DNA from: Escherichia phage Murica
Sequence record: NC_041871.1
Direction: 5' to 3' (one strand)
DNA: 64,000 bases
Shown here: positions 1-64,000 of the stretch, one piece after another
Layout: every line of letters starts with the position of its first letter
Numbering within the stretch: position 1 is the first letter of the stretch
Notes under the pieces: model-generated
What the model was told of the DNA's origin: nothing
Database searches by the model: none
The model's input: only the letters and a program-made list of their open reading frames with translations
Made by a program: the position numbers and the translations under genes

Positions 1-1
1 G

Positions 2-556
2 AGGATCATAGCATTTTTTACCAACCTTGACAAGTGTAACGTTTGGCAACCCAAAAGGAAACTTGTTAGGGTCAAACCTGAAGCTGGCACGTAGCCAACT
101 GATCCCTCTACCTATCATGTCGGGTGACCATGATGGGCAGTGTGTACCCATGAAAGGATCAGATGTTTTTCTGTCGTTATGTAGCTCCCACGATACCAGA
201 TCTCCATACGAGGAAATAGGATTACCGTCGATAAGTATATCTTCTATACCTTCCAGAGGGTGATTGGCAAGAACAATAGCACAATGGAGGGTTCTGTCGC
301 TATCCTGCTCCAAAAACGCAAGCAATCCGGATGTGCGTGTCTTCCCATACACTACAGAGCAGGGTGCAGCAGAAGATCTGAGAAGCTTTTGTCTATCTTG
401 CTGACTTCTGTAAGATTTGTTGCCCTCAAAAATCTTATCCAGAGTTCTGGTGGTAACAGTGTTCAGGCTGTCAGCCAGAGCTGCCTTGGATGCGTTCCAG
501 TCATAACTTGAAGATCTTGCAGAAGCAACGATGTTATCAATCATTGCAATTGGCAT
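2..556 (-). CDS. tail protein, N-terminal part; gene runs off the window start (3' end missing)
   Basis: ATG at 554-556 overlaps the upstream stop (TAATG coupling); reverse frame has no stop from 556 down to position 2; the ORF track omits it because no stop lies in the window. Confidence 0.5.
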   Translation of the reverse strand, partial: MPIAMIDNIVASARSSSYDWNASKAALADSLNTVTTRTLDKIFEGNKSYRSQQDRQKLLRSSAAPCSVVYGKTRTSGLLAFLEQDSDRTLHCAIVLANHPLEGIEDILIDGNPISSYGDLVSWELHNDRKTSDPFMGTHCPSWSPDMIGRGISWLRASFRFDPNKFPFGLPNVTLVKVGKKCYDP

Positions 557-981
557 TAATACCTCCAGACATCAACAACTATAGAATCTTTCATGTCGAA
601 CATAAAGACCCCTTTATCACCTTTCGCCAAAATCTGGTTGTTCCAGAACACACCAGCGGTGAGCCCGTTCAGACCTTCGAAGATAACAATATCGCCACGC
701 TGAACCTGTTTAGGAGTATCTAGTCGAGTCATAAAGAGATCAAAAACAGTAGGCAGGTGTGTGGTTTTGAAACGGAGCATGCACCATCTTTTGCTTTCCA
801 ACTCTGTTTTATACGTTCCTTCGAAGTTAGAAAGAAAATCTGTTCCGTATTGGGCATCAACACACTTAGCTGCAAAGGTGCAGCAATCGTGGAATCCCCA
901 TTCAAAAGGTATGGTGGCCTCTTCGTCAAACACTTTCCACAATCTTTCTTGCCAATCCACTAAACGAGGGTGTGTGCTCAT
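556..981 (-). CDS. hypothetical tail-associated protein (possible Cys peptidase-like FHDCC motif)
   Basis: ORF track 556..993 trimmed to the ATG at 979-981, which has a GGGAGG RBS and TAATG coupling with the upstream gene. Confidence 0.5.
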   Translation of the reverse strand: MSTHPRLVDWQERLWKVFDEEATIPFEWGFHDCCTFAAKCVDAQYGTDFLSNFEGTYKTELESKRWCMLRFKTTHLPTVFDLFMTRLDTPKQVQRGDIVIFEGLNGLTAGVFWNNQILAKGDKGVFMFDMKDSIVVDVWRY

Positions 982-1532
982 TAAACCTCCCAAATGATCG
1001 GGCGGCTCGCCACCTGATCCACATATTTAAAAAATCTGTCATTATCGTTTCTTGAGCTGTGGCTTTCCTCCGTGTACCGATAAGGAAAACCTCTTAACCA
1101 ACTGTTGAAGATGGAAGAAATGGATATGGACAAAGCACTATTCTCACCCGTCTGAATAGCCATATCTGTTATAAGGCCGTCAAACAAGCCATTGGTTGTA
1201 ACAGGCAGACCATTCTCCATAGCGGTAATGTACAACGTGGCACGACACCCAGAATACTCCGTCTTCAGCAGATCACCCACATACTTAGGATCAAACCCGT
1301 TCAATGTCGCTACCACAGATCCGAAGTTGGTGGCATCTTTCTCAGACACAGCAGTTAATGTTGCTGATCCACCTATCCCTATAAAATGTTGCCCCTCAAT
1401 TACTACAACACCAGTGCCTGAGCACACCCTGACAGTTCCTGTCGGTAGCTCCAGCTTTGCAGCAATTAAGATCTCAACACCATCAAGCTCCAGCTTTTCA
1501 AGAAATAAATTATCTAATGGCGCTCTAATCAT
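981..1532 (-). CDS. hypothetical tail protein
   Basis: ORF track 981..1547 trimmed to ATG at 1530-1532 (GAGGA RBS); lies in the tail gene block. Confidence 0.5.
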   Translation of the reverse strand: MIRAPLDNLFLEKLELDGVEILIAAKLELPTGTVRVCSGTGVVVIEGQHFIGIGGSATLTAVSEKDATNFGSVVATLNGFDPKYVGDLLKTEYSGCRATLYITAMENGLPVTTNGLFDGLITDMAIQTGENSALSISISSIFNSWLRGFPYRYTEESHSSRNDNDRFFKYVDQVASRPIIWEV

Positions 1533-1533
1533 C

Positions 1534-2124
1534 TTAGAAATCCTCAAAGAAGTTGATAACTATATTATCACCTTTTTGCATAGCATCGACTTTTTGCTTA
1601 ATTTTATAAATATCTCTGATATGAAACCTACCCTTTGGGGATTGAGTTATTATCTCCATAGTATCCCCTGCGGCAATAGGTTTTCTAAGTCTTGGAGATA
1701 TGCTTATAACAGCAGACCCAACACCATCGCTACGCACTGGAGCGGTTACCACTTTCAATTCATCATTGACAGATATTTTATCCCCAGCTCTAGCTATGTC
1801 TCTGTTTGGCTCCCACCCAACCGTCTTCAAAAAATCGTCGTTACCAGTAGGCCCAAGGGCGATTGGCTCATTAGCTGTAACTGAGTGACCGTAAGTTTTA
1901 ATAAGAAAGATGTTTCCATCTTTATACACCTGATCAACAAAGCTCTTAAGCTCTAGCAACTGTGACTCGCTGATATTGGAAACCGTCAAAGTGCCTTTCC
2001 AGTTAGGTGTGGCATAGGTTACTTTTTGCGTTTTACCTGTAAACGGACTTTTAAACGTAACAATATCTGCCAGCAGCTCCAATCTAATATCTGGAAGGTA
2101 TCTAGGCCTTTCCCATAAAAACAT
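1534..2124 (-). CDS. hypothetical tail protein
   Basis: 196-aa ORF with GGAGG RBS upstream of ATG; position downstream of the long fibre gene. Confidence 0.5.
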   Translation of the reverse strand: MFLWERPRYLPDIRLELLADIVTFKSPFTGKTQKVTYATPNWKGTLTVSNISESQLLELKSFVDQVYKDGNIFLIKTYGHSVTANEPIALGPTGNDDFLKTVGWEPNRDIARAGDKISVNDELKVVTAPVRSDGVGSAVISISPRLRKPIAAGDTMEIITQSPKGRFHIRDIYKIKQKVDAMQKGDNIVINFFEDF

Positions 2125-2223
2125 TGTGCCTCCAGGTTAAACAATCATGATAGTTATTTTACCAGATTTTAAGTTAATACGCAATACAAACAAAAAGCCC
2201 CCGCCGAAGCGAGGGCAAAACAG

Positions 2224-5200
2224 TTACTTCAGTTTCTCTTGCAACCCAGTAACAACCTCTGTCAATTTTTTAACCTGCTCCTCAAGGGCGGTTATTTTAT
2301 CGTCCTGTTCCCTGCAAACCTGGACAAGCAAGCCTGTTACAGCTGCGTAGTCAACGTTATAGAACCTTTCTTCTGTTATCAAAGGAGTTCCATCTTGATC
2401 AGGATTTGGGATTTCCTTCCTTTTCACGAAAGACCCTACTGCCTCTGGCAATGCTTCCATGACCTCTTGAGCAATTACCCCCGCGTGAGGCATACCATTC
2501 TCTTTTAAAGTGTAGGTATAGCCCTTCATCTTACGGATAGCTTCCAGCGCGTTAGGAATAACCTCTATATTGTCCTTCAGGTCTCTATCAGAGCTCTGGC
2601 TCACAGTGGTGCACTCTACTACACCGTTGACAGCAAAATATCTTGACTTAGCCTCGTCTGACCTAGTGCCACAGTGGAATACCCAGCTAGCAGATGCAGC
2701 GTTGTCGTTTACCTGAAACTCAAGCACGTTCTTCCTGTCTGCGTTACCCCAATAGAACATTCTACCTGTATTGGTAGGTAAGTTATCGGCGTTGCTAGAA
2801 AGACTATTAGCACCGACATGAATTTCCAGTTGATTACTGGTTTCACCAAAAGTGTAATTAGGTCTTAACTGAATGCCTTTACCAGCATCGTGTCTCCATT
2901 CTTCCCAAGTAAAGACATCGCCAACGTAGTTACCAGCACGAGTATATCTGTCACCAAAATAGGTGATATATTCCTGCACACAACCTTGAGGTCTGTTAGC
3001 TGTGTTTTTGTAAACAAGCAGTGTACCAGCGTACGGAGCAGGGTAGTGGCGATCTATTACAAGTGCGTCAGCGTTTGAACCTTGGTGATAGAAACCTTCA
3101 CGGCTACCATCGTAGGCATTAAGGTCTTCTGTCCCCAGACCTTGACCACGGTGCTGAATAACTTTGTTCCACGCCCTGTGGTTACCACCCTCAATAGATC
3201 TGGTGTATAACTGATCAAGGCGACCAGCCATTTGGAAAGCATAGTTTCCAGAAAACGCCACAGACAGTCCACCAACAACCATCGAACCTTCCGGTCCGTT
3301 GACATTGCCAGCCATTATCTTGGAGGGGTTTGTATTACCAAACTGATTGTTCCAGTCAGCACCTGTCTGGCAAACATAGCCTCCAGGAGGGAAAAATGTG
3401 CCGTCTTTGTTGAAATTGTAGAACTTATGAGCTGTACCTACAACATCGCGAACGATAACTTGACCAGCTTCCGGAGTAGATCTGAACTCTGCCTGGCCTT
3501 GCAGTCTTGCACCATTACCACATTTAGAGGTAAAGGTGTTGTTGATCAGATCCTCTGTTCCTTCCGATGCAGCTTGGAACCCTGCGTTAGAGAACAGTGC
3601 TTTTCTAGTGGTCTGACTACCAGGACAAATGTAGTCAATACCGTCTGCCCAAAGCTCGACTTTAGGCATGTTCATTTTGCTCATCACTGCATAGCGTTCA
3701 GGAGTCCCCAGGTAGTGCCACATAGTTCCACCACCAGTGTAGAAACCTGATGTTCCTTTGAACTCAACCAGAGGTCTGGTGTTTGTTACATCATCACCTT
3801 TGATTGCAAGACTCAAATCTGCAGATTCCAGAGGAGCACAGAACTTGACACCATCTTGGTTACCTGTCACGTTGCCTACCTGCCAATCAGCCTCCCTGGT
3901 TGACACTTCTATTACAGTAGCGCCAGCATATACCGTAACAGGGAATGCACGTGCCTCTACATAGAATGCAACATACTCCTGCTTACCTCTGGTTGGAGAT
4001 ACACATCCGAGGATTGCTCTCTCGTTTTGGTAGAAATTAATAACCCCTTGGAAAGAATCACCTCTGTCTGTCCAGCCACCAGTTCTGTAGTGACACTGTA
4101 GTGTAGCACAGTTCATTGGGTCGCCGCCAGAAGAAGATCTGGTGACAATGGTTAAATCTGTCCCGATAGTTGCTGCAAAGTTGGGGTCAGTTCTGACGAT
4201 AATAGGATAATACTTACCGTCCTGCATAGCTGCAGTTCTAGGCAGGTTTACATATGGTCTAGCACCTGCTGCCAGAGGGATTCTGAATTGTGCTTGAGCA
4301 TCCCCTACAGTCCTGGCACTGGTACCACCACAAGCTATCGGTAGTGGTTCCCATTTGGCTTTCCGGTTGTTATAAACACCCCACTCAAGCGTTCCTTCAC
4401 CTTGCTCGTCCATACCGCCATCCCAAATGACCATCTTGGCGGCTTTCTTAGATCCCCAGAAACCTCTTTCTGCTCCTGAACTGCGGATCCATTCTCCAAG
4501 TCCCCAGTTTGTCAGCTGACCAGTAAGATCCCCAACCTGCATATATTTAGGGCAGTCTAATACGCCGTCTTCGCGGAAACCTAAATATTTATGAGTTTCA
4601 GATCCTTTTGCACCTTTGTGCAGGTGGATTGTCAGCCAAGCCTTATTGTCGTTTCTTACCTCAGAGTAGATCCTATATCCATGCTCAAGAACACCATCGG
4701 TGTTATATTTATCTCCATGGAGAATACCTGAGGCCGATTTAACATCTCCAGAGTATTGAGCTAAGTAAAGGTGCCCAAAGGCTGGCGAGTTGTTTTTACC
4801 AAGGCCAATATGAGATCTGAAGGTATCATCGTTACGAGGTCTGACCATCGGCTGCCATGCAGTCCACTGATTTGTGTTGGCCTGATAGGTTCTCAAATAC
4901 CAAACATCTACGTTAGAGAATGGATAGTATTCCTGACGACAACCTGTACCTCCGTTAGCATTGTTCTGCCAAACAATCAAGTGACCAGCACCAGAACCTG
5001 CAGGGTAACCATTTGCCTCGGTTGCATAAGCAGTCATCGGCTGGTAGTATACACCATCCTGATTACCAGTCAAGTTATTGATATTGAAATTTGACTCAAG
5101 AGCTGCACGTTGCTTATAGAAAGCCCCTAAGTTAATGCGTGCACCTGCGGCATCTCTGGCCCCCGTACCGCCTTGCTCTATAGCAAGAGGCTGCCACGAG

Positions 5201-6036
5201 GCTGTTTGTTGGTTCCACATGCCCCAACGGCCTGTTGCGTCAAGCTGCAAGTACCCTGCCGTGTTTAAATCATCTCCAGCACGGATAACTGTTCTTGTTG
5301 GGTTGTTTGCCTCCAGGCGTTTAAATTCATCACGAAGTGCTATTCTTTTTGTTGTTGCTACACCGTTGGTTACTGCGATGGTATACATGGCTCCGGATGT
5401 AGCGCCACGGAAAATACCATCAACAGTTGTAGTATCACGACGAGATACCACACCGTTCAGAAATTTTTCACCAGCTGCTACAGAAGGGTAGTTGGTGGTT
5501 CTTCCCTCTTCAATAACTGCAGGACCCACAAAGTTATCAAGGTGAATAACATCACCTACAGTGTGCACCGTACCAAAATCTACACGCTGTGCAAGTGCTT
5601 TAGCATCGTTAGCTGTCTGAACAGTAACATCCATTACATCCTGGACAGACTGCCCTTCGGCTGTCATGATCATAGATGCGCCAATGGTAGATTCCAGCTC
5701 CTCCCTTAGGGACGGGTCAGTATATACCATCCATGCAGCGTCAGTAATCCCACCATCGGAGTACGGTGAAGATAGTGCAGGAACAGTGTGTGGAAATTCG
5801 CCTTTCCAACGCAGGTAGAGATCTTCCTCTTCGAAATAGGCAAAATCCATTGGGCCGTTTAACTTACCACCTTCCTTAAAGGAGATTACATGAGAAACAG
5901 TCCCATCCACATGGACAACATCGCCAATTTTTACACGACGGGTCAGGTCTGGTTGTTGAACAACCAGGTAATCATCCTCTGTCACTGCGGTAGTGGCAGG
6001 AAGAGATTCAATTCTGACAACTTTAATATCAGCCAT
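2224..6036 (-). CDS. long tail fibre protein with C-terminal intramolecular chaperone (peptidase S74-like) domain
   Basis: 1270 aa; N-terminal motif shared with the 8671..9339 protein; C-terminus carries an SDRDLKDNIE...GYTY motif typical of autoproteolytic fibre chaperone domains, followed by a coiled coil. Confidence 0.75.
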   Translation of the reverse strand: MADIKVVRIESLPATTAVTEDDYLVVQQPDLTRRVKIGDVVHVDGTVSHVISFKEGGKLNGPMDFAYFEEEDLYLRWKGEFPHTVPALSSPYSDGGITDAAWMVYTDPSLREELESTIGASMIMTAEGQSVQDVMDVTVQTANDAKALAQRVDFGTVHTVGDVIHLDNFVGPAVIEEGRTTNYPSVAAGEKFLNGVVSRRDTTTVDGIFRGATSGAMYTIAVTNGVATTKRIALRDEFKRLEANNPTRTVIRAGDDLNTAGYLQLDATGRWGMWNQQTASWQPLAIEQGGTGARDAAGARINLGAFYKQRAALESNFNINNLTGNQDGVYYQPMTAYATEANGYPAGSGAGHLIVWQNNANGGTGCRQEYYPFSNVDVWYLRTYQANTNQWTAWQPMVRPRNDDTFRSHIGLGKNNSPAFGHLYLAQYSGDVKSASGILHGDKYNTDGVLEHGYRIYSEVRNDNKAWLTIHLHKGAKGSETHKYLGFREDGVLDCPKYMQVGDLTGQLTNWGLGEWIRSSGAERGFWGSKKAAKMVIWDGGMDEQGEGTLEWGVYNNRKAKWEPLPIACGGTSARTVGDAQAQFRIPLAAGARPYVNLPRTAAMQDGKYYPIIVRTDPNFAATIGTDLTIVTRSSSGGDPMNCATLQCHYRTGGWTDRGDSFQGVINFYQNERAILGCVSPTRGKQEYVAFYVEARAFPVTVYAGATVIEVSTREADWQVGNVTGNQDGVKFCAPLESADLSLAIKGDDVTNTRPLVEFKGTSGFYTGGGTMWHYLGTPERYAVMSKMNMPKVELWADGIDYICPGSQTTRKALFSNAGFQAASEGTEDLINNTFTSKCGNGARLQGQAEFRSTPEAGQVIVRDVVGTAHKFYNFNKDGTFFPPGGYVCQTGADWNNQFGNTNPSKIMAGNVNGPEGSMVVGGLSVAFSGNYAFQMAGRLDQLYTRSIEGGNHRAWNKVIQHRGQGLGTEDLNAYDGSREGFYHQGSNADALVIDRHYPAPYAGTLLVYKNTANRPQGCVQEYITYFGDRYTRAGNYVGDVFTWEEWRHDAGKGIQLRPNYTFGETSNQLEIHVGANSLSSNADNLPTNTGRMFYWGNADRKNVLEFQVNDNAASASWVFHCGTRSDEAKSRYFAVNGVVECTTVSQSSDRDLKDNIEVIPNALEAIRKMKGYTYTLKENGMPHAGVIAQEVMEALPEAVGSFVKRKEIPNPDQDGTPLITEERFYNVDYAAVTGLLVQVCREQDDKITALEEQVKKLTEVVTGLQEKLK

Positions 6037-6071
6037 TCTTTCTCCTGAAAGGGGGCAAACAGCCCCCTATG

Positions 6072-8669
6072 TTAAAGGTACAATCCACGGTATTGAGCAT
6101 AAAGGCCCAGACCGCGAAGGATTTCGCCAGAGTGATAGCCCACCGGATCAGAAACTGCCCAGCAGCCGTTTAAAACATTATCCCCATTGATGAAGTGGTG
6201 CTTTTGCAGTAGCTTCATACAGGCTTCTACAACAATGTCTATTTGAGGTATTGTCTCTGAATACCCGCACAGACCTAGCCAGCAGCAACCTGCAAGCCAT
6301 TCACCTACCACCCACATCCTGTCCCCTCTGTCTTGATAAGAATATCCCCCAGAGGTGTTAAAGTCTGTAGGCAGATTTCCTGAATGAGATGACTGGAATC
6401 TGTTGAGGAACCATGCCCATTTCTGGCAGAACAGGAATAATCTTTCATCAACAGGTTCTTTATGTTTCTTGAGCTCATAGATTGTGCGGCACGCAGCAAC
6501 AAAAGATCTTGACTGGAGCTTAGAGTTATCTACCATCTCCCACCAACCAGTCAGCCCTTCATTACCTCTCTGCCATACATAACGCGAGGCAACTGGACCC
6601 TCTGTCTTAAATGTATTATTATACCAGACTTGAGCGTCATACAGAAAGCCTATTGTATTTGACAATCTATGGCGATCTATGTTTTCTGCACCCATGCAGT
6701 ATACTGCTGGGTATTGCATGCCAGGGTAGGGCCAATTTGGCTTTTCCTCTAAGAGATAGTTTTCCTTATCTATCACCTTTCCGGCAGGGAACACACCTGG
6801 TGTGTGCCTGTATGCACCTTGCTTGTAGTTTCTGACATAGCAATCACCAACCTTAGCGGTTGATTCTGTCTTGCTTGCCATCCATACGCTAAACCATATT
6901 AGATAAGCATCCCTATCTGCAATATAGAACTGCGGCAGCGTGTTTACGCAGTACAGATCAAACAAGCCATTACCTATCTGCCTGTCGCTTAGGCTGAAAT
7001 CTACAGAGGTGAGCCCCTTAGGATTAGCAAAGAAAGGTTTAATCTCTTCTTCGGTGTGATGAGGTTGTGTCGGATCTAGTTTGAAATCTCCTAGAGTAAG
7101 AGTTTCTGTTATCCATTGTCCATTAGTGGCATATAGATCAGCATACCATAACCACCTATCTTTGTCAAGAAATTTGACCCTTACCATCTCATCATCTGAT
7201 CGATAAGTTACTGAGTTTAAAGAAATCTCTCTACCAAAATTGAAAGTTACTTTACCTCTTGCTATATTACAACGGGTGAAGTTGTCAGAGTGGTTGTAAA
7301 TGTCGGTATCATACTGCATACTAACACTAGCGCCACCGCTTACGACAATGTTTTCCTCTTTAGGTAAGAGATACGGATTACCGTCTTTACCAACTACCTC
7401 TACGAAATCAGTAACCTTGGCAACTATTTCTGTTACCTCTGCCCCTCCAAAAGGAACCCCTATCCTGTACTGTTTTTTGTTATTGTTGCCATCATTAAGG
7501 ATGAAATGTGGCTGGAACAGAACCCCTTCTCCTCCGAAATTCATAACAATTTCAGCATCTCTGCCTATTTTGTATGTAGTCCCTTTTTGAATTATTTCGC
7601 AAGGCTGGCGTGCGTTCATTCTAAAATTGATATACCCGTCACTGTCCCTGCTCATGGCAGGAACTGTTCCTGCAACAAGGCAAGTACCATCTGTAAACGG
7701 TGCCTTAATCAACGTGGTCTTCCTAAACAGTTTGTCGTAGGCGTTTATATCACTGAAATTAAGCAATTTGTTGTAAGACTGTTTAAACGCGGTGTAATAC
7801 TTTTCCTCACCTGTCAAGGTGTAGAGTTGATAACAAGCGTCACACCACATTTCTTCCCCGTCCAACTCTGGGGCCTGATTATCTGCAACCACGTTTATAG
7901 GATTTACAATTACAGGGGATCCTGCAGGTATCACCGATCCGCCCTGCTCTTGAGGTAATCTTACACAATAGGTCACCTTGTGGCTGCCTGTAACACCCTT
8001 ATCTTGTAATTGGATTGTGCCGAACTCTACAGACGTATGACCACTGTCGGCTATGCTACCGTTAGCCCAATAGCGGTTACCATCCCATGCTATGTACCAC
8101 TCAACCCACCAACTTAATCCGGATGTTGTCCAATCTGGGTTAGCATCTGTGCCACCGTAAACATCAGAGTCTACAGTGTTTCTTCCTAACACACCGTTAT
8201 ACGCTTGGAATGCCTTGTCAAGGTATTCCCCCCATGTCGGAGATCCAGCTGGGATTTTTCCTCTACCGTTGGTAAAAGACACCACCACATCTTTAAACCC
8301 ACCATGTGATGGAACCCCATCTGTGGATAGAGGGTAGTGGGACAATCTTTGCATTTTACTTTCTACTGCATATGTACCCAGAAGATGGCTATTGTAAGCT
8401 TCCCAAGCATCTTTTGCCCTATCCAGATAGAAATCGCTTTTCGATGCCCTGTATGCTTCAATGTATCCCAGAATCAACACAGCTTGGGACTCATGCATTG
8501 CCCAATCATTATTTATCTTATTACCTGCCCACCCTGCAGCTATAAGACCATCAGGGTTTACTAGCTTATTTTGTGTAGAGGTGTTGGTAATACCTGTGTT
8601 GTTATCGAGGCACTTCCTGTGCCCCTCAATCATCTGAAATACGTTATCAATGTTATGTTGAATACGCAT
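6072..8669 (-). CDS. tail-associated protein, putative polysaccharide-degrading enzyme (depolymerase-like)
   Basis: 865-aa ORF immediately after the short anchor-domain protein; Trp/Tyr/Asp-rich sequence suggestive of a carbohydrate-active fold; no anchor domain of its own. Confidence 0.45.
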   Translation of the reverse strand: MRIQHNIDNVFQMIEGHRKCLDNNTGITNTSTQNKLVNPDGLIAAGWAGNKINNDWAMHESQAVLILGYIEAYRASKSDFYLDRAKDAWEAYNSHLLGTYAVESKMQRLSHYPLSTDGVPSHGGFKDVVVSFTNGRGKIPAGSPTWGEYLDKAFQAYNGVLGRNTVDSDVYGGTDANPDWTTSGLSWWVEWYIAWDGNRYWANGSIADSGHTSVEFGTIQLQDKGVTGSHKVTYCVRLPQEQGGSVIPAGSPVIVNPINVVADNQAPELDGEEMWCDACYQLYTLTGEEKYYTAFKQSYNKLLNFSDINAYDKLFRKTTLIKAPFTDGTCLVAGTVPAMSRDSDGYINFRMNARQPCEIIQKGTTYKIGRDAEIVMNFGGEGVLFQPHFILNDGNNNKKQYRIGVPFGGAEVTEIVAKVTDFVEVVGKDGNPYLLPKEENIVVSGGASVSMQYDTDIYNHSDNFTRCNIARGKVTFNFGREISLNSVTYRSDDEMVRVKFLDKDRWLWYADLYATNGQWITETLTLGDFKLDPTQPHHTEEEIKPFFANPKGLTSVDFSLSDRQIGNGLFDLYCVNTLPQFYIADRDAYLIWFSVWMASKTESTAKVGDCYVRNYKQGAYRHTPGVFPAGKVIDKENYLLEEKPNWPYPGMQYPAVYCMGAENIDRHRLSNTIGFLYDAQVWYNNTFKTEGPVASRYVWQRGNEGLTGWWEMVDNSKLQSRSFVAACRTIYELKKHKEPVDERLFLFCQKWAWFLNRFQSSHSGNLPTDFNTSGGYSYQDRGDRMWVVGEWLAGCCWLGLCGYSETIPQIDIVVEACMKLLQKHHFINGDNVLNGCWAVSDPVGYHSGEILRGLGLYAQYRGLYL

Positions 8670-8670
8670 C

Positions 8671-9339
8671 TTAGATAGCTCCTGCGATAATCAGTGCCCC
8701 GTACCAAGTTAACCCGTTGTCGTAGGTTTCCAACTTGAAAATATCTGTTGCACCAGCTGTAAATGTTAGGATAGGATCTCTTCCGTAGGACCATTTAACA
8801 TTACCAGGCCAATAGACTTTGTTGCCGCCAGAGGTCTGAGTAATGCATACGGTTATAGTTCTCGCCACCCCTTCAAGACCTTCTGTTTGATTTTCAAAAG
8901 AGATTGTGGTATTTGAAGTTAGTCGAACCTTAAAGGTATCCGCAACTTCAAGATCCATATCAAGCTGACCACCGATAGATCCGTAATCAACTATTCTGCC
9001 AGAAGAAGTTGCAGCAAGCTCACCAAAAACAGACCAGGCATTTGCAGACACGCCCCCAGCACCCTCTACGGTGGAGTCTGGGAGGATTATTTTAGGATAA
9101 TCCCCGTTCCACGTGTAGTAGCGCTTAGTCTCTGGGTCATAAGCAAAGTCCTTCTTGCTCTTAAGATAACCACCCTCTGTGAAATAGACTATCTTAGTAA
9201 TACTAAGATCGTTGACAACATCGTCAATCTTAGCCTTTCTTGTCCCATCAGTCTGGTTGACAACCAAGAAGTCATCACTCAGGACTGTTTCTGCATCTTC
9301 AAGATCTGGAATTGGTATTGTAGGATAAGCTACAGCCAT
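8671..9339 (-). CDS. tail fibre-like adaptor protein (N-terminal anchor domain)
   Basis: 222 aa; its N-terminal 100 aa share a conserved pattern with the N-terminus of the 1270-aa fibre. Confidence 0.55.
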   Translation of the reverse strand: MAVAYPTIPIPDLEDAETVLSDDFLVVNQTDGTRKAKIDDVVNDLSITKIVYFTEGGYLKSKKDFAYDPETKRYYTWNGDYPKIILPDSTVEGAGGVSANAWSVFGELAATSSGRIVDYGSIGGQLDMDLEVADTFKVRLTSNTTISFENQTEGLEGVARTITVCITQTSGGNKVYWPGNVKWSYGRDPILTFTAGATDIFKLETYDNGLTWYGALIIAGAI

Positions 9340-9348
9340 GATTTCTCC

Positions 9349-10065
9349 TTAGTTAACATCAATAGCACGACCAGACTGGTTGGCAATAGCCTCATCATTG
9401 GAGGTAGCAATAACACCAGAGTATTCGCGCTCATCTGGAGCAAGCGTCCAGGTATTGCGGTTAATGGTTTGTTCTGCCTCAGTCATCAGCAGATCTTTAT
9501 CCTGAGTCAACAGAGAGCCTACAGGGATCGGGTTTTCCATCTCAGGGCCAGCATACTGGTTCCACCATGTGGCATCTCCTGTTCTAGGCAATCTGAAGTT
9601 GATCAGATAGTACAGTTTATTAGCCCACTTAATCCAACCCTCATCATCACAGAGAGAGGTTGTCCCAGAATCAGGCTGTGGGTAGGTGAACTGATCAAGA
9701 CCTACGAAAGCCAGCCTTACAATCTCGTTCTCTTTGGTAACAACCTCGAAGAACGCTTGGTATGTTCTCGATCTTCGGTCCATGGTAGACTGGAAGTTTA
9801 TGATGTTTAGCACATCCGGCTCTTGTCTTGCCACTTCCATGATCTTGTTATCAAGAACAGTCTTCATGACCTTCTTGCTGAGAAAGTCCATATAAGGGAA
9901 GCCAAACAGCTCGTCAAAGTACCAGCTCCCCTTCCACGTATTAAACCTCATCCACAAGCGCTGGCGCAGACTTACCTGGTTTGAATCTATCAACTCAAGA
10001 CCTTTGTCTATCGCCAAATCGCCTGTCTGCGGGTCCATCAATATATCACTATAAAGCGTAGCCAT
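9349..10065 (-). CDS. hypothetical baseplate/tail protein
   Basis: 238-aa ORF in the tail block, ATG start. Confidence 0.45.
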   Translation of the reverse strand: MATLYSDILMDPQTGDLAIDKGLELIDSNQVSLRQRLWMRFNTWKGSWYFDELFGFPYMDFLSKKVMKTVLDNKIMEVARQEPDVLNIINFQSTMDRRSRTYQAFFEVVTKENEIVRLAFVGLDQFTYPQPDSGTTSLCDDEGWIKWANKLYYLINFRLPRTGDATWWNQYAGPEMENPIPVGSLLTQDKDLLMTEAEQTINRNTWTLAPDEREYSGVIATSNDEAIANQSGRAIDVN

Positions 10066-10077
10066 GAAAGCCCTCTA

Positions 10078-10755
10078 TTAGTGCGGTCCACTTGTCTCGC
10101 CATCAGGGCAAGAGTGGGTATGACCTTTATATTCTGCATAGAATGAATCCAAATCCACGCCAGCAGCAGTTATAATTCTACCAGATGGGTCTATTGTAGC
10201 ACCATTCATTCTGATATTCCCATCCACAGCAGCTCGCAAATTGGCAGCCCCGTTAGTGAAAGAAAACTCCCCGCTGCTGTCGCACCGTAATGTCCCACCA
10301 GGTGTTTGAAGCTCAAAATCGCCAGAAGGTGTCAGTTTAAAATAAACCCTATCATTCCATAACTCTACGTTATCAGGATCGATCTGTAAGGCGTTTGAGT
10401 CTGAATGAACAGAGGTGATTGCCCACCCTGGAAACAGGCCGTGAGTTTGTTGATCGTCGTTATTGTTTTCATTTCTCTCTGAAAACTGCAATCCTACAAC
10501 ATCTCCAGCCTTAATAGGGAGTGTTAACCTTGCCTTTCCGCTGTTTGCAGACATCACCTGAATTGGAACGTCATAGATAAGAGGGTATCTCTCCACATCT
10601 CCGTCATCAAACGTAGTTTCAGCTATTGGCTGCACGGCTGCAGAAGGTATACTGTAGTCTACACTGACAACTCTGGCCCTGATACTGGTGTGGTAGTCCC
10701 TCATTATTTTTTCTATAAAAGATCTTACAGCAGCATCTTTCCTATTTATTGCCAT
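10078..10755 (-). CDS. putative baseplate central spike / puncturing protein
   Basis: 225 aa; C-terminal GHTHSCPDG (HxH) motif resembling the metal-binding spike tip of gpV/gp5-type proteins; sits between tape measure and fibre genes. Confidence 0.45.
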   Translation of the reverse strand: MAINRKDAAVRSFIEKIMRDYHTSIRARVVSVDYSIPSAAVQPIAETTFDDGDVERYPLIYDVPIQVMSANSGKARLTLPIKAGDVVGLQFSERNENNNDDQQTHGLFPGWAITSVHSDSNALQIDPDNVELWNDRVYFKLTPSGDFELQTPGGTLRCDSSGEFSFTNGAANLRAAVDGNIRMNGATIDPSGRIITAAGVDLDSFYAEYKGHTHSCPDGETSGPH

Positions 10756-11759
10756 TATACCTCCTCAGTTTTGTCAACAACTCCACCCACTGTTTCCCCA
10801 AGGCCAAGCTCTGTAGTGTAATCACCACCTTCTATGGTGCCCTTATGATGCACCGTGATCACCTTATAGAAGCCTGTATATTGCTTGCTTTTAAGATAAA
10901 TAGTGGACTCTGGGAGGATAGCTCCGTTAAGGCATGTGGTTACAGTAAGGCCAACATCCTCTCTCGGGTTTTTCTTTTTCTTTTTAGATGTCGAACCACC
11001 TTTGGCAGCAGCTTTAGCTTTTCGTTTTTTAGCAGGTTCTGGGTTTTTAGGGGTAGGAGATCCGTGCATCCCAGACTCTGCACTTATTTCAAACACAGAG
11101 TCTTTGAACCTTTTTCCAACCTTGGTCCAATACAAAGCCCCATCCTGAACGCTAAATGTTGAGTTGGTCAGCCTTGCAAACCTGCGGAGGTTCTCTGCAG
11201 TGTTTCCAGAGAAAGCCATAGAGTATTGCAAAGTCTGGTTTCCAAAACCAACAACCCTACCTTTTGGCAAGTTCATATCCTTCAGTAGGTCATTAAGCAC
11301 AGAGTTCAGAGGTGTACCTTTCTGATAAGATCTTGTGCTTTGGCACTTAATGATGTTCTCAGTGCCATCCCCAAAGATGAACTTAGTTTTTCTGGTCGGA
11401 CCTTCCCACCTGTCTTCAACAAACTCCACAGTTCCGGAGAATATCAACTGGTTCTCATTATCATAGCCAGCTTCAAACATAACTGCAAGGGCATCAGCCT
11501 GATGCATATCCAGATAGTTAACTGTATCGTCAGACAGGTTGTAAACTGTCACATAACCTTTGTTTGGCTCTTTGGTATTGTCCTTTTGTATGTCAAACTC
11601 TATATTGGCAGCACCAGTGTCCGAGCTAACTTCATAAACTCCGGAATCACTCTCCCCTTTCTTTTCAACAGATTTTGGGATATTGGTTTTTGATTTACCG
11701 CCATGTTCTACAGGACGACCAAACAATAATCGCCATGTTCTACGTCTGTACTCTGCCAT
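10755..11759 (-). CDS. hypothetical tail/baseplate protein with internal Lys-rich low-complexity segment
   Basis: 334-aa ORF, ATG start; KKRKAKAAAKGG..KKKKK tract. Confidence 0.5.
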   Translation of the reverse strand: MAEYRRRTWRLLFGRPVEHGGKSKTNIPKSVEKKGESDSGVYEVSSDTGAANIEFDIQKDNTKEPNKGYVTVYNLSDDTVNYLDMHQADALAVMFEAGYDNENQLIFSGTVEFVEDRWEGPTRKTKFIFGDGTENIIKCQSTRSYQKGTPLNSVLNDLLKDMNLPKGRVVGFGNQTLQYSMAFSGNTAENLRRFARLTNSTFSVQDGALYWTKVGKRFKDSVFEISAESGMHGSPTPKNPEPAKKRKAKAAAKGGSTSKKKKKNPREDVGLTVTTCLNGAILPESTIYLKSKQYTGFYKVITVHHKGTIEGGDYTTELGLGETVGGVVDKTEEV

Positions 11760-12139
11760 TATTCTAACCCTTGCTGTTCCTTGTAAAGATCAACCGGGGT
11801 GCCGTATACAAGTTGTAGCTCAGATCTCGCCCCAAGGTTATATCTTCCAACTCTACCCCAATATTGATCGTCTTTAAACGACAGCACCATCAGTCTTCCT
11901 TTCGGTAAATCATCTCTGTAATGCAGTCCGTCTAAAATATCTTGACAAGCTGTTACTTTTCTGGTTACTAAAGGGCTATCACCTACTGGACCAAGAGATA
12001 ACCACCAGGACTCATCCCTCTCATTCCATTGCATACGCATTTCATACGTTTCATTGTCTAAAACAACACGCATGGTTTGGTCAGGAAAGCCGTCAATGTC
12101 CCACACAAAGGTGATTATGCACCAATCTTTAAGCTCCAT
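11759..12139 (-). CDS. hypothetical tail protein
   Basis: 126-aa ORF, start/stop coupled with neighbours. Confidence 0.45.
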   Translation of the reverse strand: MELKDWCIITFVWDIDGFPDQTMRVVLDNETYEMRMQWNERDESWWLSLGPVGDSPLVTRKVTACQDILDGLHYRDDLPKGRLMVLSFKDDQYWGRVGRYNLGARSELQLVYGTPVDLYKEQQGLE

Positions 12140-12151
12140 TATACGCTCCCC

Positions 12152-13063
12152 TTATTTCCCGTTAACTTTGTTGTAGTTTCCCTGCTCAGATGGGACTATG
12201 GTAGAAGGTCTTCCATATTCCTGATAATACCAATCCGCAGCCGATTGGGTAACACCGTTTTCATCTGTCCACATCATAGATTTGTATGGCTGCCACTCCT
12301 CTGCAGCGTTTGTGGATGCAGTGTCTGCGAATGCTCCTGTGTCCCTCTTGTTACCTACGTTACTACCATTCTTACAGTCGTTGACAGCGCCTTTTTGTTG
12401 GGTCTTGCCTACTTTCTTAGGATTGCTGTATACAGTTGCATTAACAACCTTATTCAAGTAGAATGTGCGGAACTCTGTAAGTTCTACATCAAACACCATT
12501 GCAGCGCCTTCACCAACAGACTTGTTGGCAGAAAGACTGGTTATGATGTAGTTCTCAAGAAGTCTCTCCTCGGTAACCAAAGAAACCAACTGTCGCTTAT
12601 TGATAATCTCAGTCAAAGCCTCCAATGCAGCGCCTGGTCGCATAGATGCTGCAGGGTTTTTAGAGTCAGTATTCCTATCAATGTAGTTTTGCTCATAGAT
12701 TATGTGTGGGGATGTATTTACCCTACCAGTAAAAGAAAATACACCATCTTTAATTACGGCGTGGTCTGACAGGGTAGATTTATCTTCCACCGCAAACCCA
12801 GTCTTATCAACAGAATGTTTGAAAGAGTAATTCTCAACCTGATCGAAGATAATGGCAAGATCGTTAGTAAAGTTTTTACCCTTCATCTCCGTATTGCGAC
12901 CGCCATAGTTAAGACCGCTGACAAACATAGTGTACTTTACATCGCTTTCAGTTTGCTGCTCTGCCTTTTCAGCCTTTGGAGATTTAACCTCTTGAGGCTT
13001 GTACAGGTCTTTTTCATCAACTATATTGCTTGGCATAACCTCTCCAGGACACTCCGATACCAT
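12152..13063 (-). CDS. hypothetical tail protein (distal tail candidate)
   Basis: 303-aa ORF directly downstream of the tape measure gene. Confidence 0.45.
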   Translation of the reverse strand: MVSECPGEVMPSNIVDEKDLYKPQEVKSPKAEKAEQQTESDVKYTMFVSGLNYGGRNTEMKGKNFTNDLAIIFDQVENYSFKHSVDKTGFAVEDKSTLSDHAVIKDGVFSFTGRVNTSPHIIYEQNYIDRNTDSKNPAASMRPGAALEALTEIINKRQLVSLVTEERLLENYIITSLSANKSVGEGAAMVFDVELTEFRTFYLNKVVNATVYSNPKKVGKTQQKGAVNDCKNGSNVGNKRDTGAFADTASTNAAEEWQPYKSMMWTDENGVTQSAADWYYQEYGRPSTIVPSEQGNYNKVNGK

Positions 13064-13102
13064 CTAGATATTGTATCATAAAATAGCCGTTTTTACAACA
13101 CC

Positions 13103-13130
13103 GATAAAATAAAGGGGGCCGGAGCCCCCC
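13103..13130 (-). terminator. rho-independent terminator-like hairpin after the tape measure gene
   Basis: GGGGGC-N4-GCCCCC stem followed on the minus strand by TTTATTTTATC. Confidence 0.5.
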
Positions 13131-13141
13131 TGCACAGTTTA

Positions 13142-15478
13142 TTACCAAAGGTCGGTAGACATGAAGTTGATATCTTTATTGTTCTCCCACTCAAGTTTTG
13201 CATCAAATATTTTGTTAAACTCACCCTCATCTATTGAAATCGTGATTTTCCCATCACTGATCTCTAAAGGTAGCATTTCCATAGTTCTTAACTGAGAAGC
13301 AAAACCAGGGCCACCCGGCAACGGAAGAGTCCCGCCAGGCAAGGTGTCCAAAGGATTAACAAACCCGTTACCTCCCGATATGATATCTTTGCGAATCATA
13401 TCGCTGATAGTATCCAGCTGCTGATTTCTTTCACTTAGTGGGTTGTAACGGTCATTAAATAATTCCCCGGCGCTTAGTATTGTACCGATAATGCCCAGCT
13501 TACCGAGCAGACCAACTTTGCCACCAGGTGTCTTGAGGCCACCTCCACCTTTTCCTGCCGGAGCTCCACCACCAGATCCTTCTGTAGTAGCGGCACCTGC
13601 TGCTCCAGCTGCACCCCTTAGAGAGTTAAGGAATTTAAAGGTTTTTACAAGCATAGATGCCATGACAAAACCTTTTGTTAGGGCGTTGACGACCAGCATG
13701 ATGGCAGCAGCAAACCCTGCCCATTTAGCATAGCTAAAGGTGTCATGAAGCTCTTCAGAATATTCCTTCGTCTTAGCTGTTATGAACCCCCATTTAATCC
13801 CCCATTCAAGGAAAAACATGCGGATCTTGACTATAGTGTTGTTTAGTTCACCAACTACCCAGTTAAGGCCTCTCACAAACCCGCTAACAAAATCACCAGA
13901 GGCATCCCACACAAATTGCAGAGTCTCGCCCGTGCGGATCAGTGTATAATAGAACTCTGTTAGTTCGTCAGACCAACGGGTGAACAGTTTCTGACGAGTC
14001 AGTTCGATGAAGGTTTTCAGTCTGTTTTCTGCCAGCACGTTAGACTTCTGCATTCTTTCATAACCAGCTGCAGATGCCTCGTTCATGTACTTAGCCACAT
14101 ACTTCATGATCTTGGCTGTTTTAACCTCACCTTTCTTCATCATGTCCATGAACTGATCCATGGAGAGTTCAGAAAGACCAAAAGCCTCTTTGGTGGCCTT
14201 GATAAAAGGTTCGTATGCACCAGGCAATGCTTCGGCAAGTTGTTGCTTCAGTTCTTCGGACATTACTTGTCCTTTCCCAAGCATCTGTTGGATTGCCATG
14301 ATACCACGCTGGTATTTTACCTCATCGGCACCATAAGCAGCAGCATACTGGGAGTATGCAGAGAACAGCTCATGAACCTCCTGATTTGTCATCTGGTTTT
14401 TGGCGTTTACCGACATCTGGGCGTAACCTTGAAGACCAGATTTGAGATCAAAACCAAGACGCATAGCCTCTTGCTGGACAAACGCAACCTCACTGTTGGC
14501 TTTGTTTGGATCTCCAGTAACAGCAGTAAGAGCAGCACTTGCCCCCTCCATCATGTGACCGGATCTGTTAACCGCAGCAAATCCAGAAAAAGCTGTATAC
14601 GCAGCTGTTGCATTAATAACAGATCTACGTAAGTCTCTCATGGCATCGCCTAGTGTAAGCGTTTGGCTGGTGGCGCTTTTAAACCCAGACTGCAGCGCTG
14701 ACAGGTGGGCGTTAAAGGTTGACTTCTTCATCTCCCCGCGAGCAAACCTGGACTCTAACTCTGAGTATCCTGGCAAGCTTCCACGGAATCCGGCCCCATA
14801 CTTGGCAGAAAGTCTTATCGCGGAGTTGTAGAGGTGGGTTCTCCTTGCCTCACGATCCGACATAAGCCTATTATCCATACCAGCTTTACTGTCTCTTCTT
14901 AGCTGTCTATGATAACGATTCATAGCGGCTGTCTGAGCTTTCACAAGGTTAGGGTCGGAAGCCACACCACCCATATTAGGGTTACCGGGGATATATTTGA
15001 AAGATTTGGCATTAGCCAAAACTCTTGCCTTAGGTGCCTTATAACCACCGTAAGACACTGGTGCAGATTTGGCAGCCTTTTTGGCCTCTTTAGCTTGCTG
15101 CTGGTAGAACTTACGCATCCTAGCCATTTCTGGATTTTTAGCGGTAAGATTACCTACAGCTTGTTTACGTCTCGCATTCTCCCTACGTTCTATTGCAGCC
15201 CTTACTGCAGCCTCTTTCTTGGCCTGTGCTACGCTCTCTCTGTGCAGTTTAGCATTTGCCTGAGATTGCTGTCTGGCAACCCTCTGCATTGTCTGCTGGG
15301 TTTTAACAGCTACCGCCTGCCATCTACTCATGGGGTTGGCTGAGTTAAAATCCTCGCCCAGTTTCCTGAACTCCCTCCCAATACTGCGAATTTTCTCTAC
15401 AGCTTTTTTGTAGGAGGAGTTCTCTATCTCAAAGCCAATCTTGTTGACTGTTGTGGCAACTATTTTGTTTGTAGCCAT
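13142..15478 (-). CDS. tail tape measure protein
   Basis: 778 aa, alpha-helical/charged N-terminal part, Gly-rich hydrophobic segment, preceded by chaperone genes; GAGGA RBS. Confidence 0.8.
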   Translation of the reverse strand: MATNKIVATTVNKIGFEIENSSYKKAVEKIRSIGREFRKLGEDFNSANPMSRWQAVAVKTQQTMQRVARQQSQANAKLHRESVAQAKKEAAVRAAIERRENARRKQAVGNLTAKNPEMARMRKFYQQQAKEAKKAAKSAPVSYGGYKAPKARVLANAKSFKYIPGNPNMGGVASDPNLVKAQTAAMNRYHRQLRRDSKAGMDNRLMSDREARRTHLYNSAIRLSAKYGAGFRGSLPGYSELESRFARGEMKKSTFNAHLSALQSGFKSATSQTLTLGDAMRDLRRSVINATAAYTAFSGFAAVNRSGHMMEGASAALTAVTGDPNKANSEVAFVQQEAMRLGFDLKSGLQGYAQMSVNAKNQMTNQEVHELFSAYSQYAAAYGADEVKYQRGIMAIQQMLGKGQVMSEELKQQLAEALPGAYEPFIKATKEAFGLSELSMDQFMDMMKKGEVKTAKIMKYVAKYMNEASAAGYERMQKSNVLAENRLKTFIELTRQKLFTRWSDELTEFYYTLIRTGETLQFVWDASGDFVSGFVRGLNWVVGELNNTIVKIRMFFLEWGIKWGFITAKTKEYSEELHDTFSYAKWAGFAAAIMLVVNALTKGFVMASMLVKTFKFLNSLRGAAGAAGAATTEGSGGGAPAGKGGGGLKTPGGKVGLLGKLGIIGTILSAGELFNDRYNPLSERNQQLDTISDMIRKDIISGGNGFVNPLDTLPGGTLPLPGGPGFASQLRTMEMLPLEISDGKITISIDEGEFNKIFDAKLEWENNKDINFMSTDLW

Positions 15479-15487
15479 GGTTTCCTC

Positions 15488-15529
15488 ATAATAAAAAGGG
15501 CCAGATCCCAGAAAAGGAATCCGGCCCTT
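15488..15529 (-). terminator. terminator-like hairpin between chaperone and tape measure genes
   Basis: imperfect GC-rich inverted repeat followed on the minus strand by TTTTTATTAT. Confidence 0.4.
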
Positions 15530-15532
15530 AGA

Positions 15533-15907
15533 TTATCCTCTCCTGCGCTTAGCTTTCGCAGCAGCTGCGGCAGCCTTCTGCTCCCGCTCCATTTCCCTGT
15601 TTTGGACGGTATCTAGGAATTCTTCGATATCAAGATACTCACAGAGCTTCAGGAAATACGCCATATCTGCAAGATTTAGCGATTCAAAATTTTCCCCTTT
15701 GAAATTCTTGAGCACCCTACACCAAAGAAAGTCGAACCAGTTGAGTGAACTGTTCTTGGCTGCCCACTCACTGGCCCTCACAACAACCTTGCTTATTCCT
15801 GCTCTTCCGGAGTCTGATCCAGGTTGTTCACCTGCTGAATCATACCCATCTGCTGTAACATCTCCAGAAGGCTTCCTAAACCGTCTTGTGTGAAAAAACA
15901 GCCGTAG
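15533..15907 (-). CDS. -1 frame extension of the tail assembly chaperone (putative frameshift product C-terminal part)
   Basis: the frame of ORF 15533..15781 is open upstream to 15907 and is the -1 frame relative to the chaperone ORF. Confidence 0.4.
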   Translation of the reverse strand, partial: LRLFFHTRRFRKPSGDVTADGYDSAGEQPGSDSGRAGISKVVVRASEWAAKNSSLNWFDFLWCRVLKNFKGENFESLNLADMAYFLKLCEYLDIEEFLDTVQNREMEREQKAAAAAAKAKRRRG

Positions 15908-16266
15908 TTAACCTCCAGAACCTTACCTGCCAGCTTAATCATCTCCAGCAGATGCCCTGCAAACACAACATCTGGGTTAAGCTTATCCACACCATCTACG
16001 GTAATATCTTCGAACAAGATTTTAAATAACTCTTCAATAGAGCTATCATCAAGTTCTTGGAACAGGTAAGCCAGAGCAGTAGGAAGGACCTCTGCCATAT
16101 TCTGACCACCAGAGATAATAGATCCACCGATAGCACCTAGCGGGACAGCCACAATCTTACCGATTTTAGGCATGTTTTTCATTGCTTTCATCGGTCCCCA
16201 GTGGGTGATCACAAAGTTGTGCCCTGCTAAATCAATCTCTGTTGTAGGTCTAAAGTTTATAGCCAT
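15793..16266 (-). CDS. tail assembly chaperone
   Basis: 157-aa acidic protein immediately upstream of the tape measure gene; AAGGATG RBS. Confidence 0.6.
   Translation of the reverse strand: MAINFRPTTEIDLAGHNFVITHWGPMKAMKNMPKIGKIVAVPLGAIGGSIISGGQNMAEVLPTALAYLFQELDDSSIEELFKILFEDITVDGVDKLNPDVVFAGHLLEMIKLAGKVLEVNYGCFFTQDGLGSLLEMLQQMGMIQQVNNLDQTPEEQE
15892..15898 (-). other. candidate -1 programmed ribosomal frameshift slippery heptamer T_TTT_TTC
   Basis: heptamer in the 0 frame of the chaperone ORF (codons C-F-F-T); the -1 frame stays open to 15533. Confidence 0.45.
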
Positions 16267-16293
16267 TTTATAGCATCCTTATTAGTCATGTTG

Positions 16294-16337
16294 TGCACCA
16301 TATTTGTGTATTTTACCATGATTATGGTGCATTGTCA
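16294..16337 (-). promoter_or_regulatory. minus-strand promoter (TTGACA-17-TAAAAT) overlapped by a 9-bp inverted repeat TGCACCATA/TATGGTGCA
   Basis: -35 at 16332-16337 and -10 at 16309-16314 on the minus strand; inverted repeat arms at 16294-16302 and 16323-16331. Confidence 0.5.
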
Positions 16338-16377
16338 ATTTAACCTTTCAAGCAATTCAAGAACGTGTGTCAAAACC

Positions 16378-16411
16378 ATAAAAGCAAAAAGCCCCACCCG
16401 AAGGTGAGGCT
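16378..16411 (-). terminator. rho-independent terminator after the tail tube/sheath genes
   Basis: AGCCTCACC-TTCG-GGTGGGGCT hairpin followed by TTTTTGCTTT on the minus strand. Confidence 0.6.
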
Positions 16412-16428
16412 TATGCTAAAGTGTGCCC

Positions 16429-16902
16429 TTAGATAATACCTGCAAGACCTGCGAGGCCAGTAAGAGCACCAGTGATGTTATCACGGTTGAGCCATGCATC
16501 CAGAATACCGATATCCCAGTCCAGCTGACCTACTTCGGTTCCGTAAGTCAGGTCAGGCTGTTTCTGGATCCAACCAATTGTGGAAATACCAGGACCCTGG
16601 CTACCTTCCAGCAGAACTGGGAAGAATACCAGACCAGTAATCGATGCCTGTTTCTGCCAGTCAGAAAGGTAAGCGTTCCATACAGAAGTGTTCTGCAAAG
16701 ATACAGTCATAACACCAGATTGGTTACGAGACAGGGCCGCAGACATTTCGCCATCCACACCAACGTGAGGGTAGATGTTGTCTTCGTTTCTTGAAACAAC
16801 GATCTTGGTGTCAGCAGCGAAGCCAGTGACACGCTGCTGCATCAGGTACAGTTTGACCTTTTTAGGGTCATACGCATAAGGAGTTAAAATTTGAGTTTCC
16901 AT
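16429..16902 (-). CDS. putative tail tube protein
   Basis: 157-aa ORF immediately after the major tail protein gene; AAGGAAG RBS. Confidence 0.45.
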   Translation of the reverse strand: METQILTPYAYDPKKVKLYLMQQRVTGFAADTKIVVSRNEDNIYPHVGVDGEMSAALSRNQSGVMTVSLQNTSVWNAYLSDWQKQASITGLVFFPVLLEGSQGPGISTIGWIQKQPDLTYGTEVGQLDWDIGILDAWLNRDNITGALTGLAGLAGII

Positions 16903-16912
16903 CTAGTCTTCC

Positions 16913-18289
16913 TTATTCAGTCATTGCAACAGCATTGGTGGATTTAGAACCAACTTTGTCCAGAAGAACGTTGATCCGGATACGAACGAAGTGCAGGGCG
17001 TTGTTATACACCAGTTCTACTTTCACACCTTCCAGAACACGAGCAGCCAACTGATTGGTTGGGATTTCTGCACGTTTAGGAACTGTGATGATCGGGTCGT
17101 AGAATACATTATTGTCTTCGTCGAAACCTGTCAGGATCGCACCATTCTTAATGCCAGTGTTGATTGGGTTGTTCATCAGGACAGACTTGATAACCGGAAG
17201 ATCATCATCAGACATCTTCATGCTTAAACCCATGTTGGAGCGACGATGCATGTACCCAAACATAGATTCTTCAGATCTGAACTTGATCCAGTGTGCAAAA
17301 CGAATAGCGTCTGCATACTGACCTGAAGCACACTTACCTTCCCAGAAAGCGCCAACACCGTTAATCATTCTGTAGAAGTTAACGTGGTTTTCCCAAATAG
17401 CCATACGCTGAGTTAAAGTCAGAGACGGTGCAATCACACCTGGCATCTGTTTTAAGTGCAAGCTGTCGCCGTAAGACGGATCGTTGGATGCCATAGCACC
17501 TATGATACCACCCTCCGGGAAGTCCTTATCTGCACGAGGATCGTACATGCCGACACTGTCATATTGTGCAGCTTTCAGTTTGGTGGCGATGTTATTATCT
17601 TTACCAGTCACATCTTCTGCAGTAGAGTAGACATGCAGCTTGTAGTTAGCCTGAGCCCACTTAGCACATGCTTCAATGTCGGTGTGGTCTTCATGGCACA
17701 GGAAGTACCAATTGTCACGCTCAGCATTGATCTTATCAACTACTGTAGAAGGTTTTTCAGCATTGGCGATATTTTTGATTGTATAGTTACCAGTATGGTA
17801 ACCAACAGTACAGTCACCAGTGATGGTGATAACACCATCAGCAGCCTCTACAGTGATATCGTCCAAGTTATCATCTGCTTCGATTTTAGTCTTCATTGAC
17901 TCTGCAATCTGAGTTGCAGCTGTTCCACCAGAGATAGGGACTATCAAAGAGGTATTGTAGCTACCTTTTGCAATAGTCATTACGACATCGGTATCAGCTG
18001 CGGCAGCAATACCTTTAAAATCTACAGTGGTCTTTTCTTTGGCCTGTCTGCCGATCATAACGTATTGTGGAGGGAATACACCACCAAAAGCTTTTGCTGC
18101 AAACTCATACGCTGCAGAGCCTTGTGCGAAACCATCTTCCACCATCTGATCCAGCTCTGCATATACGCGAGCTCGCTCAGTAAAGTTGTTGTGGATAGCG
18201 ATGAACAGGGGAGTTTCGAAACCTACAGTGTCAATAGGCTGGGTTCCGAGGTTAACTGTAACATCTACCACTTTATCTAAATATGGCAT
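16913..18289 (-). CDS. major tail protein (sheath-like structural protein)
   Basis: 458-aa ORF with a strong RBS, between head and tube/chaperone genes; by recollection resembles phage sheath-like structural proteins. Confidence 0.5.
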   Translation of the reverse strand: MPYLDKVVDVTVNLGTQPIDTVGFETPLFIAIHNNFTERARVYAELDQMVEDGFAQGSAAYEFAAKAFGGVFPPQYVMIGRQAKEKTTVDFKGIAAAADTDVVMTIAKGSYNTSLIVPISGGTAATQIAESMKTKIEADDNLDDITVEAADGVITITGDCTVGYHTGNYTIKNIANAEKPSTVVDKINAERDNWYFLCHEDHTDIEACAKWAQANYKLHVYSTAEDVTGKDNNIATKLKAAQYDSVGMYDPRADKDFPEGGIIGAMASNDPSYGDSLHLKQMPGVIAPSLTLTQRMAIWENHVNFYRMINGVGAFWEGKCASGQYADAIRFAHWIKFRSEESMFGYMHRRSNMGLSMKMSDDDLPVIKSVLMNNPINTGIKNGAILTGFDEDNNVFYDPIITVPKRAEIPTNQLAARVLEGVKVELVYNNALHFVRIRINVLLDKVGSKSTNAVAMTE

Positions 18290-18329
18290 TTGTTTCCTCT
18301 TAATATCTGTGCACGGATATCAAACACGC

Positions 18330-18346
18330 AGTGTAATCATTACACT
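18330..18346 (-). promoter_or_regulatory. perfect palindrome AGTGTAAT-C-ATTACACT upstream of the major tail gene
   Basis: 8-bp arms around a single centre base, between a TATAAT-like element (minus strand, 18352-18357) and the RBS. Confidence 0.4.
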
Positions 18347-18361
18347 ACACAATTATAACGA

Positions 18362-18913
18362 TTACTGACCACTGTCTGTAACCGCTTTACCAGAATTGGG
18401 TGAAGGGAAGTGTGTGGTTATTTCAGCCTTAATTCCCTGAAGATCCTCAAAAGCCCCAATGTCTGTTTCAACAAACCTTACGTTAAATGTCAGCATCACA
18501 GTGGCTCTATTTTCATACGTCTGCTTATTCAACGGCACTCTTTGAGGTGAGATTGTTGAATTGTTAGAGTAGGCAAAGCACGATCCCAGAGGGAAATACT
18601 TGTCATAAAACATTGGAAGGTTTATTGCTTGCAATACTCTGCTAAGTGCAGCATATGCTCTGCCACGATAAGCTGTTAGCAGATAGGTAACAGTGTAGCT
18701 GTGGGTGACGTAAGCATTACCCTCCGCATCTTGAAACTCATTATCTTCCCAAGTGGTGGGATTGATCGCCAAGGTTTGTAAGAGTACAAACTCACCTTCC
18801 GGCTTCGGTATGGTAGAGCTTTCTGCCAGAACTACAGTTCTTCCTGTGGCAACCTTGACAAGCTTAGCAATGGTTGTTTCAAGATCAGAAAAAACTTTTT
18901 CGAAAGCTTCCAT
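18362..18913 (-). CDS. hypothetical head-tail joining/neck protein
   Basis: 183-aa ORF with AAGGAG RBS. Confidence 0.4.
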   Translation of the reverse strand: MEAFEKVFSDLETTIAKLVKVATGRTVVLAESSTIPKPEGEFVLLQTLAINPTTWEDNEFQDAEGNAYVTHSYTVTYLLTAYRGRAYAALSRVLQAINLPMFYDKYFPLGSCFAYSNNSTISPQRVPLNKQTYENRATVMLTFNVRFVETDIGAFEDLQGIKAEITTHFPSPNSGKAVTDSGQ

Positions 18914-19338
18914 CAGTTTTCTCCTTCAGGCTCTTCTACCACAAAAAATCTATATCTCCCACCACCAGAGGTAACATATGCATCGCATTTTAAAACAGTA
19001 AACCATTTCAAGTCACCACGGATGTCAGGCAGCTGAATTTGGTCAGCCATTGCATATGTTCCTTCGTCCGGACTATACAACTTGGTTGAGGAGTAAACTG
19101 TAAAAGCCTCGTACTGTCTGTCACCTTCAGGGTTTATTTGAGAGGAGTAATCTTTAGCTGCCCTTCCTGTCAACGGCTGCACAACACACTCTAAGACATC
19201 AAACTCTTCATACTCAAGTTCTAACCCCTCGTTGGCAAAAGGGCCACCAACTGTTTTGTTATACACTCTGTGGCGACCTTTGAATGTTTTACGAGGTATT
19301 AGTCTGTTCTTTCCTATCAGCTTATAACCTGCTGCCAC
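18913..19338 (-). CDS. hypothetical head-tail joining protein
   Basis: 141-aa ORF, GTG start preceded by AAGGGGG. Confidence 0.4.
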   Translation of the reverse strand: MAAGYKLIGKNRLIPRKTFKGRHRVYNKTVGGPFANEGLELEYEEFDVLECVVQPLTGRAAKDYSSQINPEGDRQYEAFTVYSSTKLYSPDEGTYAMADQIQLPDIRGDLKWFTVLKCDAYVTSGGGRYRFFVVEEPEGEN

Positions 19339-19354
19339 TCAACCCCCTTATTTT

Positions 19355-19813
19355 TTACTGTCCGATTTTAAAGGTTGCAGATTCAAGCAGCACATCGTAA
19401 TGCCGCATAGCCTCGTTGAAGCCTTTCTCTTGTGCCCACTGCTCGCTAACAGTAGGATTACTAAACTGCCCAGCCTCAATAACAAACTGGATAGCTTTGG
19501 CCCCTGTGTCCCCCATCTGCTTAAGAATAGCCTCTGCACTTGATCCTCTAGCCATAGCTCTCAACAATTTTTCTGTCAAGGTCTGTAGTTGAGTGCTGTG
19601 AAATGCAAAGGCTGTCTCCATGAAATTGCGAACAGGCAGCCCGTTCCAACCGAAGTTGTGAATGGCTGCCAATGTTGCCATATTTAAGCCTGACGGGTGA
19701 GGTTCATCATAAAAGCCGTAGGTTATTGTTTTACTTTCAAGTCTCACAAGTTCTTTGTAGAAGCTATCTAAACGCTTTAGGTTGAACCTTGTTTGACATT
19801 TAACCTTTAGCAT
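19355..19813 (-). CDS. hypothetical protein (head completion candidate)
   Basis: ORF track 19355..19825 trimmed to ATG at 19811-19813 with GAGGG RBS. Confidence 0.4.
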   Translation of the reverse strand: MLKVKCQTRFNLKRLDSFYKELVRLESKTITYGFYDEPHPSGLNMATLAAIHNFGWNGLPVRNFMETAFAFHSTQLQTLTEKLLRAMARGSSAEAILKQMGDTGAKAIQFVIEAGQFSNPTVSEQWAQEKGFNEAMRHYDVLLESATFKIGQ

Positions 19814-19866
19814 TATATCCCTCACTAATGTATTTTACCACAAAGATACATCAAAAGCAACAATTT

Positions 19867-20487
19867 TTAAAAACTGCGTTTGCGTCTTGGGTGGCGGGGA
19901 GGTTGGTTATTTAGACCACTGATAGGTGTAATACCCTGGACATCGAACGGCCCGTTGCTGTTTTCATTAAATTTAACCCGAATTCCTTCATCTACACGAA
20001 CACCACCAATGATAATCATTCTACTGTAAGCATCTAGCTCAGAATCTACATAGTCGGGGTGTGCCAGCAGCCAATCAAGGAAATCTTTCCATTGAGCGTA
20101 GGAAGATCCACCACGAATCTCTATAGTCTCATCACCTATTTTTTCCAGACGGGAAGTTATACTTGCATTACCGCTGGACACTTCCTGCATCATCAGCCAC
20201 CGCACAAGTTGCACAAGCACATTGTACTTAAGCAGAGGTAGCTTATCAGGATCTGCCGGATAATTTAGTTTCAACTTCTCCATGTCAAGGAATGTTTTAA
20301 TTACCTCATCAGGGAGAGTTTCCTCATCAACATTGCCGAGCAACAACCTCATAATATTAATAAGAGGTTGGTCTGGATCAGGTTCCGGAAGTACAGGATC
20401 TTCTTTTGGTGGTTCTTCTGGGGTATCGACTACACCATCATGGTTAGGCGGTGACGGGATAATCTCTTCATCTTCATACCATGCCAT
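19867..20487 (-). CDS. hypothetical acidic protein
   Basis: ORF track 19867..20544 trimmed to ATG at 20485-20487 (RBS GAGGT). Confidence 0.4.
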   Translation of the reverse strand: MAWYEDEEIIPSPPNHDGVVDTPEEPPKEDPVLPEPDPDQPLINIMRLLLGNVDEETLPDEVIKTFLDMEKLKLNYPADPDKLPLLKYNVLVQLVRWLMMQEVSSGNASITSRLEKIGDETIEIRGGSSYAQWKDFLDWLLAHPDYVDSELDAYSRMIIIGGVRVDEGIRVKFNENSNGPFDVQGITPISGLNNQPPRHPRRKRSF

Positions 20488-20546
20488 TTGAAAATACCTC
20501 GTAAAAATAAAGCCCCATTCCTGATTTGGAAGGGGCCTTAACAAAA

Positions 20547-21392
20547 TTATGCCAGTGCAGCCTCAAAATCTTTCATCATATTTTGGAAAGTTTTTGCCTT
20601 ACTTAAGGTAACACCGTGCTCTTTGGCGAAGGTTTGGAGTGCATCTTTTGAACCACTTTTGTCATCTTCGTTGTTAAGAGCTGCGGCCTGCTGCAGTATG
20701 GCATCAATATCACTGCGAGAAGATCTTGATTCTTGTGCCTGTTCAGGATCCTGCTCAGTGCCTCCCGGTGCAGCCGGATCTGGGGATTCTTCACCGTCAC
20801 CACCAGGTTCAGTAGGACCTACAGGCGGCTCCGGTTCTGGTTCAGGCGGTGGAGCTATTGTAGAAACCAGTCCAAGATTTACAACCTGAGAACGTTTCTT
20901 AGGCCACTCAATGGTGAAAGTTTGGGTATCTTCTTCATAAACAATGTTGCATTGCTCATCGTTTATGGTCACTTTTTTAGGCATCCCTACAGGGTCCCAT
21001 AGATGGCCCTCTGCCACGGAAACTTGGAAAGCAGCATCTACCTCTTTAAACACTGACGGGGTGAGTGTGATATTGACATCCCCGCTTTGCAGTGTTAAAG
21101 TGCTTTCATCAAGGTTCTCTGTGAAGAACAGAAGAATAACACCCATACGGATAGTTGAAATACCAGTATCAATTGGCAGGCCTGTATGTTTTGCAATCTT
21201 CTCGAAGAAGTCTACAATCGTTCTGCACGGATAGTGAACACTGCCAATAACGAATTCTGTTGGTGGCAGCAGGGCTGATAAACCAACATTGATTTCTGGG
21301 TTATATTGTGCTAAAAATTGATAAAAACTTAACTGATTGTTGAAAACTCTTAATAGAGGATCATACTCAACTGGATATACGGCTCTCTTCAC
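20547..21392 (-). CDS. hypothetical structural protein with Pro/Glu-rich linker (PPPEPEPEPP)
   Basis: 281-aa ORF, GTG start with AGGAG RBS; low-complexity linker encoded at 20763-20855. Confidence 0.45.
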   Translation of the reverse strand: MKRAVYPVEYDPLLRVFNNQLSFYQFLAQYNPEINVGLSALLPPTEFVIGSVHYPCRTIVDFFEKIAKHTGLPIDTGISTIRMGVILLFFTENLDESTLTLQSGDVNITLTPSVFKEVDAAFQVSVAEGHLWDPVGMPKKVTINDEQCNIVYEEDTQTFTIEWPKKRSQVVNLGLVSTIAPPPEPEPEPPVGPTEPGGDGEESPDPAAPGGTEQDPEQAQESRSSRSDIDAILQQAAALNNEDDKSGSKDALQTFAKEHGVTLSKAKTFQNMMKDFEAALA

Positions 21393-21411
21393 GGGGCACT
21401 CCTGTTAAACC

Positions 21412-21449
21412 CTAATAAATAAAAAGGGGAGGGGGAGAACCCCCTCCCC
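21412..21449 (-). terminator. strong rho-independent terminator after the major capsid gene
   Basis: GGGGAGGGGG-N4-CCCCCTCCCC hairpin followed on the minus strand by TTTTTATTTATT. Confidence 0.7.
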
Positions 21450-21473
21450 ATATGGGATGAATCACCTTAGTGA

Positions 21474-22481
21474 TTAGTCACCTTTCAGAGTTGCTTTAAC
21501 AACCAGCTCTGGGCGGGTGTTAACTGCCAGCATAGAAGTTTCAGATTCAATCTTCTCTTCACGCAGGTATGCAGAGTGTTTATACCACATGTACAGTTCC
21601 TGTGCTGGAGTGTTTGCTTCGTTAACATCGTCTGCCGGAGCAAAGTGCAGCTGGAACATCTGATCAATACCCATCGGCAGGATGCGGGCCTCTTTCTTAG
21701 GAATATTGCCAGAGATATCTTCGATAAAGGTGATACCTTTATGCTCAAACACACGGTATACGCTGTCTTGACCGCCAGCACCCAGACGGCGACGCAGAGG
21801 TTCCTGAGCAGAGCCGTAATAGGTGTATGCCAGTTCTACCAGCGGGTGATGGGTAATAGCACTGAAGAACTCCGGTGAGCACAGGGCTACGATGCGATAG
21901 CCAGCTGCGTTATCGCCAGCCTGCAGTGCAATGTGCAGACGAGCTTCTTCCAGAACCTCCATGGGATCCTGATCTGCTTTTGCAGGGTCAATTTCAACAG
22001 ATTTCTGAGACACACCCCACAGAGTGTAGTAATCATACTGACAGGTGGTGTCACCAGGTGCATAGGATTTACCCAGAATAGCCTGGAACAGCGCTTTCTC
22101 ACGCAGTGCTTCATGAGAAACACGGATACGGCGAACAACGCGGGTTACTACGTCCTGAACAGTTTTCGGAGCATCAGGAGTGAAGTAACGACGGAAGTTC
22201 TGAACATCTGCGGCAGTGATGCCTTTGTCCAGAGGGAAGAACGGGATGTTCAGGTTTTTAACCTGAGCACGTTCACTACCAACGTAGTTACGCTCACCAC
22301 CACGACGGCGTGCCGGAATGTCGGTTACAACTTCATCAACACGTTCGATCTGAGCAATTGTTGAGGTGCCGAGACGAGTTTCGAACAGATCCATACCAGT
22401 AATCAGGCGGAATTGACGCGGAACAAGGTCCAGAGTAGCACCTAAATCAACAATGCCAAATTCATCTTTACGAGTAATCAT
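21474..22481 (-). CDS. major capsid protein (lambda gpE-like)
   Basis: 335 aa; size, position after scaffold/decoration genes and a strong downstream terminator; sequence pattern recalled as lambda E-like. Confidence 0.75.
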   Translation of the reverse strand: MITRKDEFGIVDLGATLDLVPRQFRLITGMDLFETRLGTSTIAQIERVDEVVTDIPARRRGGERNYVGSERAQVKNLNIPFFPLDKGITAADVQNFRRYFTPDAPKTVQDVVTRVVRRIRVSHEALREKALFQAILGKSYAPGDTTCQYDYYTLWGVSQKSVEIDPAKADQDPMEVLEEARLHIALQAGDNAAGYRIVALCSPEFFSAITHHPLVELAYTYYGSAQEPLRRRLGAGGQDSVYRVFEHKGITFIEDISGNIPKKEARILPMGIDQMFQLHFAPADDVNEANTPAQELYMWYKHSAYLREEKIESETSMLAVNTRPELVVKATLKGD

Positions 22482-22529
22482 TTATTTCTCCAAAATAAAA
22501 CTTAAATATTTTCCCGAACAATTTAGGGC

Positions 22530-22919
22530 TTACTCTTCACCAAGAGTCTGGACCTGAACCTTGTTGCCCAGAGCCTCAAGCTTGTCTAACACAGCCTGTT
22601 CTGCTTTAGCGCCACCAGTTGCCAGCAATTTATCCTTGGCAAAAGTAACACCACGCACAGCAACAACCAGTTTATATTTCTTTGTGCCAAGAGGTTCAGC
22701 GATATGTACTTTACCAGCAGCGTCCGGAATTAAAGCACGATCCACCAGAACGCCATAGGCGTCTGAACCGTCCTGATTGGCAATGCTACCATCTTTGGTC
22801 ACAACCGTGCCAGCATGATGGTGCTCTGTCAGTGTAATTTCCATCTCTTTAAAATTGTAGCCAGCATCGCTAGAATCAACTTTGCCGAGCACGATATCAG
22901 AATATTGAGCGGTAATCAT
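22530..22919 (-). CDS. head decoration protein
   Basis: 129-aa ORF immediately upstream of the major capsid gene, Gly/Ala/Val-rich. Confidence 0.55.
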   Translation of the reverse strand: MITAQYSDIVLGKVDSSDAGYNFKEMEITLTEHHHAGTVVTKDGSIANQDGSDAYGVLVDRALIPDAAGKVHIAEPLGTKKYKLVVAVRGVTFAKDKLLATGGAKAEQAVLDKLEALGNKVQVQTLGEE

Positions 22920-22939
22920 TTATTTCCCCCGTTAATGTC

Positions 22940-23917
22940 TTATTTGTTAGATTCTGCACGTGCACGAGCAAGTGCTTTTGCAACGTTTTCAGCAAGAATT
23001 TCTTCTGCGGATTTTGCAATATCATCCACAACAGGTTCGCCATCATTACCATGTTCAGTGGTGGCAAACTCTTCTTTGGTTTTATGCACCTCTGCTTCCA
23101 GCTCTTCAATTTTTGCTTGAGCTTTCTCCAGCATAGCTACGATAGGTTCGTTAGCTTTTTCCAGCATGAAGTCAACCAGGGTTGCATGATCTTCTTCACC
23201 AACAAAGCTTAAAGCTTGAGCCTTAGTCAGCATTTTAGCTTTTTCAACTTCAACCTGGGCCTTGATGATTTCTTCAGCTTTACTCTGGGTTGCTTTCAGC
23301 TCTTCTACTTGCTTCAGCAGATCCAGATACTCTTTAGTTTTGGTTACGTCCACCGGATTCTCCTCGGTATTTGCGGATTTTGCAATATCATCCACCTCGG
23401 TAGTTTTATCCACCTCAGCAGGTTCCTGTACCGCCTTGATCAGGTTCCCTTCTTTATCGAAGAGATCAGCGGTTACTTGTTCAAAAATCTGTTGTGTTTT
23501 TAACAGGCTGTACTGATCTACCACACTAAGCTGCTTGCCTTCTTTTGCAGCCTTATGAATGGTCACGTTATCACAACGCTCTTCCAGCCATGCAATACAA
23601 GACTCTGCGTCAGCTTGCGCCCATTCCCAATCAGGATGCTCTTTAGCCCAAGCCTCCTCTTCAATCTCAAAACCAAGAATGTGTGCAAGTGCTTTAGCAT
23701 CATCATACCACATATCGAAGAAACGACGCAGGTATTCTTCAAAACTAAGCTCCACAGTAACTTGGCGAAGTGCCTTAACAATATCGTCTGTTAACTGCTC
23801 CGGCTTAAGATCACTCTTCATCAAAAGAGATACAGGTCTGTTGTTAGCGCTATAGCCTTGCGCCTTATGGCACAGGGCGATCCCCTTCTCTTTAATAGTA
23901 ATCGTTTTTTCAGACAT
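22940..23917 (-). CDS. scaffolding protein
   Basis: 325 aa, highly acidic, long predicted coiled coil with E/K/A repeats; between portal and capsid. Confidence 0.6.
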   Translation of the reverse strand: MSEKTITIKEKGIALCHKAQGYSANNRPVSLLMKSDLKPEQLTDDIVKALRQVTVELSFEEYLRRFFDMWYDDAKALAHILGFEIEEEAWAKEHPDWEWAQADAESCIAWLEERCDNVTIHKAAKEGKQLSVVDQYSLLKTQQIFEQVTADLFDKEGNLIKAVQEPAEVDKTTEVDDIAKSANTEENPVDVTKTKEYLDLLKQVEELKATQSKAEEIIKAQVEVEKAKMLTKAQALSFVGEEDHATLVDFMLEKANEPIVAMLEKAQAKIEELEAEVHKTKEEFATTEHGNDGEPVVDDIAKSAEEILAENVAKALARARAESNK

Positions 23918-24348
23918 TATTCATTGCCCTCTTCTACAACACTGATCCCGAAGTTTACGTTGGTAATTTCACCAGTTTCTTCATCAACATTACCTGTTGC
24001 CTGAATGCTTAGGCCACCAACAATGCCAGCCTTCTTAGCTTCCCATAATTCAGGATTATTGTATTTAACTTTAGCAACCCAAGAGCCAGCCTTGATGACC
24101 TGCTCAGTGCCAATTACTACAACATCAAACTCTTCTTGAATCCACGTCTTTTCAATAGTGAAAGCATCTGTAGAGGTCAAGTGGAAAAGGTTTTCAGAAA
24201 CTAGGCCTGCGGCGTATGCTGCGTCCCAGTTATCTTTAGCCTTTTTGATGGTGTCTTTACTCATCCACTCACCGTGAGCATCTTTAGTGTCAGGTTCGTA
24301 GATGATTTCGTAGGAAATCATTTCTTCCTGTGGCATCTTATTCCCCAT
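23917..24348 (-). CDS. head morphogenesis protein (possible XkdF-like/protease-associated)
   Basis: ORF track 23917..24492 trimmed to an internal ATG; overlaps the portal 3' end in the longer form; start uncertain. Confidence 0.35.
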   Translation of the reverse strand: MGNKMPQEEMISYEIIYEPDTKDAHGEWMSKDTIKKAKDNWDAAYAAGLVSENLFHLTSTDAFTIEKTWIQEEFDVVVIGTEQVIKAGSWVAKVKYNNPELWEAKKAGIVGGLSIQATGNVDEETGEITNVNFGISVVEEGNE

Positions 24349-24403
24349 GTGGATTATTTTATCACGCCAAAGGAGGTTTTGCAACCCCCTGTGTTGATAA
24401 TTT

Positions 24404-25960
24404 TTAATTTTCCATGTTGGATATGGAATTATCTCTGGTTGATGACATCTTAGAAGTGCCGTTACCAGTGGATCCTGCAGCCATTCCATCACCAGCTCTA
24501 CTGATGTCCTGGCCCAAGAGCTTCATCAGCTCTTCCTGATCCATGTCCTCGTCAAATCTTTCATCAAACCCACCTACTTCAAGAATCTTATTAATTACTG
24601 CAGGAGTTTTTGGCAAGTAACCTACAGCACCGATCCTCTGGACAAACTTGGAGAAGCTCTCCATGTCCACCTCTTCAATCAGACCAGGTTTCAGTTTAGG
24701 CATATCATCATCTTCAAGGATGATACCATTCAATGCCAGAAGTTGTGGAATAAGATCTTTGTTGAAGGCTTCAGTGATAATATCTATATCACGCTGAACA
24801 AAATGACCATGGATAGACTGTTTTGACTCAGACAGAGAGAAGGATCCAACGTTATCGTTACCGAGGTTAATAAAGCCAGCACCGAAACGGTCAAGAATCG
24901 CCTTCTTACGGGCATCAATCAAATCTTTAGTGGAATACTGCTTACCCATACCGTCAACCCCCTTCAGGGTCATGGAGTAAAGCTCTTTACCAGACTTATC
25001 TCTATCAGACGGAAGTATAAAGAAACTTTGCTCACCACTATGGGCGTTTGCTGCGTCAAGCATAAGGTCTGCAACCATTCTCCCCTCCATTGAATTCGGG
25101 TCAATGCTGGCCTTGTTCAAAATATTGGAAGGAATTTTCAGCTCAAGCACACCACCAAGGTCTTTGGAACAGCCAACAACCTCAAGGTTTTCAATCAGAA
25201 CTTTCTCACGGAAAGATCTGTAGCAACCTATCATAGGTGACACACCTGCAGGGTTAGATTCTGTTCCTGACAGGGTCATGAGCATAAGCTTTTTAGCAGG
25301 GATGAAAATTTCAGGCTCATTAAAGCCTTTTGAAGGCATTGCAGCAAGAGGTCCAGCCCAGCGTGCATTCTGAGTGTTTAGAAATGCATTAGGTGACTGA
25401 TAAATACCTGTCAGTGTTCTACTGTTCTTGTCAAAGACAAACGGCTCTGATCTGGACAAACTGGCCTGAGGTCGGAATGCAATTTTATCAATAAGAAGCA
25501 TCCCGGCGTATTTACCTTCTTTCTCTCTGCGGTATACTTTCTCAAACAGTGAAAAACCATACTCGTTAAAGGTAGCTGCGCTTCTTGCAATATCTCGAAG
25601 AGTTTGTTGGTTTGCCAAATTACGCAAAGAATACTCTATAAGCTCTGCAGCTTTCTTAGAGTCTTCACTTTTAACATTATAAAGGATCTTAAAATCATTG
25701 AATGCTTTCGTGATGAAAACATATTTTGTATCTAAGGCAGTAGCAACTGTGGAATCACATTTCATAGTCTCCACTGTAGCAATCAGCTGAGGCCAACGCA
25801 ATTCCTCAACCATCATAGATTGCGATTCTGCCATAATTTGGGAAAGTGCGCCAGAACCGATCTCACTCATACGAACATTATGAGTTGGTGCGCCTGCGTT
25901 CCCAGATTTATTCACAGTTTTGGCTGTGGCGTTGTGTTTCCTGCGGTTCTTTTTGGACAC
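24404..25960 (-). CDS. portal protein
   Basis: 518-aa ORF immediately downstream of the large terminase; GTG start with GAGGGG RBS. Confidence 0.65.
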   Translation of the reverse strand: MSKKNRRKHNATAKTVNKSGNAGAPTHNVRMSEIGSGALSQIMAESQSMMVEELRWPQLIATVETMKCDSTVATALDTKYVFITKAFNDFKILYNVKSEDSKKAAELIEYSLRNLANQQTLRDIARSAATFNEYGFSLFEKVYRREKEGKYAGMLLIDKIAFRPQASLSRSEPFVFDKNSRTLTGIYQSPNAFLNTQNARWAGPLAAMPSKGFNEPEIFIPAKKLMLMTLSGTESNPAGVSPMIGCYRSFREKVLIENLEVVGCSKDLGGVLELKIPSNILNKASIDPNSMEGRMVADLMLDAANAHSGEQSFFILPSDRDKSGKELYSMTLKGVDGMGKQYSTKDLIDARKKAILDRFGAGFINLGNDNVGSFSLSESKQSIHGHFVQRDIDIITEAFNKDLIPQLLALNGIILEDDDMPKLKPGLIEEVDMESFSKFVQRIGAVGYLPKTPAVINKILEVGGFDERFDEDMDQEELMKLLGQDISRAGDGMAAGSTGNGTSKMSSTRDNSISNMEN

Positions 25961-26062
25961 AAGCTTTACCCCTCAAAACAGTATAACAAAATAGCCCTCG
26001 TGTTAGAGGGCTAGTATCTCCGATTACTCTATTCTACCACATCTAATTAAGATTGGCAACAC

Positions 26063-27610
26063 TTAGATAAAACGCTTGAACATAGAAGGTGATGAGATTG
26101 ATGGAATCACACAAGGAAGTGCTACCTCCTCTTTCTCCAGGAAATTAATCGCAGAAGCTACACAGTCTGCCCAGTCGTCTTTTCTGTTAAATGTTGATCT
26201 TTCTCCGTTGAATTTTTCAAGTTCAGTCAGAAATGCTTCCAGAGTATCAGGATGGAAACTGGATTTTACAATCCTCACCATTCCTTGTTGTGCAAGATTG
26301 GCAAAAGGTGAGAACCTTGTCAGTTTAGATTTGTTGGAAGGCATTGGGTCTTCTTCAACCCTGAACCCTTCGGCGAGCAAGGATCTGGATGAGGTTAAGA
26401 ACTCACTCTTACCTGCCTGACCAGGGTCCACAGAGAATACGATTATGCAATCATCACCATCAAACTGCGCCTGTTTCCTGATGATCACATCTCGTTCACC
26501 AGCCTTTTTACAGAACTTGCCTTCCAGACCTGTGGAATACCTCCCGTCATCCACGTTCTCAGGACAATAATCACCGGACAGGTAATAAAAGCCGTCGCTA
26601 TCTTTACTTACCTTAATACTGGCGGTAAAGTCAGGAAATTTATTACCGGAAGTTCTCTCGGTTCCTGCCTTATCCCATGCCCTGCAAGATACTGATCCAA
26701 TGGGTACTCTATCGGCATCACGAAGGAAAGATCTTTGAAAATAGTTTGCACCCTCAGGCTTTGCAAACCAGTTACCATGAAGAAGCTGAGCTTTTTCCAG
26801 TTCCGGCAGACCTTCAAGGAAAGCAAGGTATTCTGGGTTGTCTCTTAAGCAGACAGGATTATCGAATATTGTTGCGCCTATAAACGAGAATGACAACGGT
26901 CTTGGCTTGATCTCTACGCCAAGTCCGTTAACCGTGGTGTATTTCTCTATCAACTCTTCTTTAGAGTCTCCCCAGATAAATTCACCGTCGCGTCGGATAA
27001 AATATCTTTTCTTACCGCATTTCTCCGGATCTGGATACCCTTCATCGTCCAACCACCATCTAACCAGTTTGGCAAGCATGTGTTCTGAATCGGGGTTACA
27101 GCTGATAACCATTCTTGATGGATACTTTGACTGAGATCGCAGACGAGACATCAGATAGTCTATCTGCTCCCATTCGAACTGCGTGCCCTCATCGAAGCAA
27201 ACCATGGTGTACTCAAGCCCCTGATGGTTAAGCTTATCTTGTACATACTCCATATGGCAGTATTTTACAACAGCTCCCTTTTTGCTTCTATCCCACTTAC
27301 CAGTGTTCGGATCAAACCGTGGAAAAATGAACTTATGATCCTTCTCTCTGAACTTTGGCTTAATGTTTTCAGGCAGATCACTGTAAATAGCTACTGCTTT
27401 AGGCCATAGTCCACCCTCACCTTCCAACTGTGGGGTTGTTCTTCGGAACATAACCACAGAGCTGTGGGGGTCATCAATAATTTTAAGTGGCATCAACTGC
27501 AAGAGGAACGACTTGCCAGACCCTGCGGCACCGCCGATTACCAAAATATCTGCATCGTTTTCTAGGATCATCTTCTGCTTTTCAGAACACGGTCCGTAAA
27601 TCTTAGACAT
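26063..27610 (-). CDS. terL: terminase large subunit
   Basis: 515 aa; N-terminal Walker A GGAAGSGKS, ATPase then nuclease-domain organisation; strong RBS. Confidence 0.85.
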   Translation of the reverse strand: MSKIYGPCSEKQKMILENDADILVIGGAAGSGKSFLLQLMPLKIIDDPHSSVVMFRRTTPQLEGEGGLWPKAVAIYSDLPENIKPKFREKDHKFIFPRFDPNTGKWDRSKKGAVVKYCHMEYVQDKLNHQGLEYTMVCFDEGTQFEWEQIDYLMSRLRSQSKYPSRMVISCNPDSEHMLAKLVRWWLDDEGYPDPEKCGKKRYFIRRDGEFIWGDSKEELIEKYTTVNGLGVEIKPRPLSFSFIGATIFDNPVCLRDNPEYLAFLEGLPELEKAQLLHGNWFAKPEGANYFQRSFLRDADRVPIGSVSCRAWDKAGTERTSGNKFPDFTASIKVSKDSDGFYYLSGDYCPENVDDGRYSTGLEGKFCKKAGERDVIIRKQAQFDGDDCIIVFSVDPGQAGKSEFLTSSRSLLAEGFRVEEDPMPSNKSKLTRFSPFANLAQQGMVRIVKSSFHPDTLEAFLTELEKFNGERSTFNRKDDWADCVASAINFLEKEEVALPCVIPSISSPSMFKRFI

Positions 27611-27897
27611 TAACCTCTCTCCTTTGGAAACAGTGTTCTAATATAGTCTTGCAAAATGATCAATTTAGCTCTATCATTGCTACAAGACAGATTATTATCC
27701 CTCATAATGCCAGAATTCACTGCATCTGGCGCACCTTTCTTCAAAGGCATAGCTTTAGCAGGTGGTTTCATGGCACCTTCCGGGGGTTTAACAATCAACC
27801 TTCCTACATCCGGAGGGTCAATCTTGTATTCTCTCTCAACGCTGGTTGCACACCCACATAATAACAAGCACACAATAAACAGTGTAGCAACTCTCAT
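27610..27897 (-). CDS. outer-membrane spanin lipoprotein (Rz1-like)
   Basis: 95 aa; signal peptide with lipobox LLCGC, Pro-rich mature part; coupled to the upstream i-spanin. Confidence 0.6.
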   Translation of the reverse strand: MRVATLFIVCLLLCGCATSVEREYKIDPPDVGRLIVKPPEGAMKPPAKAMPLKKGAPDAVNSGIMRDNNLSCSNDRAKLIILQDYIRTLFPKERG

Positions 27898-28292
27898 CTA
27901 CCCTCCTGATTAATACTCTCATTATAAATATCTATAAGCTGATCAGGAAGTGTTGACTTCTTACCCTCAGGTGACTGGAGGTAAATAATCTGCTTTTCTT
28001 TACCTGCCTTCTCAGCCATATTTAATTTATCCTGTAGATCAGAAAGGGATTTTTCAAGGTTTTTAACCTCCTCTGCGTGGCCCATTTTAATTTTGTCGGC
28101 CTGCTTTTGTTGCTGATCAAGGATCCGTTCCCACTTTAACTCTGTTGCTGACACACCTTCTTGGTAGGCATCATTAAGCTTAGAGTTAAACCAATACACG
28201 GCCCCAAGATAAGCTGTACCTATCGCAGCTGCAAAAACTAAACCTTTTATGATCCCTCTATACCTGCTCAGCCATGTTAAAACTGAAATCAT
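27894..28292 (-). CDS. inner-membrane spanin (Rz-like)
   Basis: 132 aa; N-terminal TM helix then charged coiled-coil region; overlaps the o-spanin start. Confidence 0.6.
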   Translation of the reverse strand: MISVLTWLSRYRGIIKGLVFAAAIGTAYLGAVYWFNSKLNDAYQEGVSATELKWERILDQQQKQADKIKMGHAEEVKNLEKSLSDLQDKLNMAEKAGKEKQIIYLQSPEGKKSTLPDQLIDIYNESINQEGR

Positions 28293-28304
28293 TTTAAGGC
28301 TCCA

Positions 28305-28340
28305 GAAACGAAAAAACCCCGCAGCTATACAGCTAACGGG
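28305..28340 (-). terminator. rho-independent terminator upstream of the spanin genes
   Basis: CCCCGTTAGCT..AGCTGCGGGG hairpin followed by TTTTTTCGTTTC on the minus strand. Confidence 0.5.
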
Positions 28341-28397
28341 GCGGGTTAAAATTGAGTAACCTAAATAGATCGAAACTAACTAAAAGGAGACTAATAC

Positions 28398-28667
28398 TTA
28401 TCGAGGCACTCGGTGGATGATTCTAACAGTAACTGCGTTTTCATTCATCAAGTATGCATCTACATCTCTGTAAATATAAAACTTCTGCTCACTATCAACA
28501 ACACAAGCTACCGCCCCTTCAGAGTTGTCTTCAAAAAAGACCACCACTGCATCGCAGCTGAGTTCATGATATGACTCTCGAAGATTTACAGCCAGAGGAT
28601 TGAAATCGTCACGAAAATCTACGGTATGGGTTGGATTTACACGCTCTACAATTTTAAGTGTATACAT
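28398..28667 (-). CDS. hypothetical protein
   Basis: ORF track 28398..28757 trimmed to ATG at 28665-28667 (AAGGAAC RBS); the longer form would overlap tRNA-Pro. Confidence 0.45.
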   Translation of the reverse strand: MYTLKIVERVNPTHTVDFRDDFNPLAVNLRESYHELSCDAVVVFFEDNSEGAVACVVDSEQKFYIYRDVDAYLMNENAVTVRIIHRVPR

Positions 28668-28713
28668 TTTAAAGGTTCCTTTTGTTTGTATATGTTTAAA
28701 GTATAACTGAAAG

Positions 28714-28790
28714 TGGTCTCCACGGAGTGATTCGAACACTCGACCTCCTGATCCCAAATCAGGCGCTCTACCAAGCTGAGCTACGCGGAG
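28714..28790 (-). tRNA. tRNA-Pro (anticodon UGG)
   Basis: cloverleaf folded by hand: 7-bp acceptor, T-loop TTCGAAT, anticodon loop TTTGGGA, encoded CCA. Confidence 0.8.
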
Positions 28791-28801
28791 TATTTATTAT
28801 T

Positions 28802-28876
28802 TGGTGGCCCTGGGTGGAATTGAACCACCGTCTGGCGATTATGAGTCGCTTGCTTGAACCTTCCAGCTACAGGGCC
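28802..28876 (-). tRNA. tRNA-Met (anticodon CAU; could be lysidine-modified Ile)
   Basis: acceptor GGCCCTG/CAGGGCC, anticodon loop CTCATAA, T-loop TTCAATT, encoded CCA. Confidence 0.75.
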
Positions 28877-28877
28877 T

Positions 28878-28953
28878 TGGTGCTGATGGCAGGACTTGAA
28901 CCTACAACCTATTGATTACAAATCAATTGCACTACCGATTGTGCTACATCAGC
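28878..28953 (-). tRNA. tRNA-Thr (anticodon UGU)
   Basis: acceptor GCTGATG/CATCAGC, anticodon stem ATTGA/TCAAT with loop TTTGTAA, T-loop TTCAAGT, CCA. Confidence 0.8.
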
Positions 28954-28960
28954 AAAAAGG

Positions 28961-29057
28961 TGCTAGGTGATGGAATCGAACCACCTATGTATTCAACGAC
29001 TACCTCGTCTATTTTCAGGATTAAAAATCCTCGCCCTTGCCAAAGGGCTTACCTAGC
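28961..29057 (-). tRNA. atypical 97-nt tRNA-like element (anticodon unresolved, possibly UUU; very long variable region)
   Basis: perfect 7-bp acceptor pairing GCTAGGT/ACCTAGC, canonical T-arm GGTGG-TTCGATT-CCATC and D-arm, but 65 nt between; no encoded CCA. Confidence 0.45.
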
Positions 29058-29155
29058 TCAGTATGTTGACCATGTTGCTAGTCGGCGATGACGACTGTAA
29101 CATTTGATAATCCGGTTCTGCTTCCGGCTTTCGCTTAATTACAAGGTCAACAATG

Positions 29156-29246
29156 TGGCGGAGAGTAATGGAATCGAACCATCATCGAGTCATCCTCAAC
29201 GGGACGGTTTTCAAGACCGCTTGAGCACCATTGCTCCCTACCCTCC
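29156..29246 (-). tRNA. tRNA-Ser (anticodon UGA), type II
   Basis: 91 nt, acceptor GGAGGGT/ACTCTCC, anticodon loop CTTGAAA, long variable arm, T-loop TTCGATT, CCA. Confidence 0.8.
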
Positions 29247-29360
29247 TTTATAAATTATACTGATAATGACACTGATTTTCGAGCAGTTAGTGACTAGTAT
29301 AAACGACGATAAATATCAATGCCATTATCTGTATTATTTATGCATCTAAAAATATAAATT

Positions 29361-29447
29361 TGGTGGGGAGTGGTGGAGTCGAACCACCCGAGTCGCAATG
29401 ACAATAGATTTACAGTCTACACCGCTACCTCTACGGGATAACTCCCC
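29361..29447 (-). tRNA. tRNA-Tyr (anticodon GUA), type II
   Basis: 87 nt, acceptor GGGGAGT/ACTCCCC, anticodon loop CTGTAAA, long variable arm, T-loop TTCGACT, CCA. Confidence 0.8.
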
Positions 29448-29451
29448 AATT

Positions 29452-29526
29452 TGGCACCCCGTACTGGACTCGAACCAGTGTCAACGGCTTAGAAGGCCGC
29501 TGCTTTATCCACTAAGCTAACAGGGC
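29452..29526 (-). tRNA. tRNA-Arg (anticodon UCU)
   Basis: 75 nt, anticodon loop CTTCTAA, T-arm ACTGG-TTCGAGT-CCAGT, acceptor with two G-U pairs, CCA. Confidence 0.75.
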
Positions 29527-29622
29527 ACTGGGTGGCTTTCTTTTACACCTTAGCCGCCAGAAAAGGTGGGAGACCATGTTTACAATATTACACTGTTAAG
29601 CAAAGTTTGTCAAGAAAATATT

Positions 29623-29961
29623 TTAGCTATTGCTAACAGGCTGTATTTCTGTAGTAAATGGCATAAAAGGTGCTGGTTTTTCAGCCTCTTCCACTACCAC
29701 CTCTTCCTCTTCACCAAACATCTCATCATATTCTTCCTGCATTCGGTCTGCCTTATCAAGAACATACTCTGCAATGCTTTGACGAATATTTTGTTTGGTT
29801 TTCGGGTCCAACATCAGCTCTCTTAAAACTTTGTGAGCTTCTGGAACCATCGCTATAAAAGATTCCTTCATATCAAGGATGTTCTTCTCTAGCTGAATGG
29901 CGTTGGACTCCTCTTTCAGAGGTCTGCCTCTACGGCGACGCTTTTTAGTTGTATCCGCCAT
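29623..29961 (-). CDS. small protein with N-terminal AT-hook-like basic motif (KKRRRRGRP) and acidic C-terminus
   Basis: ORF track 29623..30081 trimmed to the ATG at 29959-29961, preceded by GGAGGAAAC. Confidence 0.45.
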   Translation of the reverse strand: MADTTKKRRRRGRPLKEESNAIQLEKNILDMKESFIAMVPEAHKVLRELMLDPKTKQNIRQSIAEYVLDKADRMQEEYDEMFGEEEEVVVEEAEKPAPFMPFTTEIQPVSNS

Positions 29962-30305
29962 GTTTCCTCCATTATCACGTGATAGGTGGATTTTATCATA
30001 GCAAATACTGATTGTCAAGTTCGCCGCAGGGTGGTATTCCCTGCGACTTGTCCAGCGTCCTGGACCAGCAAGACCCAACAAGTGGGTTACCAGAGCCCAT
30101 TACCGCACTTTGGCTCGACCTTATTACAGGTTGGCCGGGGTCACATCGTCATGTGCTGGCTGCCCCTACCATTTTAAGTGTGGTGCACTATCAAGCCCTC
30201 TAAGGGGAACTCAGCCTTCTCCGAACCCTGTTTCAAAGCATCCGGAGATAAAGCCATCAAATTCATCTTTAAATTGGATATTCATCATGATACACGAAAA
30301 CAACC

Positions 30306-30548
30306 TCATTGTAAAGCACAAATAAATAAAACATACTTAATTTGTTTGTTATCAGGCTCAGGGTAGAAGTAGAAGATCTTGCTATCACCGATCTGAACAC
30401 CACCATCCCAACAGCATAGCCCATAACCAGTATTCATACAAGCTAAGTCGTTGGCAAAATCTATTGCATCATCCAGTGCACGAAATTCACCTTCATCTTC
30501 TAAATAATCCTCATTCATGGAACGAAAAACGAGCTTAACCTTAAACAT
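30306..30548 (-). CDS. hypothetical small protein
   Basis: 80-aa ORF, ATG start, weak RBS. Confidence 0.35.
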   Translation of the reverse strand: MFKVKLVFRSMNEDYLEDEGEFRALDDAIDFANDLACMNTGYGLCCWDGGVQIGDSKIFYFYPEPDNKQIKYVLFICALQ

Positions 30549-30624
30549 AGCATTACCTGTAGACCTCGTAAGTTAAAATTGCATCACATCATATTGCAGA
30601 TCTTATCAGGTAACACTATTTTTG

Positions 30625-30834
30625 TCAACAGATTCCGGCCTTATCCTTCCTGTCTGCGTATTCTTTAATCGCAACCTCATCTGCATTAGTGACCAGGTCT
30701 TCAAAGTAACTCTCAAGCTCCTCGTCAATGTCAGGAGACCAGCTCTTTTTCCTGTCAGTGTGAATTGCAGACTTGTTGAACTTATTACAGTTCTTTGCTA
30801 CCGGGTTGTTCATTAAGCGCTCCTCAGCGTTCAT
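30625..30834 (-). CDS. hypothetical small protein
   Basis: 69-aa ORF, coupled to the upstream gene. Confidence 0.35.
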   Translation of the reverse strand: MNAEERLMNNPVAKNCNKFNKSAIHTDRKKSWSPDIDEELESYFEDLVTNADEVAIKEYADRKDKAGIC

Positions 30835-31402
30835 AGTAAATCTTATTTAACATTACCTCATCCTTTGCAGAAAGGATATCAAGATATGCATCACCAAATC
30901 TTCCTGCAACAACCTCTGCATGATACATCACTTCGTTAACATCGTCAAGAGTGATAACCGGATGACCATATCTTTCTGAATATTGTCTCAGGGTGCGATG
31001 TAACGAGTCGTCATCATATGCAGACTTTTTAATATCACAAACACGACGAATAGCCTTGATGTCGAAAAAACCTGTGCGATACCACCCAAGAAAAAGGTTT
31101 CGTGCAGTGTCAACATCTACATTGATACCATCAAGAACCTTATCTACAAGATAGCTGTCATCCTTTGGACCAGCGTCCTTAGTGCGAATGTAGTTGCCAT
31201 CTTTTCCAGGCGACATCTCCTTCTCATCCCCAACATGCATGCCATCATTTGGCGGTGTTAGCCACTTATCCGGATGCTTACGATCACGAGCGTTAGAATG
31301 ATTACGCTGGAAACCTGGCTTCCACTTGAAAGTTTTCTCCATCTGTTCTTCATTCTGATAACGTTTTGCAATCTTTTCACGGTCATCTTTGCGTGGACTC
31401 AT
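30824..31402 (-). CDS. hypothetical protein
   Basis: 192-aa ORF with a strong GAGGAGG RBS. Confidence 0.5.
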   Translation of the reverse strand: MSPRKDDREKIAKRYQNEEQMEKTFKWKPGFQRNHSNARDRKHPDKWLTPPNDGMHVGDEKEMSPGKDGNYIRTKDAGPKDDSYLVDKVLDGINVDVDTARNLFLGWYRTGFFDIKAIRRVCDIKKSAYDDDSLHRTLRQYSERYGHPVITLDDVNEVMYHAEVVAGRFGDAYLDILSAKDEVMLNKIYYER

Positions 31403-31884
31403 AGCTGCCTCCTCTTCAAGTTATAGAAAAACTCGCTGTATCGCTTTGTAACGAGCTTTTCTATCAAACTGGTGCGATTGCCTTACTTGGTATAGTTTAT
31501 ATGGCTGTGGAGCGATTTAGGGGCCTCATTGTCCGTTTCCACACATAAACTTTATCCAAACTCGCGCGGGAGGCTCTCAACCGACTCCTTACGGCGCTGG
31601 CAAGCTTTCGTCGGTGGTCCACATTAGTGCTCGGCCTTTGGCCTGCGCCGCTTCGCTCCCACACATGTTAACAGACCTGCATGTGTGCACTATGGAGGCC
31701 CGGCATCTCGCCCCTCGTAGGCGAGTGCCAATGAAGGGCCGACACTACCTATAGAAAGTAATAAATTTAAAACATGGTACTTAGGATCTAGTATATTCTA
31801 CATAAGTTAAGTATATGTACTTAGTACCATAAGTACTAGATCTTTTATTTTTTATTATTTAGTTATTTTAGTTATATTCTTTAT

Positions 31885-31967
31885 GTGTCCGTATCACGGA
31901 CAGTTAGTGTCCGTATTACGGGCAGATGTGTCCGCGTGACGGACAGTGGTGTCCGTATCACGGACAG
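31885..31967. repeat. four tandem copies of a palindromic 19-bp iteron (GTGTCCGTATCACGGACAG), period 21-22 bp
   Basis: copies at 31885-31903, 31907-31925, 31928-31946 and 31949-31967; each contains inverted half-sites GTCCG-N5-CGGAC. Confidence 0.85.
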
Positions 31968-32041
31968 TTAATAGTTTCTGTTCCATGGTGAACATAAAAC
32001 ATACAAACCCTTATAGTACAGATATTTAAGTTTTTACTGGT

Positions 32042-32392
32042 CTAACCAGTTGTTGACATTCGAATAACTTCTTCTGGTGGCAAAACTTTGGAAAATGTGC
32101 ATCTTTTACCTCTCCCTTGTGTGGATGTTTCAACCACTCCTGCACATTCTAAAGTTTTAACGCACGCTGCTGCTTTTGTTTTCTTTATCCCAACATCTGC
32201 TGCAATTTTCCTTGTGCTTGGTGTGAAGCGGGAATTTCCTCCAAGCTTATACCAGTTGTGCAGGTAGCAGTATACAATCTTGTCATACAAGTCAAGAACA
32301 ACAACCTCCCCAGTTGTGTCATTCAAAACTTTTGACATAGATAGTATTTCAAGGGGGACTTTAAGATATAGCAGCTTATCCCCATCTTTCAT
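32042..32392 (-). CDS. putative helix-turn-helix DNA-binding protein
   Basis: 116 aa with AGGAGAT RBS; HTH-like segment STRKIAADVGIKKTKAAACVKTLECAGVV; lies next to the iteron array. Confidence 0.4.
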   Translation of the reverse strand: MKDGDKLLYLKVPLEILSMSKVLNDTTGEVVVLDLYDKIVYCYLHNWYKLGGNSRFTPSTRKIAADVGIKKTKAAACVKTLECAGVVETSTQGRGKRCTFSKVLPPEEVIRMSTTG

Positions 32393-32439
32393 ATCTCCTG
32401 ATTCTCCTTGTGTGGCAATTTTCTTTAAAATAGCAGGGA

Positions 32440-32994
32440 TTACTCCCTGCTGTCAATATCAAAACTCATTGCAATACGGTATGCCTCTTCTAATGGTAAG
32501 AGTCTCCCCCACACATCCCAACCGACATCAAGCTGCCTGCCAAACAACTGTTGTGTGGTTCCGTGAGCATGACCGAACAGTTGGACTGATCCGTGAGGCT
32601 TTCTGTTCCACTTTGCAAACTGGTAATGGCTCATACAGATCAAATTCTTGTTGTGGCGAAGCTCGTAATAATCTACAACCTCATGACCGAACTCTTTCAT
32701 AATTCTGACAGTCGTCCTTGTGTCATGGTTGCCACGAACAAGAATAATATGTCCGTTCAACATATTTAGAATATCTGGAAGTAAGTTGTTGATATTCTTA
32801 TCATTAGTGCACGCAATATCTCCCAGGTGGAACACAGTGTCTGCAGGTGACACAACGGAGTTCCACTCGGTGATGATTCCCGCATTCATACTGTCAAGAT
32901 TGTGATCATATTGAGATCTGTGTTTTTGACATGAATCAAACTCCATGACCCGCTGGTGGAGAAAGTGCGTATCGCTTGTTACAAAGTATTTCAT
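32440..32994 (-). CDS. calcineurin-like metallophosphoesterase (putative polynucleotide 2',3'-phosphatase)
   Basis: motifs SDTHF, GDIACT and GNHD; ORF track 32440..33099 trimmed to ATG at 32992-32994 with GAGGAA RBS. Confidence 0.65.
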   Translation of the reverse strand: MKYFVTSDTHFLHQRVMEFDSCQKHRSQYDHNLDSMNAGIITEWNSVVSPADTVFHLGDIACTNDKNINNLLPDILNMLNGHIILVRGNHDTRTTVRIMKEFGHEVVDYYELRHNKNLICMSHYQFAKWNRKPHGSVQLFGHAHGTTQQLFGRQLDVGWDVWGRLLPLEEAYRIAMSFDIDSRE

Positions 32995-33001
32995 ACATTC
33001 C

Positions 33002-33412
33002 TCATTTAAGTTTAATGCAGTTTTTAAGCTGGCGTTCCATACGATCCACAACCTTGTCTGGAACATCATGAATGCTTTTATTACCGTGGCGGTTTTCAAC
33101 CACGATTACGGTATAACTATACCCATGACTGATTGCCATGTCAACATATTCCTGCACATGTTTTTCTTTTGTAAACGTATTACTTACCACGATACGGTCG
33201 TATCCCATACGCATCATATCTTCTACGTTATCTTTGCACCATTTTGCTGCGAGTGTTACTTTACTTGCATCCCAGTTGTAATTGCCGTCATCGTCATACC
33301 AAAACATGTCATTCTCAAAATGTGGATACAGACCTTCTAAAGATAGCGCATTTGCCAGTGTTGATTTGCCAGACCCTGGCAGACCACGCACGATATATAG
33401 CATTTTAGACAT
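33002..33412 (-). CDS. P-loop polynucleotide 5'-kinase-like protein
   Basis: Walker A GLPGSGKST at the N-terminus; ORF track 33002..33469 trimmed to ATG at 33410-33412 with GGAGGATTGCT RBS. Confidence 0.6.
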   Translation of the reverse strand: MSKMLYIVRGLPGSGKSTLANALSLEGLYPHFENDMFWYDDDGNYNWDASKVTLAAKWCKDNVEDMMRMGYDRIVVSNTFTKEKHVQEYVDMAISHGYSYTVIVVENRHGNKSIHDVPDKVVDRMERQLKNCIKLK

Positions 33413-33440
33413 AGCAATCCTCCGTTTTAATTTTAATGAT

Positions 33441-33469
33441 AGTATACCTAACTGTTTTGTTAATTTCAA
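33441..33469 (-). promoter_or_regulatory. minus-strand early promoter (TTGAAA-17-TATACT) for the kinase/phosphatase operon
   Basis: -10 TATACT is the complement of 33441-33446, -35 TTGAAA of 33464-33469; RBS and ATG follow. Confidence 0.5.
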
Positions 33470-33472
33470 GTG

Positions 33473-33501
33473 TTGACACTAGGTTATTTGTGTGGCAGGA
33501 T
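33473..33501 (+). promoter_or_regulatory. plus-strand early promoter (TTGACA-17-TGTGG-CAGGAT, extended -10-like)
   Basis: consensus -35 TTGACA at 33473-33478; TG-containing element before a weak -10; back-to-back with the minus promoter. Confidence 0.4.
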
Positions 33502-33530
33502 AGACTGACAAAATGACAAATGAGGAACGT

Positions 33531-34448
33531 ATGATGAAGTATTTTAATGCAGATGACCTAGTAGACAAAGGTCTTGTAACCAGTCGGTATTATCCAGATC
33601 TTGGATTAAAGATCTATAAATATGCCAGAAAAGTATTCTACAACGATCTGTGGCATTTGTCTCCGCGTTTACTGGAGTGCCGAGGTATTGTTGTTGGCAA
33701 TGAGGGGAATGTTGTGGCATGGCCTTTCACAAAAGTATTCAACTTAGGAGAAAACTCCACCAACCTACCGGACAGTAAACTTGTTACTGCGGTAGAGAAA
33801 AAGAACGGATTCCTCGGTGTGGTATCATCTCATAAAGGTGAACTATTGTTCTCAACAACCGGGTCTCTTGATTCCCCATATTGTAACCTCGCAAAAGAAA
33901 CCATCAGGGAGCAATGTGGTAATTTAGATCTTATCAAGAAGGTTATGGGCAATGAAAACATGACATTCATGTTTGAAATTTGCCACCCTTCAGATCCGCA
34001 TATTGTTCAGGAAGATCATGGCGCATATTTGATAGGTTGCAGATATAATGATTCTGGAATAATGCTACCAGAAGCAGCTTTAGATGGGATTGCCAAATAC
34101 CTTGGTGCAAAACGTCCTCACACTGTGCGTGAAATTCCGTTCAGCTATGCAAAAGAATTAGCTGCAGAAACAAGAGGTGAAGGGTATATGATTCGTAAGC
34201 CTTACTACCCTTATGATCTGCAGCTGAAGATCAAGTCTCCATACTATCTGGCACGGAAGGCAGTAATGAGGGGTAAAGCTTGGAAGATTTGGGATGATGA
34301 TATCTTTAAACGTGTTGACGAAGAGTTTTACGGTATGGTAAAATTTATTCGTAGCAACTATACAGAAGATGTGTGGAATTGCTTATTAGAGCAGGAGCGT
34401 CGTGAGATACTGGACTACTATTTCCACAACGAGGACTATATGCAATGA
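33531..34448 (+). CDS. RNA ligase, T4 RnlA (Rnl1)-like
   Basis: N-terminal pattern LLECRGIVV...WPFTKVFNLGEN recalled as matching T4 RNA ligase 1; KxNG nucleotidyl-transferase motif (EKKNGF); start chosen at ATGATG after GAGGAA (track start 33513). Confidence 0.65.
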   Translation: MMKYFNADDLVDKGLVTSRYYPDLGLKIYKYARKVFYNDLWHLSPRLLECRGIVVGNEGNVVAWPFTKVFNLGENSTNLPDSKLVTAVEKKNGFLGVVSSHKGELLFSTTGSLDSPYCNLAKETIREQCGNLDLIKKVMGNENMTFMFEICHPSDPHIVQEDHGAYLIGCRYNDSGIMLPEAALDGIAKYLGAKRPHTVREIPFSYAKELAAETRGEGYMIRKPYYPYDLQLKIKSPYYLARKAVMRGKAWKIWDDDIFKRVDEEFYGMVKFIRSNYTEDVWNCLLEQERREILDYYFHNEDYMQ

Positions 34449-34795
34449 AGAAGTGGATTGTGTGGCTGGATGATTTGAGAGATCCGTCAAATTATGGACT
34501 CCCAGACGCTATTTGGCTGAAGAATTCCTCAGAGTTTATGGATTTTATTAACGATAAGGGAAAGCTCTACAGACGCGTTTCTGAGTGGCATATGGACAAC
34601 GACCTAGGAGAAGTATTCGAAGGATACGATTGCCTATCCATGTTGGAGGAAAAATTTGTATTCGGTAAGCCTCCAGTGATTGACAACGTGAAGATTTTCG
34701 TACATACTTCTAATCCATCGGCAGCTCGTAAATTTATGCTTGCTGCTGACTCATTCAAGAAGTTTGGAATAGAGATTAAACAAAACATCTACTGA
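34445..34795 (+). CDS. hypothetical small protein (possible receiver/flavodoxin-like fold)
   Basis: 116 aa, coupled to the ligase stop; pattern WLDD...D-DLG...HTS loosely resembles a CheY-like receiver domain. Confidence 0.35.
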   Translation: MKKWIVWLDDLRDPSNYGLPDAIWLKNSSEFMDFINDKGKLYRRVSEWHMDNDLGEVFEGYDCLSMLEEKFVFGKPPVIDNVKIFVHTSNPSAARKFMLAADSFKKFGIEIKQNIY

Positions 34796-34803
34796 GGACA
34801 CTT

Positions 34804-35565
34804 ATGCGACGACTGATTATTATCTCCGGTGCTGGTTTGAGCGCTGAATCTGGTATTCCCACTTTCCGATCTGGTAGCACTGCAATGTGGGAGAATTTCA
34901 GCATCGATGAGGTGTGCAACATCCACACCTTTGCCAAGAACTACTATAAGGTGCATGACTTTTACAATGCACGTCGTGTAGCTCTGGGCAGTGTTGATCC
35001 TAACCTTGCACATCTTCGGATCGCTGAGTGGTATTCCCGCTGGTCTGGTCGTGTGATCAACCTTACCACCAATGTAGATGATTTGCTGGAGCGTGCTGGT
35101 GTAAAACATGAAGATATTTTACATGTCCACGGGTATTTGCCTGAAATCACCTACGAAGATGCTGAAGGTAACGATGTAATTAAAAATATCGGATACACGG
35201 AGGTAGATACAGGCAAGTATACCTGGGTTAAGCCTAATGTAGTGTTCTTCGGTGAGGTTGCTCCTAAGTATACAGACATGTATGACCTGTTGACATCTCT
35301 CACAAGCAATGATATGGTGATCCTGGTGGGTTGTTCTAACACAGTTATTAATTTTAACTGGGAATTGTTTCCTGCTACTTGTAAAGGCACAAAACTGCTG
35401 ATTGTAAACAAGTATGACTCGCAGAGTGCAGATGGAAGTGGCATTTCACGTAGCGACCTTTATCAATATGAGGATCGCGGGATCCCTGTATGGTTTAACG
35501 GTGCTGTTGACGCTTTCTCTGATAAAGCATTTATTGAAACTGTAGAAAACTTTATGGAACTTTAA
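34804..35565 (+). CDS. Sir2-family (sirtuin-like) NAD-dependent enzyme lacking a Zn-ribbon
   Basis: GAGLSAESGIPTFR NAD-binding motif, TTNVDDLLERAG and HVHG catalytic His motif; no CxxC pairs. Confidence 0.8.
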   Translation: MRRLIIISGAGLSAESGIPTFRSGSTAMWENFSIDEVCNIHTFAKNYYKVHDFYNARRVALGSVDPNLAHLRIAEWYSRWSGRVINLTTNVDDLLERAGVKHEDILHVHGYLPEITYEDAEGNDVIKNIGYTEVDTGKYTWVKPNVVFFGEVAPKYTDMYDLLTSLTSNDMVILVGCSNTVINFNWELFPATCKGTKLLIVNKYDSQSADGSGISRSDLYQYEDRGIPVWFNGAVDAFSDKAFIETVENFMEL

Positions 35566-35578
35566 AAGGAGACCTTTA

Positions 35579-36292
35579 ATGCTGAATACTAAACTGATCG
35601 ACAACCTGGAAAAACTGTCTCAGCCTGAAAACTACCTTTGGTCTGCCAACTGGGTGGAAAACTGGAACCGTGTGGCAGCTAAAGTGAAAAAATCATACAC
35701 ACCATTCGAATTACAGCTTAGCTTCATTGAGGAAGAGTTCAATGAGGTTTTGGAAGAGCTGGAGAAAGGTGATGGTGGAGATCACCTGTTAAAAGAGGCC
35801 TGCGATCTTCACGTTGTCACAAGTTATGCCGCCTATCTTGTTAATGACAATCACGAAAAGTGGTCAAACCTGTTTGATAATCCACGAGGTCTTAAGTTCA
35901 AGATCGGTGAGTTCTATGATACACTGATCGCTGCGAAAAACACATCCAAGCAAAGAGCGTCAGCTTACCGCTTAGCGGAGTTGTCAACAGCTTTGCTGTT
36001 CCAGCTTCGCGGCGATGTGTGTGGGATGATGCGGAAGGTTCTCAAATCTAATGACAGTAAGTTTGCACGGATCAACCATCTACGGCATTCACACGGTGCC
36101 AGTGCAGATATGCCTGCTGAACAACTCATCGAGTTGGAGATTAAAGATCTTGAGCGTCGTTTTGGTGGTCGCTACGAAGGTTTTGTTGCTAAGGAAGAGT
36201 TCTACAACGGTAATAAAGTTATCATATTCCTTGACAGTAAAGGTAAGATCATGAAGCCTTCGAGCTTCAAGGATGTAACAGAGTATATTTGA
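35579..36292 (+). CDS. putative MazG-like nucleotide pyrophosphohydrolase
   Basis: 237 aa; EEEFNEVLEELEK...D acidic helix pattern typical of all-alpha NTP pyrophosphatases; AAGGAG RBS. Confidence 0.4.
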   Translation: MLNTKLIDNLEKLSQPENYLWSANWVENWNRVAAKVKKSYTPFELQLSFIEEEFNEVLEELEKGDGGDHLLKEACDLHVVTSYAAYLVNDNHEKWSNLFDNPRGLKFKIGEFYDTLIAAKNTSKQRASAYRLAELSTALLFQLRGDVCGMMRKVLKSNDSKFARINHLRHSHGASADMPAEQLIELEIKDLERRFGGRYEGFVAKEEFYNGNKVIIFLDSKGKIMKPSSFKDVTEYI

Positions 36293-36298
36293 CAACAT

Positions 36299-36322
36299 AG
36301 CCGGGTAATCCCGGCTTTACTT
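36299..36322 (+). terminator. terminator-like hairpin AGCCGGG-TAAT-CCCGGCT followed by TTACTTATTAT
   Basis: perfect 7-bp stem directly after the stop codon of the preceding gene. Confidence 0.45.
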
Positions 36323-36354
36323 ATTATGGAAAGTATGCAGCGAGGTAGTTAGTT

Positions 36355-36663
36355 ATGTACAAGCATTCCAGAGATCTTGAAAAAGATGCTGTGTTTGGCG
36401 ACCAGATGAAGGAGCTGATCAAACTTATAGGTAGAATGGAAGATAAGTTTGACACTAAAATCTACATCGATAGCAAGATCTTCAACCACAAAATATGGAC
36501 AAATGTGTGTGTTGGGCTACATGGTGATAAAGATATTGTAAATTTGGTTGTAATAAAGTTCATAGTGTGGCAGAATAAGACTATACGTTATTCCGATCCA
36601 CACTTACTTGTTTATCCTATAAAAGACCTACTACAGAAGGAGGACTGCAATGCCGTTATTTAA
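36355..36663 (+). CDS. hypothetical protein
   Basis: 102-aa ORF with RBS. Confidence 0.4.
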   Translation: MYKHSRDLEKDAVFGDQMKELIKLIGRMEDKFDTKIYIDSKIFNHKIWTNVCVGLHGDKDIVNLVVIKFIVWQNKTIRYSDPHLLVYPIKDLLQKEDCNAVI

Positions 36664-36919
36664 TCTTGCTAAACCTGTAGAAGCCCACCAGTTTGACGGA
36701 AGCTCTTCATCAGTATCTGATCTGCAACGGTGGATTGATACAGGTGTGTTTACATCGTCACCTGTTCGGACCAGAGATCTTCGTCGCATGTGTGAGCTTG
36801 TCGAGCCTTTTGGTAACCTTGTCTTGTACCAGGGAGATTGGCTAGTTGACTTTATGGGAGACTGGTTGGTAATGAGTAAAGAAGAGATGTTTAAAATTTT
36901 TAAGGAAGAGGCCGAGTAA
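36650..36919 (+). CDS. hypothetical protein
   Basis: 89-aa ORF with AAGGAGG RBS. Confidence 0.4.
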   Translation: MPLFNLAKPVEAHQFDGSSSSVSDLQRWIDTGVFTSSPVRTRDLRRMCELVEPFGNLVLYQGDWLVDFMGDWLVMSKEEMFKIFKEEAE

Positions 36920-38202
36920 TGCATCAAATCAAAACAACACTGTACGCACTGAACAAAGATGGCAGCTACCAACAGTGGAAAGTATTCACTGATGGCGAAA
37001 AGGTTATCGTAGAGTTTGGCAAGCTTGACGGTAAATTGCAGTACAAAGAGACGGTATGCACACCTAAGAACGTAGGTCGTGCCAATGAGACTACAGCTGA
37101 GCAACAGGCCGAGCTTGAGGCTATCAGCAAGTGGGAAAAACAAGTCCGTCTGGGGTATGTTGAAAACATGGAAGATTGCGAGCAGGGTGTTGACCTTTTA
37201 CCCATGCTGGTGCATGACTACCTGAAGCGTGGCAAGGCACTTAAATTACCTTGCTGGATCTTGCGTAAGTTAGATGGCCTTCGTCTGCTTGTTGTTTTCC
37301 AAAATGGTGAGCCTAAATTTATTTCCCGTGGTAATAAGTCCTACCCTATTCAAGGAAAGCTTTTAGAGCAACTTCGTTCTTTCCATTCTACCACTGGGAT
37401 TAAACAACTTGATGGGGAACTATACATTCATGGTCTTCCTTTGCAGAAAATAGTGTCTCTTGCTAAACGGTGGCGCACACAGGAAGAGATTCAGGCCGAG
37501 ATCGATAAAGACTATGAGGCAGATAAAAAACGCCGTCATGCCGCAATTAAGGCAGGCTTATCAACATACAAAAACTTCAACAAGGTAGATATTCCTGTCG
37601 ATGTTGAGCCTGTTCGTGATGATTTGCGTTACGGTGGGTACTGTAGCTACGATCTGGAGTATCACATTTTTGATATTCCTAGCGACAAGGTGTGGTGGGA
37701 TCCAGAAACAGAGTCTGGACGCTGCAAGGATCTTATGGATGCAGAGGATACCGTTACCACTCTGATGCTTGATCATATCAAGGTTGTTGACGCAGAGCTT
37801 GCGTACACAGTTGATCATTGCGAAGAATCTGTTGGTATATTCATGTCCGAAGGATATGAAGGTACTATCATGCGTAATTTCTGCGGTAAATACGAGTACG
37901 GTCAGCGAACATCTGAAGCATTGAAATGGAAAAAGTTCAACGACGCAGAGGTGAAAGTTATTGACGTTGAGAAAGATAAGAATGATGAAGGTGTTCTTAT
38001 CTGTGTTGACAAGGAAGGTGTTGTTGTTAAAATGAAGATGAAAGGCACGCACGAGGAGCGTAGCTATGACAGGATGCAGGAAATGATCGGCAAGTTTGTC
38101 ACCTTCAAATACCAAGCAAGGACAGAAGACAACAACTACCAATTCCCTGTCGGTATCTGCGTCCGAAATGTTAACCCAGACACTTGGGAGGTGCTTGAAT
38201 GA
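36919..38202 (+). CDS. ATP-dependent DNA ligase
   Basis: motif I KLDGLR, motif III DGELYI, motif IV EGTIM, motif V LKWKK in correct order. Confidence 0.7.
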   Translation: MHQIKTTLYALNKDGSYQQWKVFTDGEKVIVEFGKLDGKLQYKETVCTPKNVGRANETTAEQQAELEAISKWEKQVRLGYVENMEDCEQGVDLLPMLVHDYLKRGKALKLPCWILRKLDGLRLLVVFQNGEPKFISRGNKSYPIQGKLLEQLRSFHSTTGIKQLDGELYIHGLPLQKIVSLAKRWRTQEEIQAEIDKDYEADKKRRHAAIKAGLSTYKNFNKVDIPVDVEPVRDDLRYGGYCSYDLEYHIFDIPSDKVWWDPETESGRCKDLMDAEDTVTTLMLDHIKVVDAELAYTVDHCEESVGIFMSEGYEGTIMRNFCGKYEYGQRTSEALKWKKFNDAEVKVIDVEKDKNDEGVLICVDKEGVVVKMKMKGTHEERSYDRMQEMIGKFVTFKYQARTEDNNYQFPVGICVRNVNPDTWEVLE

Positions 38203-38325
38203 TGTAGGAAGGTTCAGTAGGTAACGGTAGCCAATTGAATGATGGTTTTCAATCGGCACATACATAACCACACTGTGTAGTGTTGTTGATCGTGTTAGTT
38301 ATGAGTAAACTGGAGAGTATGAAAA

Positions 38326-38796
38326 ATGAAACTTGATAAAAATGTTCAACGAAAAGCTTTCTTGGATATGATCGCATATTCGGAAGGCACAGATAATGGT
38401 AGGCAACCCACTAAGGATCGTGGATACGATGTCATAGTTGGTGGCAAGCTGTTTAGCGATTACAGCAAGCATCCAGGTGTGTACGTTAAGCTAAATGCTA
38501 AACTTACCTCCTCCGCTGCTGGTCGTTACCAGGTTTTGGAGAAGTTTGCTAAACACTACATGGAACAGTTAGGATTGCCAGATTTTGGCCCTGCCAGTCA
38601 GGACAAGATTGCGTTGCAACTGATCCGTGAGTGCAAGGCTCTCGCCGACATTGACGAAGGGCGTATCCACGAGGCTATCCATAAATGCCGTTCCCGCTGG
38701 GCTTCGTTACCTGGTGCTGGATATGGTCAGCATGAACAGAAGATCGAGAAGTTGATCGAGGTGTTTAAAAAGGCAGGCGGTGTTGTCCTTGATTGA
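38326..38796 (+). CDS. endolysin, lambda R-like lytic transglycosylase
   Basis: QRKAFLDMIAYSEGTDNGRQ...YDVIVGG is near-identical in pattern to the lambda R N-terminus, including the catalytic Glu. Confidence 0.85.
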   Translation: MKLDKNVQRKAFLDMIAYSEGTDNGRQPTKDRGYDVIVGGKLFSDYSKHPGVYVKLNAKLTSSAAGRYQVLEKFAKHYMEQLGLPDFGPASQDKIALQLIRECKALADIDEGRIHEAIHKCRSRWASLPGAGYGQHEQKIEKLIEVFKKAGGVVLD

Positions 38797-38799
38797 TCA

Positions 38800-38828
38800 T
38801 TGACATAACCACACGGACGTGGTATTGT
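38800..38828 (+). promoter_or_regulatory. promoter TTGACA-17-TATTGT with CCAC-N6-GTGG palindrome in the spacer
   Basis: -35 at 38800-38805, -10 at 38823-38828, TG-containing extended -10; upstream of the 38860 gene. Confidence 0.5.
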
Positions 38829-38859
38829 TACCTCATAAAATGTTTAGGAGGGCTTAACC

Positions 38860-39066
38860 ATGAAAGATTTTCTGTTGGCAATTTTGTTCATGGCAGCATG
38901 TCTGGCCTGTGGTGTCGTGTTTGCAGGTGAAACAGCGTATCTTGTCGATGTATATCGGGACAATGGTAAACGTATTTGCCTTTATGAGACAAGTCAAGGT
39001 GAGCTCTACGAGCTTGTGAAACAAGGCGAGGCTGGATCTTGTCCTCGCACCCATTTCTTTGAATGA
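38860..39066 (+). CDS. small membrane/secreted protein adjacent to the endolysin (holin or lipoprotein candidate)
   Basis: 68 aa, strong AGGAGG RBS, N-terminal hydrophobic segment LLAILFMAACLACGVVFA. Confidence 0.4.
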   Translation: MKDFLLAILFMAACLACGVVFAGETAYLVDVYRDNGKRICLYETSQGELYELVKQGEAGSCPRTHFFE

Positions 39067-39075
39067 GGAGAATAC

Positions 39076-39540
39076 GTGGAAGACGGACGTTTAATGAAGT
39101 CTGAACGCAGGCTTATTGTGCAACTGATCCCAGAAACAGCTTGGTATAATAACCTCCGAAACGCTGTGAAGAAGAGTGAGTGGGATAAGATCCGTAAGAA
39201 GTGCTACAGAGAAGCCAACTACACTTGCGAGGTGTGCGGAGGTAAAGGCAGCAAACATCCAGTTGAGTGTCATGAACTTTACACTTTCGAAGAAGGAGTG
39301 ATCCGGCTTGTCGGACTGATAGCGTTGTGCCCAGATTGTCACACATCGGTGCATCCTGGGTTAGCAAATATCCGTGGAAAGTATGCTCAGGCAGTTAATC
39401 AGTTGGCTAAGGTGAATAAGATCACCAAGGGTATGGCAGAGGCGTATTACCGAGACTGCTTTGCAGAGTGGCGTGAGCTTAGTAAAGTTCCAGAATGGAA
39501 GACTGACTTTTCGTGGATAGAGGGTTACCTTGATGGCTAA
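39076..39540 (+). CDS. putative HNH-like zinc-binding endonuclease
   Basis: CEVCGG...ECHE...CPDCH arrangement; GTG start after GAGGAG. Confidence 0.4.
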   Translation: MEDGRLMKSERRLIVQLIPETAWYNNLRNAVKKSEWDKIRKKCYREANYTCEVCGGKGSKHPVECHELYTFEEGVIRLVGLIALCPDCHTSVHPGLANIRGKYAQAVNQLAKVNKITKGMAEAYYRDCFAEWRELSKVPEWKTDFSWIEGYLDG

Positions 39541-39823
39541 GAAACCTGTAAAAGAGAAATTTGATAAGACAGCTTTTGTATTCGATACACCTTTGGACGA
39601 TATCATCAGAGGTATGCAAGCCTTGTATCGGAAGTCTGAATCTGAGCAGCTGTCGGAATCAGAGCTTTACTGGTTAGGTTGGTGGGAGCTTAATCTACCT
39701 AAAGCTGAAAGCTCTGATCTAAAAACCGTTAAAACGTGTGCCCAAGAAAATGCTGCACTTGGAATTTACCACAAAAGAAAAAGATCAACAAAAAGCTCTC
39801 CAAGAAAGACTAAAAAGTCTTGA
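39533..39823 (+). CDS. hypothetical basic protein
   Basis: ATG at 39533 after GAGGG; Lys-rich C-terminus. Confidence 0.35.
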   Translation: MAKKPVKEKFDKTAFVFDTPLDDIIRGMQALYRKSESEQLSESELYWLGWWELNLPKAESSDLKTVKTCAQENAALGIYHKRKRSTKSSPRKTKKS

Positions 39824-39849
39824 CAAATGAGTCTCTGATCTGATATTAT
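39820..39849 (+). promoter_or_regulatory. promoter TTGACA-17/18-TATTAT
   Basis: consensus -35 and near-consensus -10 hexamers upstream of the 39883 gene. Confidence 0.55.
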
Positions 39850-39882
39850 CAGTTAACTATTTATTAACTAGGAGAACTAGGT

Positions 39883-40191
39883 ATGCTTAAAATTTTTATT
39901 GTTGAAGATAAAGATATCGTCCAGTTGTATGCAAACGAGAATCACAAAGGTATGATTCTGAAGAAGGCAAAAAACCTTCATGAAAACACAATTCAACCGG
40001 GTGATGTAATTAAGATCTGTGGTTATATGATACCAGACTCCTTGATGAAAATAACCCACCACTGGGGGTCTAATCCGTTCCTTTTTGAAAAGTATTGGGA
40101 TGTTGAGTCACTTATTGCAGAGAGTGATGATGCATTTCATTACAGCATCCAACCATCTTGCAGAATAACTAACAGGAGGGGCTTTGAGTAG
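39883..40191 (+). CDS. hypothetical protein
   Basis: 102-aa ORF with AGGAG RBS. Confidence 0.4.
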   Translation: MLKIFIVEDKDIVQLYANENHKGMILKKAKNLHENTIQPGDVIKICGYMIPDSLMKITHHWGSNPFLFEKYWDVESLIAESDDAFHYSIQPSCRITNRRGFE

Positions 40192-41323
40192 AGAATATCC
40201 ACTTATTGAATCTGTAGATTGTCTTGCTGATCTTCTCGAACCTGACGCTATAGTTTATTATGACTTCGACCAGGTTGCATATCAAGCTGCGGCAAGTTGT
40301 GAAAAAAGGACAATTGAGGTAACACACAAAGCCTCCGGACGTAAGAAGATGTTTAAAACACGAACAGAGTTCTGGGGTCGGCAGAAGAACACCGTTGGTG
40401 GTTGGTTAAAAGCTGAGAATACCAACCGTGAAGCCGCATGTAAAAAGTCTGGTAAGGAGTTTATTCCGTGGACACGTGAAGATTTTGATGTCTTGGATAT
40501 ACAAACACCTGACCCTGTAGAGAACTGCTTGCACACAATAAAATGTAAGGCAAATGCAGTTCTTAACTATCTTGGTATTCCGGAAGAGCGATGCGTCGGG
40601 GTGTTGGGAGGCACAGGTAACTTCAGACTAGATCTTCCAATGCCGGAAAGATACAAAGCCAACCGTAACAATACCCTTCGACCACTGCTGCTTGGAGATG
40701 CAAGACAGTATCTCCAAAAGCAGTATAATGCTCAAGTGATCAACGGTATCGAGGCTGACGACTGGTTAGCTATCCAGCAATTTGAAGGTTGGAACCACTA
40801 CCAAAAAACAGGTAAGTTCAACAAGTTTATTATCTCTATTGATAAGGACCAAAGAACACTACCGGGGCTTGTGTTCGATCCTATGCGAAACGATAAGGGA
40901 GATTTTGTAAGGGAAACCCCTATGCTGATCGATAACGGTATGGGGAACATCTTCATGAAGCCTAATGGAGAGGTTGGTGGTTACGGAATGCTGTTCTTCG
41001 GATACCAAATGCTGTGTGGTGACTCTGCTGACAATATCAAGCCGTATCAAGGACTTATCGGTAAAGGTAAGTTCGGGGATGCCTCAGCATTCTACCTGCT
41101 GTCTCAGTGCAGCACTCCAAAAGAGATGTGGGTGGCTATTATTGATCAGTACAAGAAGTGGTTCCCGAAAGGTGTTGTTAAGTATACTGACTTCAATGGT
41201 ATTGATCGTAGAATTTCCGTAGGTCAATGGATGAGTATAATTTTTGACTGTTTGTATATGAAGCGAACATTCAATGATCAAACAAAACTTGTTAACGTTC
41301 TTAGAAATGTTGGAGCAATTTGA
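40184..41323 (+). CDS. 5'-3' exonuclease / flap endonuclease (FEN/RNase H-like)
   Basis: GIEADDW acidic motif and H3TH motif CGDSADNIKPYQGLIG; TTG start after AGGAGGGG. Confidence 0.65.
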   Translation: MSREYPLIESVDCLADLLEPDAIVYYDFDQVAYQAAASCEKRTIEVTHKASGRKKMFKTRTEFWGRQKNTVGGWLKAENTNREAACKKSGKEFIPWTREDFDVLDIQTPDPVENCLHTIKCKANAVLNYLGIPEERCVGVLGGTGNFRLDLPMPERYKANRNNTLRPLLLGDARQYLQKQYNAQVINGIEADDWLAIQQFEGWNHYQKTGKFNKFIISIDKDQRTLPGLVFDPMRNDKGDFVRETPMLIDNGMGNIFMKPNGEVGGYGMLFFGYQMLCGDSADNIKPYQGLIGKGKFGDASAFYLLSQCSTPKEMWVAIIDQYKKWFPKGVVKYTDFNGIDRRISVGQWMSIIFDCLYMKRTFNDQTKLVNVLRNVGAI

Positions 41324-41646
41324 TGACTAAAAATTCTGTAGATAGTGCAATTATGGAAGCTGTTTTTGAGGATGATCATACAACAGGGACCATTAAAACA
41401 AAAAATACATTTATTGTTGCCACAGGTATGTGGCGGTTGTATGAAGATGACACTATTGCATACATCTTGTATACTGATGATTACGCAGATGATCGTGTAT
41501 GGTCTGCTGTGTTAAAAGAGGATTGTGAGCTGATTGAGGGCGAGCGGCTATGCATGTTTACCAGCGTGGAAACAGACGTTAAGCTTTGCTCTCTTGTGCT
41601 GTTCAAAGACAAAGCTTATTCCCCAGATGAAGAGGAAACAGTATGA
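41320..41646 (+). CDS. hypothetical protein
   Basis: 108-aa ORF coupled to neighbours. Confidence 0.4.
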   Translation: MMTKNSVDSAIMEAVFEDDHTTGTIKTKNTFIVATGMWRLYEDDTIAYILYTDDYADDRVWSAVLKEDCELIEGERLCMFTSVETDVKLCSLVLFKDKAYSPDEEETV

Positions 41647-42272
41647 GAGAAAGACTGCTGTCTATAGATCAGTCTCTTACCCACACAGCCTGCGTTGTAT
41701 GGGACGATGGAAAGCCTGTTCATAAGGTTGTGTTACGAACTCAAAGCTCATCTGCAAAAGAAAAGAAACCAGGGACGGTTTCTTTTGCAACAGCTGCTGA
41801 GCGTATTGACTGGATCTGCAAACAGGTCAGATATTATATCCACACGCACGGAGTTGACACCGTGGTTATGGAAGGGCTTTCCTTTGGATCACGCGGGGAT
41901 GCCACACGTGAACTGGCCGGGTTGTTTTACGGTCTTGAAATTATGCTTTGGGATGCCTTAGCTGATTGTGCAAATGACGGCCTGTTTAAGGTCCACACAG
42001 TGACACCAACAACTGCCAAAAAGTTTGCTCGTAGTCATCTTCCTGAAGAACTTGCTTTTGAGGAGAAGAAAAAGCTTGACAAAAAGACAGGTAAAGAGCA
42101 TACTGTGAAGAAACCTGTTACAATGGATAAAAAGTTGATGGTTAAGGCCTGCGAAGTATCTGAACCTGGGTTCCTAGACGGGATCAATTTGGTACAAGGT
42201 AAGGCCGATCTCGCAGATGCTTATTGGATAGGCAGGGCTCATCTGGAGGGATTATCGCAAAGCGTAAAATAA
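41643..42272 (+). CDS. putative RuvC-like Holliday junction resolvase
   Basis: N-terminal LSIDQSLTHTACVV resembles the RuvC catalytic start IDPGxxxTGxxV. Confidence 0.4.
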   Translation: MRERLLSIDQSLTHTACVVWDDGKPVHKVVLRTQSSSAKEKKPGTVSFATAAERIDWICKQVRYYIHTHGVDTVVMEGLSFGSRGDATRELAGLFYGLEIMLWDALADCANDGLFKVHTVTPTTAKKFARSHLPEELAFEEKKKLDKKTGKEHTVKKPVTMDKKLMVKACEVSEPGFLDGINLVQGKADLADAYWIGRAHLEGLSQSVK

Positions 42273-42829
42273 GAAAGAAAGCTGTCAAAGCCCCAGTTCA
42301 TAACGGGTGGTTAAAAGATTCTAAGGACATAGCCAACTTTCGAAAAGAATTGTCAGAGGAGCAGGATGGTCTTGATCCGATCTTGTGCGAGCCACTTCGT
42401 AAGCCTTGTTTAGATCATGATCATCTGACTGGTCGTTGCAGGGGTGTTTTGTCTCAATGCACTAATACCTTTGAGGGGTATGTGCTTAAATACTGGATGA
42501 AATACTGTAACGAGTATACAGATTGCAGTTTATCAGAGGCGTTGCGCCGGATGGCTGACTATTTGGAGAAAGACTACAGCGACTTCCCACTCCACAAAAA
42601 CTACAGAGATGATATGACAAAGTTCTTGAGGAGATGCTCTAAAGCTACGATTATTGCACGAGCAGAATCAGATCTCAATCTTGTCATTAATCCGGAGTGC
42701 ACCAAGCATGAGGCTATTGAGTTCTACATGCAGGAGTTTATAAAGAAAACTGAGGAGAGAGATTTCTATGGGGATGAAAAAGGTATTCAATCCTTGCGAC
42801 TCAGTCCTGATCAGGATGAAATACCGTAA
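42224..42829 (+). CDS. endonuclease VII-like junction-resolving enzyme (T4 gp49-like)
   Basis: CLDHDHLTGRCRGVLSQCTN matches the endo VII zinc/catalytic motif HLDHDH..G..RGLLC..CN; start codon uncertain (TTG at 42224). Confidence 0.65.
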   Translation: MDRQGSSGGIIAKRKIRKKAVKAPVHNGWLKDSKDIANFRKELSEEQDGLDPILCEPLRKPCLDHDHLTGRCRGVLSQCTNTFEGYVLKYWMKYCNEYTDCSLSEALRRMADYLEKDYSDFPLHKNYRDDMTKFLRRCSKATIIARAESDLNLVINPECTKHEAIEFYMQEFIKKTEERDFYGDEKGIQSLRLSPDQDEIP

Positions 42830-42989
42830 CTGGAAAGGTGTTGTTGCAGATCGCTGCGTTACTGAGCCTAATTTATGGTTTGGCTCTACAGAGTATCATA
42901 AAGAAGAGCAGTGGTTGATGCGTGCCTTCGATGTAGACAAGGGCGAATATCGTGACTTCGCTTTAAAAGACATTCTTCAGTTTTACTAA
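42768..42989 (+). CDS. hypothetical small protein
   Basis: 73-aa ORF. Confidence 0.35.
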   Translation: MGMKKVFNPCDSVLIRMKYRNWKGVVADRCVTEPNLWFGSTEYHKEEQWLMRAFDVDKGEYRDFALKDILQFY

Positions 42990-43001
42990 GGAATCTTAAC
43001 G

Positions 43002-43985
43002 ATGATGACAAAGTTAACTCTTGAGCAAATTTTAACACTAAAGCAACAGGGATACACTAATAGACAAATTGCTCGTGAATTTTTAGGCCGTGAGTCACGT
43101 GAGAGCTGGATCCGACTACAGCTTAAACGTGCACAAGATAATATGTCAGAGATTGTAGGAGAAGCAACGGAGCGCTTCCTTGAAGAGCACAAAGGTGCTA
43201 AAGTTTGGGTGTATGATACAGAGACATCCCCAACAAACGGCTGGTTCTTTGGGCACTATAAGACCAACATTCAAACCTGCGGTATTGAAGTTATGCCCTA
43301 TATGCTAACTTTCGCAGGTAAGTGGTTAGACAGCCCTAGTGTGGTTGACTGCGCTCTTCCAGATTACAAAATGTGGGATGAAGATATTCACAATGATCTC
43401 GAATTGATTCAGGATTTGTGGTATTATCTGGATAAATGCGATGTCGCAGTAGCCCACAATTCAGGTTTTGACTGCGGGTGGGCCAACCAACGATTTGCAT
43501 TTCACGGGTTGCCTCCAACAAGCCCTTACAAAGAGGTTGACACCCTTAAAATGATCAAGAAGGCATTCCGTTTGAATGCAAACACTTTGGAGTATGCATG
43601 CAAATACTTCCAACTGGCCCGACAGAAACTGATTGATCACACATTTGAAATGTGGATCAAGTGTGTCCATGGCGATCTTGAGGCATTTAAACAGATGCGA
43701 GAGTATAATGTTGGTGATATCCTGTCTCTGGAAGGACTGTATTTGCTGGCTCGCCCGTTTGCTAAGCAGCACCCAAACATGTCATTGTACTACCAAGACG
43801 AGGAGCCAAAGGTTCGTTGCCCACGCTGTGGTGGAGAACACTTTCACGAGGAAGAAGCTTTGGCATATACTCAGCTGAGTGCATTTAAAACATACCGCTG
43901 TGAAGGTTGTGGATCTGTTGTTCGTGACCGTAACAACATCCGTACCAGAGAAGAAATGAAAAACACCCTGATTCAGATAATCTAA
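43002..43985 (+). CDS. DEDD-family 3'-5' exonuclease with N-terminal HTH and C-terminal zinc ribbon
   Basis: Exo I VYDTET, Exo II HNSGFD; HTH-like YTNRQIAREF; CPRCGG...CEGCG. Confidence 0.55.
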   Translation: MMTKLTLEQILTLKQQGYTNRQIAREFLGRESRESWIRLQLKRAQDNMSEIVGEATERFLEEHKGAKVWVYDTETSPTNGWFFGHYKTNIQTCGIEVMPYMLTFAGKWLDSPSVVDCALPDYKMWDEDIHNDLELIQDLWYYLDKCDVAVAHNSGFDCGWANQRFAFHGLPPTSPYKEVDTLKMIKKAFRLNANTLEYACKYFQLARQKLIDHTFEMWIKCVHGDLEAFKQMREYNVGDILSLEGLYLLARPFAKQHPNMSLYYQDEEPKVRCPRCGGEHFHEEEALAYTQLSAFKTYRCEGCGSVVRDRNNIRTREEMKNTLIQII

Positions 43986-43993
43986 CAATTATA

Positions 43994-44021
43994 GGGAGGC
44001 TTGCGCCTCCCTTTTCCTTTT
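43994..44021 (+). terminator. rho-independent terminator
   Basis: GGGAGGC-TTGC-GCCTCCC hairpin followed by TTTTCCTTTT. Confidence 0.65.
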
Positions 44022-44030
44022 GGAGGCACT

Positions 44031-44849
44031 TTGAGCAAGAAAGAGTCCAACGACAAATATTACACAAACCCTAAGTATGCAGAATATCTTGTTGGTAAAG
44101 TAAAAGACAAGTATGGGAATTGTGCATACGTTGAGCCTTCTGCTGGAAGGGGTTCTTTTTCAAAACTATTTTCAGAGATACTGTCGTACGATCTAGTACC
44201 AGATCCTGAATTTGAAGGACCAACACAGTGCATTCAGGCAAACTTCTTGGAGGTGCATCCTAAGGCAGATGTCTTCATAGGTAACCCACCATTTGGCAAG
44301 AATTCATCTTTAGCTTGCAAATTCTTTAACCATTGTGCATCATTGCTAGAGCTTGGCGGGGCTATAGCCTTCATCTTGCCACGGACATTTGAAAAAATAT
44401 TTTTTGCAAACAAACTGGACATGTCTATGCACCTTGTCTACAGCGAAAGGTGCCCTAAGAACTCGTTTTTACTTAATGGCAAACCTTACGACGTGCCATG
44501 TGTTTTCCAAATTTGGGAGAAAAAGGCGTGCAATAGGGATCCTGTAGAGATTGGAGAGAATAAGTTATTTTCTTTTAGCACACCGGATGACTACGACTTC
44601 TGTGTAAGACGTGTTGGGTATAACGCTGGAAAAGTATTGGGTGATGATGATCCAAAATCTGAAGAATCTACGTATTTCATAAAATCTTTAGTTGACGGTG
44701 TTGACAGAGTGTTTGCTGAATGCTATTCTTCTTTTCAAGAAGAAGCAGGTAAGACTGCTGGAATGAAGAGTATAGGCAAGAAAGAACTACAATACATTTT
44801 GGAGACCTGGTATGATCAAAAGCATAGACTTGACAAAAGAACTTACTGA
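44031..44849 (+). CDS. N6-adenine DNA methyltransferase (gamma-class, NPPF motif)
   Basis: YYTNP...EPSAGRGSF...IGNPPFG motif order; TTG start after GGAGG (track start 44001 lies inside the terminator hairpin). Confidence 0.6.
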   Translation: MSKKESNDKYYTNPKYAEYLVGKVKDKYGNCAYVEPSAGRGSFSKLFSEILSYDLVPDPEFEGPTQCIQANFLEVHPKADVFIGNPPFGKNSSLACKFFNHCASLLELGGAIAFILPRTFEKIFFANKLDMSMHLVYSERCPKNSFLLNGKPYDVPCVFQIWEKKACNRDPVEIGENKLFSFSTPDDYDFCVRRVGYNAGKVLGDDDPKSEESTYFIKSLVDGVDRVFAECYSSFQEEAGKTAGMKSIGKKELQYILETWYDQKHRLDKRTY

Positions 44850-45270
44850 TGCAAAAGCTTTTGGTGAGACAGCGGTACAAAGAGGCCAGGCGATGGGACT
44901 GGCACTACCTTTCGTCTTAAAAGAGCACTTTACAGATTTTCAACTTATCAAAGGTGATAAGGGAATGCTTATCCTGGAGCATAAGTTGAGTAAGAAACGC
45001 TACAAAGTTGTTTTTAATTCTAAAGCCCCAACAAAACTTGGATTCAGAACTTACAATCTCAACCCATCCTATACTAAGGGTGTTGGAAGGGTAGAACAAC
45101 AGCATTTCAGCGCTAGAGCTTCTTTAGCTCCTTTGATGCTAAATTTCTCAGGGGTGGCTTTAGGATACCTTGATAAGAAAAGAGTTCTTCATGTCCGTTT
45201 CACAGACTTTGTAACGCTTTTAGCTAACAACGAAGTTGATGAAAAGGGACGTGTAAAAACAAACTTCTAA
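44812..45270 (+). CDS. hypothetical protein
   Basis: 152-aa ORF with GGAGAC RBS. Confidence 0.4.
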   Translation: MIKSIDLTKELTDAKAFGETAVQRGQAMGLALPFVLKEHFTDFQLIKGDKGMLILEHKLSKKRYKVVFNSKAPTKLGFRTYNLNPSYTKGVGRVEQQHFSARASLAPLMLNFSGVALGYLDKKRVLHVRFTDFVTLLANNEVDEKGRVKTNF

Positions 45271-45285
45271 TAACGCATAGTATGA

Positions 45286-45489
45286 TTGGAGACTACAATG
45301 ACACTAAAGTTAACAATTCCAGACAGCTTTTCAGAAAACTTTATCCCAGAAATGATGGGTAAGATGCGATCATTGCTTGATCAGATTGAGGAAGCTGTTT
45401 GGGAAGACGATGCTGTAGTGGCTAACGAGCTAGTAGATAAGTGTAAAAGTATTATTGATGCAGTTGAAGAATACCACGGAGGTTTTTGA
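45286..45489 (+). CDS. hypothetical small acidic protein
   Basis: 67-aa ORF. Confidence 0.35.
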   Translation: METTMTLKLTIPDSFSENFIPEMMGKMRSLLDQIEEAVWEDDAVVANELVDKCKSIIDAVEEYHGGF

Positions 45490-46103
45490 TGGATATTATT
45501 GTTCTTAACGCCCCACCCAGCAGTGGTAAGGATCACATTGCAGATCTCTTGTTGGAAGCTATTCCTAACTCACACCACCGTGAGGTTAAGGAGATGCTCT
45601 TCAGTGTGGCAATTAAGGCAGCTGGTGTAACTCCTCAACTCTGGAATGCACTTTATGACCGCCACTACAAAGAAGATCCTTGCCCTTTCTTAATGATAGA
45701 CGGCAAGCATGTTTCTCCGCGAGAGTGGATGATCCATTGTAGTGAAAATCTGATTAAACCTATCTTTGGTGAAGATGCTTTCGGTAAGGCCGCAGTCACA
45801 TCCTTGAAGAAAGATTTCCCTAAAGGTAAAGGGGTTGTTGTTTACTCCGATGGTGGATTCAAAGAGGAGCTGGCATGCCTTAGTGAGTACGCATACAGCA
45901 CAGGTGGAGATCTGTTGTTGTTCCGTATTCACCGTGTAGGATATGACTGGGGAAATGATTCCAGAACCTATCTAAGTCTGGAAAAGAACGGAATAAAAGG
46001 GGTTGAGTTTGATGTTGTAAACCCTGAAGGTGCACCTTGGGAGTGTGCATCGGAGATTGTGTGCAAGTATATTGATGCTAAAGAGGCCCAAGAAGAATGT
46101 TAA
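45486..46103 (+). CDS. putative deoxynucleoside monophosphate kinase
   Basis: N-terminal IVLNAPPSSGKDHIAD resembles the T4 gp1 P-loop LSGVKRSGKDTTAD. Confidence 0.5.
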   Translation: MMDIIVLNAPPSSGKDHIADLLLEAIPNSHHREVKEMLFSVAIKAAGVTPQLWNALYDRHYKEDPCPFLMIDGKHVSPREWMIHCSENLIKPIFGEDAFGKAAVTSLKKDFPKGKGVVVYSDGGFKEELACLSEYAYSTGGDLLLFRIHRVGYDWGNDSRTYLSLEKNGIKGVEFDVVNPEGAPWECASEIVCKYIDAKEAQEEC

Positions 46104-46690
46104 TCGGAATTGATGTAGATCTGACACTGGTAGATTCAGGAACAGCATGGTGGGAGTGGTTGGAGCGTTTGTATGGTCCAGCCAGTAAGACAGTAGCTAA
46201 ACCTTCTAATGGGCTAATGTATTACGATCTGTCAAAGTATTGGCCTGATCGTCCCAAAGAAAACATCATAGGACCTTTTGATTTCTGGAGTGATCCGTTC
46301 CTCTACGACTTCCTTAAGCCTGAAGAGGGGGCTATTGAGGTTATGAAAGATTTGGTGGCTCGTGGTCACAAGCTTGCATTTATCTCGGTATGCAAGAAAG
46401 GTCACCTTGCATCTAAATCAAGGTTCTTAAAGCGTTGGACCAGTGATTTTATGGATCTGGACGATCACACCCAAGGCCACGGCTTCTACGCCACACATTT
46501 CAAAGGGAATGTGGCTGTAGATGTTATAATTGACGACAGGCATGAATACCTGAACCAATTCGCTTCACGACCTGAAGTTATTAAAATCCTAAAAGATACA
46601 CCTTATGAGCAATTCGAGGAGTTAAAGGTCAGTGTTGACTATACCGCTAATAGCTGGTATAAAATAGGAAAATTTTTAGAAGGTATTTGA
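46097..46690 (+). CDS. HAD-family phosphatase (possible 5'-deoxynucleotidase)
   Basis: N-terminal DxDxT motif IGIDVDLTLVD. Confidence 0.45.
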   Translation: MLIGIDVDLTLVDSGTAWWEWLERLYGPASKTVAKPSNGLMYYDLSKYWPDRPKENIIGPFDFWSDPFLYDFLKPEEGAIEVMKDLVARGHKLAFISVCKKGHLASKSRFLKRWTSDFMDLDDHTQGHGFYATHFKGNVAVDVIIDDRHEYLNQFASRPEVIKILKDTPYEQFEELKVSVDYTANSWYKIGKFLEGI

Positions 46691-46691
46691 A

Positions 46692-46892
46692 ATGGGCAGA
46701 TGTTCTAAAGGTGGCGATCCTGTAGTCAGATACGGTGACTGGCTAGAGGTGTATGATCTAGGAGGTAAGCTAGTGTATGCCTCCAGGATCACCCAAGACA
46801 TGTGCTCCGATATGTTCAACAGATACCTTGCATTTAAGGCCAACATAAACCCAGACGAAATTTCCAAAATTAAAACAAGGAGAGCTAAATAA
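46692..46892 (+). CDS. hypothetical small protein
   Basis: 66-aa ORF with RBS. Confidence 0.35.
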   Translation: MGRCSKGGDPVVRYGDWLEVYDLGGKLVYASRITQDMCSDMFNRYLAFKANINPDEISKIKTRRAK

Positions 46893-47875
46893 TGCTAAAA
46901 CTGTGCACTGCAAAGATCATTGCTGACAGCATTTCCGAGAAAGGTAAGCGCATCACCACTTTTGAGCTAGAGTATCCTCGAATTATTCACTCAGAGCTTA
47001 TGACGCACCGAGTGTTCAGCCGAAACGCCATGTCTTCCCGTGCAGTGCCTGTCGGAAAGATGCTGCAACAGATTGTGGAGAATCCGGCAATGCCAGTTCG
47101 CTTCGGTGTAAATAAGCGAGGAATGGAAGATGGTGGGGAACACGATCAAAAGATCCGTGTAGAGTACACTGATATGGAGCTAACTCCGGAAGAGTTTTGG
47201 AAAGAAGCTGCAAAAAACGCCGCTTGGCATGCAGAGAAGTTTGCCCTTGCTGGTTACCATAAGCAAGTATGTAACCGCTTAGTGGAGCCTTTTCAGCGCA
47301 TGAAAACAGTTGTAACAAGCACCGAGTGGAATAATTTTTTCCACCTCCGTTGCTGGCACGATGCGGATCCTACGATTCAGATGTTAGCTAATTGTATGTG
47401 GGAGGCTCTTGTGAATAGCACTCCTGAAATCCTTAAACCGGGTCAATGGCACACTCCATATGTAGAGCACGTTTATTTGGACGGGGAGTTTAACTACGCT
47501 GTACGTGACACAGAAGGAAAGCTCTGCATTCTCGATACTAAAGAAGCTCTGTCTATCAGTGCTAGTTGCTGTGCACAAGTATCTTATCGAAATATTGACA
47601 GCACGTTTGAAAAGGCAGACAGTGTGGCTAAAAAATTGATTGGTGGGGATCGTATTCATGCAAGCCCTTACGAGCACCAGGCAACACCTATGGATCACGA
47701 TAACGCAATGGAACGTTTAAACTACTACCTGTCTTCATGTGAAATCACACAAGACATCAGTACTTGGCAGGAAGGTGTAACCCATCAAGACCGTGATGGT
47801 AAATTCTGGTCTGCCAACTTTTGTGGGTGGGTTCAGCACAGACAACTGCTTAATAACCACTTCGTGAAAGGTTAA
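46892..47875 (+). CDS. thyX: flavin-dependent thymidylate synthase
   Basis: ThyX-like motif ELMTHRVFSRNAMSSRA (HR-x7-S-x-R); sits in the nucleotide-metabolism block. Confidence 0.6.
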   Translation: MLKLCTAKIIADSISEKGKRITTFELEYPRIIHSELMTHRVFSRNAMSSRAVPVGKMLQQIVENPAMPVRFGVNKRGMEDGGEHDQKIRVEYTDMELTPEEFWKEAAKNAAWHAEKFALAGYHKQVCNRLVEPFQRMKTVVTSTEWNNFFHLRCWHDADPTIQMLANCMWEALVNSTPEILKPGQWHTPYVEHVYLDGEFNYAVRDTEGKLCILDTKEALSISASCCAQVSYRNIDSTFEKADSVAKKLIGGDRIHASPYEHQATPMDHDNAMERLNYYLSSCEITQDISTWQEGVTHQDRDGKFWSANFCGWVQHRQLLNNHFVKG

Positions 47876-47904
47876 TCCTATCACAGCGATAGGTAACTTT
47901 TGTG

Positions 47905-47933
47905 TTGACTAATAGTATTAGATAATCTATAAT
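47905..47933 (+). promoter_or_regulatory. promoter TTGACT-17-TATAAT
   Basis: near-consensus hexamers with 17-bp AT-rich spacer; the downstream gene start was moved accordingly. Confidence 0.6.
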
Positions 47934-47973
47934 AATGGCTCACTTTGTTGGTGAGCCAGAAATGGAGACAGAT

Positions 47974-48435
47974 ATGAGTAATGTTATGATTCCTAAAAAG
48001 ACATTTATTTCAGTTACTTTGGATTTCCTATCTACCGTTCCCGGGTTTAACGTTCGCACACGAAACGGTCTCCGAGCTGCACTCTTTGCCGTAGGGTTTG
48101 ATTTAAAAAGTATTGATGTTCTTCGTGGAAAAAACGTTCGATGCAAAAATAAGCCAACACATTATCGAAAGGCAGATGTATTTGCTGGTGTCATGCGTGC
48201 AGACTTTAGATACCCGCAAATGTATAACGGTGTAGATATTTTAGATGTGGATAAAGCACCTGGTGAGGCAATGCTTGTTCAAGATCTTCCGTATGATATT
48301 CCTGTAGAGGATCGTGTTAATGTAAGAAAGTATACAAAACAATCTGAAAAGGCTGAAGATATTCATATTGTTGATGAACCTTTCAATTTTGAAGATCTGC
48401 ATCGCCTGGAAAAATTATTCGGTATTGAAAGCTAA
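47974..48435 (+). CDS. hypothetical protein
   Basis: ORF track 47935..48435 trimmed to the ATG after GGAGACAGAT, downstream of the promoter. Confidence 0.4.
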   Translation: MSNVMIPKKTFISVTLDFLSTVPGFNVRTRNGLRAALFAVGFDLKSIDVLRGKNVRCKNKPTHYRKADVFAGVMRADFRYPQMYNGVDILDVDKAPGEAMLVQDLPYDIPVEDRVNVRKYTKQSEKAEDIHIVDEPFNFEDLHRLEKLFGIES

Positions 48436-48445
48436 GGTGGTGAAG

Positions 48446-48676
48446 ATGAGTCATAACTCCAAGTGGAAGGATCTTGGTTTTGCAAGTCGGTCAGAGTATG
48501 TTGGTTGGCTTTGGTTCAACGGCCTGACAAACGATATTAAAATGTATGATGATGTTTATTATGACGAGTATACAGGCAAAATTATAAATATCTCTGTAGA
48601 AGAGGATACCTTTATCCAGCAAGATACTGATACCTGCCTTGATAAATACGTTGATGAAGTGGAGGAAGCAAATTGA
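48446..48676 (+). CDS. hypothetical small protein
   Basis: ATG after AAGGTGGTGAAG; coupled to the nrdA start. Confidence 0.35.
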   Translation: MSHNSKWKDLGFASRSEYVGWLWFNGLTNDIKMYDDVYYDEYTGKIINISVEEDTFIQQDTDTCLDKYVDEVEEAN

Positions 48677-50988
48677 TCACCAAGGTAATTAAAAGCAACG
48701 GATGTGAAGTGGCATTCGATCCAGAACGTTTAAATAAGGCAGCTATTTTCGGTGACGACGGTAACGGCAATTGGTCACATATTGCACTGGATGCATACAA
48801 ACGACTGTATGATGGATGTACAACCAAAGAAGTTAACCAAGCTATCATAGACTCCTGTGTTAGCCGTAAAGACGAAGCACATTCCCGTATGGCTGGTCGT
48901 GTTCTTATTGGTCAGATTTATAAAGAGGCTTTTGGAGGGTTTACAAAGATCCCTTCCTTACCATCATTTTACAACGACATGGTTGAGAAAGGGTATTGGG
49001 AGGATATGGGATATAGCTTTACCGAGCTAAACACTTTAGACGCTGTTATTGACCACAGTAAAGATCTCGGTTATGGCTATGCAGTCCTTAAACAGTTTCG
49101 CGACAAATACGGGATCAAGGATACTCTTAAAGACACCTTGTTTGAATCTCCCCAGATGATGTTTATGGGGATAGCAATGGCTGTCATGAAGAATATGCCG
49201 AAAGAACGTCGTATCAACGATGTTGTAAAATTATACACTTATCTGTCCGACTTAAAGATCAATGCCCCGACACCGTACTTAAACGGGCTGCGCACAGGTA
49301 AGACAGGGTATGCATCTTGTTGTGTAATAAAAGCTGACGATACAGCAAAATCTATTGGTGTGGCACGTGAAGTTGCGTACACAATGACGGTTAACCAAGC
49401 AGGTATCGGCTACTATTTATCATCAAGATCTGCAGGTGATGGTGTTCGCGGTAACACTATTAAACACATGGGTAAGATTCCATATTATCGAGGTATTGAC
49501 GCTGGGGTTAAGGAGAACAGGCAACAATCACGTGGCGGTTCTGCAACAGTATCATTCCTTGCACTAGACCCGCAGATTGATGAGCTAATCCGCTTGAGAA
49601 ACCCTATGACTGTTGCTTCAAAAAGAATCAACACCATGGACTACTCCATCGGTATTAATAGGTCGTTTATCAACCGTGTGGCTAAGAATTTAGATTGGAT
49701 GCTTGTTTCTTATAAGCACGCTCCTCAACTGCATGAGGGTATCTTCACCATGTCTATGGAGGAGTTTGATGCAGAGGTTGATCGTATTGCTAAAGATGAC
49801 AGTATCCCTAAAACATGGATCCGAGCCAGAGATCTTGCTGTTGAACTGATCACGCAGCGTACTGAGGTGGGAAGGCTGTATGTATACTGGACAGATGAGA
49901 TGAATAGACATACACCTTTTAAAGATGTGATCTATTCAAGTAACCTGTGTGCAGAAATAGCCCTCCCTACAAAAGGCTATTCAGATATGCGTAATATCTT
50001 CAAGTACGATGCTGATGATGGAGAGGTTGCATTGTGCTTCCTGTCATCTCTTGTAGCTGGAAGGGTTACTCCAGAGGAGTATGAGGATGTTGCATACTAC
50101 ACGGTGCTTATGATTGACAATGTTATGGAAATCATGACATATCCGTATGAAAATATGGAAAGCACAGTTAAAAAACGCAGATCCATCGGGGTTGGCCTTA
50201 CCAATGTTGCACATTTTATTGCCAGCCACAAGGTTACTTACGGATCTCCTGAAAGTAAACAGCTTGTTCACGATCTTGCAGAACTTCACAGCTACAGCTT
50301 GCATAAGGCAAGTTTACGGTTGGCAAAAGAGCGTGGTGTCTGCGAGTGGATGCATAAAACAAAATATCCAGAAGGTTGGTTACCAATCGACACCTATAAC
50401 AAAGAGGTCGATAGCGTGGTGAAAGATCCTTCTCTTAAACAGGATTGGGAAGGGTTACGTAAAGAAATTATTGAAAATGGTGGGCTACGTAATAGCGTTC
50501 TTGAAGCATATATGCCTAATGAAAGCTCTTCGCTGGCAACAAACACCACTAACGGGGTTTATCCTGTCCGTGAGCACATTATCTTTAAAAAGTCGCCACA
50601 AGGGCAGGTGCTGTTTATCGTTCCTGACTATGATGAGTTGAAAGAGTATTACACCTCGGCTTGGGACGTTGATACTAACGACATGATCGATATGTATGCT
50701 GTGATTCAAAAATTTACAGGTCAGGCAATCAGCGCGGATTTATACATAGATTACACCAAGTTGAAAGATGGTAAAATTTCAATGAAGGAGCAGCTAGGGT
50801 ACCTTATCCGTGCCACTAAATTCGGGATGAAGACATGGTATTATTTAAACTCCAGGGTTGGTGCTGGTGACTCATTGGCAGAGGAACTTCATGCCAAGAA
50901 ACAGGCTGAAGATGAAACCAGAAAGAACTACCCTTTGATTGCAGATAGTTCGGTTGAAGATCCGTATTGCGAAAGTTGTGCACTATAA
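48673..50988 (+). CDS. nrdA: ribonucleotide reductase class I large subunit
   Basis: N-terminal ATP-cone, NLCAEI active-site region, C-terminal CESCAL tail; TTG start with GGAGGAAG RBS. Confidence 0.9.
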   Translation: MITKVIKSNGCEVAFDPERLNKAAIFGDDGNGNWSHIALDAYKRLYDGCTTKEVNQAIIDSCVSRKDEAHSRMAGRVLIGQIYKEAFGGFTKIPSLPSFYNDMVEKGYWEDMGYSFTELNTLDAVIDHSKDLGYGYAVLKQFRDKYGIKDTLKDTLFESPQMMFMGIAMAVMKNMPKERRINDVVKLYTYLSDLKINAPTPYLNGLRTGKTGYASCCVIKADDTAKSIGVAREVAYTMTVNQAGIGYYLSSRSAGDGVRGNTIKHMGKIPYYRGIDAGVKENRQQSRGGSATVSFLALDPQIDELIRLRNPMTVASKRINTMDYSIGINRSFINRVAKNLDWMLVSYKHAPQLHEGIFTMSMEEFDAEVDRIAKDDSIPKTWIRARDLAVELITQRTEVGRLYVYWTDEMNRHTPFKDVIYSSNLCAEIALPTKGYSDMRNIFKYDADDGEVALCFLSSLVAGRVTPEEYEDVAYYTVLMIDNVMEIMTYPYENMESTVKKRRSIGVGLTNVAHFIASHKVTYGSPESKQLVHDLAELHSYSLHKASLRLAKERGVCEWMHKTKYPEGWLPIDTYNKEVDSVVKDPSLKQDWEGLRKEIIENGGLRNSVLEAYMPNESSSLATNTTNGVYPVREHIIFKKSPQGQVLFIVPDYDELKEYYTSAWDVDTNDMIDMYAVIQKFTGQAISADLYIDYTKLKDGKISMKEQLGYLIRATKFGMKTWYYLNSRVGAGDSLAEELHAKKQAEDETRKNYPLIADSSVEDPYCESCAL

Positions 50989-50995
50989 TTTTAAA

Positions 50996-51014
50996 GGGGC
51001 TTCGGCCCCATTTT
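50996..51014 (+). terminator. terminator-like hairpin after nrdA
   Basis: GGGGC-TTCG-GCCCC followed by ATTTTAG. Confidence 0.5.
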
Positions 51015-51027
51015 AGAGGTTAGAATA

Positions 51028-52116
51028 ATGGCTGTATTTAATGCTGAGAACACCGCTCATAAAACTGGTGACTATCCGCTGTTTCTAGGACAGCAAATGG
51101 GTATGTATGACTCTATCAACAAAAAATATCCACAACTGTTTGAACTATACAAAAAACAAAAAGAGCAAGATTGGGCAGAGGATGAAGTGGATTTGTCGCA
51201 ATCTATTTCAGATTTTGTAACATGCTCCAAGTCAACTTATGACGTGATGGTGCAGACCTTGATGTGGCAATGGGAGGCTGATAGCGTTGCGGCAAGATCG
51301 ATCATCTGCCTCTTTTCACCATTCATCACTAATAGTGAGCTTTTCACTCTATTGATGAAACAGTCAGAGATTGAAGTTCTTCACGCACTAACTTACTCAG
51401 AGATTGTTAGACAATGCCTCCCAAATGCCCGTGAGATTATAGAAGAGATTCAGGAAAACCAAAACGTTCTGAGCAGATCTGGCGTTATTGTCAAATACAT
51501 GCAAGAGCTTGAGGTTATTGGTGCAAAATACCGACTGGATCCTTCTAGTGTTGAAGAAGATATTGTGCGGAAATGCATTCTTAGAGCGCTTTTTGCACTT
51601 TTAGCCCTGGAAAGTATTGAGTTTATTGCAAGTTTTGCATGCACTTTCGCAGTAGCTGAACAGGGTATCTTTGTTCAGGTGGCGCAGCTTGTTCAAAAAA
51701 TCATGCTTGACGAAATGCTGCATTCGAAAGGTGATTTTGCCATCATTGATATCCTGCTTAATGATCCCGCATGGGAGAAAAGCTTCCTTGAGATAAAGGG
51801 GGAGTTAAAAGAGATTCTTGATGAAGTACGAACCAAAGAGTACGGTTGGAGTGACTATATTTTCAGCGAAGGAAGAGCGATTATAGGTCTTAACTCACCG
51901 TTGCTTAAAGAATGGGTTGACTATAACTGCTCACCGATTTATGATTACTACGACATCGACAAAGACTTTGTGCCGCCAACAAAGGACCCGCTACCGTTTA
52001 TGCAGGTGTGGATGAAACCTTCATTGCAACAGACGGCAAACCAAGAAATGTCGAACACTGACTACCGCGTCAACACAACTGTTAATGACGCTGAAGAAGA
52101 AATTTGGGAGTTTTAA
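51028..52116 (+). CDS. nrdB: ribonucleotide reductase class I small subunit
   Basis: N-terminal pattern FN...P.F.G...G.Y....F.EL...Q..DW..DEVDL recalled as T4 NrdB-like. Confidence 0.85.
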   Translation: MAVFNAENTAHKTGDYPLFLGQQMGMYDSINKKYPQLFELYKKQKEQDWAEDEVDLSQSISDFVTCSKSTYDVMVQTLMWQWEADSVAARSIICLFSPFITNSELFTLLMKQSEIEVLHALTYSEIVRQCLPNAREIIEEIQENQNVLSRSGVIVKYMQELEVIGAKYRLDPSSVEEDIVRKCILRALFALLALESIEFIASFACTFAVAEQGIFVQVAQLVQKIMLDEMLHSKGDFAIIDILLNDPAWEKSFLEIKGELKEILDEVRTKEYGWSDYIFSEGRAIIGLNSPLLKEWVDYNCSPIYDYYDIDKDFVPPTKDPLPFMQVWMKPSLQQTANQEMSNTDYRVNTTVNDAEEEIWEF

Positions 52117-52119
52117 TAC

Positions 52120-52398
52120 ATGAGCTGTGAAAAATCTTTTTTCTTTATTATTTACGGTAAAGATAACTGCCCACATTGTGTAAGAGCAAAAGAATTTGCA
52201 GTCAGTAAAGGTCTGCCTTTTGTATATAAGACACTTGGCGAGGGTTACACAAAAGAAGAGCTTATTGAGAAGTGCAGTCCAATCGTACCCAGAACGTTGC
52301 CGCAGATCTTCTTAGAAAGCAATCTTGAAAGTGTCCATATAGGCGGTGCCGACGATTTCATCTCTTTTGTTAAGAATGGTTTTGGAGAGAAAAAGTGA
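52120..52398 (+). CDS. glutaredoxin-like redoxin
   Basis: 92 aa with CPHC active-site motif after a beta strand. Confidence 0.65.
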   Translation: MSCEKSFFFIIYGKDNCPHCVRAKEFAVSKGLPFVYKTLGEGYTKEELIEKCSPIVPRTLPQIFLESNLESVHIGGADDFISFVKNGFGEKK

Positions 52399-54518
52399 AA
52401 GTTGTAAAACGGGACGGTAGAGAAGAGGTCTATAACGGAATTAAGGTGATCAAGGCGGCAGAGTCCGCCTTACTTGAGTCTGGACATACTGAAGAAGAAG
52501 CTTACCGGATCGCTTGTGCGGTTAATGAAGTTGTTGCTAACAATCTACCAACCGACCAGTGCACAATCTCTGTAAAAAATATCCATATCCTTGTTGAAGA
52601 TGCTCTTATGGATATGGGTTTAAAATGTGCAGCCAGAGAATACATCCAGTATAGACAGACAAGAGATAATAACAGAGAGGCAGGTGGAAAACTGCTTGCA
52701 GATATTAGTGGCTTCTTGGATCGAACTTGTGATGAATTTACAAAAGAAAACGCAAATAAGCCTACCAATCATGTACACACTCATCGTGACCTGCTTGCAG
52801 GCATCCTTAGCAAACACCTTGCATCAACACAGATCCTGCCAGACCGTGTCTCAGAAGAGCACAATAAAGGCTTCATCCATGTGCATGATCTTGACTACTT
52901 GATCAGTCCGTTAACAAACTGTTGTTTGGTAAATTATCCAGATATGTTGGAAAACGGATTCAACATTGGTAACGCCCATGTCAGTAAGCCGAAGTCAATA
53001 GGGGTTGCAACAACAATCCTTAGCCAAATCTCTAGTGCGGTAGCTAGTGCTCAATATGGGGGTCAGACTATGAGCCATATTGATCATTATCTGGCACAGT
53101 ATGCTGAGGCGACTTATGAGAAGAACCTTAAATTTTGCCAGGAACATTGGTTGCCAGATGCTGAGACTGTTGCAATGCAGATGACAGATAAAGACGTATT
53201 TGACAGCATGCAGACTTTACTCTATCAAATCAATACGTTAACTTCTGTCAACGGGCAAACCCCATTCATCACATTAAGTTTAGGTCTGGACACCTCAGTC
53301 TTTGGTAGAATGATTACCAAAAACTACTTGAAAGTCCACAAAATGGGTCTTGGTGAAGAACGTATCACACCTGTGTTCCCTAAAGTGTTGTTCTTCCTAG
53401 AAGAGGGTGTCAACATGAACCCTGGAGATCCTAACTATGATTTGAAACGATTAGCTCTGGAATGCTCTGCAGAGCGGATTTATCCTGACTTTGTTTCTGT
53501 TCCACTAAATCGTAAAGTGACAGGCTCGACAGATGGCAAAGTAACGAGCATGGGTTGCCGGAGTTTTCTTAGCAAATACAGTGACTTGGAAACAGGCGAG
53601 GAGAAATATCTTGGCAGATTTAACTTAGGCGTTGTTAGCCTTAACCTACCAATGATTGCGGCAAAAGCTAAGACGGAAGGTGTTGATTTCTTTGCAGTTC
53701 TTGACGAATACTTGGATCTTGCATACGAGGCTCACCTTGTAAGGGTTAACCGTCTAAAAGGAACAAAGGCAGGGCAGAACCCCATCATGTGGTGTGAAGG
53801 AGCTCTTGCTCGCCTGGATCCTGAAGAGAGTGTTGATAAACTCTTCTATGACGGGTACGCTTCCATCAGTATTGGGTATATTGGTGTGTATGAAACCTGT
53901 CAGATTTTGGGTAGAGAGGGTGACAAGGCTTTAGCTCTTGGAATCCTTCAGCACATGAGAGATGCTTGTGAGCGATACAAGAAGGAAAGTAGACTAGCGT
54001 TTAGCTTGTACGGCACTCCTTCTGAGAGTCTATGCTATAAAGCTGCAACCTGTCTGGATCGTGAATATCCGGAAGTGTTGAAGCACGAGCATGAATATCT
54101 CACCAACAGTTTCCATCAGCCAGTATGGATAAATAGCTCTCCTTTTGATAAGTGGGAGTATGAGGAAGGTTTTGCTATGATCTCCTCTGGTGGCAACATC
54201 GGATACGTAGAGACACCTAACCTGAAAAACAACTTGGATGCTTTAGAGGCTCTTGTTGACTTCGGGTATAAACACATTATGTATTTTGGTATTAACCAAC
54301 CTGTGGATAAATGTCTCAAGTGTGGTTTCTCTGGTGAGTTCAGTGCAACAGCTAAAGGGTTCTGCTGCCCTGCGTGCGGATGCCACGATGAACAATATAT
54401 CTCAGTGATCCGAAGAGTGTCTGGATATCTTTCCAGTCCTAACTCCCGTCCTTACAATAAAGGTAAGCAAGCGGAAGTTATCGAGCGAGTTAAGCACTAC
54501 GGAAGTTGTGGTTGCTGA
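52395..54518 (+). CDS. nrdD: anaerobic ribonucleotide reductase class III
   Basis: N-terminal ATP-cone; C-terminal Cys cluster CLKCGF...CCPACGC and glycyl-radical motif RRVSGYL. Confidence 0.85.
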   Translation: MKVVKRDGREEVYNGIKVIKAAESALLESGHTEEEAYRIACAVNEVVANNLPTDQCTISVKNIHILVEDALMDMGLKCAAREYIQYRQTRDNNREAGGKLLADISGFLDRTCDEFTKENANKPTNHVHTHRDLLAGILSKHLASTQILPDRVSEEHNKGFIHVHDLDYLISPLTNCCLVNYPDMLENGFNIGNAHVSKPKSIGVATTILSQISSAVASAQYGGQTMSHIDHYLAQYAEATYEKNLKFCQEHWLPDAETVAMQMTDKDVFDSMQTLLYQINTLTSVNGQTPFITLSLGLDTSVFGRMITKNYLKVHKMGLGEERITPVFPKVLFFLEEGVNMNPGDPNYDLKRLALECSAERIYPDFVSVPLNRKVTGSTDGKVTSMGCRSFLSKYSDLETGEEKYLGRFNLGVVSLNLPMIAAKAKTEGVDFFAVLDEYLDLAYEAHLVRVNRLKGTKAGQNPIMWCEGALARLDPEESVDKLFYDGYASISIGYIGVYETCQILGREGDKALALGILQHMRDACERYKKESRLAFSLYGTPSESLCYKAATCLDREYPEVLKHEHEYLTNSFHQPVWINSSPFDKWEYEEGFAMISSGGNIGYVETPNLKNNLDALEALVDFGYKHIMYFGINQPVDKCLKCGFSGEFSATAKGFCCPACGCHDEQYISVIRRVSGYLSSPNSRPYNKGKQAEVIERVKHYGSCGC

Positions 54519-54521
54519 TTC

Positions 54522-54551
54522 TTGACAAAAGCCACAAGGATGTGGCATATT
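54522..54551 (+). promoter_or_regulatory. promoter TTGACA-18-CATATT with CCACA-N4-TGTGG palindrome in the spacer
   Basis: -35 at 54522-54527; palindrome 54532-54545 ends in a TG-containing extended -10. Confidence 0.45.
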
Positions 54552-54581
54552 ATTGACACACAGTGAGCTAGGAGGTGCAGT

Positions 54582-54698
54582 ATGTCATCAGGTATTTATA
54601 AAATTTGCAAGTGCGGCTGTAGTTGCAATCTTCGTTGGTGCAAGGCACTAGACGATTTTATTTGGCATTGCCCTAAATGTGATGCGGAGTATCTATGA
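54582..54698 (+). CDS. small Cys-rich zinc-ribbon-like protein (38 aa)
   Basis: not in the ORF track (below 60 aa); GGAGG RBS then ATG; CKCGCSC...CPKCD; stop overlaps the nrdG ATG. Confidence 0.35.
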   Translation: MSSGIYKICKCGCSCNLRWCKALDDFIWHCPKCDAEYL

Positions 54699-55168
54699 AC
54701 ATTGTCGGATACGCAGAAATATCTTACACCGAAGGGCCAGGTATTAGAACTGCCTTGTGGGTATCTGGGTGCCCACACGCTTGCCCTGGTTGCTTTAATC
54801 AGGCATTTTGGTCAAAAGATAAGGGGAGGGAGTTCACTGAAGAAGACTTGCAAAAAATCTTGTCAGGTTTAGATAACCCGTCTGTGTGCGGTATCTCTCT
54901 GCTGGGTGGAGAACCCTTAGCATACTATAATGAGCCAGATATTATTAGCCTGATGGAGAAAATTAAGGAAAAATTTGGTGACAAGAAAACTATTCTTGTA
55001 TATACTGGGTTCACATTTGACCATATCTCTAGTGATGTTCTTAAACTGGCTGATATCATCATTGACGGTAAGTATGTAAAAGATTTACCAACCAAGAAAC
55101 CGTTCCGAGGCAGTGATAACCAAAGAATGTTTAAAAAAGTATCAGGCGGTTGGGTTCAGGTAGACTAG
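54695..55168 (+). CDS. nrdG: anaerobic ribonucleotide reductase activating protein (radical SAM)
   Basis: N-terminal Cys cluster GCPHACPGC characteristic of NrdG. Confidence 0.8.
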   Translation: MNIVGYAEISYTEGPGIRTALWVSGCPHACPGCFNQAFWSKDKGREFTEEDLQKILSGLDNPSVCGISLLGGEPLAYYNEPDIISLMEKIKEKFGDKKTILVYTGFTFDHISSDVLKLADIIIDGKYVKDLPTKKPFRGSDNQRMFKKVSGGWVQVD

Positions 55169-55171
55169 TTG

Positions 55172-55201
55172 TTGACAAAGCTTTGTTTAGATAGGTATAA
55201 T
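55172..55201 (+). promoter_or_regulatory. promoter TTGACA-18-TATAAT
   Basis: consensus hexamers immediately after the nrdG stop. Confidence 0.6.
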
Positions 55202-55232
55202 TATCGTAAAATGAAAGCAGAGGAGGTGCCAA

Positions 55233-55346
55233 ATGGCTAAAAAAGCCTTGAAGAAGGCGTACAAGAAAGAGATTGCGCTTGAGCTTAAGAAAAAACACAA
55301 GCGTGAAAAGAAACATCATGAAGATGAAGAGGGGGTGCAACAGTGA
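55233..55346 (+). CDS. small basic protein (37 aa)
   Basis: not in the ORF track; GAGGAGG RBS; Lys-rich MAKKALKKAYKKE... Confidence 0.3.
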   Translation: MAKKALKKAYKKEIALELKKKHKREKKHHEDEEGVQQ

Positions 55347-55693
55347 CACAAGAACGTATCGATTTGGCTAATAAGTTTGTAGATCTCATTTTGCCACGGT
55401 TAGTTACTCAACATGCAGATGCTATTTCTACTAATCTTGATGGCTTACGCCTAATGCTGAATCGCACAGATGACCCTCGTATTCGGGCTGATTTAGAAGC
55501 CTCTGCCAACAAACTGGAAAAGTTCTTGCAAGTAGACACGCAAGAAGCCTTGCACAAGATTATGGTGGAAGGTTTCTCTAAAGAATTTACCATTAAAGAG
55601 CTTAAGGAGCTGATCCACCAAGAAGAGATGAATATCCGAGTTCAGGCTGTTGCAAGCAGCATGGAAGCGGCTATTGAAAAACTGTTGCAGTAA
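55343..55693 (+). CDS. hypothetical protein
   Basis: 116-aa ORF, GTG start. Confidence 0.4.
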   Translation: MTQERIDLANKFVDLILPRLVTQHADAISTNLDGLRLMLNRTDDPRIRADLEASANKLEKFLQVDTQEALHKIMVEGFSKEFTIKELKELIHQEEMNIRVQAVASSMEAAIEKLLQ

Positions 55694-55731
55694 AAGTACT
55701 TGGCACATCTCAATCTGAAAGGAGTCCCAAC

Positions 55732-56520
55732 ATGGGTCGAGCTAAAGAAACAAAACGCATGCGTGATGAAGCTAGAGAGGCTCGCAAATCTGATCGCCTG
55801 CGTAAGGCTGCTGAGAAATTTGCTGACGAAAGAGAGCACACCGCTCCAGCTCTCCGACCAATGAATAAGAAGCAGCAAAAGTATCTTGATTATCTAGGGT
55901 CACGTAAGATTATTATTGTAAACGGTGTGTTTGGATCCGGTAAGACATTCATGGCATCTGCATATGCAGGTGATCTTCTGCGTAAGAACGAGATTGATAA
56001 GATTATTGTTGCACGTCCTTACGTTCAGACAGGAAAGACTTCAGGATTTAAACCTGGAAATGCAATGCAGAAACTGTGGCCCTATCTTCGAAGCATGATG
56101 GACACGATTTGTCGTCGTGTTGGCAAAGGTGCTTTTGCCGCAATGCTGGGAGACGGTCAGAACAGCCGTATCGAGATTTGTGAAGTTGAAAGCATTCGTG
56201 GTCGTAGTTTCGATGAGCGATGCTTTGTCCTGATTGACGAGGCACAGCAAACTAACCCTGAAGAAATGTTGTCAATTATCACAAGGATCTCTGATCAAGC
56301 CACCCTTGTAATTATGGGTGATAATAGCCAACGTGACATCCCTGGTAAATCTGGCCTTGCATGGGTGACGGATTTCTTTACTCGTCATCCAGATCCTGAG
56401 GTTGGAATGATCAGCTTTGATAGTCCAGACGATGTCGTTCGTTCCGGGTTGGGTCGTCAGATCGCACTCAATCTTATTGATGATCGTGCAAATCATATTT
56501 GGACCCCTGTTTCCGAGTAA
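55732..56520 (+). CDS. phoH: PhoH-like ATPase
   Basis: Walker A GVFGSGKTF, Walker B LIDEAQ; AAGGAG RBS. Confidence 0.8.
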   Translation: MGRAKETKRMRDEAREARKSDRLRKAAEKFADEREHTAPALRPMNKKQQKYLDYLGSRKIIIVNGVFGSGKTFMASAYAGDLLRKNEIDKIIVARPYVQTGKTSGFKPGNAMQKLWPYLRSMMDTICRRVGKGAFAAMLGDGQNSRIEICEVESIRGRSFDERCFVLIDEAQQTNPEEMLSIITRISDQATLVIMGDNSQRDIPGKSGLAWVTDFFTRHPDPEVGMISFDSPDDVVRSGLGRQIALNLIDDRANHIWTPVSE

Positions 56521-56525
56521 TACAG

Positions 56526-56546
56526 AAGGGTGGTTATTCCACCCTT
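56526..56546 (+). terminator. hairpin after phoH (no U-tract; weak terminator or RNA processing site)
   Basis: 8-bp stem AAGGGTGG/CCACCCTT with 5-nt loop. Confidence 0.3.
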
Positions 56547-56564
56547 AAATATCTAAAACAGTTG

Positions 56565-56593
56565 TTGACAAATAGGTAAGCTTTAGATATTAT
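56565..56593 (+). promoter_or_regulatory. promoter TTGACA-17-TATTAT
   Basis: consensus -35 and near-consensus -10 upstream of the 56622 gene. Confidence 0.55.
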
Positions 56594-56621
56594 TATCGGA
56601 CAAAACAGAGAGAAGGACAGT

Positions 56622-56933
56622 ATGGCTACAATACAAGAGAAACTGAATAAAATATACTGCCTGTTTGTCTATAACGGCGAGACAATTTTGGCAAATAAGG
56701 GATCCAAGAATGTGTGGACCAAGGACAGCGGTGGTAATATAATTAACTTAGCGTTGCTACGTGAGCGCCGACACAGATTCTTTATCGAGTCTAGAATTAT
56801 TGAAAGCAGCACTTGCTACAGAACAGGCGATAAAGTAATTGTTGACAATGATACGTGGTATGTGGTAGACTGGCAATCATTGAGTTGTGATGCTTCTGAC
56901 AATCGTAAGTATTCCATAGTGATTGCTAAATAA
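56622..56933 (+). CDS. hypothetical protein
   Basis: 103-aa ORF with RBS; contains an internal promoter-like element at 56842-56871. Confidence 0.4.
   Translation: MATIQEKLNKIYCLFVYNGETILANKGSKNVWTKDSGGNIINLALLRERRHRFFIESRIIESSTCYRTGDKVIVDNDTWYVVDWQSLSCDASDNRKYSIVIAK
56842..56871 (+). promoter_or_regulatory. promoter-like TTGACA-18-TGTGG-TAGACT inside the 3' end of the preceding ORF
   Basis: same TTGACA..TGTGG architecture as at 33473 and 38800; about 120 bp upstream of the ClpP-like gene. Confidence 0.35.
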
Positions 56934-56993
56934 AGGTAAATGTGAATCAGGTTTAAATAAATAGCTTTCAACTTCCAATATTAAGGATTTCTC

Positions 56994-58043
56994 ATGAATT
57001 TAACACCTCGCAGAACCATGGTACACGGCATGAAAGAAAAACAGAACGGTTTCGAACCTATGAGTAATAAAATGTTTGGTATGCCGGGCGGTATCATGGA
57101 AACATACAGCTACCCAACACCTGTTGTTGACCACGTTCTTTATATCGACGATTTGGAAGACTTACAAGATCATATGTCTCGCCTGCAGACGATCCGTATG
57201 GCTCAGCCTGAAGAAAGCATTCGAGTGATCATTAACAGCCCTGGTGGTTGCGTGCACATTGCGATGGCTTATCTGCAGGCATTCCGCGAGTCTCAGGCAA
57301 GCGTTGTTGCACATGCTGAAGGAATGTGCTGCTCTGCGGGAACAATCTTATGGCTGGGTTGCAAAGAACGCACTGTGGCTCCGGACACAGAGTTTATGTT
57401 CCACTACTATCAAGGTGGCACTTATGGTAACGGTGTGAACATGAATACTCAGGTCAGCTACTGGAAAAAACGTTTTGAACGCCTGATTGAAAAATACTAC
57501 GGTGGGGTGCTGACAGAAGATGAGATCGCATCCATCACAGCTGGTGGCGAAGTGTGGTTGGACGGAGAAGAGCTGGCAGCACGCACTGGAGCTATTATTC
57601 TGGATGAAGGCAACATACAACGCATCCAGAACGGACAAAAACCGAAAAAGCTTCTGGCAAAAGGTGATGAAGAAGGCGTGTTAGGTGAAGCAGGTCTCCC
57701 GGAGATTCACCAGTGCACATCTTTAGATGAGTTAGTTCATGCTGTTGAATCTGCAAAAGCGGGTGGTTCGAAAGGTGATGTTCACACTGTGTTCCTGAAT
57801 CTGCAGATGGAAAGTGGCGAGACCGTCAGAATTGCCCTGGGTGAGATTACTTCAGAAGATCTGCAGAGATTCTCTGTCGTTGAACTTCAGGATATTCTGT
57901 CTCAATTGAAGACTACTCTGAACGGCGGTGAAGAGGTTAAGGTGAAAGATAAGACTCGCAAGCGTCTGGTGGACAATATTATTAAAACAGCAAAAGAGCT
58001 CAATGAAAAAATCCTGGGTGCAGGAATTGTCGAAGAAGCTTAA
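56994..58043 (+). CDS. ClpP-family serine protease-like protein with C-terminal extension
   Basis: IINSPGG, GMCCSAG (Ser) and MFH (His) motifs in ClpP order within the first 180 aa; about 170 aa of extra charged C-terminal sequence. Confidence 0.6.
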   Translation: MNLTPRRTMVHGMKEKQNGFEPMSNKMFGMPGGIMETYSYPTPVVDHVLYIDDLEDLQDHMSRLQTIRMAQPEESIRVIINSPGGCVHIAMAYLQAFRESQASVVAHAEGMCCSAGTILWLGCKERTVAPDTEFMFHYYQGGTYGNGVNMNTQVSYWKKRFERLIEKYYGGVLTEDEIASITAGGEVWLDGEELAARTGAIILDEGNIQRIQNGQKPKKLLAKGDEEGVLGEAGLPEIHQCTSLDELVHAVESAKAGGSKGDVHTVFLNLQMESGETVRIALGEITSEDLQRFSVVELQDILSQLKTTLNGGEEVKVKDKTRKRLVDNIIKTAKELNEKILGAGIVEEA

Positions 58044-58057
58044 ACATTAATTCTAAA

Positions 58058-58079
58058 GCCCTCTTCGGAGGGCTTTTAT
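58058..58079 (+). terminator. rho-independent terminator
   Basis: AGCCCTC-TTCG-GAGGGCT followed by TTTAT. Confidence 0.6.
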
Positions 58080-58094
58080 GATCTGGAGATTTGC

Positions 58095-58628
58095 ATGACT
58101 TGTGCTAGAAAACCTGATGAACAACGTAACGCCTACGATGAGTATGTGACACCGGAGTGGTGTGCAGAAGGGCTGTATGACCTTATTCAGTTCCCAGAAG
58201 ACTGGACCTACTTAGAGCCTTGCAGGAATAGTGCCTCAGGTGTGTTCTACTCCCGTATGCCGTTAGGATCTGCATGGGGAGAAATACAAGAAGGTGTTGA
58301 CTATCTGAATACAGAATACAACCATGTTGACTGTATTATCACCAACCCACCATACAGCCTGGCTCGTGAGTTTGTAGACAAGGCGTTGAAAGATGCTGAC
58401 GTAGTTATTATGCTTTTGCGTCTTAATTTTCTGGAAAGCAAAGCCAGATTTGAATGGTGGCTTGATAATGCACCTACTACTGTGATCACAATATCTAAGC
58501 GTCCATCATTTCAATCAAACGGCAGAACTGACGGGCAAGCATATGCATATTTTGTGTGGGATAAGAAAAACCGTTTAGACTTGCCGCCGTTTATGTGGTT
58601 GGCACCCCCAGAGGTAGACCTGAAATGA
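58095..58628 (+). CDS. small N6-adenine methyltransferase-like protein (NPPY motif)
   Basis: 177 aa with TNPPY motif IV. Confidence 0.5.
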   Translation: MTCARKPDEQRNAYDEYVTPEWCAEGLYDLIQFPEDWTYLEPCRNSASGVFYSRMPLGSAWGEIQEGVDYLNTEYNHVDCIITNPPYSLAREFVDKALKDADVVIMLLRLNFLESKARFEWWLDNAPTTVITISKRPSFQSNGRTDGQAYAYFVWDKKNRLDLPPFMWLAPPEVDLK

Positions 58629-58909
58629 AAATGAGTGCTAAGGACAAATTACACCATCTAGCGCTAAAACGCCCTGTAACGCTCCCTGACGAACTTAACT
58701 CCATTTATGATGCGATTGTAGGGGAGATACAAAATAAAGCGTTAGCAGGCTTTCTGGGGTGCGGATTTTCGATAAATCTACCCTCGCATCTCTCAGATTA
58801 CTTCCCGCACATTGTTGGAGATTTAAGGGCAGGAGGTCTGCAGGTAGATGTTGTTGGCATCTCCCCAGAGAAAAATAATACGGTTGCCTACTTGACAGTA
58901 ACCTGGTAG
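58625..58909 (+). CDS. hypothetical protein
   Basis: ATG overlapping the preceding stop (ATGA), RBS GAGGTAGACC. Confidence 0.35.
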   Translation: MKMSAKDKLHHLALKRPVTLPDELNSIYDAIVGEIQNKALAGFLGCGFSINLPSHLSDYFPHIVGDLRAGGLQVDVVGISPEKNNTVAYLTVTW

Positions 58910-58945
58910 TTGTGTATTGTTGTTTTCAACAAGAGGGGGTCATTT

Positions 58946-59185
58946 ATGTACAAGTCATTTTCAATCTACTCAAGACAGGCGAAACACTACACAGAGATCC
59001 TGATCACTCAGAAAAAATCTGTGGAAGGTGAGTGGGAATATCACCATAAAATGTTGCGTCCAGACTGGGTTTTTGATAGACTTATTGCTATGATCCCTCT
59101 CGGAGAAGTATACCCTCTGACAGCCCATCGCGATGCTTGGGATTTAATTGATTACATAGATTCATTTAAGGAGCCTAGATTATGA
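58946..59185 (+). CDS. hypothetical protein
   Basis: ATG after AAGAGGGGG (track start 58910 is TTG). Confidence 0.35.
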   Translation: MYKSFSIYSRQAKHYTEILITQKKSVEGEWEYHHKMLRPDWVFDRLIAMIPLGEVYPLTAHRDAWDLIDYIDSFKEPRL

Positions 59186-59580
59186 AGATTGAGATTACTA
59201 AAGAAGGTAAGAAAGTGTCCGGCAACTATGCAACAGTAATTCGGGATTTAATGTTTGAAGCCACCAAGATCGGTACATCTAAAGTTGGTCAAACTGTTAG
59301 TGTGAAAAGTAATATCTCCACAGGAGAGAAGGTATTCATTGTGGTCAAAGGGCAGGATCCCGTGGAAGGAACAGTGGGCCGAGGTGGCTACCTGTGCATT
59401 TCTGAAGAGCCGCGTATGTTAGTGGCTGACGCTACTATGGGTGGGAAACGTGTGTGCGAGGCGGATGAGGTAATGATTATCCAACCTGTTGATCCAGATG
59501 ACCCAGCAACTTGGGTGGTAGGAAATGAAATCTTCTCTTTAGAAGAGTTATCCTTCCCAGCACCGCGCTCTGTTCAGTAA
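59182..59580 (+). CDS. hypothetical protein
   Basis: 132-aa ORF with AAGGAG RBS. Confidence 0.4.
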   Translation: MKIEITKEGKKVSGNYATVIRDLMFEATKIGTSKVGQTVSVKSNISTGEKVFIVVKGQDPVEGTVGRGGYLCISEEPRMLVADATMGGKRVCEADEVMIIQPVDPDDPATWVVGNEIFSLEELSFPAPRSVQ

Positions 59581-59617
59581 TAATTTATCTTACCAGGGAC
59601 GGTAGGTAGGAGGTAGC

Positions 59618-59851
59618 ATGAAAGTTAAATTTCTTACAGATTTAGGGTACCCTTCCTTGGTTGACTGTGTTGGTAAAATTGTGGAAGCAAAACGGCTATC
59701 TGCAAACGAGAATGTTGTCCTGGTTAAAGGGAAGGATTTACTAGCTGCAGGTGCAGAGTCTGGCAGGATCTCTCCTGATTATATGTATTACCTATCTTTA
59801 AGTAATCTGCCAGAGCGAGGCGGTAAAGGCCTTGAAGTTGTGGAGGAGTGA
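59618..59851 (+). CDS. small protein, member of a three-copy paralogous family (MKVK-L...DLLAAGA)
   Basis: 77 aa; shares N-terminal MKVKxL and central G(K/A)DL(I/L)AAGA motif with 63180..63404 and 63394..63648. Confidence 0.45.
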   Translation: MKVKFLTDLGYPSLVDCVGKIVEAKRLSANENVVLVKGKDLLAAGAESGRISPDYMYYLSLSNLPERGGKGLEVVEE

Positions 59852-59856
59852 CAGGT

Positions 59857-60381
59857 ATGCTTCTGATTAACTGGGAAGACCTCTATGGGGACAAAGACCC
59901 TGTTGCGTTTGTTGATCGTAGGTGGAGATACACTGAAGAACAACTGGCGGCAAAAAATTTAACTGCAAAACGCAGAAAGATCATCCAGTGCAAGTACAAA
60001 TACGCACAGTTTGCTGCAAAAGTGTCTCCACAAATCGAGAGCTTTGTGCTTAAATTGTATGACGAGTACCTCAAATTCAAATTGGATTTTGTGCAGGTGT
60101 ACCGTGCACAGGTACGACCAGATACCAACATATGTAGATGGAAGGTTGTTTGTGAAGGTAAAGATTTGCCGCTCAGCTTGACAATTGAGTGGCGTTATGG
60201 GTATCATGAGTGTGGTCTGTATGATATTTGGGATGTCATTGTAGATCCTGCTAAGCATCTGAACACAGAGGAGCTGGAATATATCAATAAGGTTATTCTC
60301 GATATGTTTTTCAGCTACACACATGAAAACTCTGAGAAAGAACGGGATAATTTTCTTGACACCCTCAGCGACCATTTGTAG
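59857..60381 (+). CDS. hypothetical protein
   Basis: ATG after GGAGGAG (track start GTG 59848). Confidence 0.4.
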   Translation: MLLINWEDLYGDKDPVAFVDRRWRYTEEQLAAKNLTAKRRKIIQCKYKYAQFAAKVSPQIESFVLKLYDEYLKFKLDFVQVYRAQVRPDTNICRWKVVCEGKDLPLSLTIEWRYGYHECGLYDIWDVIVDPAKHLNTEELEYINKVILDMFFSYTHENSEKERDNFLDTLSDHL

Positions 60382-60411
60382 TATACAATTTAACCTACAA
60401 AGGGAGGACCA

Positions 60412-60639
60412 ATGAGTATAAATGTTGTGCTAATAGGTTACCTGGTAATGTCCGTTATAACAGCGGTATTCTTGACAGGTGTATGCATCGTGTCCAGACG
60501 AAGGGTGAAGTTTGATGATTTTATCACCATCATCACTGCTGCACCTTTTTGGCCTGTTGTTATCTTCATCGTAATAATGTGCCTAGTTGATTACTACAAG
60601 AATATCAGGAAGGAGAGTAGGGATGGAGACCGCACCTAA
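60412..60639 (+). CDS. small membrane protein (two predicted TM helices)
   Basis: 75 aa with two hydrophobic stretches; RBS AGGGAGG. Confidence 0.4.
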   Translation: MSINVVLIGYLVMSVITAVFLTGVCIVSRRRVKFDDFITIITAAPFWPVVIFIVIMCLVDYYKNIRKESRDGDRT

Positions 60640-60858
60640 AACTATCTATACTGTTCTTAAAGAGATTGCGTTCTACGCAGATCTTAGCCAGGCACCTTTA
60701 TGGGAAAAGAGCATGTATTTAAAATGGTGCGTTAATTTAGGGAGACCTTCCAGTGTTTCAAGCCATGTTTATTGAGATGCTATCTGGGATATTGTTACTA
60801 GTAGCCATCTTAGGTGGTGCAGTTCTGATGTATAACTATCTTGAAAAAGGAGACAGCA

Positions 60859-61044
60859 ATGGTAAAAAATAAATCTTTAGAGCAGGCTGAAAACCTTCTC
60901 CACGAGCTGGTAAAGGAGTGGAAAGTTGAATACTCAGATTTTAATGCACGAGAGGGTGAAGATTATTGGCCTACGGAGCGCTCAGAGGGCGAATGGTATC
61001 AAGATTTTATAGAGTGGTTATATCAGACGTGCGATGAGGGGTGA
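60859..61044 (+). CDS. hypothetical small acidic protein
   Basis: ATG after AAAAGGAGACAGCA (track start TTG 60841). Confidence 0.35.
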   Translation: MVKNKSLEQAENLLHELVKEWKVEYSDFNAREGEDYWPTERSEGEWYQDFIEWLYQTCDEG

Positions 61045-61046
61045 CG

Positions 61047-61511
61047 ATGTTTGTTAAATATGTAAAAACGTGCCTCAACAGTCTTGGCAGAGAGCATTGG
61101 TACACCTTGCTTGAAAAAGGGGAAATTTTAACAAAATCTGGAAAGATAACTTTGATACCTCTTGATAGTAAAGGTAAAGACCCGTCACGACTTGTTATAG
61201 ATGATTACGTTACAGGTGTGACGTTCGAGGTCTCTGTGGAGAGGTTAATACGCAGAGCTGGCGGCCCTTATGACCGAAGAGAGTATGTTTTCGATTCCGT
61301 TACAGAGATGGGGGAGCATCCGTCTTTAATGTTCAGGATGGTAATCAGAGATATGAGGTCATCTATAGATAGGATCGTAAAGGACATTAAGGAACCTTTT
61401 AGAGTAAAAGTTAAGAAGTTTTTCGATTCTAAGATTAACATACTCGCCGTTGCACTAGGTGTAGTTCAACTTCTGTTAATTTTGCACTATTTTGAACTAC
61501 TATTTAAGTAG
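61047..61511 (+). CDS. hypothetical protein with C-terminal hydrophobic helix
   Basis: ATG just after the upstream stop; C-terminal ILAVALGVVQLLLIL. Confidence 0.4.
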   Translation: MFVKYVKTCLNSLGREHWYTLLEKGEILTKSGKITLIPLDSKGKDPSRLVIDDYVTGVTFEVSVERLIRRAGGPYDRREYVFDSVTEMGEHPSLMFRMVIRDMRSSIDRIVKDIKEPFRVKVKKFFDSKINILAVALGVVQLLLILHYFELLFK

Positions 61512-61573
61512 TAGTTGAGATATGGCACAAAGGATGTGCCATAGTGAAATAAACTAAGAAAGAGGTAGAGAGA

Positions 61574-61921
61574 ATGCCAAAGATTAAAACGTTATTACTG
61601 TGGGTAGCTGTTTTAGCTTTTATAGGGTACTGGACTTGGGAAACTGAATTAAAAGATATCGGATATACCAGTCTTGAGAGCAAGGCGTGCATTGGCATAA
61701 CCGATGCGTTCAGGCAAAATGCTATGGATCACGAATGTGTTGATGCAGATATAGATGAGAAACTGTCTAAGGACAAAGATTTTTACCATGGGCATGCTTT
61801 ACTTGATAGTGGTGACACTGTAGAGTTCTGGTCGTGGTTTCGTGAAGATGGAACAATAAAAACAGCAGTAAAGATCTCTAACAAAGAGTTAATGCTGTTG
61901 CAGCAAAAGGAGGCTCAATGA
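61574..61921 (+). CDS. hypothetical secreted/membrane-anchored protein
   Basis: N-terminal hydrophobic segment LLLWVAVLAFIGYW; RBS AAGAGG. Confidence 0.4.
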   Translation: MPKIKTLLLWVAVLAFIGYWTWETELKDIGYTSLESKACIGITDAFRQNAMDHECVDADIDEKLSKDKDFYHGHALLDSGDTVEFWSWFREDGTIKTAVKISNKELMLLQQKEAQ

Positions 61922-62205
61922 TCTGGATATCCTATGCTGATGGCACCATGCTGTATACTGCAGGTACCAGATATGAAGTTCAGGAGAACGATAAAAAATT
62001 TATCGTAAAAACATTTGACAAGGACGACAACCTTTTGCTAGAATTGACTTACAAAGTTGGAGAGGTATCCAATATCCAGTTGGATTGTGGTCATAAAGAT
62101 AATCCACTCAAAAAACCTGGAGTAGGTAAGGCTTCAGAAGAACGTCTGTCTCGTATTGCAGAAAGCGTTTCTCCCCAAAAATCTAAGAAGAGGACTAGAA
62201 AATGA
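61918..62205 (+). CDS. hypothetical protein
   Basis: 95-aa ORF, ATGA coupling, AAGGAGG RBS. Confidence 0.4.
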   Translation: MIWISYADGTMLYTAGTRYEVQENDKKFIVKTFDKDDNLLLELTYKVGEVSNIQLDCGHKDNPLKKPGVGKASEERLSRIAESVSPQKSKKRTRK

Positions 62206-62396
62206 AAAACTTACGTTTTAACACTTATTACTACAACACATTGAATGATTTGTATTATATTGTTCGAAGTAAAAGTCCTGAAACAGTCCTATTCTGCCGC
62301 GAACCTTTCAAAGGGGAGGAAGTAGAGTCTGAGATGAATGTTAGCCAGATCACCTCTTTGTTGCTCTCAGGCGCAATGGAAGAAGCAATATTCTAA
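62202..62396 (+). CDS. hypothetical small protein
   Basis: 64-aa ORF coupled to the upstream gene. Confidence 0.35.
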   Translation: MKNLRFNTYYYNTLNDLYYIVRSKSPETVLFCREPFKGEEVESEMNVSQITSLLLSGAMEEAIF

Positions 62397-62414
62397 ACCA
62401 GGCAGGAGGGTTTT

Positions 62415-62603
62415 ATGAAGCACTATTGCCTGTCTGGTAGAATGGGTGCAGATTGTGATTGGGTTTTCTTAAAACTTGTCAGCATTCGAGAGTTCATCCC
62501 AGAGGAAGAGCAAGAAAGCGAGCTGATGTCATGGATCAACCATTACGGTAACACTTTTCGGCATGTTAAGGTAGAAGAGTTGCCAAGCGAGGCTGAATTA
62601 TGA
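62415..62603 (+). CDS. hypothetical small protein
   Basis: 62-aa ORF with AGGAGGG RBS. Confidence 0.35.
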   Translation: MKHYCLSGRMGADCDWVFLKLVSIREFIPEEEQESELMSWINHYGNTFRHVKVEELPSEAEL

Positions 62604-62896
62604 AACTTTTTGAGTGGTTTAAAAAGTTTAAATATAAAGCTGTAGCCATCGTGCCGTGGTCCATTCAGTGGGTTGATGAAGGTGGTCTACCGATACCTGG
62701 TGACAAAGATACTGGGTACTGGATTATGATGGAGAACGGGTTTGGAAAGCGAAAGTATACGTGCACAAACTCTACTCGATCTGCACTTAATAGAGTGCCC
62801 GGTTACAAACTTATGGTTGTGTGGAAAATGTCAGGCGTGCCTCCAGCCAATGCTCAATTTCTTACTGACAATCCGACCACGGTAGAGGGAGATTGA
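62600..62896 (+). CDS. hypothetical protein
   Basis: 98-aa ORF, ATGA coupling. Confidence 0.35.
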   Translation: MKLFEWFKKFKYKAVAIVPWSIQWVDEGGLPIPGDKDTGYWIMMENGFGKRKYTCTNSTRSALNRVPGYKLMVVWKMSGVPPANAQFLTDNPTTVEGD

Positions 62897-62898
62897 TA

Positions 62899-63180
62899 AT
62901 GAAAAAGATTAACAGTAGTGAAGTAGAGTTTAAACTTGTCGGAAAAGGCACTTACTGGGAAGTTCGTCAAAAGGTATATTTGTTCGGTCTTATTCCCTAC
63001 TGGTCTAAATTCTACTGGGGAGCTAACGAGTTGGGAAGATATGCCACCAAATCAATGGCACTTATTGGTATAGCAGAGTACATTGCAGCCCGAGACAGGG
63101 TTGGAACCACTTATTACTACACTGCTGACGATATTCGTAACAGTGTTTACGTCCCACAACCACCTGATGGAGACCGTTGA
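62899..63180 (+). CDS. hypothetical protein
   Basis: ATG after GAGGGAG (track start TTG 62893). Confidence 0.35.
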   Translation: MKKINSSEVEFKLVGKGTYWEVRQKVYLFGLIPYWSKFYWGANELGRYATKSMALIGIAEYIAARDRVGTTYYYTADDIRNSVYVPQPPDGDR

Positions 63181-63404
63181 TGAAAGTTAAAGTTTTAGAT
63201 TCAAGCTTCTATATTGGTCAGGAGCCTTTAGTAGGAAAAGTGTTTACTGCTGTCCCTAACGAAGATTACCCTGACCTTTTAAAAATAAAAGGAGCAGATC
63301 TTATTGCCGCTGGTGCATCTCAGGAATGCTTTGACAGTCAGTGGACCTATAACTTTGCCCTAGGTGAGGATGTAGAGGTAGTGGAGGACGATCATGAAGG
63401 TTAA
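63180..63404 (+). CDS. small protein, paralogous family member (MKVKVL...DLIAAGA)
   Basis: ATG at 63180; motif shared with 59618..59851 and 63394..63648. Confidence 0.45.
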   Translation: MKVKVLDSSFYIGQEPLVGKVFTAVPNEDYPDLLKIKGADLIAAGASQECFDSQWTYNFALGEDVEVVEDDHEG

Positions 63405-63648
63405 AATTCTTGATTCTAACGTCTACTTGGGGCAATCCTTCCTGAATGGAAAGGTCGTTCCTGCGGTATACTTTGAAGGGTTGCCGTGGGATGATCCTGT
63501 GCGGCAACATCACAATTATGTAGGCCACAACGTGGTGTTTATCTTGGGATCAGACCTGATCACCGCTGGTGCACCTGAATATTATTTCGGGGAAGAGTCC
63601 TACTATGCCTTTGGGGTAGGGTCAGATGCAGATATTGTAGAGCTGTGA
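63394..63648 (+). CDS. small protein, paralogous family member (MKVKIL...DLITAGA)
   Basis: overlaps the previous paralogue by 11 nt; RBS GGAGGACG. Confidence 0.45.
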   Translation: MKVKILDSNVYLGQSFLNGKVVPAVYFEGLPWDDPVRQHHNYVGHNVVFILGSDLITAGAPEYYFGEESYYAFGVGSDADIVEL

Positions 63649-63687
63649 TGGGTAACCGTTGTGAAAAATAAACTGTTTAAAGTTACA

Positions 63688-64000
63688 ATGAAAATTCGCG
63701 GGGCTTGGAGCGTAAAGCAAGGGCGTATTCCAGAATTTGAGAAAGACTTCTACGTAGTCTCCACCTCTGAGGAGGCTGCATGCTGGCAGGCTGGCTATGC
63801 CTATGCAAGAACCTGGTACGAAGGATACCAGACTGGGGGCTATGACGGAGAAATTATCAGCAAGGGTGTAGAAGAAATTAATGTGTTGACAAGTGAAAAA
63901 GTTTTTGTTATAGTGCATCCAGATTCCAGAGTGAAGCATTACTGGAATGCCAGAACAAAAACTTGGACACCGTTTGCAGATTCTGCTACGCCACTTTTAA
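63688..64000 (+). CDS. hypothetical protein, 5' part (open to the window end)
   Basis: ATG at 63688 opens a frame with no stop to position 64000; weak RBS; contains a promoter-like element. Confidence 0.3.
   Translation, partial: MKIRGAWSVKQGRIPEFEKDFYVVSTSEEAACWQAGYAYARTWYEGYQTGGYDGEIISKGVEEINVLTSEKVFVIVHPDSRVKHYWNARTKTWTPFADSATPLL
63886..63914 (+). promoter_or_regulatory. promoter-like TTGACA-17-TATAGT
   Basis: consensus -35 and good -10, but inside the putative ORF at the window end. Confidence 0.35.

Follow-up and report, generated by a model that had tools for sequence, protein, structure and literature searches.

Results

The tRNA operon and its irregular member

The window analysed here, a stretch of 64,000 nucleotides from Escherichia phage Murica (NC_041871.1), carries a tRNA operon, its promoter and an RNA-repair cassette, with the following features:

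28714..29526, minus strand: tRNA operon with Arg(UCU), Tyr(GUA), Ser(UGA), the element studied here, Thr(UGU), Met or Ile2(CAU) and Pro(UGG) (ARAGORN, Rfam)
29585..29613, minus strand: sigma-70-type promoter TTGACA-17-TAATAT, upstream of tRNA-Arg; P(tRNA) in the rV5 RefSeq record
32440-33099, minus strand: metallophosphoesterase (Pfam)
33002-33469, minus strand: P-loop kinase (Pfam)
33513-34448, plus strand: Rnl1-type RNA ligase (Pfam)
34445-34795, plus strand: cREC_REC (Pfam)

The cassette (32440..34795), in which GenBank names an RNA ligase, a polynucleotide kinase and a phosphoesterase, lies 3.4-5.7 kb from the element. An earlier note on this DNA had described an atypical tRNA-like element within the tRNA cluster. 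We confirm it in this coliphage of the rV5 type at 29057-28961 on the minus strand, with a length of 97 nt up to the discriminator A73 (28961) and of 99 nt including the encoded CC at 28960-28959. Its parts are:

28959..29057, minus strand: whole five-arm tRNA-like gene (ARAGORN; Rfam tRNA, 35.5 bits; family model R1, 101 bits, E = 2.6e-23)
29051..29057, minus strand: acceptor stem, 5' strand GCUAGGU, forming 7 perfect bp with ACCUAGC at 28962-28968
29033..29048, minus strand: D arm, 6-bp stem GCCCUU/AAGGGC and 4-nt loop UGGC, tRNA-Sec-like in shape
29017..29031, minus strand: anticodon-like arm, 15 nt, AGGA(U)-UUUUUAA/UUUUA-(A)UCCU
29010..29016, minus strand: conserved 5' linker GAAAAUA, single-stranded, with no pairing in any MFE fold
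28995..29009, minus strand: extra hairpin (fifth arm) GACGA-GGUAG-UCGUU, 5 bp, varying in sequence and length across the family
28986..28994, minus strand: 3' linker GAAUACAUA, in which AUACAUA, followed by the GG of the T stem, is nearly invariant family-wide
28969..28985, minus strand: T arm GGUGG-UUCGAUU-CCAUC, 100% paired
28961..28968, minus strand: acceptor stem, 3' strand ACCUAGC (28968-28962), and discriminator A73 (28961)

The D arm is preceded by A8 and A9 (29050-29049), and the anticodon-like arm is bordered by an invariant G on each side (29032 and 29016). The latter arm can pair in two ways, as 4 bp with a 7-nt loop (UUU at 29025-29023) or as 5 bp with a 5-nt loop. The variable region, which contains the extra hairpin, amounts to 31 nt before the T stem and reaches about 41 nt in relatives. 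The earlier note had correctly recognised the perfect acceptor stem, the canonical T arm (28985-28969), a plausible D arm (GCCC(UU)-UGGC-(AA)GGGC, 29048-29033), the anticodon-like hairpin with a 4-bp stem (AGGA-UUUUUAA-UCCU, 29031-29017) and the long extra region with its 5-bp hairpin (29009-28995). The long gap between position 8 and the T stem is real and counts 64 nt, not 65. All six neighbouring tRNAs encode the full CCA and the element does not, as stated; its triplet is incomplete, the 3' end reading A73-CC-U with two of the three bases present.

Software calls and single-sequence folding

ARAGORN and Rfam agree on the boundaries of the element; neither gives a conventional tRNA with other boundaries, and what lies between them is unconventional in structure. 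ARAGORN labels 28959-29057 'tRNA-???' with the 4-nt anticodon AUCC, and the Rfam tRNA model, which has to place a 26-nt insertion in the variable region, matches above its gathering score (35.5 against 29 bits, E = 2e-5). The MFE fold of the window copy is a five-arm cloverleaf (z = -3.66), and none of 200 shuffles folds as well. A tmRNA, that is, a tRNA-Ala-like end with a tag reading frame, is reported at the element by neither program. ARAGORN misses five of six element types. Among five homologues scanned with Rfam none matched the tRNA model, three matched tRNA-Sec only, below threshold, and two gave no match.

The four-base-anticodon fold proposed by ARAGORN was rejected: the A-U stem that it requires pairs in 34.7% of cells, a value that shuffles match, and the fold is disrupted in Av-05 and cannot form in any of the other types. 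The intron mode of the program was discarded as well, as it returned contradictory Gln, Gly or Leu calls with 5-18-nt 'introns' for different homologues.

Distribution and annotation of the family

Distinct homologues number 31 and come from five Vequintavirinae genera, one N4-like phage and metagenomes; 189 phage records match the element (about 190 rV5-related genomes). Each locus searched holds one high-scoring match (at least 96 bits), always in a tRNA array and on the tRNA strand, and the unrelated N4-like phage carries the same single copy within its tRNA array. Model R1 separates members (82-124 bits) from ordinary tRNAs (at most 31 bits), with a truncated hybrid in phage V18 at 33.5. 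V18 has no intact copy, and the element must therefore be dispensable under at least some conditions. A linked protein partner was sought and none was found, the copy in the N4-like phage being flanked by tRNA genes only.

Searches for a bacterial or prophage origin gave no matches when 185,579 bacterial species genomes were scanned for the exact pattern, and blastn of 5,426 E. coli genomes matched only the neighbouring spacer, never the element. A relic copy in lambda beside the shared spacer was considered and dismissed, the TGAATTCATTAG match being too weak and model R1 finding nothing at the lambda locus. Homology to the T4 RNAs rnaC and rnaD was likewise rejected: model R1 matches neither of them, only T4 tRNA-Thr and tRNA-Leu, and these weakly.

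Across records the element is annotated not at all or as tRNA-Lys (with codon AAA in some GenBank records), tRNA-OTHER, tRNA-TERM or tRNA-???. The rV5 genome paper lists six tRNAs and omits it, and it is not among the tRNAs tested in the PrrC rescue study. Rfam holds no model for the five-arm family, and our literature search met no report of expression, processing, aminoacylation or phenotype for the element from any phage. The family is so far undescribed.

Conservation and covariation of the five-arm fold

Comparison with the clusters of related phages, which the earlier note had suggested, reveals that the fold is kept by compensatory changes in the homologues. Across 31 related sequences, in which counts do not represent independent events, 99.1% of pair cells are paired and 13 pairs carry double changes. 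None of 500 shuffles reaches these values, and slid controls are 34-47% paired. All seven pairs of the acceptor stem are paired in every sequence, five of them having changed on both sides. The D stem is 100% paired with three double-changed pairs, and the anticodon-like stem 95.5% paired, again with three, its closing pair covarying between C-G and U-A. Moreover, the tertiary pair between D loop and T loop covaries, being G19:C56 in 20 sequences and U19:A56 in 11 (the D-loop G is column 18). A8 is invariant in the family, and U14 and U15 pair with A21 and A20. The five arms are recovered in the MFE fold of every member; the extra hairpin, in a few of them weak or joined by linkers, shows A-U to G-C changes between rV5 and Av-05. 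Substitutions among near-identical rV5-type copies sit in loops or preserve pairs.

The 3' linker is the most conserved segment (mean pairwise identity 0.98); the T arm stands at 0.90 and the 5' linker at 0.89 (columns 43-48, 29015-29010, the flanking G 29016 being column 42), against 0.55 in the anticodon-like loop and 0.35 in the extra arm. A mutual-information scan found no covarying partner for the 3' linker. The same scan returned only known pairs and clade effects, and a pseudoknot, linker-linker pairing or loop-to-extra-arm pairing was not adopted. An AUGU/ACAU linker pairing is restricted to Henunavirus-type copies, and a UGGA/UCCA complementarity is absent in Mydovirus-type copies. 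Host tRNAs contain nothing similar to the conserved linkers GAAAA(A)U and AUACAUAGG, a feature which tRNA mimicry, discussed below, leaves unexplained.

From this comparative evidence we conclude that the element is a real gene, maintained by selection, whose product is a tRNA-shaped RNA, and that it is a member of a conserved five-arm family in Vequintavirinae tRNA arrays. Its core is tRNA-like in the acceptor stem (7 bp), the T stem (5 bp) and the contact between D loop and T loop. A tRNA with a recent insertion, one of three options raised earlier, is not supported, as linkers and hairpin occur in all 31 homologues, from five genera and a second phage family.

The anticodon-like arm

The anticodon-like arm measures 15 nt here and 14-16 nt in the family, as against the canonical 17. 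Since its closing pair covaries, a 5-bp stem with a 5-6-nt loop is indicated. The loops found are CAUCCA, CCACCA, CAGCCA, CCUCCA, CUUCCA, CAUCAAA, UAUCAAA, GUGAUA, UUUAUAA and UUUUUAA. U33 is restricted to the rV5/Av-05 type and one variant, most lineages having A or C there. The discriminator is A only in the rV5 lineage, U in nearly all others and C in two sequences. A73 and U34-U36 make up the LysRS identity set; the combination of the Lys-like loop UUUUUAA with A73 occurs only in the rV5 lineage, and no further tRNA-Lys is encoded by rV5. Relative to rV5, Av-05 carries the change U35A (UAU, with U73) and retains the fold by compensatory changes, and lineages outside the rV5 type have loops unlike the Lys anticodon loop. 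In Mydovirus and Seunavirus, the loci that carry the element include canonical tRNAs for Gly(UCC) and for Lys (UUU and/or CUU) as well, and the related phages examined, with about 24 tRNAs each, have normal tRNA-Gly and tRNA-Lys beside it. Copies with NCC-containing loops show Gly-compatible features (U73, G1:C72, C2:G71, C35, C36); a Gly identity was not adopted, as they have a pair other than G:C at 3:70 and A or C in position 33.

Because the loop varies by lineage and mostly lacks U33, and because relatives hold ordinary tRNA-Lys and tRNA-Gly, standard decoding appears unlikely for the family. We infer a non-decoding RNA from the comparison of arms that are 1-2 nt short, of A or C at position 33 and of a loop centre that shifts between close relatives. 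In rV5 itself, opening of the U-A closing pair would give a perfect Lys-type loop of 7 nt, with U33 and A37; such a loop, the co-change to A73 and the lack of any other tRNA-Lys fit a real, unusual tRNA-Lys equally well. The unusually long variable region proposed earlier is apt as a description; a simple class II-like decoder it does not make, because the arm is below 17 nt, mostly without U33, and changes between lineages. Among the three earlier options a tRNA-derived, non-decoding RNA seems to fit best.

Discussion

Comparison with known RNA classes

The five-arm family is to be classed among the irregular tRNA-like RNAs. It shares with canonical elongator tRNAs (RF00005) the 7-bp acceptor stem, the 5-bp T stem, the 7-nt T loop UUCRANY and the L-shape contact of D-loop G19 with T-loop C56. 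Elongator tRNAs, however, have U8, A14, a 3-4-bp D stem and a 7-11-nt D loop, whereas the element has A8, a 6-bp stem and a 4-nt loop; their 17-nt anticodon arm (5 bp and a 7-nt loop, U33, purine 37) is not matched by the element, and their variable region is 4-5 nt (class I) or 10-24 nt (class II) compared with 31 nt. Like class II tRNAs (Leu, Ser, Tyr), the element has a long variable region with a hairpin between anticodon and T arms. The class II arm, of 10-24 nt, starts right after position 45, whereas that of the family spans 31-41 nt with long conserved unpaired flanks, and class II D and anticodon arms are unlike those of the element. UUU, if the loop is read as 7 nt, and A73 are shared with tRNA-Lys(UUU), but the anticodon is not conserved among the orthologues.

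The D arm recalls tRNA-Sec (RF01852), which has the same 6-bp D stem, 4-nt loop, absence of U8 and A14 and long extra arm. Rfam aligns the D arm of the homologue pEa55 to that of tRNA-Sec, and among Rfam models tRNA-Sec also scores highest on Henunavirus and N4-like copies, with 39-40 bits (family maximum 40; gathering score 47). Bacterial tRNA-Sec nevertheless has an 8/5 branch (13 bp) instead of 7/5 and G73, where the family has A or U (C in two sequences); the window copy has no UCA, and no selenoprotein machinery is involved. Allo-tRNAs and irregular tRNA-Sec-like tRNAs offer a further likeness in their long D stem with tetraloop, long extra arm and diverse anticodons, and some of them are 'five-stem-junction' variants, some apparently have no use in translation and some lie in polycistrons of irregular tRNAs (PMC5389517, Mukai et al. 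2017). They are, however, defined by an 8/4 or 9/3 branch, which is ruled out here, A8 being unable to pair with C65 and no base lying between T and acceptor strands. Moreover, their extra arm begins at the junction instead of between 6-9-nt conserved single-stranded linkers, they come mainly from soil bacteria, whereas the family is found only in lytic enterobacterial phages, and the 5-7-nt anticodon-like loop of the family, mostly without U33, sets it apart from them.

Among phage RNAs, T4 species 1 and 2 (rnaC, rnaD) are also small RNAs of a phage tRNA operon for which the T4 record gives no function, and species 1 has a canonical T arm at its end beside an extra hairpin; the cloverleaf with full D arm and anticodon arm is absent from both, and the folds differ. 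Phage tRNAs are known to counter PrrC, PARIS, retron-Eco7 and Septu (PMC11555353; PMC13096335; PMC10264068). These anti-defence tRNAs (T5 tRNA-Lys against PARIS and PrrC; T5/T6 tRNA-Tyr against retron-Eco7 and Septu) share with the element the setting in a phage tRNA array, neighbours that match nuclease targets, the Lys(UUU)-like loop in the case of rV5 and departures from host tRNAs concentrated in anticodon and variable arms. In contrast, they are normal 75-85-nt cloverleaves with few substitutions whose rescue of infection has been shown, while the element is five-armed with a shortened anticodon arm.

Alternative explanations

A decaying pseudogene or insertion-disrupted tRNA without function would account for the irregular anticodon arm, the incomplete CCA of rV5 and Av-05, the inconsistent annotation and the loss in phage V18. 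The comparative data already contradict such decay: 99.1% of pairs are intact across five genera and a second family, compensatory changes are many, a tertiary pair covaries, the single-stranded linkers are nearly invariant, and near-identical rV5-type copies vary in loops or keep pairs. We consider decay the most improbable of the readings. Hardly more probable is a recoding tRNA, be it a frameshift tRNA with the four-base anticodon AUCC, a tRNA-Sec, or a suppressor of the allo-tRNA or SelC* type. The ARAGORN call, the tRNA-Sec-like D arm with the Rfam scores of the Henunavirus and N4-like copies, and the loop CAUCAAA of these copies, which contains UCA together with U73 as does SelC* tRNA-Cys(UCA), point in this direction; but the A-U stem required for AUCC pairs at shuffle level and is broken in Av-05, the acceptor/T branch is 7/5 and not 8/5, 8/4 or 9/3, the scores stay below the tRNA-Sec gathering score, A33 replaces U33, and UCA is missing from the window copy.

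Two alternatives carry more weight. The element may be a true, charged tRNA-Lys(UUU), its variable region greatly enlarged, that replaces host tRNA-Lys cut by PrrC, RloC or PARIS AriB and whose scaffold resists cleavage. The loop UUUUUAA contains U33, A37 and A38, and over U33-C40 the sequence agrees with that of E. coli tRNA-Lys; only the rV5 lineage has exchanged U for A at the discriminator, and rV5 has no other tRNA-Lys while relatives with a non-Lys loop carry a canonical one. The tRNA-Lys (AAA) annotation of some records, the Rfam tRNA score above gathering and the adjoining Thr(UGU), the other main PARIS target, agree with this. Yet the arm is 2 nt below canonical, the covarying U-A closing pair would leave a 5-nt loop, and in the MFE fold even less of it stays open; loops elsewhere in the family have 5-6 nt or A33, no class II variable arm resembles the 31-nt five-way junction, and CCA is incomplete. 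Since Av-05, with UAU and U73, still conserves the structure, selection is independent of Lys identity, and on balance we regard a charged tRNA-Lys as rather unlikely. Slightly more credible, if still improbable, is a tRNA-like RNA with a role outside defence: an element for transcript processing or stability, an RNA that titrates or regulates one of the host proteins that bind tRNA (RNase P, CCA enzyme, a synthetase, EF-Tu or a modification enzyme), or a non-ribosomal aminoacyl donor. Precedents exist in the roles proposed for some allo-tRNAs and B. cereus tRNA-Other, in irregular five-stem tRNA-like RNAs outside translation (PMC5389517) and in the stable RNAs species 1 and 2 that the T4 tRNA operon also encodes. 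The near-invariant linkers suggest sequence-specific recognition by some partner, and because no protein gene is linked to the element, even after transfer into the N4-like phage, this partner would be a host factor or the RNA itself. On the other hand, a pure processing signal would have no need of a conserved D/T tertiary contact, a CCA end or two maintained hairpins, the element abuts ordinary, helper-independent tRNAs in most genera, and no candidate partner was identified.

A tRNA mimic as the preferred reading

As the best explanation overall we tentatively favour a selected, five-arm tRNA-shaped RNA without an ordinary decoding role. Its most likely mechanism, in which we have somewhat less confidence, would be that of a tRNA mimic: as a decoy or competitive inhibitor the RNA may engage host factors that bind tRNA, the most plausible being defence nucleases that cut it. 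Judging from position and shape, the RNA would be transcribed from the promoter of the tRNA operon, RNase P would cleave its 5' end, exonucleases would trim the 3' trailer to ACC, and the host CCA-adding enzyme would add the final A. The two fast-evolving hairpins would then serve as specificity modules on a scaffold of invariant core and linkers. In the rV5 lineage the arm may have been remodelled into a look-alike of tRNA-Lys(UUU) by UUUUUAA and A73, and the targets would be Lys-directed nucleases such as PrrC, RloC or PARIS AriB. Published targets of PARIS AriB (PMC12409363) correspond to the flanking tRNAs Thr(UGU) and Pro(UGG) and to the loop that resembles Lys(UUU). The mimic would complement the replacement tRNAs of the phage and its RNA ligase/kinase repair cassette. 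A dedicated tRNA-like RNA that serves as a decoy for tRNA nucleases has no precedent in the literature we searched; a decoy has been raised only as a possibility, for a normal tRNA-Tyr (PMC13096335). It is a speculative and unlikely further step that the element is the founding example of a new class of anti-defence RNA, a modular mimic whose L-shaped core and linkers would provide tRNA-like maturation and stability and whose two hairpins would be retargeted in each lineage to trap or block tRNA-cleaving nucleases, in rV5 those specific for tRNA-Lys.

In about 190 therapeutic-type phage genomes (rV5, PVP-SE1-like, Klebsiella Mydovirus) the element stands unannotated or contradictorily labelled. 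Phage tRNA genes have recently been recast as counter-measures to tRNA-cutting immunity by PrrC, PARIS, retron-Eco7 and Septu, and in the five-arm family a conserved RNA keeps the tRNA core, the normal anticodon arm having been given up. If the RNA is charged and decodes, the known structural limits of a working tRNA would widen to include a five-way junction, a shortened anticodon arm and the combination of a tRNA-Sec-like D arm with a 7/5 body. Should it prove to be a mimic or decoy, it would add an RNA-based strategy to phage anti-defence and offer a natural scaffold for engineered nuclease traps.

Results

A five-arm gene within the tRNA operon

The window belongs to a Vequintavirus (rV5-type coliphage); its stretch 28600-29650 shares 99.8% identity with Escherichia phage V5 (NC_011041, 61862-62912). 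On the minus strand ARAGORN reports six ordinary tRNAs, Pro (UGG), Met/Ile2 (CAU), Thr (UGU), Ser (UGA), Tyr (GUA) and Arg (UCU). A seventh prediction, at 28959-29057 (-), carries the label 'tRNA-???' and a four-base anticodon. In the Rfam scan the tRNA model aligns to 28961-29057 with 35.5 bits (E = 2e-5; gathering score 29), leaving a 26-nt insertion in the variable region and one anticodon-stem position unfilled. Direct reading of the minus strand gives the following parts.

Parts of the element in the window copy, minus strand, 5' to 3'
Acceptor 5' strand: GCUAGGU, then AA
D arm: GCCCUU-UGGC-AAGGGC, then G
Anticodon-like arm: AGGA-UUUUUAA-UCCU
5' linker: GAAAAUA
Extra hairpin: GACGA-GGUAG-UCGUU
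3' linker: GAAUACAUA
T arm: GGUGG-UUCGAUU-CCAUC
Acceptor 3' strand: ACCUAGC, then A, CC, U

The minimum-energy fold of this copy is exactly the five-arm shape (z = -3.66; 0 of 200 shuffles fold as well). All features listed in the earlier note are present, with two small corrections: the distance between position 8 and the T stem, put at 65 nt, is 64 nt counted from A8, and the CCA described as not encoded is indeed incomplete, with two of its three bases (CC) in the DNA.

A sigma-70-type promoter of the operon lies at 29613-29585, upstream of tRNA-Arg, and is also found in the rV5 RefSeq annotation. The same record leaves the element locus unannotated, and the rV5 genome paper reports six tRNAs without mentioning the five-arm gene (PMC3606486). 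In other GenBank records the sequence appears as tRNA-Lys (codon AAA), tRNA-OTHER, tRNA-TERM, tRNA-???(atcc) or plain 'tRNA', a patchiness explained by ARAGORN, which at default settings misses five of the six element types. Our literature search found no paper discussing the gene, and Rfam 15 scans of the window copy and five homologues found no dedicated model for the family.

Distribution of the family

Using the element and a Salmonella-phage homologue as blastn queries, we found it in 189 phage records. These comprise Vequintavirus and Avunavirus (Escherichia), Seunavirus (Salmonella, Cronobacter, Enterobacter), Mydovirus (Klebsiella, Raoultella), Henunavirus (Erwinia), further Vequintavirinae-type matches on Proteus phages and a single N4-like Schitoviridae phage, vB_SenP_UTK0002. 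Further variants came from pattern scans of IMG/VR and metagenome contigs, for a total of 31 distinct sequences. The pattern had no match in 185,579 bacterial and archaeal species (one genome per species); since the large collections were scanned with one exact pattern, more distant members may exist. In 5,426 complete E. coli genomes, blastn matched only the adjacent spacer and not the element.

A covariance model trained on 19 members scores members at 82-124 bits and every ordinary tRNA of the same loci at 31 bits or less, with one high-scoring match per locus; it sets the family cleanly apart from ordinary tRNAs. The element lies inside the tRNA array, on the tRNA strand, in all genomes examined. 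In the N4-like phage it is flanked by tRNA-Ile and tRNA-Asn with no protein gene alongside. By these comparisons it is a conserved family rather than an accident.

Structure and conservation

The cloverleaf stems and one tertiary pair were tested on two alignments. When 19 members are aligned with MAFFT, standard pairs fill 99.1% of the cells and 11 pairs show changes on both sides. The model-based alignment of 31 sequences, with which the MAFFT alignment agrees, gives 99.1% and 13 such pairs, which are not independent events because this alignment is model-fitted and its sequences are related, shared ancestry inflating covariation statistics. In 500 shuffles of the 31-sequence alignment, neither the pairing nor the covariation score nor the number of double-changed pairs ever reaches the real value, and sliding the partners by 1-3 columns lowers pairing to 34-47%. 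Each member folded singly adopts the same five arms. An alternative ARAGORN fold of the window copy, in which an all-A-U stem presents 'AUCC', is paired in 34.7% of cells, equal to shuffles, and is also broken by the single loop difference of phage Av-05; we discard this fold.

The D arm has a 6-bp stem and a 4-nt loop, the shape typical for tRNA-Sec, and position 8 is A in all members. The D-loop base equivalent to G19 covaries with the T-loop base equivalent to C56 (UGGC with UUCGAUU in 20 of the 31 sequences, UGUC with UUAGAUU in 11), which points to the usual D/T contact of an L-shaped molecule. Mean pairwise identity is 0.98 for the 3' linker, 0.90 for the T arm, 0.89 for the 5' linker, 0.78 for the D arm, 0.77 for the acceptor stem, 0.69 for the anticodon-like stem, 0.55 for its loop and 0.35 for the extra arm. 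Thus the two single-stranded linkers around the extra hairpin (5' GAAAA(A)U; 3' AUACAUA, followed by T-stem GG) are the most constrained parts; a mutual-information scan found no partner for either. Both hairpins keep their pairing while their sequence changes, and the extra arm also varies in length.

The anticodon-like arm and the 3' end

A canonical anticodon arm has 17 nt, and U33 is universal. The anticodon-like arm has 15 nt in the window copy and 14-16 nt elsewhere in the family. Its closing pair covaries (C-G in 15, U-A in 9), so that the family-consistent reading is a 5-bp stem with invariant flanking G residues and a loop of only 5-6 nt. Most Seunavirus and Mydovirus copies have the loop CAUCCA, with CCACCA, CAGCCA, CCUCCA and CUUCCA as single variants. 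Henunavirus, N4-like and some metagenomic copies have CAUCAAA or UAUCAAA, one contig has GUGAUA, Avunavirus UUUAUAA and Vequintavirus UUUUUAA. Most loops carry A or C at the U33 position. Mydovirus and Seunavirus phages with ~24 tRNA genes encode canonical tRNA-Gly (UCC) and tRNA-Lys (UUU and/or CUU) beside the element and therefore need no Gly or Lys decoding by it.

With the U-A closing pair open, the rV5 copy presents a 7-nt Lys-type loop with U33, UUU, A37 and A38, and it matches E. coli tRNA-Lys at every position between U33 and C40, both included. Discriminator A is confined to the rV5 lineage; A73 and the three anticodon U's are the LysRS identity elements. Canonical tRNA-Lys is absent from both rV5 and Av-05. 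The Av-05 element differs from that of rV5 by one loop base (UAU versus UUU) and has U73; its fold is preserved by compensatory changes, located in both acceptor stem and extra hairpin.

Nearly all other lineages encode CCA after U73; only CC remains in rV5, and Av-05 has lost the encoded CCA. The rV5 trailer CCUUUUU extends to tRNA-Thr. By analogy with known E. coli tRNA maturation, RNase P would cut at tRNA-Thr, an exonuclease would trim the trailer to ACC and the host CCA enzyme would then restore the full CCA.

Neighbouring genes and related loci

Within the operon, the A/U-rich spacer of 114 nt between tRNA-Tyr and tRNA-Ser (29247-29360, -) forms a long hairpin (z = -4.45) and contains, just upstream of tRNA-Ser, a promoter-like TCGAAA-17-TATAAT at 29282-29254. 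Some records name the CAU-anticodon tRNA (28802-28876, -) tRNA-Met, and BASEL records name it tRNA-Ile (AUA, presumed lysidine). Immediately 3' of tRNA-Ser(UGA), a stretch of 70-85 nt has a counterpart in two other phage types, with 83-90% identity:

Window 29056-29140 (-): trailer segment
Retrieved locus L058, 791-966: trailer segment
Lambda 44866-44952 (retrieved locus L004, 601-687): trailer segment

In the P1-like phages D6 and P7 a nearly identical tRNA-Ser(UGA) precedes it; the lambda copy is located between orf-64 and S, without a remaining tRNA. The segment, which contains two small hairpins, is present in 426 of the 5,426 E. coli genomes (prophages, P1-like plasmids) and appears to be a shared 'tRNA-Ser plus trailer' cassette.

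Further irregular tRNAs lie beside or near the element in relatives (retrieved loci L006, 1419-1494; L047, 3313-3387; L020, 928-997; L028, 5994-6079). They include an Ile(GAU)-like gene with C33 (loop ACGAUUC; in other phages a 6-nt loop, ACGAUA), a 70-nt 'tRNA-?(gt)' with a 6-nt loop and a tRNA-Lys(UUU) with a D-loop insertion of ~10 nt. Metagenomic phages with the Henunavirus-type element carry a CUA-anticodon tRNA (L041, 7862-7934; L051, 2791-2865), labelled 'tRNA-Pyl' by ARAGORN and possibly an amber suppressor. Over the tRNA operon (compared with window 28600-29650), about 19 'Campylobacter phage' records (GenBank MG065646-MG065677) match rV5-type coliphages at 99.6-100% identity and are probably mislabelled or contaminant E. 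coli phages. The annotated CDS of the large terminase subunit (rV5 58027-60872; ~24765-27610 in the window) is a three-piece join, and those of rV5 DNA polymerase and anaerobic NTP reductase are two-piece joins, a pattern suggestive of introns, inteins or homing-endonuclease insertions.

Genes for RNA repair form a cassette (32440-34795) at a distance of 3.4-5.7 kb from the element:

32440-33099 (-): metallophosphoesterase
33002-33469 (-): P-loop polynucleotide-kinase-like protein
33513-34448 (+): T4 Rnl1-type RNA ligase (PF09511, E = 9e-15)
34445-34795 (+): cyclic-phosphate-processing receiver (cREC_REC) protein

Discussion

The comparisons argue strongly for a real and maintained gene, encoding a tRNA-like, L-shaped RNA that belongs to a five-arm family of its own. 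Among described RNAs, those closest in kind are the irregular tRNAs resembling tRNA-Sec reported by Mukai et al., allo-tRNAs included, which combine a tRNA-Sec-like D arm, a long extra arm and diverse anticodons; some have five-stem junctions and some are apparently non-translational (PMC5389517). Allo-tRNAs are defined by an 8/4 or 9/3 branch, whereas the five-arm family has 7/5. Henunavirus and N4-like copies match the Rfam tRNA-Sec model best, at 39-40 bits (gathering score 47), but the family lacks the 13-bp branch and G73, and the window copy also lacks UCA. The T4 tRNA operon likewise encodes stable RNAs, species 1 and 2, the former ending with a tRNA-like T arm; we found no homology of the element to either.

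What the RNA does is judged here from sequence, comparison and context. Taken together, the comparisons show selection on shape, core and linkers and not on a fixed anticodon, which makes ordinary decoding unlikely for the family; the element is probably not a standard decoder. A recoding tRNA is very improbable, and a pseudogene even more so. The Lys-type loop and A73 of rV5, in a phage without canonical tRNA-Lys, keep an unusual tRNA-Lys alive as a reading; that the element is a true nuclease-resistant tRNA-Lys is nevertheless unlikely, the Av-05 relative keeping the fold with UAU and U73. Another tRNA-like regulatory or sponge role is a somewhat doubtful alternative. We tentatively prefer a tRNA mimic that would occupy or block tRNA-targeting nucleases, with the fast-evolving hairpins as specificity modules and, in rV5, an anticodon-like arm tuned to tRNA-Lys-directed enzymes.

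In phage V18 (NC_041937; retrieved locus L007, ~1177-1243) a deletion fuses the tRNA-Tyr 5' half to the 3' part of the element, removing tRNA-Ser and the spacer. The truncated hybrid retains the extra-arm 3' strand, linker, T arm and acceptor and scores 33.5 bits on the family model. The element is thus dispensable at least in V18. Accessory counter-defence genes often are dispensable.

The T4 kinase/ligase pair is established to mend PrrC-cut tRNA-Lys (cited in PMC10264068), and phage tRNAs with altered arms rescue infection (PMC11555353; PMC13096335). As there is overlap between published target lists and the few tRNAs of rV5 (Lys-like, Thr UGU, Pro UGG, Tyr GUA and others), a part for the element in the conflict over tRNAs would be the most economical, if circumstantial, guess.

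Follow-up and report, generated by a model that had tools for sequence, protein, structure and literature searches.

A probable small terminase with an AT-hook-like arm, encoded upstream of the tRNA cluster in rV5-like phages

The locus described here raises the question of which gene provides the small terminase subunit (TerS) of the rV5-like phages (Vequintavirinae and relatives), which occur commonly in collections for phage therapy and reference use (BASEL and the O157 typing phages, for example). The DNA of rV5 is circularly permuted (PMC3606486), indicating headful packaging. The annotations of rV5, navn, EPFV3 and the manually curated BASEL phage HeinrichReichert list no TerS in the vicinity of terL. 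A 2010 paper on Felix O1 uses the words 'single terminases' for wV8, phiEa21-4 and rV5 (PMC3185647), one coliphage paper claims TerS CDSs in 'all' of its phages without giving a locus, and our literature search for a TerS of the Vequintavirinae found no paper. The window, that is, the whole stretch of 64,000 nucleotides of Escherichia phage Murica DNA (NC_041871.1) that was analysed, contains a 112-aa gene which probably codes for a reduced version of TerS, so far unannotated in this rV5-like myovirus with headful packaging. This assignment is based on remote homology, on the position of the gene relative to terL, and on the absence of an annotated TerS.

The gene lies on the minus strand, from an ATG at 29961-29959 to a TAA stop codon at 29625-29623, and encodes the product MADTTKKRRRRGRPLKEESNAIQLEKNILDMKESFIAMVPEAHKVLRELMLDPKTKQNIRQSIAEYVLDKADRMQEEYDEMFGEEEEVVVEEAEKPAPFMPFTTEIQPVSNS (Table 1). 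A previous reading, made from the bare sequence (hereafter the sequence-only reading), had placed a small-protein gene in this interval, which is borne out by the minus-strand frame, the GGAGG site and the conservation of the gene across its family. A longer version of the ORF, of 152 aa and starting at TTG, was rejected as the gene because the homologs begin at MA... and a predicted promoter lies within the extension. Over the 900 bp surrounding the gene, identity is 100% to Escherichia phage navn and 99.9% to phage rV5 (Vequintavirus), and the 112-aa protein is identical to a 'hypothetical protein' of both phages. In rV5 the gene is ORF74 (YP_002003572.1), which the gene table of the rV5 paper lists with 112 aa, 13,099 Da and a pI of 4.9, giving neither homolog nor function.

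Table 1. Features of the proposed terS gene, its product and the surrounding region, in window coordinates.
Feature	Position	Strand	Evidence
CDS of 112 aa, ortholog of rV5 ORF74, PHROG 3330, proposed TerS	29623..29961	-	ORF, translation
Shine-Dalgarno GGAGG, at a distance of 4 nt from the ATG	29966..29970	-	sequence reading
Promoter-like site, P074 in the rV5 paper: TTGACA-17 nt-TAAAAT with upstream TG	29990..30018	-	scan
Promoter-like site P(tRNA), directly past the stop codon of the 112-aa gene	29585..29613	-	promoter scan
AT-hook-like basic arm KKRRRRGRPLK, residues 6-16	29914..29946	-	alignments A1, A2
Predicted long helix 1, residues 16-51	29809..29916	-	AF2
Match to the alpha4-alpha5 oligomerisation hairpin of PaP3/NV1-type TerS, residues 29-71	29749..29877	-	hhalign
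Predicted helix 2, residues 57-82	29716..29793	-	AF2
Acidic stretch QEEYDEMFGEEEEVVVEEAE, residues 75-94, spanning the helix 2 end and a linker of low confidence	29680..29739	-	charge count, A2, AF2
C-terminal motif PFTTEI, residues 101-106	29644..29661	-	A1 conservation
tRNA cluster (seven tRNA or tRNA-like genes), separating the proposed terS from the remaining packaging operon	28714..29526	-	ARAGORN, Rfam
i-spanin (28292..27894) and o-spanin (27897..27610), separating the tRNAs from terL	27610..28292	-	PHROGs 4297, 1267
Large terminase TerL, 515 aa, uninterrupted here, proposed partner	26063..27610	-	Pfam Terminase_6N + 6C; PHROG 979, E 6e-208

The locus is present in 224 phage records, and the labels found in the 60 of these that were listed were 'hypothetical protein', 'Phage protein', none at all and, once, 'RNA ligase'. 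The protein cluster of ORF74 occurs on 667 contigs, its named members likewise carrying no functional label, and the family is conserved in more than 120 clusters at 90% identity. PHROG 3330 ('unknown function', E 8e-47) was the sole PHROG matched by the window protein; comparisons with Pfam and NCBIfam gave only noise, with no family assigned, and PHROG 3330 is not among the entries in the supplements of a homo-oligomer preprint. A search of 5.8 billion proteins with the family profile gained more family members, none of which had a credible functional name, and no bridging sequences. The source label of P0040, 'phage shock protein A', looks like a coiled-coil artefact, and a related-locus search for P0043 and P0037 returned nothing.

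Upstream of the gene, the promoter-like site P074 had 11 of 12 matches in the promoter scan and is of a strong sigma70 type. Its -10 region, TGATAAAAT, is similar to the TGGTAAAAT element of the promoters preceding rV5 structural genes (P036 and P051), and also to the proposed late motif TggTAaAAtA (rV5 Table S4). The region from 29.5 to 33.5 kb is dense in sigma70-type promoters (23 found, 12.6 expected), and the neighbourhood of the gene includes a wHTH gene and an iteron-like array. The GC-rich gap upstream (30019-30290), considered as an RNA element, had zero matches in Rfam and a modest fold z-score. A literature search for an expression time course of a Vequintavirus found no usable one, and CRISPRi-ART in the rV5-like phage EdH4 was directed only at capsid and rII genes. 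Downstream, the first tRNA gene is a tRNA-Arg (29526..29452, minus strand) located 96 bp from the 112-aa gene, with six more tRNA or tRNA-like genes after it. Genes of the tRNA-repair type (RNA ligase, kinase and phosphoesterase) are found within 3-5 kb of the gene.

The sequence-only reading had described the product as a protein with an AT-hook-like basic N-terminus and an acidic C-terminal half, encoded immediately upstream of the tRNA cluster, and all of these features were recovered in the present analysis. Residues 1-16 include eight K/R and one D/E (net +7), with RRRRGRP inside, and residues 75-95 (QEEYDEMFGEEEEVVVEEAEK) include 11 D/E and one K/R (net -10); the pI of the whole 112-aa protein is 4.9. 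In the diverse alignment (A2, 28 sequences, down to 21% identity), G12, R13 and P14 of the RGRP core are the only invariant residues, and R9 is conserved in at least 90% of the sequences. An R-G-R-P core with K/R flanks, the core feature of an AT-hook, is thus found in the window protein. The Pfam AT_hook model (PF02178) gave no match to the window protein at E values up to 10, and relatives with the sequence KRGRGRPKK scored 11.9-16.1 bits on it, under the gathering cut-off of 17.4. As may reasonably be expected of an AT-hook-like protein, the product probably binds DNA.

Among close relatives (alignment A1) the N-terminal half is nearly invariant, with the pattern K..R..GRPLKEESNAIQL.KN..., and near the C-terminus P101, F102, T104 and I106 reach a conservation of 90% or more, in a motif of the form KPFTT[DE]I. 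The distant clades in A2 carry variants of this motif, PLTTEIREY and GIVVNFGG. Between the two, the acidic stretch is variable in sequence and length in A1 as in A2, but keeps its composition among the homologs of A2. The conserved PFTTEI motif is a candidate for a stalk beta-strand or for a TerL-binding peptide.

An AF2 run on the monomer with the diverse alignment gave a mean pLDDT of 78 and a pTM of 0.41. The blocks covering residues 21-80 reached pLDDT values of 88-91, and the two helices predicted in this part of the model are proposed to form an oligomerisation hairpin. The last 30 residues were modelled with low confidence, the acidic linker having a pLDDT of ~60 and no secondary structure. 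At the other end, residues 1-15 were also without secondary structure. The ~15 unstructured residues ahead of helix 1, where the basic RGRP arm is located, leave no space for a helix-turn-helix (HTH), and the N-terminal HTH that is a feature of TerS proteins is absent.

A relationship to small terminases was found by profile comparison. The search with the family profile over 1.84 billion representative proteins (cut-off E < 1e-3) retrieved 22 proteins, all of ~100-145 aa except for two fragments and P0047, a TerS-like protein of 207 aa (E 3.6e-4). P0047 matches both PHROG 2538, 'terminase small subunit' (5e-9), and PHROG 3330 (1e-7), in overlapping residues, and in the PDB it matches the TerS of two Pseudomonas phages, PaP3 (7joq, 1.4e-3) and NV1 (6w7t). 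A profile built from the 26 relatives of P0047 itself (A3) matched these solved TerS structures with E values of 2e-10 (7joq) and 7e-8 (6w7t), and includes a LuxR-type HTH preceding the matched region.

Alignment of A2 to A3 with hhalign had a probability of 88.7% (P 2.5e-6) over 43 columns, corresponding to residues 29-71 of the window protein; the HTH of the A3 relatives lies entirely outside this aligned stretch. The real score was 43.4, against 7.6-13.9 for the controls (reversed and 20 column-shuffled profiles), and removal of P0047 from A3 still left a probability of 85.3% (P 5.9e-6). In the reverse test, the 64-kb window was divided into its 464 stop-to-stop segments, and of these the A3 HMM recovered the target ORF only, with an E value of 4e-4 (2e-3 without P0047) and 0.57 for the runner-up. 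In PaP3 TerS the alpha4-alpha5 hairpin comprises residues 64-105 and builds a nonameric ring (PMC7672466). At the level of profiles, these comparisons show residues 29-71 to be remotely homologous to the ring-core hairpin of PaP3/NV1/SF6-type TerS. The helical-hairpin core of a TerS is thus represented in the window protein by the AF2 helices and by a profile match of 43 columns, with a probability below 90%.

When A2 was compared directly with the PDB, 7joq ranked second and 6w7t fourth, with family-profile E values that were non-significant (0.2-0.8), and these matches served as no more than a lead. The TerS families PHROG 2538 and PHROG 7344 were the commonest annotated secondary matches of the family members, a few distant members having weak matches to them (E 0.0025-0.007), and no curated TerS model of Pfam, PHROG or NCBIfam matched the window protein. 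Since it lacks both an HTH and a curated model match, the protein is read, from its sequence, as a TerS variant with an AT-hook arm replacing the HTH, and not as an ordinary member. Many of the A3-type TerS relatives begin with MGR.P ahead of the HTH. For this reason the arm may be ancestral, and one could speculate that the HTH was lost in the rV5-type protein.

The genomic position of the gene was compared among family members. In the window, the order is the 112-aa gene, seven tRNAs, an 89-aa ORF, the i-spanin, the o-spanin and TerL, with a gap of 2.0 kb between the 112-aa gene and terL (29623 to 27610). Contigs were fetched for distant family members, and the count was restricted to those loci that also hold terL: in all 16 of the 16 loci with both genes, the homolog lies upstream of terL and on the same strand. 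Outside the rV5 group, the terL of these loci has 29-60% identity to that of the window.

The distance between the two genes varies. In loci L006 and L019-L022, which come from 110-125-kb phages with TerL ~40-44% identical, the gap is 0 bp, the stop codon of the homolog abutting the terL start. In L007 the gap is 54 bp, and the intervening '34-aa ORF' is terL exon 1; in L025 the gene call (6390 to 6408) gives 17 bp and tblastn extrapolation ~1 kb; and in L023 and L024 it is ~250 bp. In L009, L010, L013, L015, L016 and the rV5 group, 0.9-3 kb containing tRNAs, small ORFs and spanins separate the two genes. The homologs were frequently located within tRNA arrays. The first gene in the Vequintavirus record is the i-spanin. 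Other ORFs of the region were considered as TerS and discarded: the 89-aa ORF (28667..28398) and the ORFs at 30306-31402 matched only PHROGs of unknown function and gave no TerS-HMM signal.

Several observations count against the TerS assignment. The homology is limited to 43 residues of the hairpin, with a probability below 90%, and direct comparison of the family with the PDB gave non-significant E values (0.2-0.5). The gene order could be merely inherited, since the loci all belong to a single broad group of large myoviruses, in which TerL and portal are related. In the window the gene, under a strong sigma70-type promoter of its own and in a sigma70-rich stretch, is located 2 kb from terL, behind the tRNAs, an arrangement equally compatible with an early gene, and its homologs frequently occur within tRNA arrays. 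In addition, the protein has no HTH, though a recent review names this fold as a feature common to all phage TerS (PMC9611059).

An AT-hook regulator or architectural protein acting outside packaging, for example a dimeric coiled-coil factor acting on AT-rich DNA of phage or host in transcription (a late-gene switch) or replication, is considered unlikely. The invariant RGRP arm would suit such a protein, as would a strong promoter of its own in a sigma70-rich region with a wHTH gene and an iteron-like array nearby, and the two-helix hairpin is a generic fold, with fold searches that were uninformative. However, a regulator would explain neither the profile match to the TerS core, which the controls did not reproduce, nor the stop-start abutment with terL across a whole clade, and no match to a regulator family was found in Pfam, PHROG or NCBIfam. 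It would also leave the rV5-like phages without a TerS.

From the bipolar distribution of charges, the sequence-only reading had suggested a nucleoid-protein antagonist or a DNA mimic, and this part of it received no support. An early host-takeover protein, either antagonizing H-NS or HU or using its acidic tail as a DNA mimic against restriction or other defences, now appears very improbable. Small acidic phage proteins of such kinds do exist (T7 Ocr, T7 gp5.5 and T4 Arn), the charge layout would be in line with them, and the sigma70 promoter could fire early. However, the protein had no match to any nucleoid-antagonist or DNA-mimic family in Pfam, PHROG or NCBIfam, and no similarity to Ocr, Arn or gp5.5 was found in sequence or fold. 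Instead of a rigid folded acidic surface in a DNA-like pattern, the acidic stretch is a short linker, variable among homologs and modelled with low confidence (pLDDT ~60), and conservation is highest in the basic arm, the hairpin and the PFTTEI motif near the C-terminus. Linkage to terL in distant phages of different hosts would be atypical for a host-specific takeover gene. An acidic tail is also present in PaP3 TerS, a validated small terminase in which the hairpin is followed by a beta-strand and then by an acidic disordered C-terminal tail (residues 122-152; PMC7672466), so the bipolar layout is itself TerS-like.

Least probable of all is an RNA-binding protein of the tRNA cluster whose arginine-rich N-terminus would act on RNA in tRNA maturation, protection or transcript regulation: homologs do lie in or beside tRNA arrays (rV5 group, L009, L012, L013, L015 and L016) and tRNA-repair-type genes are near, but the nearest tRNAs of the terL-abutting clade lie 2-3.5 kb upstream, beyond several other genes, L007 has no tRNA in 6.9 kb, the placement of the tRNAs varies (upstream, downstream or both) against a constant link to terL, and no similarity to RNA-binding families was found.

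For a small terminase, the features of the protein can be combined in the following mechanism. The hairpins would assemble into a ring of ~8-12 subunits, from which the flexible N-terminal AT-hook arms would project and contact AT-rich phage DNA in its minor groove. Several weak contacts made by the arms would sum by avidity, marking the concatemers for the first cut by TerL, and the low sequence specificity of AT-hook recognition would suit a circularly permuted genome. The acidic linker could keep the arms soluble, shielded or auto-inhibited, or could repel DNA from the body of the ring. PFTTEI might form a beta-barrel stalk, comparable to the strand after the hairpin in PaP3, or might recruit or regulate TerL. 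The chances seem evenly balanced that a ring with ~8-12 RGRP arms is the minor-groove AT-hook TerS, and the factor initiating packaging, of the whole rV5 / PVP-SE1 / phiTE-like group of large myoviruses; its promoter, which could fire early, and its AT-hook might in addition let it act on the phage DNA as a nucleoid-associated protein ahead of packaging.

If the assignment is true, naming the TerS would fill an annotation gap, ORF74 being 'hypothetical' in the examined records, and would be an aid to setting genome start points, predicting the packaging mode and the transduction risk, and engineering packaging specificity. A TerS with a single AT-hook arm would also widen the accepted modes of DNA recognition by packaging motors; a full-text literature search for 'AT-hook' together with 'small terminase' returned only titles on other subjects.

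Among known systems, bacterial H-NS and Lsr2 carry AT-hook-like arms, and HMGA proteins pair AT-hooks with an acidic C-terminal tail. The window protein shares with AT-hook proteins (PF02178, HMGA) the R-G-R-P core flanked by K/R, but it has a single hook per chain, joined to a TerS-like hairpin. With gp16 of T4/44RR (PF11053) it shares a T4-type TerL partner, the TerL of the window being composed of Terminase_6N and 6C; gp16 has a long helical hairpin as its core, and both of its termini are disordered (PMC9611059). In contrast, gp16 is longer and has a predicted HTH, and PF11053 gave no match to the window protein at E values up to 10.

The PaP3/NV1/SF6-type TerS (7JOQ, 6W7T; PHROG 2538) resemble the rV5-type protein in the hairpin, which spans residues 29-71 here and 64-105 in PaP3, and in being short proteins with an acidic flexible C-terminal part, encoded upstream of terL. 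They differ in that the rV5-type protein has no N-terminal HTH, with ~15 residues and the RGRP arm before the hairpin, and in that sequence identity is too low for a direct match to their family models. What follows the hairpin is also distinct: an acidic linker and then a short hydrophobic motif here, a beta-strand and then an acidic tail in PaP3.

The gp1 protein of RcGTA is a validated minimal TerS of ~100 residues, which has no HTH and binds DNA non-specifically (PMC6854486), indicating that an HTH is not strictly required in a TerS. Compared by description, it is like the rV5-type protein in beginning almost directly with the coiled-coil or hairpin, in lacking an HTH and, as proposed for the rV5-type protein, in serving non-specific headful packaging; unlike the rV5-type protein, it has no reported AT-hook-like arm, and it belongs to a GTA and not to a virulent 137-kb myovirus. 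If the TerS assignment is true, the rV5-type protein would be placed between the sequence-specific TerS of phages and the non-specific, HTH-less TerS of GTAs.

A tandem repeat array lies directly downstream of the wHTH gene (see table), and each of its four units carries the inverted repeat TGTCCGT..ACGGACA. Nine matches were observed, versus 0.09 expected in the window, and an AT-rich stretch (GC 0.29, 31775-31924) adjoins the repeats. The array looks like a set of iterons or operators and is possibly a replication origin. The wHTH protein (gp79) is given as structural by mass spectrometry in Table S3 of rV5, which is an odd placement.

Features of the window discussed in this section
Feature	Position	Strand	Description
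Large terminase (TerL) gene	26063-27610	minus	515 aa, uninterrupted
o-spanin	27610-27897	minus	lipoprotein with LLLCGC lipobox; PHROG 1267
tRNA-like gene	28959-29057	minus	99 nt; ARAGORN, Rfam tRNA
Tandem repeat array	31885-31970		4 units of 21-22 nt, GTGTCCGTATCACGGACAGTTA
wHTH gene	32392..32042		PHROG 12838 'replication initiation protein'

Two GC-rich stretches were found in the same part of the window. The first (GC 0.50-0.55, 30019-30290) is a gap that separates the promoter of the proposed small terminase gene, the rV5 ORF74 ortholog, from the next gene upstream. Neither a convincing ORF nor an Rfam match was detected in this gap, and its RNA folding was somewhat better than that of shuffled sequences (z of -2.4 for the minus strand and -1.9 for the plus strand). 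The rV5 genome is said in the annotation guide to contain 'wastelands' without evident genes. The second stretch (GC 0.51-0.59, 31475-31775) contains only short ORFs. Rfam gave a weak match to the Listeria sRNA rli43 at 31694-31939 (24 bits, below the threshold of 100), which is probably noise.

Arrays of tRNA genes flank homologs of the proposed small terminase on one or both sides in several phage lineages, as observed at 28714-29526 in the window and in five loci with distant homologs (L009, L012, L013, L015 and L016), with 15 tRNAs in L012 and 11 in L016. It seems that tRNA genes are preferentially gained and lost at the boundary that immediately precedes the packaging genes. Within the window array, the tRNA-like gene scored 35.5 bits with Rfam tRNA and was assigned a 4-base anticodon by ARAGORN; it is labelled tRNA-OTHER in navn and tRNA-Lys(AAA) in the BASEL annotation, and is missing from that of rV5. 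This tRNA may contain an intron or be atypical in some other way.

The o-spanin carries the label 'putative large terminase subunit' in navn, a misannotation that propagates. One or two introns with an HNH or other homing endonuclease split the large terminase gene itself in rV5, navn and HeinrichReichert, and intron presence is likewise variable among distant relatives; the gene in the window is an intron-free allele at this known intron hotspot.

Follow-up and report, generated by a model that had tools for sequence, protein, structure and literature searches.

The window analysed here, the whole stretch of 64,000 nucleotides from Escherichia phage Murica (sequence record NC_041871.1), was that of an rV5-like coliphage, a myovirus (Vequintavirus). 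The region from 29600 to 30700 showed 99-99.7% identity with phages such as navn and 95-99% identity with approximately 117 records, and the genes around it were all on the minus strand (Table 1). The 32-aa ORF was found to be translationally coupled to the upstream 80-aa gene through an ATGA overlap with the stop of that gene. Comparison with the diverged contig L095 showed four differences in this ORF, all four of them synonymous, which indicated that it is a real gene and hence that the RNA described below begins past its stop codon. In a sister vequinta-like lineage the ORF has shrunk to 8 aa (MKDEFDGF) with its own Shine-Dalgarno sequence, and Cronobacter phage CR8 likewise encodes the DEFDGF motif. 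The promoter on the 3' side of the gap serves the 112-aa K/R-rich gene, forms the 3' limit of the RNA unit and is kept in both vequinta-like lineages. The proteins encoded on both flanks belonged only to families of unknown function and gave no functional clue.

A preliminary description of the locus had given the gap between the minus-strand genes as 343 bp, holding only short overlapping ORFs in different frames. The gap is indeed bounded by minus-strand genes and measures 344 nt; since relatives annotate the 32-aa ORF, its truly non-coding part is 29962-30210, and the statement on the ORFs applies to that part but not to the 32-aa coding ORF beside it. The GC-rich stretch described there was confirmed, with a GC content of 0.53-0.55 over 30000-30250 against approximately 0.41 in the flanks; the approximately 190 nt of GC-rich non-coding sequence between the 32-aa ORF and the early promoter had 55% GC compared to 41%. 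Of the two hairpins named, GTCCAG-CGTC-CTGGAC was located exactly at 30050-30065, and CGCAGGG-N7-CCCTGCG was present at 30025-30045, one base off the reported 30024-30044. The tRNA cluster that had been described as nearby lies downstream on the same strand.

Within this cluster, a 99-nt tRNA-like gene at 28959-29057 (minus strand) received a 4-base anticodon call (ARAGORN '???'; Rfam tRNA 35.5 bits). It is annotated as tRNA-OTHER or tRNA-Lys in relatives, and a similar long tRNA-like sequence was seen in other Vequintavirinae arrays (L071, L074 and L076). A second GC-rich (up to 0.61) non-coding gap was found at 31400-32045, upstream of a putative replication-initiation or regulator gene. This gap was conserved in Vequintavirus only (88-100%), where relatives annotate tandem repeat regions, had no T4-like match and may be an origin or iteron region.

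Table 1. Features of the element and its neighbourhood in the window.
Feature	Position	Strand	Remarks
80-aa gene	30306-30548	minus	First in transcription order
Small coding ORF, 32 aa (...KDEFDGF...)	30211-30309	minus	Annotated in relatives; outside the RNA and its 5' bound
Gap between annotated genes	29962-30305		344 nt
5' module GUUCCCCUUAGAGGGCUUGAUAGUGCACCACACUUAAAAUGGUA	30167-30210	minus	Begins directly past the stop codon of the 32-aa ORF
Hairpin H1	30137-30166	minus	Outer stem GGGG/CCCC, 5' internal loop CAGCCAG, inner hairpin CACAU-GACG-AUGUG
Conserved core domain	30091-30140	minus	50 nt; P2, P3, invariant strand, P4 and GGUAA
P2	30132-30136 with 30093-30099	minus	Part of core; 3-5 bp in the window
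P3 (ACC/GGU)		minus	Part of core; inside P2
Invariant strand UGUAAUAAGGUCGA	30115-30128	minus	Part of core
P4, small hairpin GC-CAAAGU-GC	30105-30114	minus	Part of core
GGUAA	30100-30104	minus	Part of core; directly after P4
Hairpin B, CCCA-CUUGU-UGGG	30074-30086	minus	Lineage-specific; in MFE and centroid folds
Hairpin C, GUCCAG-GACG-CUGGAC	30050-30065	minus	Second hairpin of the preliminary description
Hairpin D, GUCGCAGGG-AAUACCA-CCCUGCGGC	30023-30047	minus	First hairpin of the preliminary description
Sigma-70-type promoter TTGACA-N17-TAAAAT (with TG)	29990-30018	minus	11/12 matches
112-aa K/R-rich gene	29623-29961	minus	Another promoter after it, then the tRNA cluster
Cluster of seven tRNA genes	28714-29526	minus	565 nt downstream of core

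A covariance model of the core (R1) produced one strong match in the 64-kb window, at 30091-30140 with 68.7 bits and an E-value of 7e-21. A weak match at 40427-40464 on the plus strand (12.2 bits, E 0.31) is probably noise. The stretch 30091-30166 showed the full motif, that is, an invariant core, pairable P2 and P4, a P4 of GC/GC and H1 within 3 nt of P2. The 5' module was identical in the second vequinta-like lineage (L039/41/42/51/56). On the 3' side, hairpin B was deleted in L065 and had an altered loop in L095, and it is therefore probably dispensable. Hairpin C reads GCUCAG-GACG-CUGAGC in L095, where two pairs were changed on both sides (double compensatory), and a U-A pair became U-G in L018 and L046 with pairing kept. 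Hairpin D, in which relatives differ in the loop only, forms 9 bp including one G-U on the minus strand and only 7 bp on the plus strand, and it ends 5 nt ahead of the -35 of the strong promoter. It was not an intrinsic terminator, as no U-tract follows (GCGAACUUGACA comes next) and the terminator scan called none in 29962-30310. No tRNA or tRNA-like gene was called in 29962-30210 with ARAGORN or RF00005. In addition, the window RNA, its relatives and the T4-like 3' domain have repeated GGA triplets within hairpin loops or at their edges (AGGACG, GGGAAU, GCCAUGGAAUGGC and AUGGA), which may resemble CsrA-binding sites.

The minimum free energy z-score was -1.75 for the 192-nt unit (30019-30210), and for 349 nt it was -1.9 on the minus strand and -1.4 on the plus strand. 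Folding energy alone is weak evidence, because these values are only modestly better than shuffles. The RNA of the gap was lifted above chance by the compensatory changes in hairpin C and by the conservation of the core across unrelated phages.

A sensitive BLAST search of the gap against phage genomes showed matches in rV5-like phages and, unexpectedly, in approximately 860 T4-like phages. The T4-like phages, which included Tequatrovirus, Mosigvirus, Jiaodavirus, Gelderlandvirus and others, matched 43 nt (window 30096-30138) with 90-97% identity, once per genome, in unannotated intergenic sequence and in gene orientation. The site preceded vs.8 and followed ip4, denV or other variable genes, at approximately 6 kb from the tRNA cluster. 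These phages carry an extra conserved 3' domain (..AUGGA.., GCCAWGGAAYGGCCC) before vs.8, with a compensatory change of ACAUA/UAUGU versus ACAUU/AAUGU. In T4 itself, the copy is at approximately 64,819-64,938 of NC_000866.4, immediately after the denV stop and before the MRTF start of vs.8, and the GenBank annotation of vs.8 covers it with its first 40 codons. This 5' extension was not conserved, as other T4-like phages start at MRTF and do not keep the frame. The annotated CDS has 219 aa, and the homologues and PHROG 1488 start at MRTFLTG, which gives 179 aa; the stretch in question corresponds to 1794-1913 of the T4 locus L028, or 64,793-64,912 of the record. The vs.8 CDS of T4 appears to be annotated 40 codons too long, so that it runs across the RNA element.

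Exact-pattern scans of IMG/VR and metagenomes showed the core in two T4-like subtypes, the rV5-like lineage, the second vequinta-like lineage, phAPEC8-like phages, the 44-kb phage EcoPhCCP1 and a relative of Pseudoalteromonas phages. Approximately 12-15 further environmental phage lineages, including a 360-kb jumbo phage contig, were recovered with a relaxed pattern (ACCTGTAAYAAGGTC-N9-13-GGTAA). Overall, the core (ACC-UGUAAYAAGGUC..-small hairpin-GGUAA) was found in approximately 20 phage lineages beyond the rV5-like and T4-like phages, and approximately 24 lineages were tallied for context. No divergent copies were found in the other Vequintavirinae Mydovirus, Henunavirus, Seunavirus, Certrevirus and Avunavirus. 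The strict pattern had no match in 185,579 bacterial and archaeal species genomes (GTDB), and the 10 matches of the relaxed pattern in 596 Gb of those genomes were approximately the number expected by chance, in unrelated sequence and all without the helices. E. coli genomes had no match to the element. The lack of any true match in bacterial and archaeal genomes indicated a phage element and not one derived from the host.

In the sister lineage, a promoter TTGACA-N17-TATACT ends approximately 7 nt upstream of the 5' module, and this own consensus promoter suggests that the RNA is an independent transcription unit there. In this lineage every pair of the H1 inner stem was exchanged; the GACG loop and the core were the same as in the window, and the 3' part differed.

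The lineages shared the module order H1 - P2 - ACC - UGUAAYAAGGUC(N)A - P4 - GGUAA - P2', which spans approximately 80 nt. H1 was directly 5' of P2 in every lineage and showed compensatory differences. In most lineages it was built of an outer stem, a 5' internal loop often starting with CAG and an inner hairpin, with sequences that differed and remained complementary, such as GGAA-CAGGAGGG-CUACG-GACG-CGUAG-GG-UUCC, GCGU-CAGGGUA-CAUG-GAAA-CAUG-A-ACGC and GUGC-..-CAUC-GAAA-GAUG-..-GCAC. Compensatory changes within clades included CCUCAU/AUGAGG to CCUUAU/AUAAGG and CAUG/CAUG to CAUC/GAUG. P2 had 3-6 bp of a sequence that differed by lineage, often with one bulged G in the 3' strand. Its first pair, among 32 distinct diverse members, was A-U in 13, U-A in 11, C-G in 4, U-G in 3 and G-C in 1, with no mismatches. 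For the pair flanking ACC...GGU, the 27 gap-free core sequences had AU (16), UG (5), CG (3), GC (1), UA (1) and one non-pair. The covariation score of the pair next to P3 was reached by none of 500 shuffles of 27 sequences, and pairing fell to 20-37% in slid registers.

The P4 hairpin had 2-4 bp and a loop of 3-6 nt that was free to vary. Among the same 32 members its closing pair was G-C in 30 and A-U in 2, and its second pair was C-G in 19, U-A in 9 and G-C in 4; L095 showed the swap of a P4 pair to G-C from C-G. P3 (ACC/GGU) and the 13-14-nt strand UGUAAYAAGGUC(N)A were invariant among the members collected, with patterns that fixed ACC...GGUAA and under which variation there could not show. 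These parts are neutral on covariation because they never vary, partly through the construction of the patterns, and the covariation support rests chiefly on P2 and the second pair of P4. The alternative hairpin ACCU/AGGU, in which ACC pairs with the first GGU, was 99% pairable and never varied. A global model was attempted with RNAalifold on the two vequinta-like lineages and was rejected as unstable, because their 3' parts do not align.

The orientation of the element was that of the gene strand in all members, and the G-U pairs were on the gene strand only. The would-be wobble positions of the core were also invariant and no ORF was conserved across lineages. The invariance of the core together with covarying helices on the gene strand argues for a functional RNA and not a DNA site or a coding sequence.

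Same-strand tRNA genes were present within 1 kb of the element in approximately 15 of approximately 24 lineages, and several elements were between two tRNAs or 45-175 nt from one. In one contig the element was just downstream of a tRNA array and was followed by an uncalled tRNA-like sequence. Other Vequintavirinae genera had tRNA-Cys or tRNA-Leu at the position of the element and lacked the motif. A homologue of the 112-aa K/R-rich protein (PHROG 3330) was encoded inside the tRNA arrays of several Vequintavirinae genera (KpS8, SSE121, Hena1, 4MG and CR8; L071-L075), and this placement suggests a tRNA-related role for the protein. Long unannotated GC-rich stretches between the tRNAs of these five loci may hold other RNAs.

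The preliminary description had proposed an Rfam scan. With Rfam 15, using gathering scores and permissive E-values (membership by gathering score or an E-value below approximately 1), no family was found at the element in the window, the T4-like loci, the sister lineage or 15 environmental members, and the matches elsewhere in those loci were limited to tRNAs, a single group I intron and a single abiF RNA. By analogy with the small stable RNAs that T4 carries next to its tRNA genes, the same description had suggested a structured RNA in the gap. The comparisons support such an RNA, namely a conserved one with covarying helices on the gene strand whose family recurs in phage tRNA arrays. The analogy with T4 rnaC and rnaD holds in position, since all are non-tRNA phage RNAs on the same strand as, and next to, a tRNA cluster, and presumably cut from the same precursors as the tRNAs. 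It does not extend to homology, as the best local alignments had 7-18 columns with scores of 13-19. In contrast to the element, rnaC ends in a tRNA-like T-arm GGTTCGAATCC, and the T4 relative of the element is elsewhere, between denV and vs.8. The two hairpins named in that description exist but belong to a variable 3' periphery, whereas the conserved and putatively functional core is 30091-30166.

ROOL and GOLLD are large ornate RNAs of phages and prophages near tRNAs, of 500-800 nt, and have Rfam families. The element resembles them in being phage-associated, adjoining tRNAs and having no known function, but its module has approximately 80 nt (100-190 nt with the periphery) and is without an Rfam match. 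Mimicry of the 16S rRNA 3' minor domain was rejected: GUAACAAGGU is identical to 16S 1497-1506 at 10/10 positions in the C-variants, but the scores equalled the shuffled-core mean. The CUGUAA of the core presumably resembles the tRNA-Tyr anticodon loop, over 6 nt only. Likewise, what we took for resemblances to the E. coli type I-E CRISPR repeat GAGTTCCCC, 4.5S RNA, tmRNA, RNase P and the tRNA-Tyr D-arm were either absent in the sister lineage or too short, and were discarded. According to a review of T4 from 2010 (PMC3014915), the roles of rnaC and rnaD were unknown, and neither a riboswitch nor a trans-acting RNA had been characterised in this phage. The T4 transcriptome paper did not mention the denV-vs.8 region. 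A literature search of incomplete coverage found neither the core sequence nor an RNA between denV and vs.8, and an earlier description is possible.

From the sequence comparisons, we conclude that the segment encodes a functional structured RNA of an apparently undescribed family. The favoured explanation, with a probability of roughly 45%, is that it is a stable small RNA, belonging to a widespread phage family that appears to be uncatalogued, and acts by binding a conserved factor. The RNA would be made within early or tRNA-region transcripts, in the window as the 3' part of the transcript of the 80-aa/32-aa operon and in the sister lineage from its own sigma-70 promoter. Each lineage supplements the shared module with a periphery of its own, which in the window consists of the 5' module together with hairpins B-D. 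The element may then be trimmed, by the same nucleases that act on the tRNAs beside it, to a putatively stable small RNA of approximately 100-190 nt. Presented on the stack of P3 and P4, the invariant single strand would bind a factor that is conserved among hosts or among phages. The most plausible candidate is a protein of the tRNA or translation machinery, for which the element would be a decoy or a partner in an RNA-protein complex. As approximately 25 nt are near-invariant across phages of different hosts, recognition of a conserved partner is suggested rather than simple base-pairing. The stable small RNA is favoured because one lineage keeps a promoter of its own, and a leader specific to one gene is disfavoured because the downstream elements are too heterogeneous. 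Against the stable RNA stand the modest z-score and the lack of a canonical terminator after the element. In the T4-like phages and the window, where the element is inside a longer transcript, a cis-acting role fits equally well.

The element may alternatively be a new small self-cleaving or catalytic RNA, which cuts early or tRNA-array transcripts in cis and helps to free the tRNAs or mRNAs. The element has a compact fold in which approximately 25 nt are near-invariant, the peripheral stems vary and the loops are free, as is typical of small ribozymes, and many lineages carry it between tRNA genes. Ribozymes of the HDV-like 'theta' and hammerhead types occur next to phage tRNAs and are similar to the element as small conserved structured RNAs within phage tRNA arrays. 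In one clade, compensatory changes (GGGUA/UACCC, GGGAG/CUCCC and GGGUA/UAUCC) hinted at a pseudoknot in which the internal loop of H1 pairs with the 3' tail. However, the duplex energies of this pseudoknot across lineages were no better than shuffles (Fisher p 0.08-0.12), and no Rfam ribozyme model matched the element. Its topology is unlike HDV, hammerhead, twister and pistol; HDV-like RNAs form a nested double pseudoknot, whereas the helix order of the element is H1-P2-P3-J-P4-P3'-P2'. In addition, host RNase P and RNase E normally process tRNA arrays, for which ribozymes are not needed. Catalysis by the element is unlikely on this balance.

A ligand-sensing, riboswitch-like aptamer that controls read-through or translation downstream, of vs.8 in the T4-like phages and of the K/R-rich gene and tRNA array in the window, is improbable. 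The highly conserved core closed by a covarying helix would suit an aptamer, as would the two exclusive pairings of ACC, with the GGU at 30108-30110 or the GGU in the 30100-30102 region, and the conserved 3' domain of the T4-like phages directly before the ribosome-binding site of vs.8. On the other hand, what lies downstream differs wholly by lineage (vs.8, another ORF, tRNAs or a strong promoter within 5-20 nt), and the sister lineage has its own promoter and a second promoter for the next gene. No terminator or platform sequestering a ribosome-binding site, as expected of a riboswitch, was recognisable.

The T4-type PeSL ('promoter-early stem-loop') is a unit of a promoter plus a hairpin. 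A further explanation is a cis-acting transcript-boundary cassette, in which stem-loops that halt or stabilise the mRNA upstream are followed by an early promoter; it would have spread between phages by recombination, and its core would have no function of its own. The stem-loop of the window directly upstream of an early sigma-70-type promoter (hairpin D and TTGACA) resembles a PeSL, a like arrangement was present in the sister lineage and EcoPhCCP1, and the signs of modular exchange agree with it, since the 43 nt shared between unrelated phages at 90-97% identity indicate horizontal exchange. However, the hairpins nearest the promoter were the least conserved part, and the core is not a terminator and persists without a promoter after it, both between tRNAs and before vs.8. 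The element also differs from PeSLs in its large invariant non-promoter core, its covarying helices and its association with tRNA arrays, and a single-stranded 14-mer that is near-invariant in approximately 24 lineages is unlike a generic stem-loop cassette. Such a cassette is unlikely, and quite improbable in our judgement.

A site acting at the DNA level, as the target of a binding protein, of recombination or of a homing endonuclease, is very unlikely. Its extreme primary-sequence conservation and the evidence of lateral transfer would be expected of such a site, as would its place in the T4-like phages at the edge of a hypervariable region (ip genes and denV), but the compensatory changes preserve RNA helices, some with G-U pairs whose counterpart in the opposite strand would be A-C, and the element is always oriented with transcription. 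It is extremely unlikely that either strand encodes a short protein here. In favour of one, the region is overlapped by plus-strand ORFs of 63-71 aa, a single record has a 55-aa plus-strand CDS annotated there and the T4 vs.8 annotation runs through the T4 copy. However, indels break the frames between the two vequinta-like lineages, so that the ORFs lack conservation, and the core does not vary at any of the three codon positions. Other T4-like phages do not keep the T4 frame open or in register, and the vs.8 family profile starts at MRTF. It is the neighbouring 32-aa ORF, by contrast, that shows synonymous-only change.

Beyond the stable small RNA favoured here, it is possible, if rather doubtful, that the element represents a new class of functional RNA fold, which lytic phages of many hosts would keep within their tRNA arrays. 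Such a fold could be that of a small ribozyme, or that of an aptamer or decoy with high affinity for a tRNA or translation factor of universal conservation. If so, its T4 copy would have been overlooked for decades because it was hidden under the over-extended annotation of vs.8. Phage tRNA arrays are currently read as sustaining translation when the host or its defences destroy tRNAs. A near-invariant non-tRNA RNA in the arrays of at least 20 unrelated phage lineages suggests a further function of the arrays, and under the reading of a new fold the arrays would carry it as cargo of a second kind, such as a means of countering host defences that target tRNAs. As T4 carries the element, and so do rV5-like and phAPEC8-like coliphages that are easily grown, the role of small RNAs in phage tRNA regions becomes testable with a defined target of 50 nt. 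The finding also corrects the start of T4 vs.8 and supplies a seed alignment for a new RNA family.

Further features were observed close to individual copies of the element. In L082, an Rfam abiF RNA motif (3624-3655, minus strand; 45.4 bits with a gathering score of 37) adjoins tRNA-Asn approximately 480 nt upstream of the element, and the environmental phage contig L093 has a group I intron (4112-4333, minus strand; 90.9 bits) 2.4 kb from its element. In EcoPhCCP1 (L031 at approximately 2340-2470, minus strand, and L040 at approximately 9195-9330), a TTGACA promoter comes directly after the element and a strong intrinsic terminator (CCCGGC..GCCGGG and U8) follows approximately 100 nt after that promoter; the two possibly bound an RNA of roughly 70-100 nt containing CACCUCC. 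Finally, a stretch of 48 nt in L043 (1709-1756), approximately 200 nt upstream of its element, showed 94% identity to unannotated sites in the jumbo phages Klebsiella N1M2 and Serratia Sureiya and may be another shared small element.
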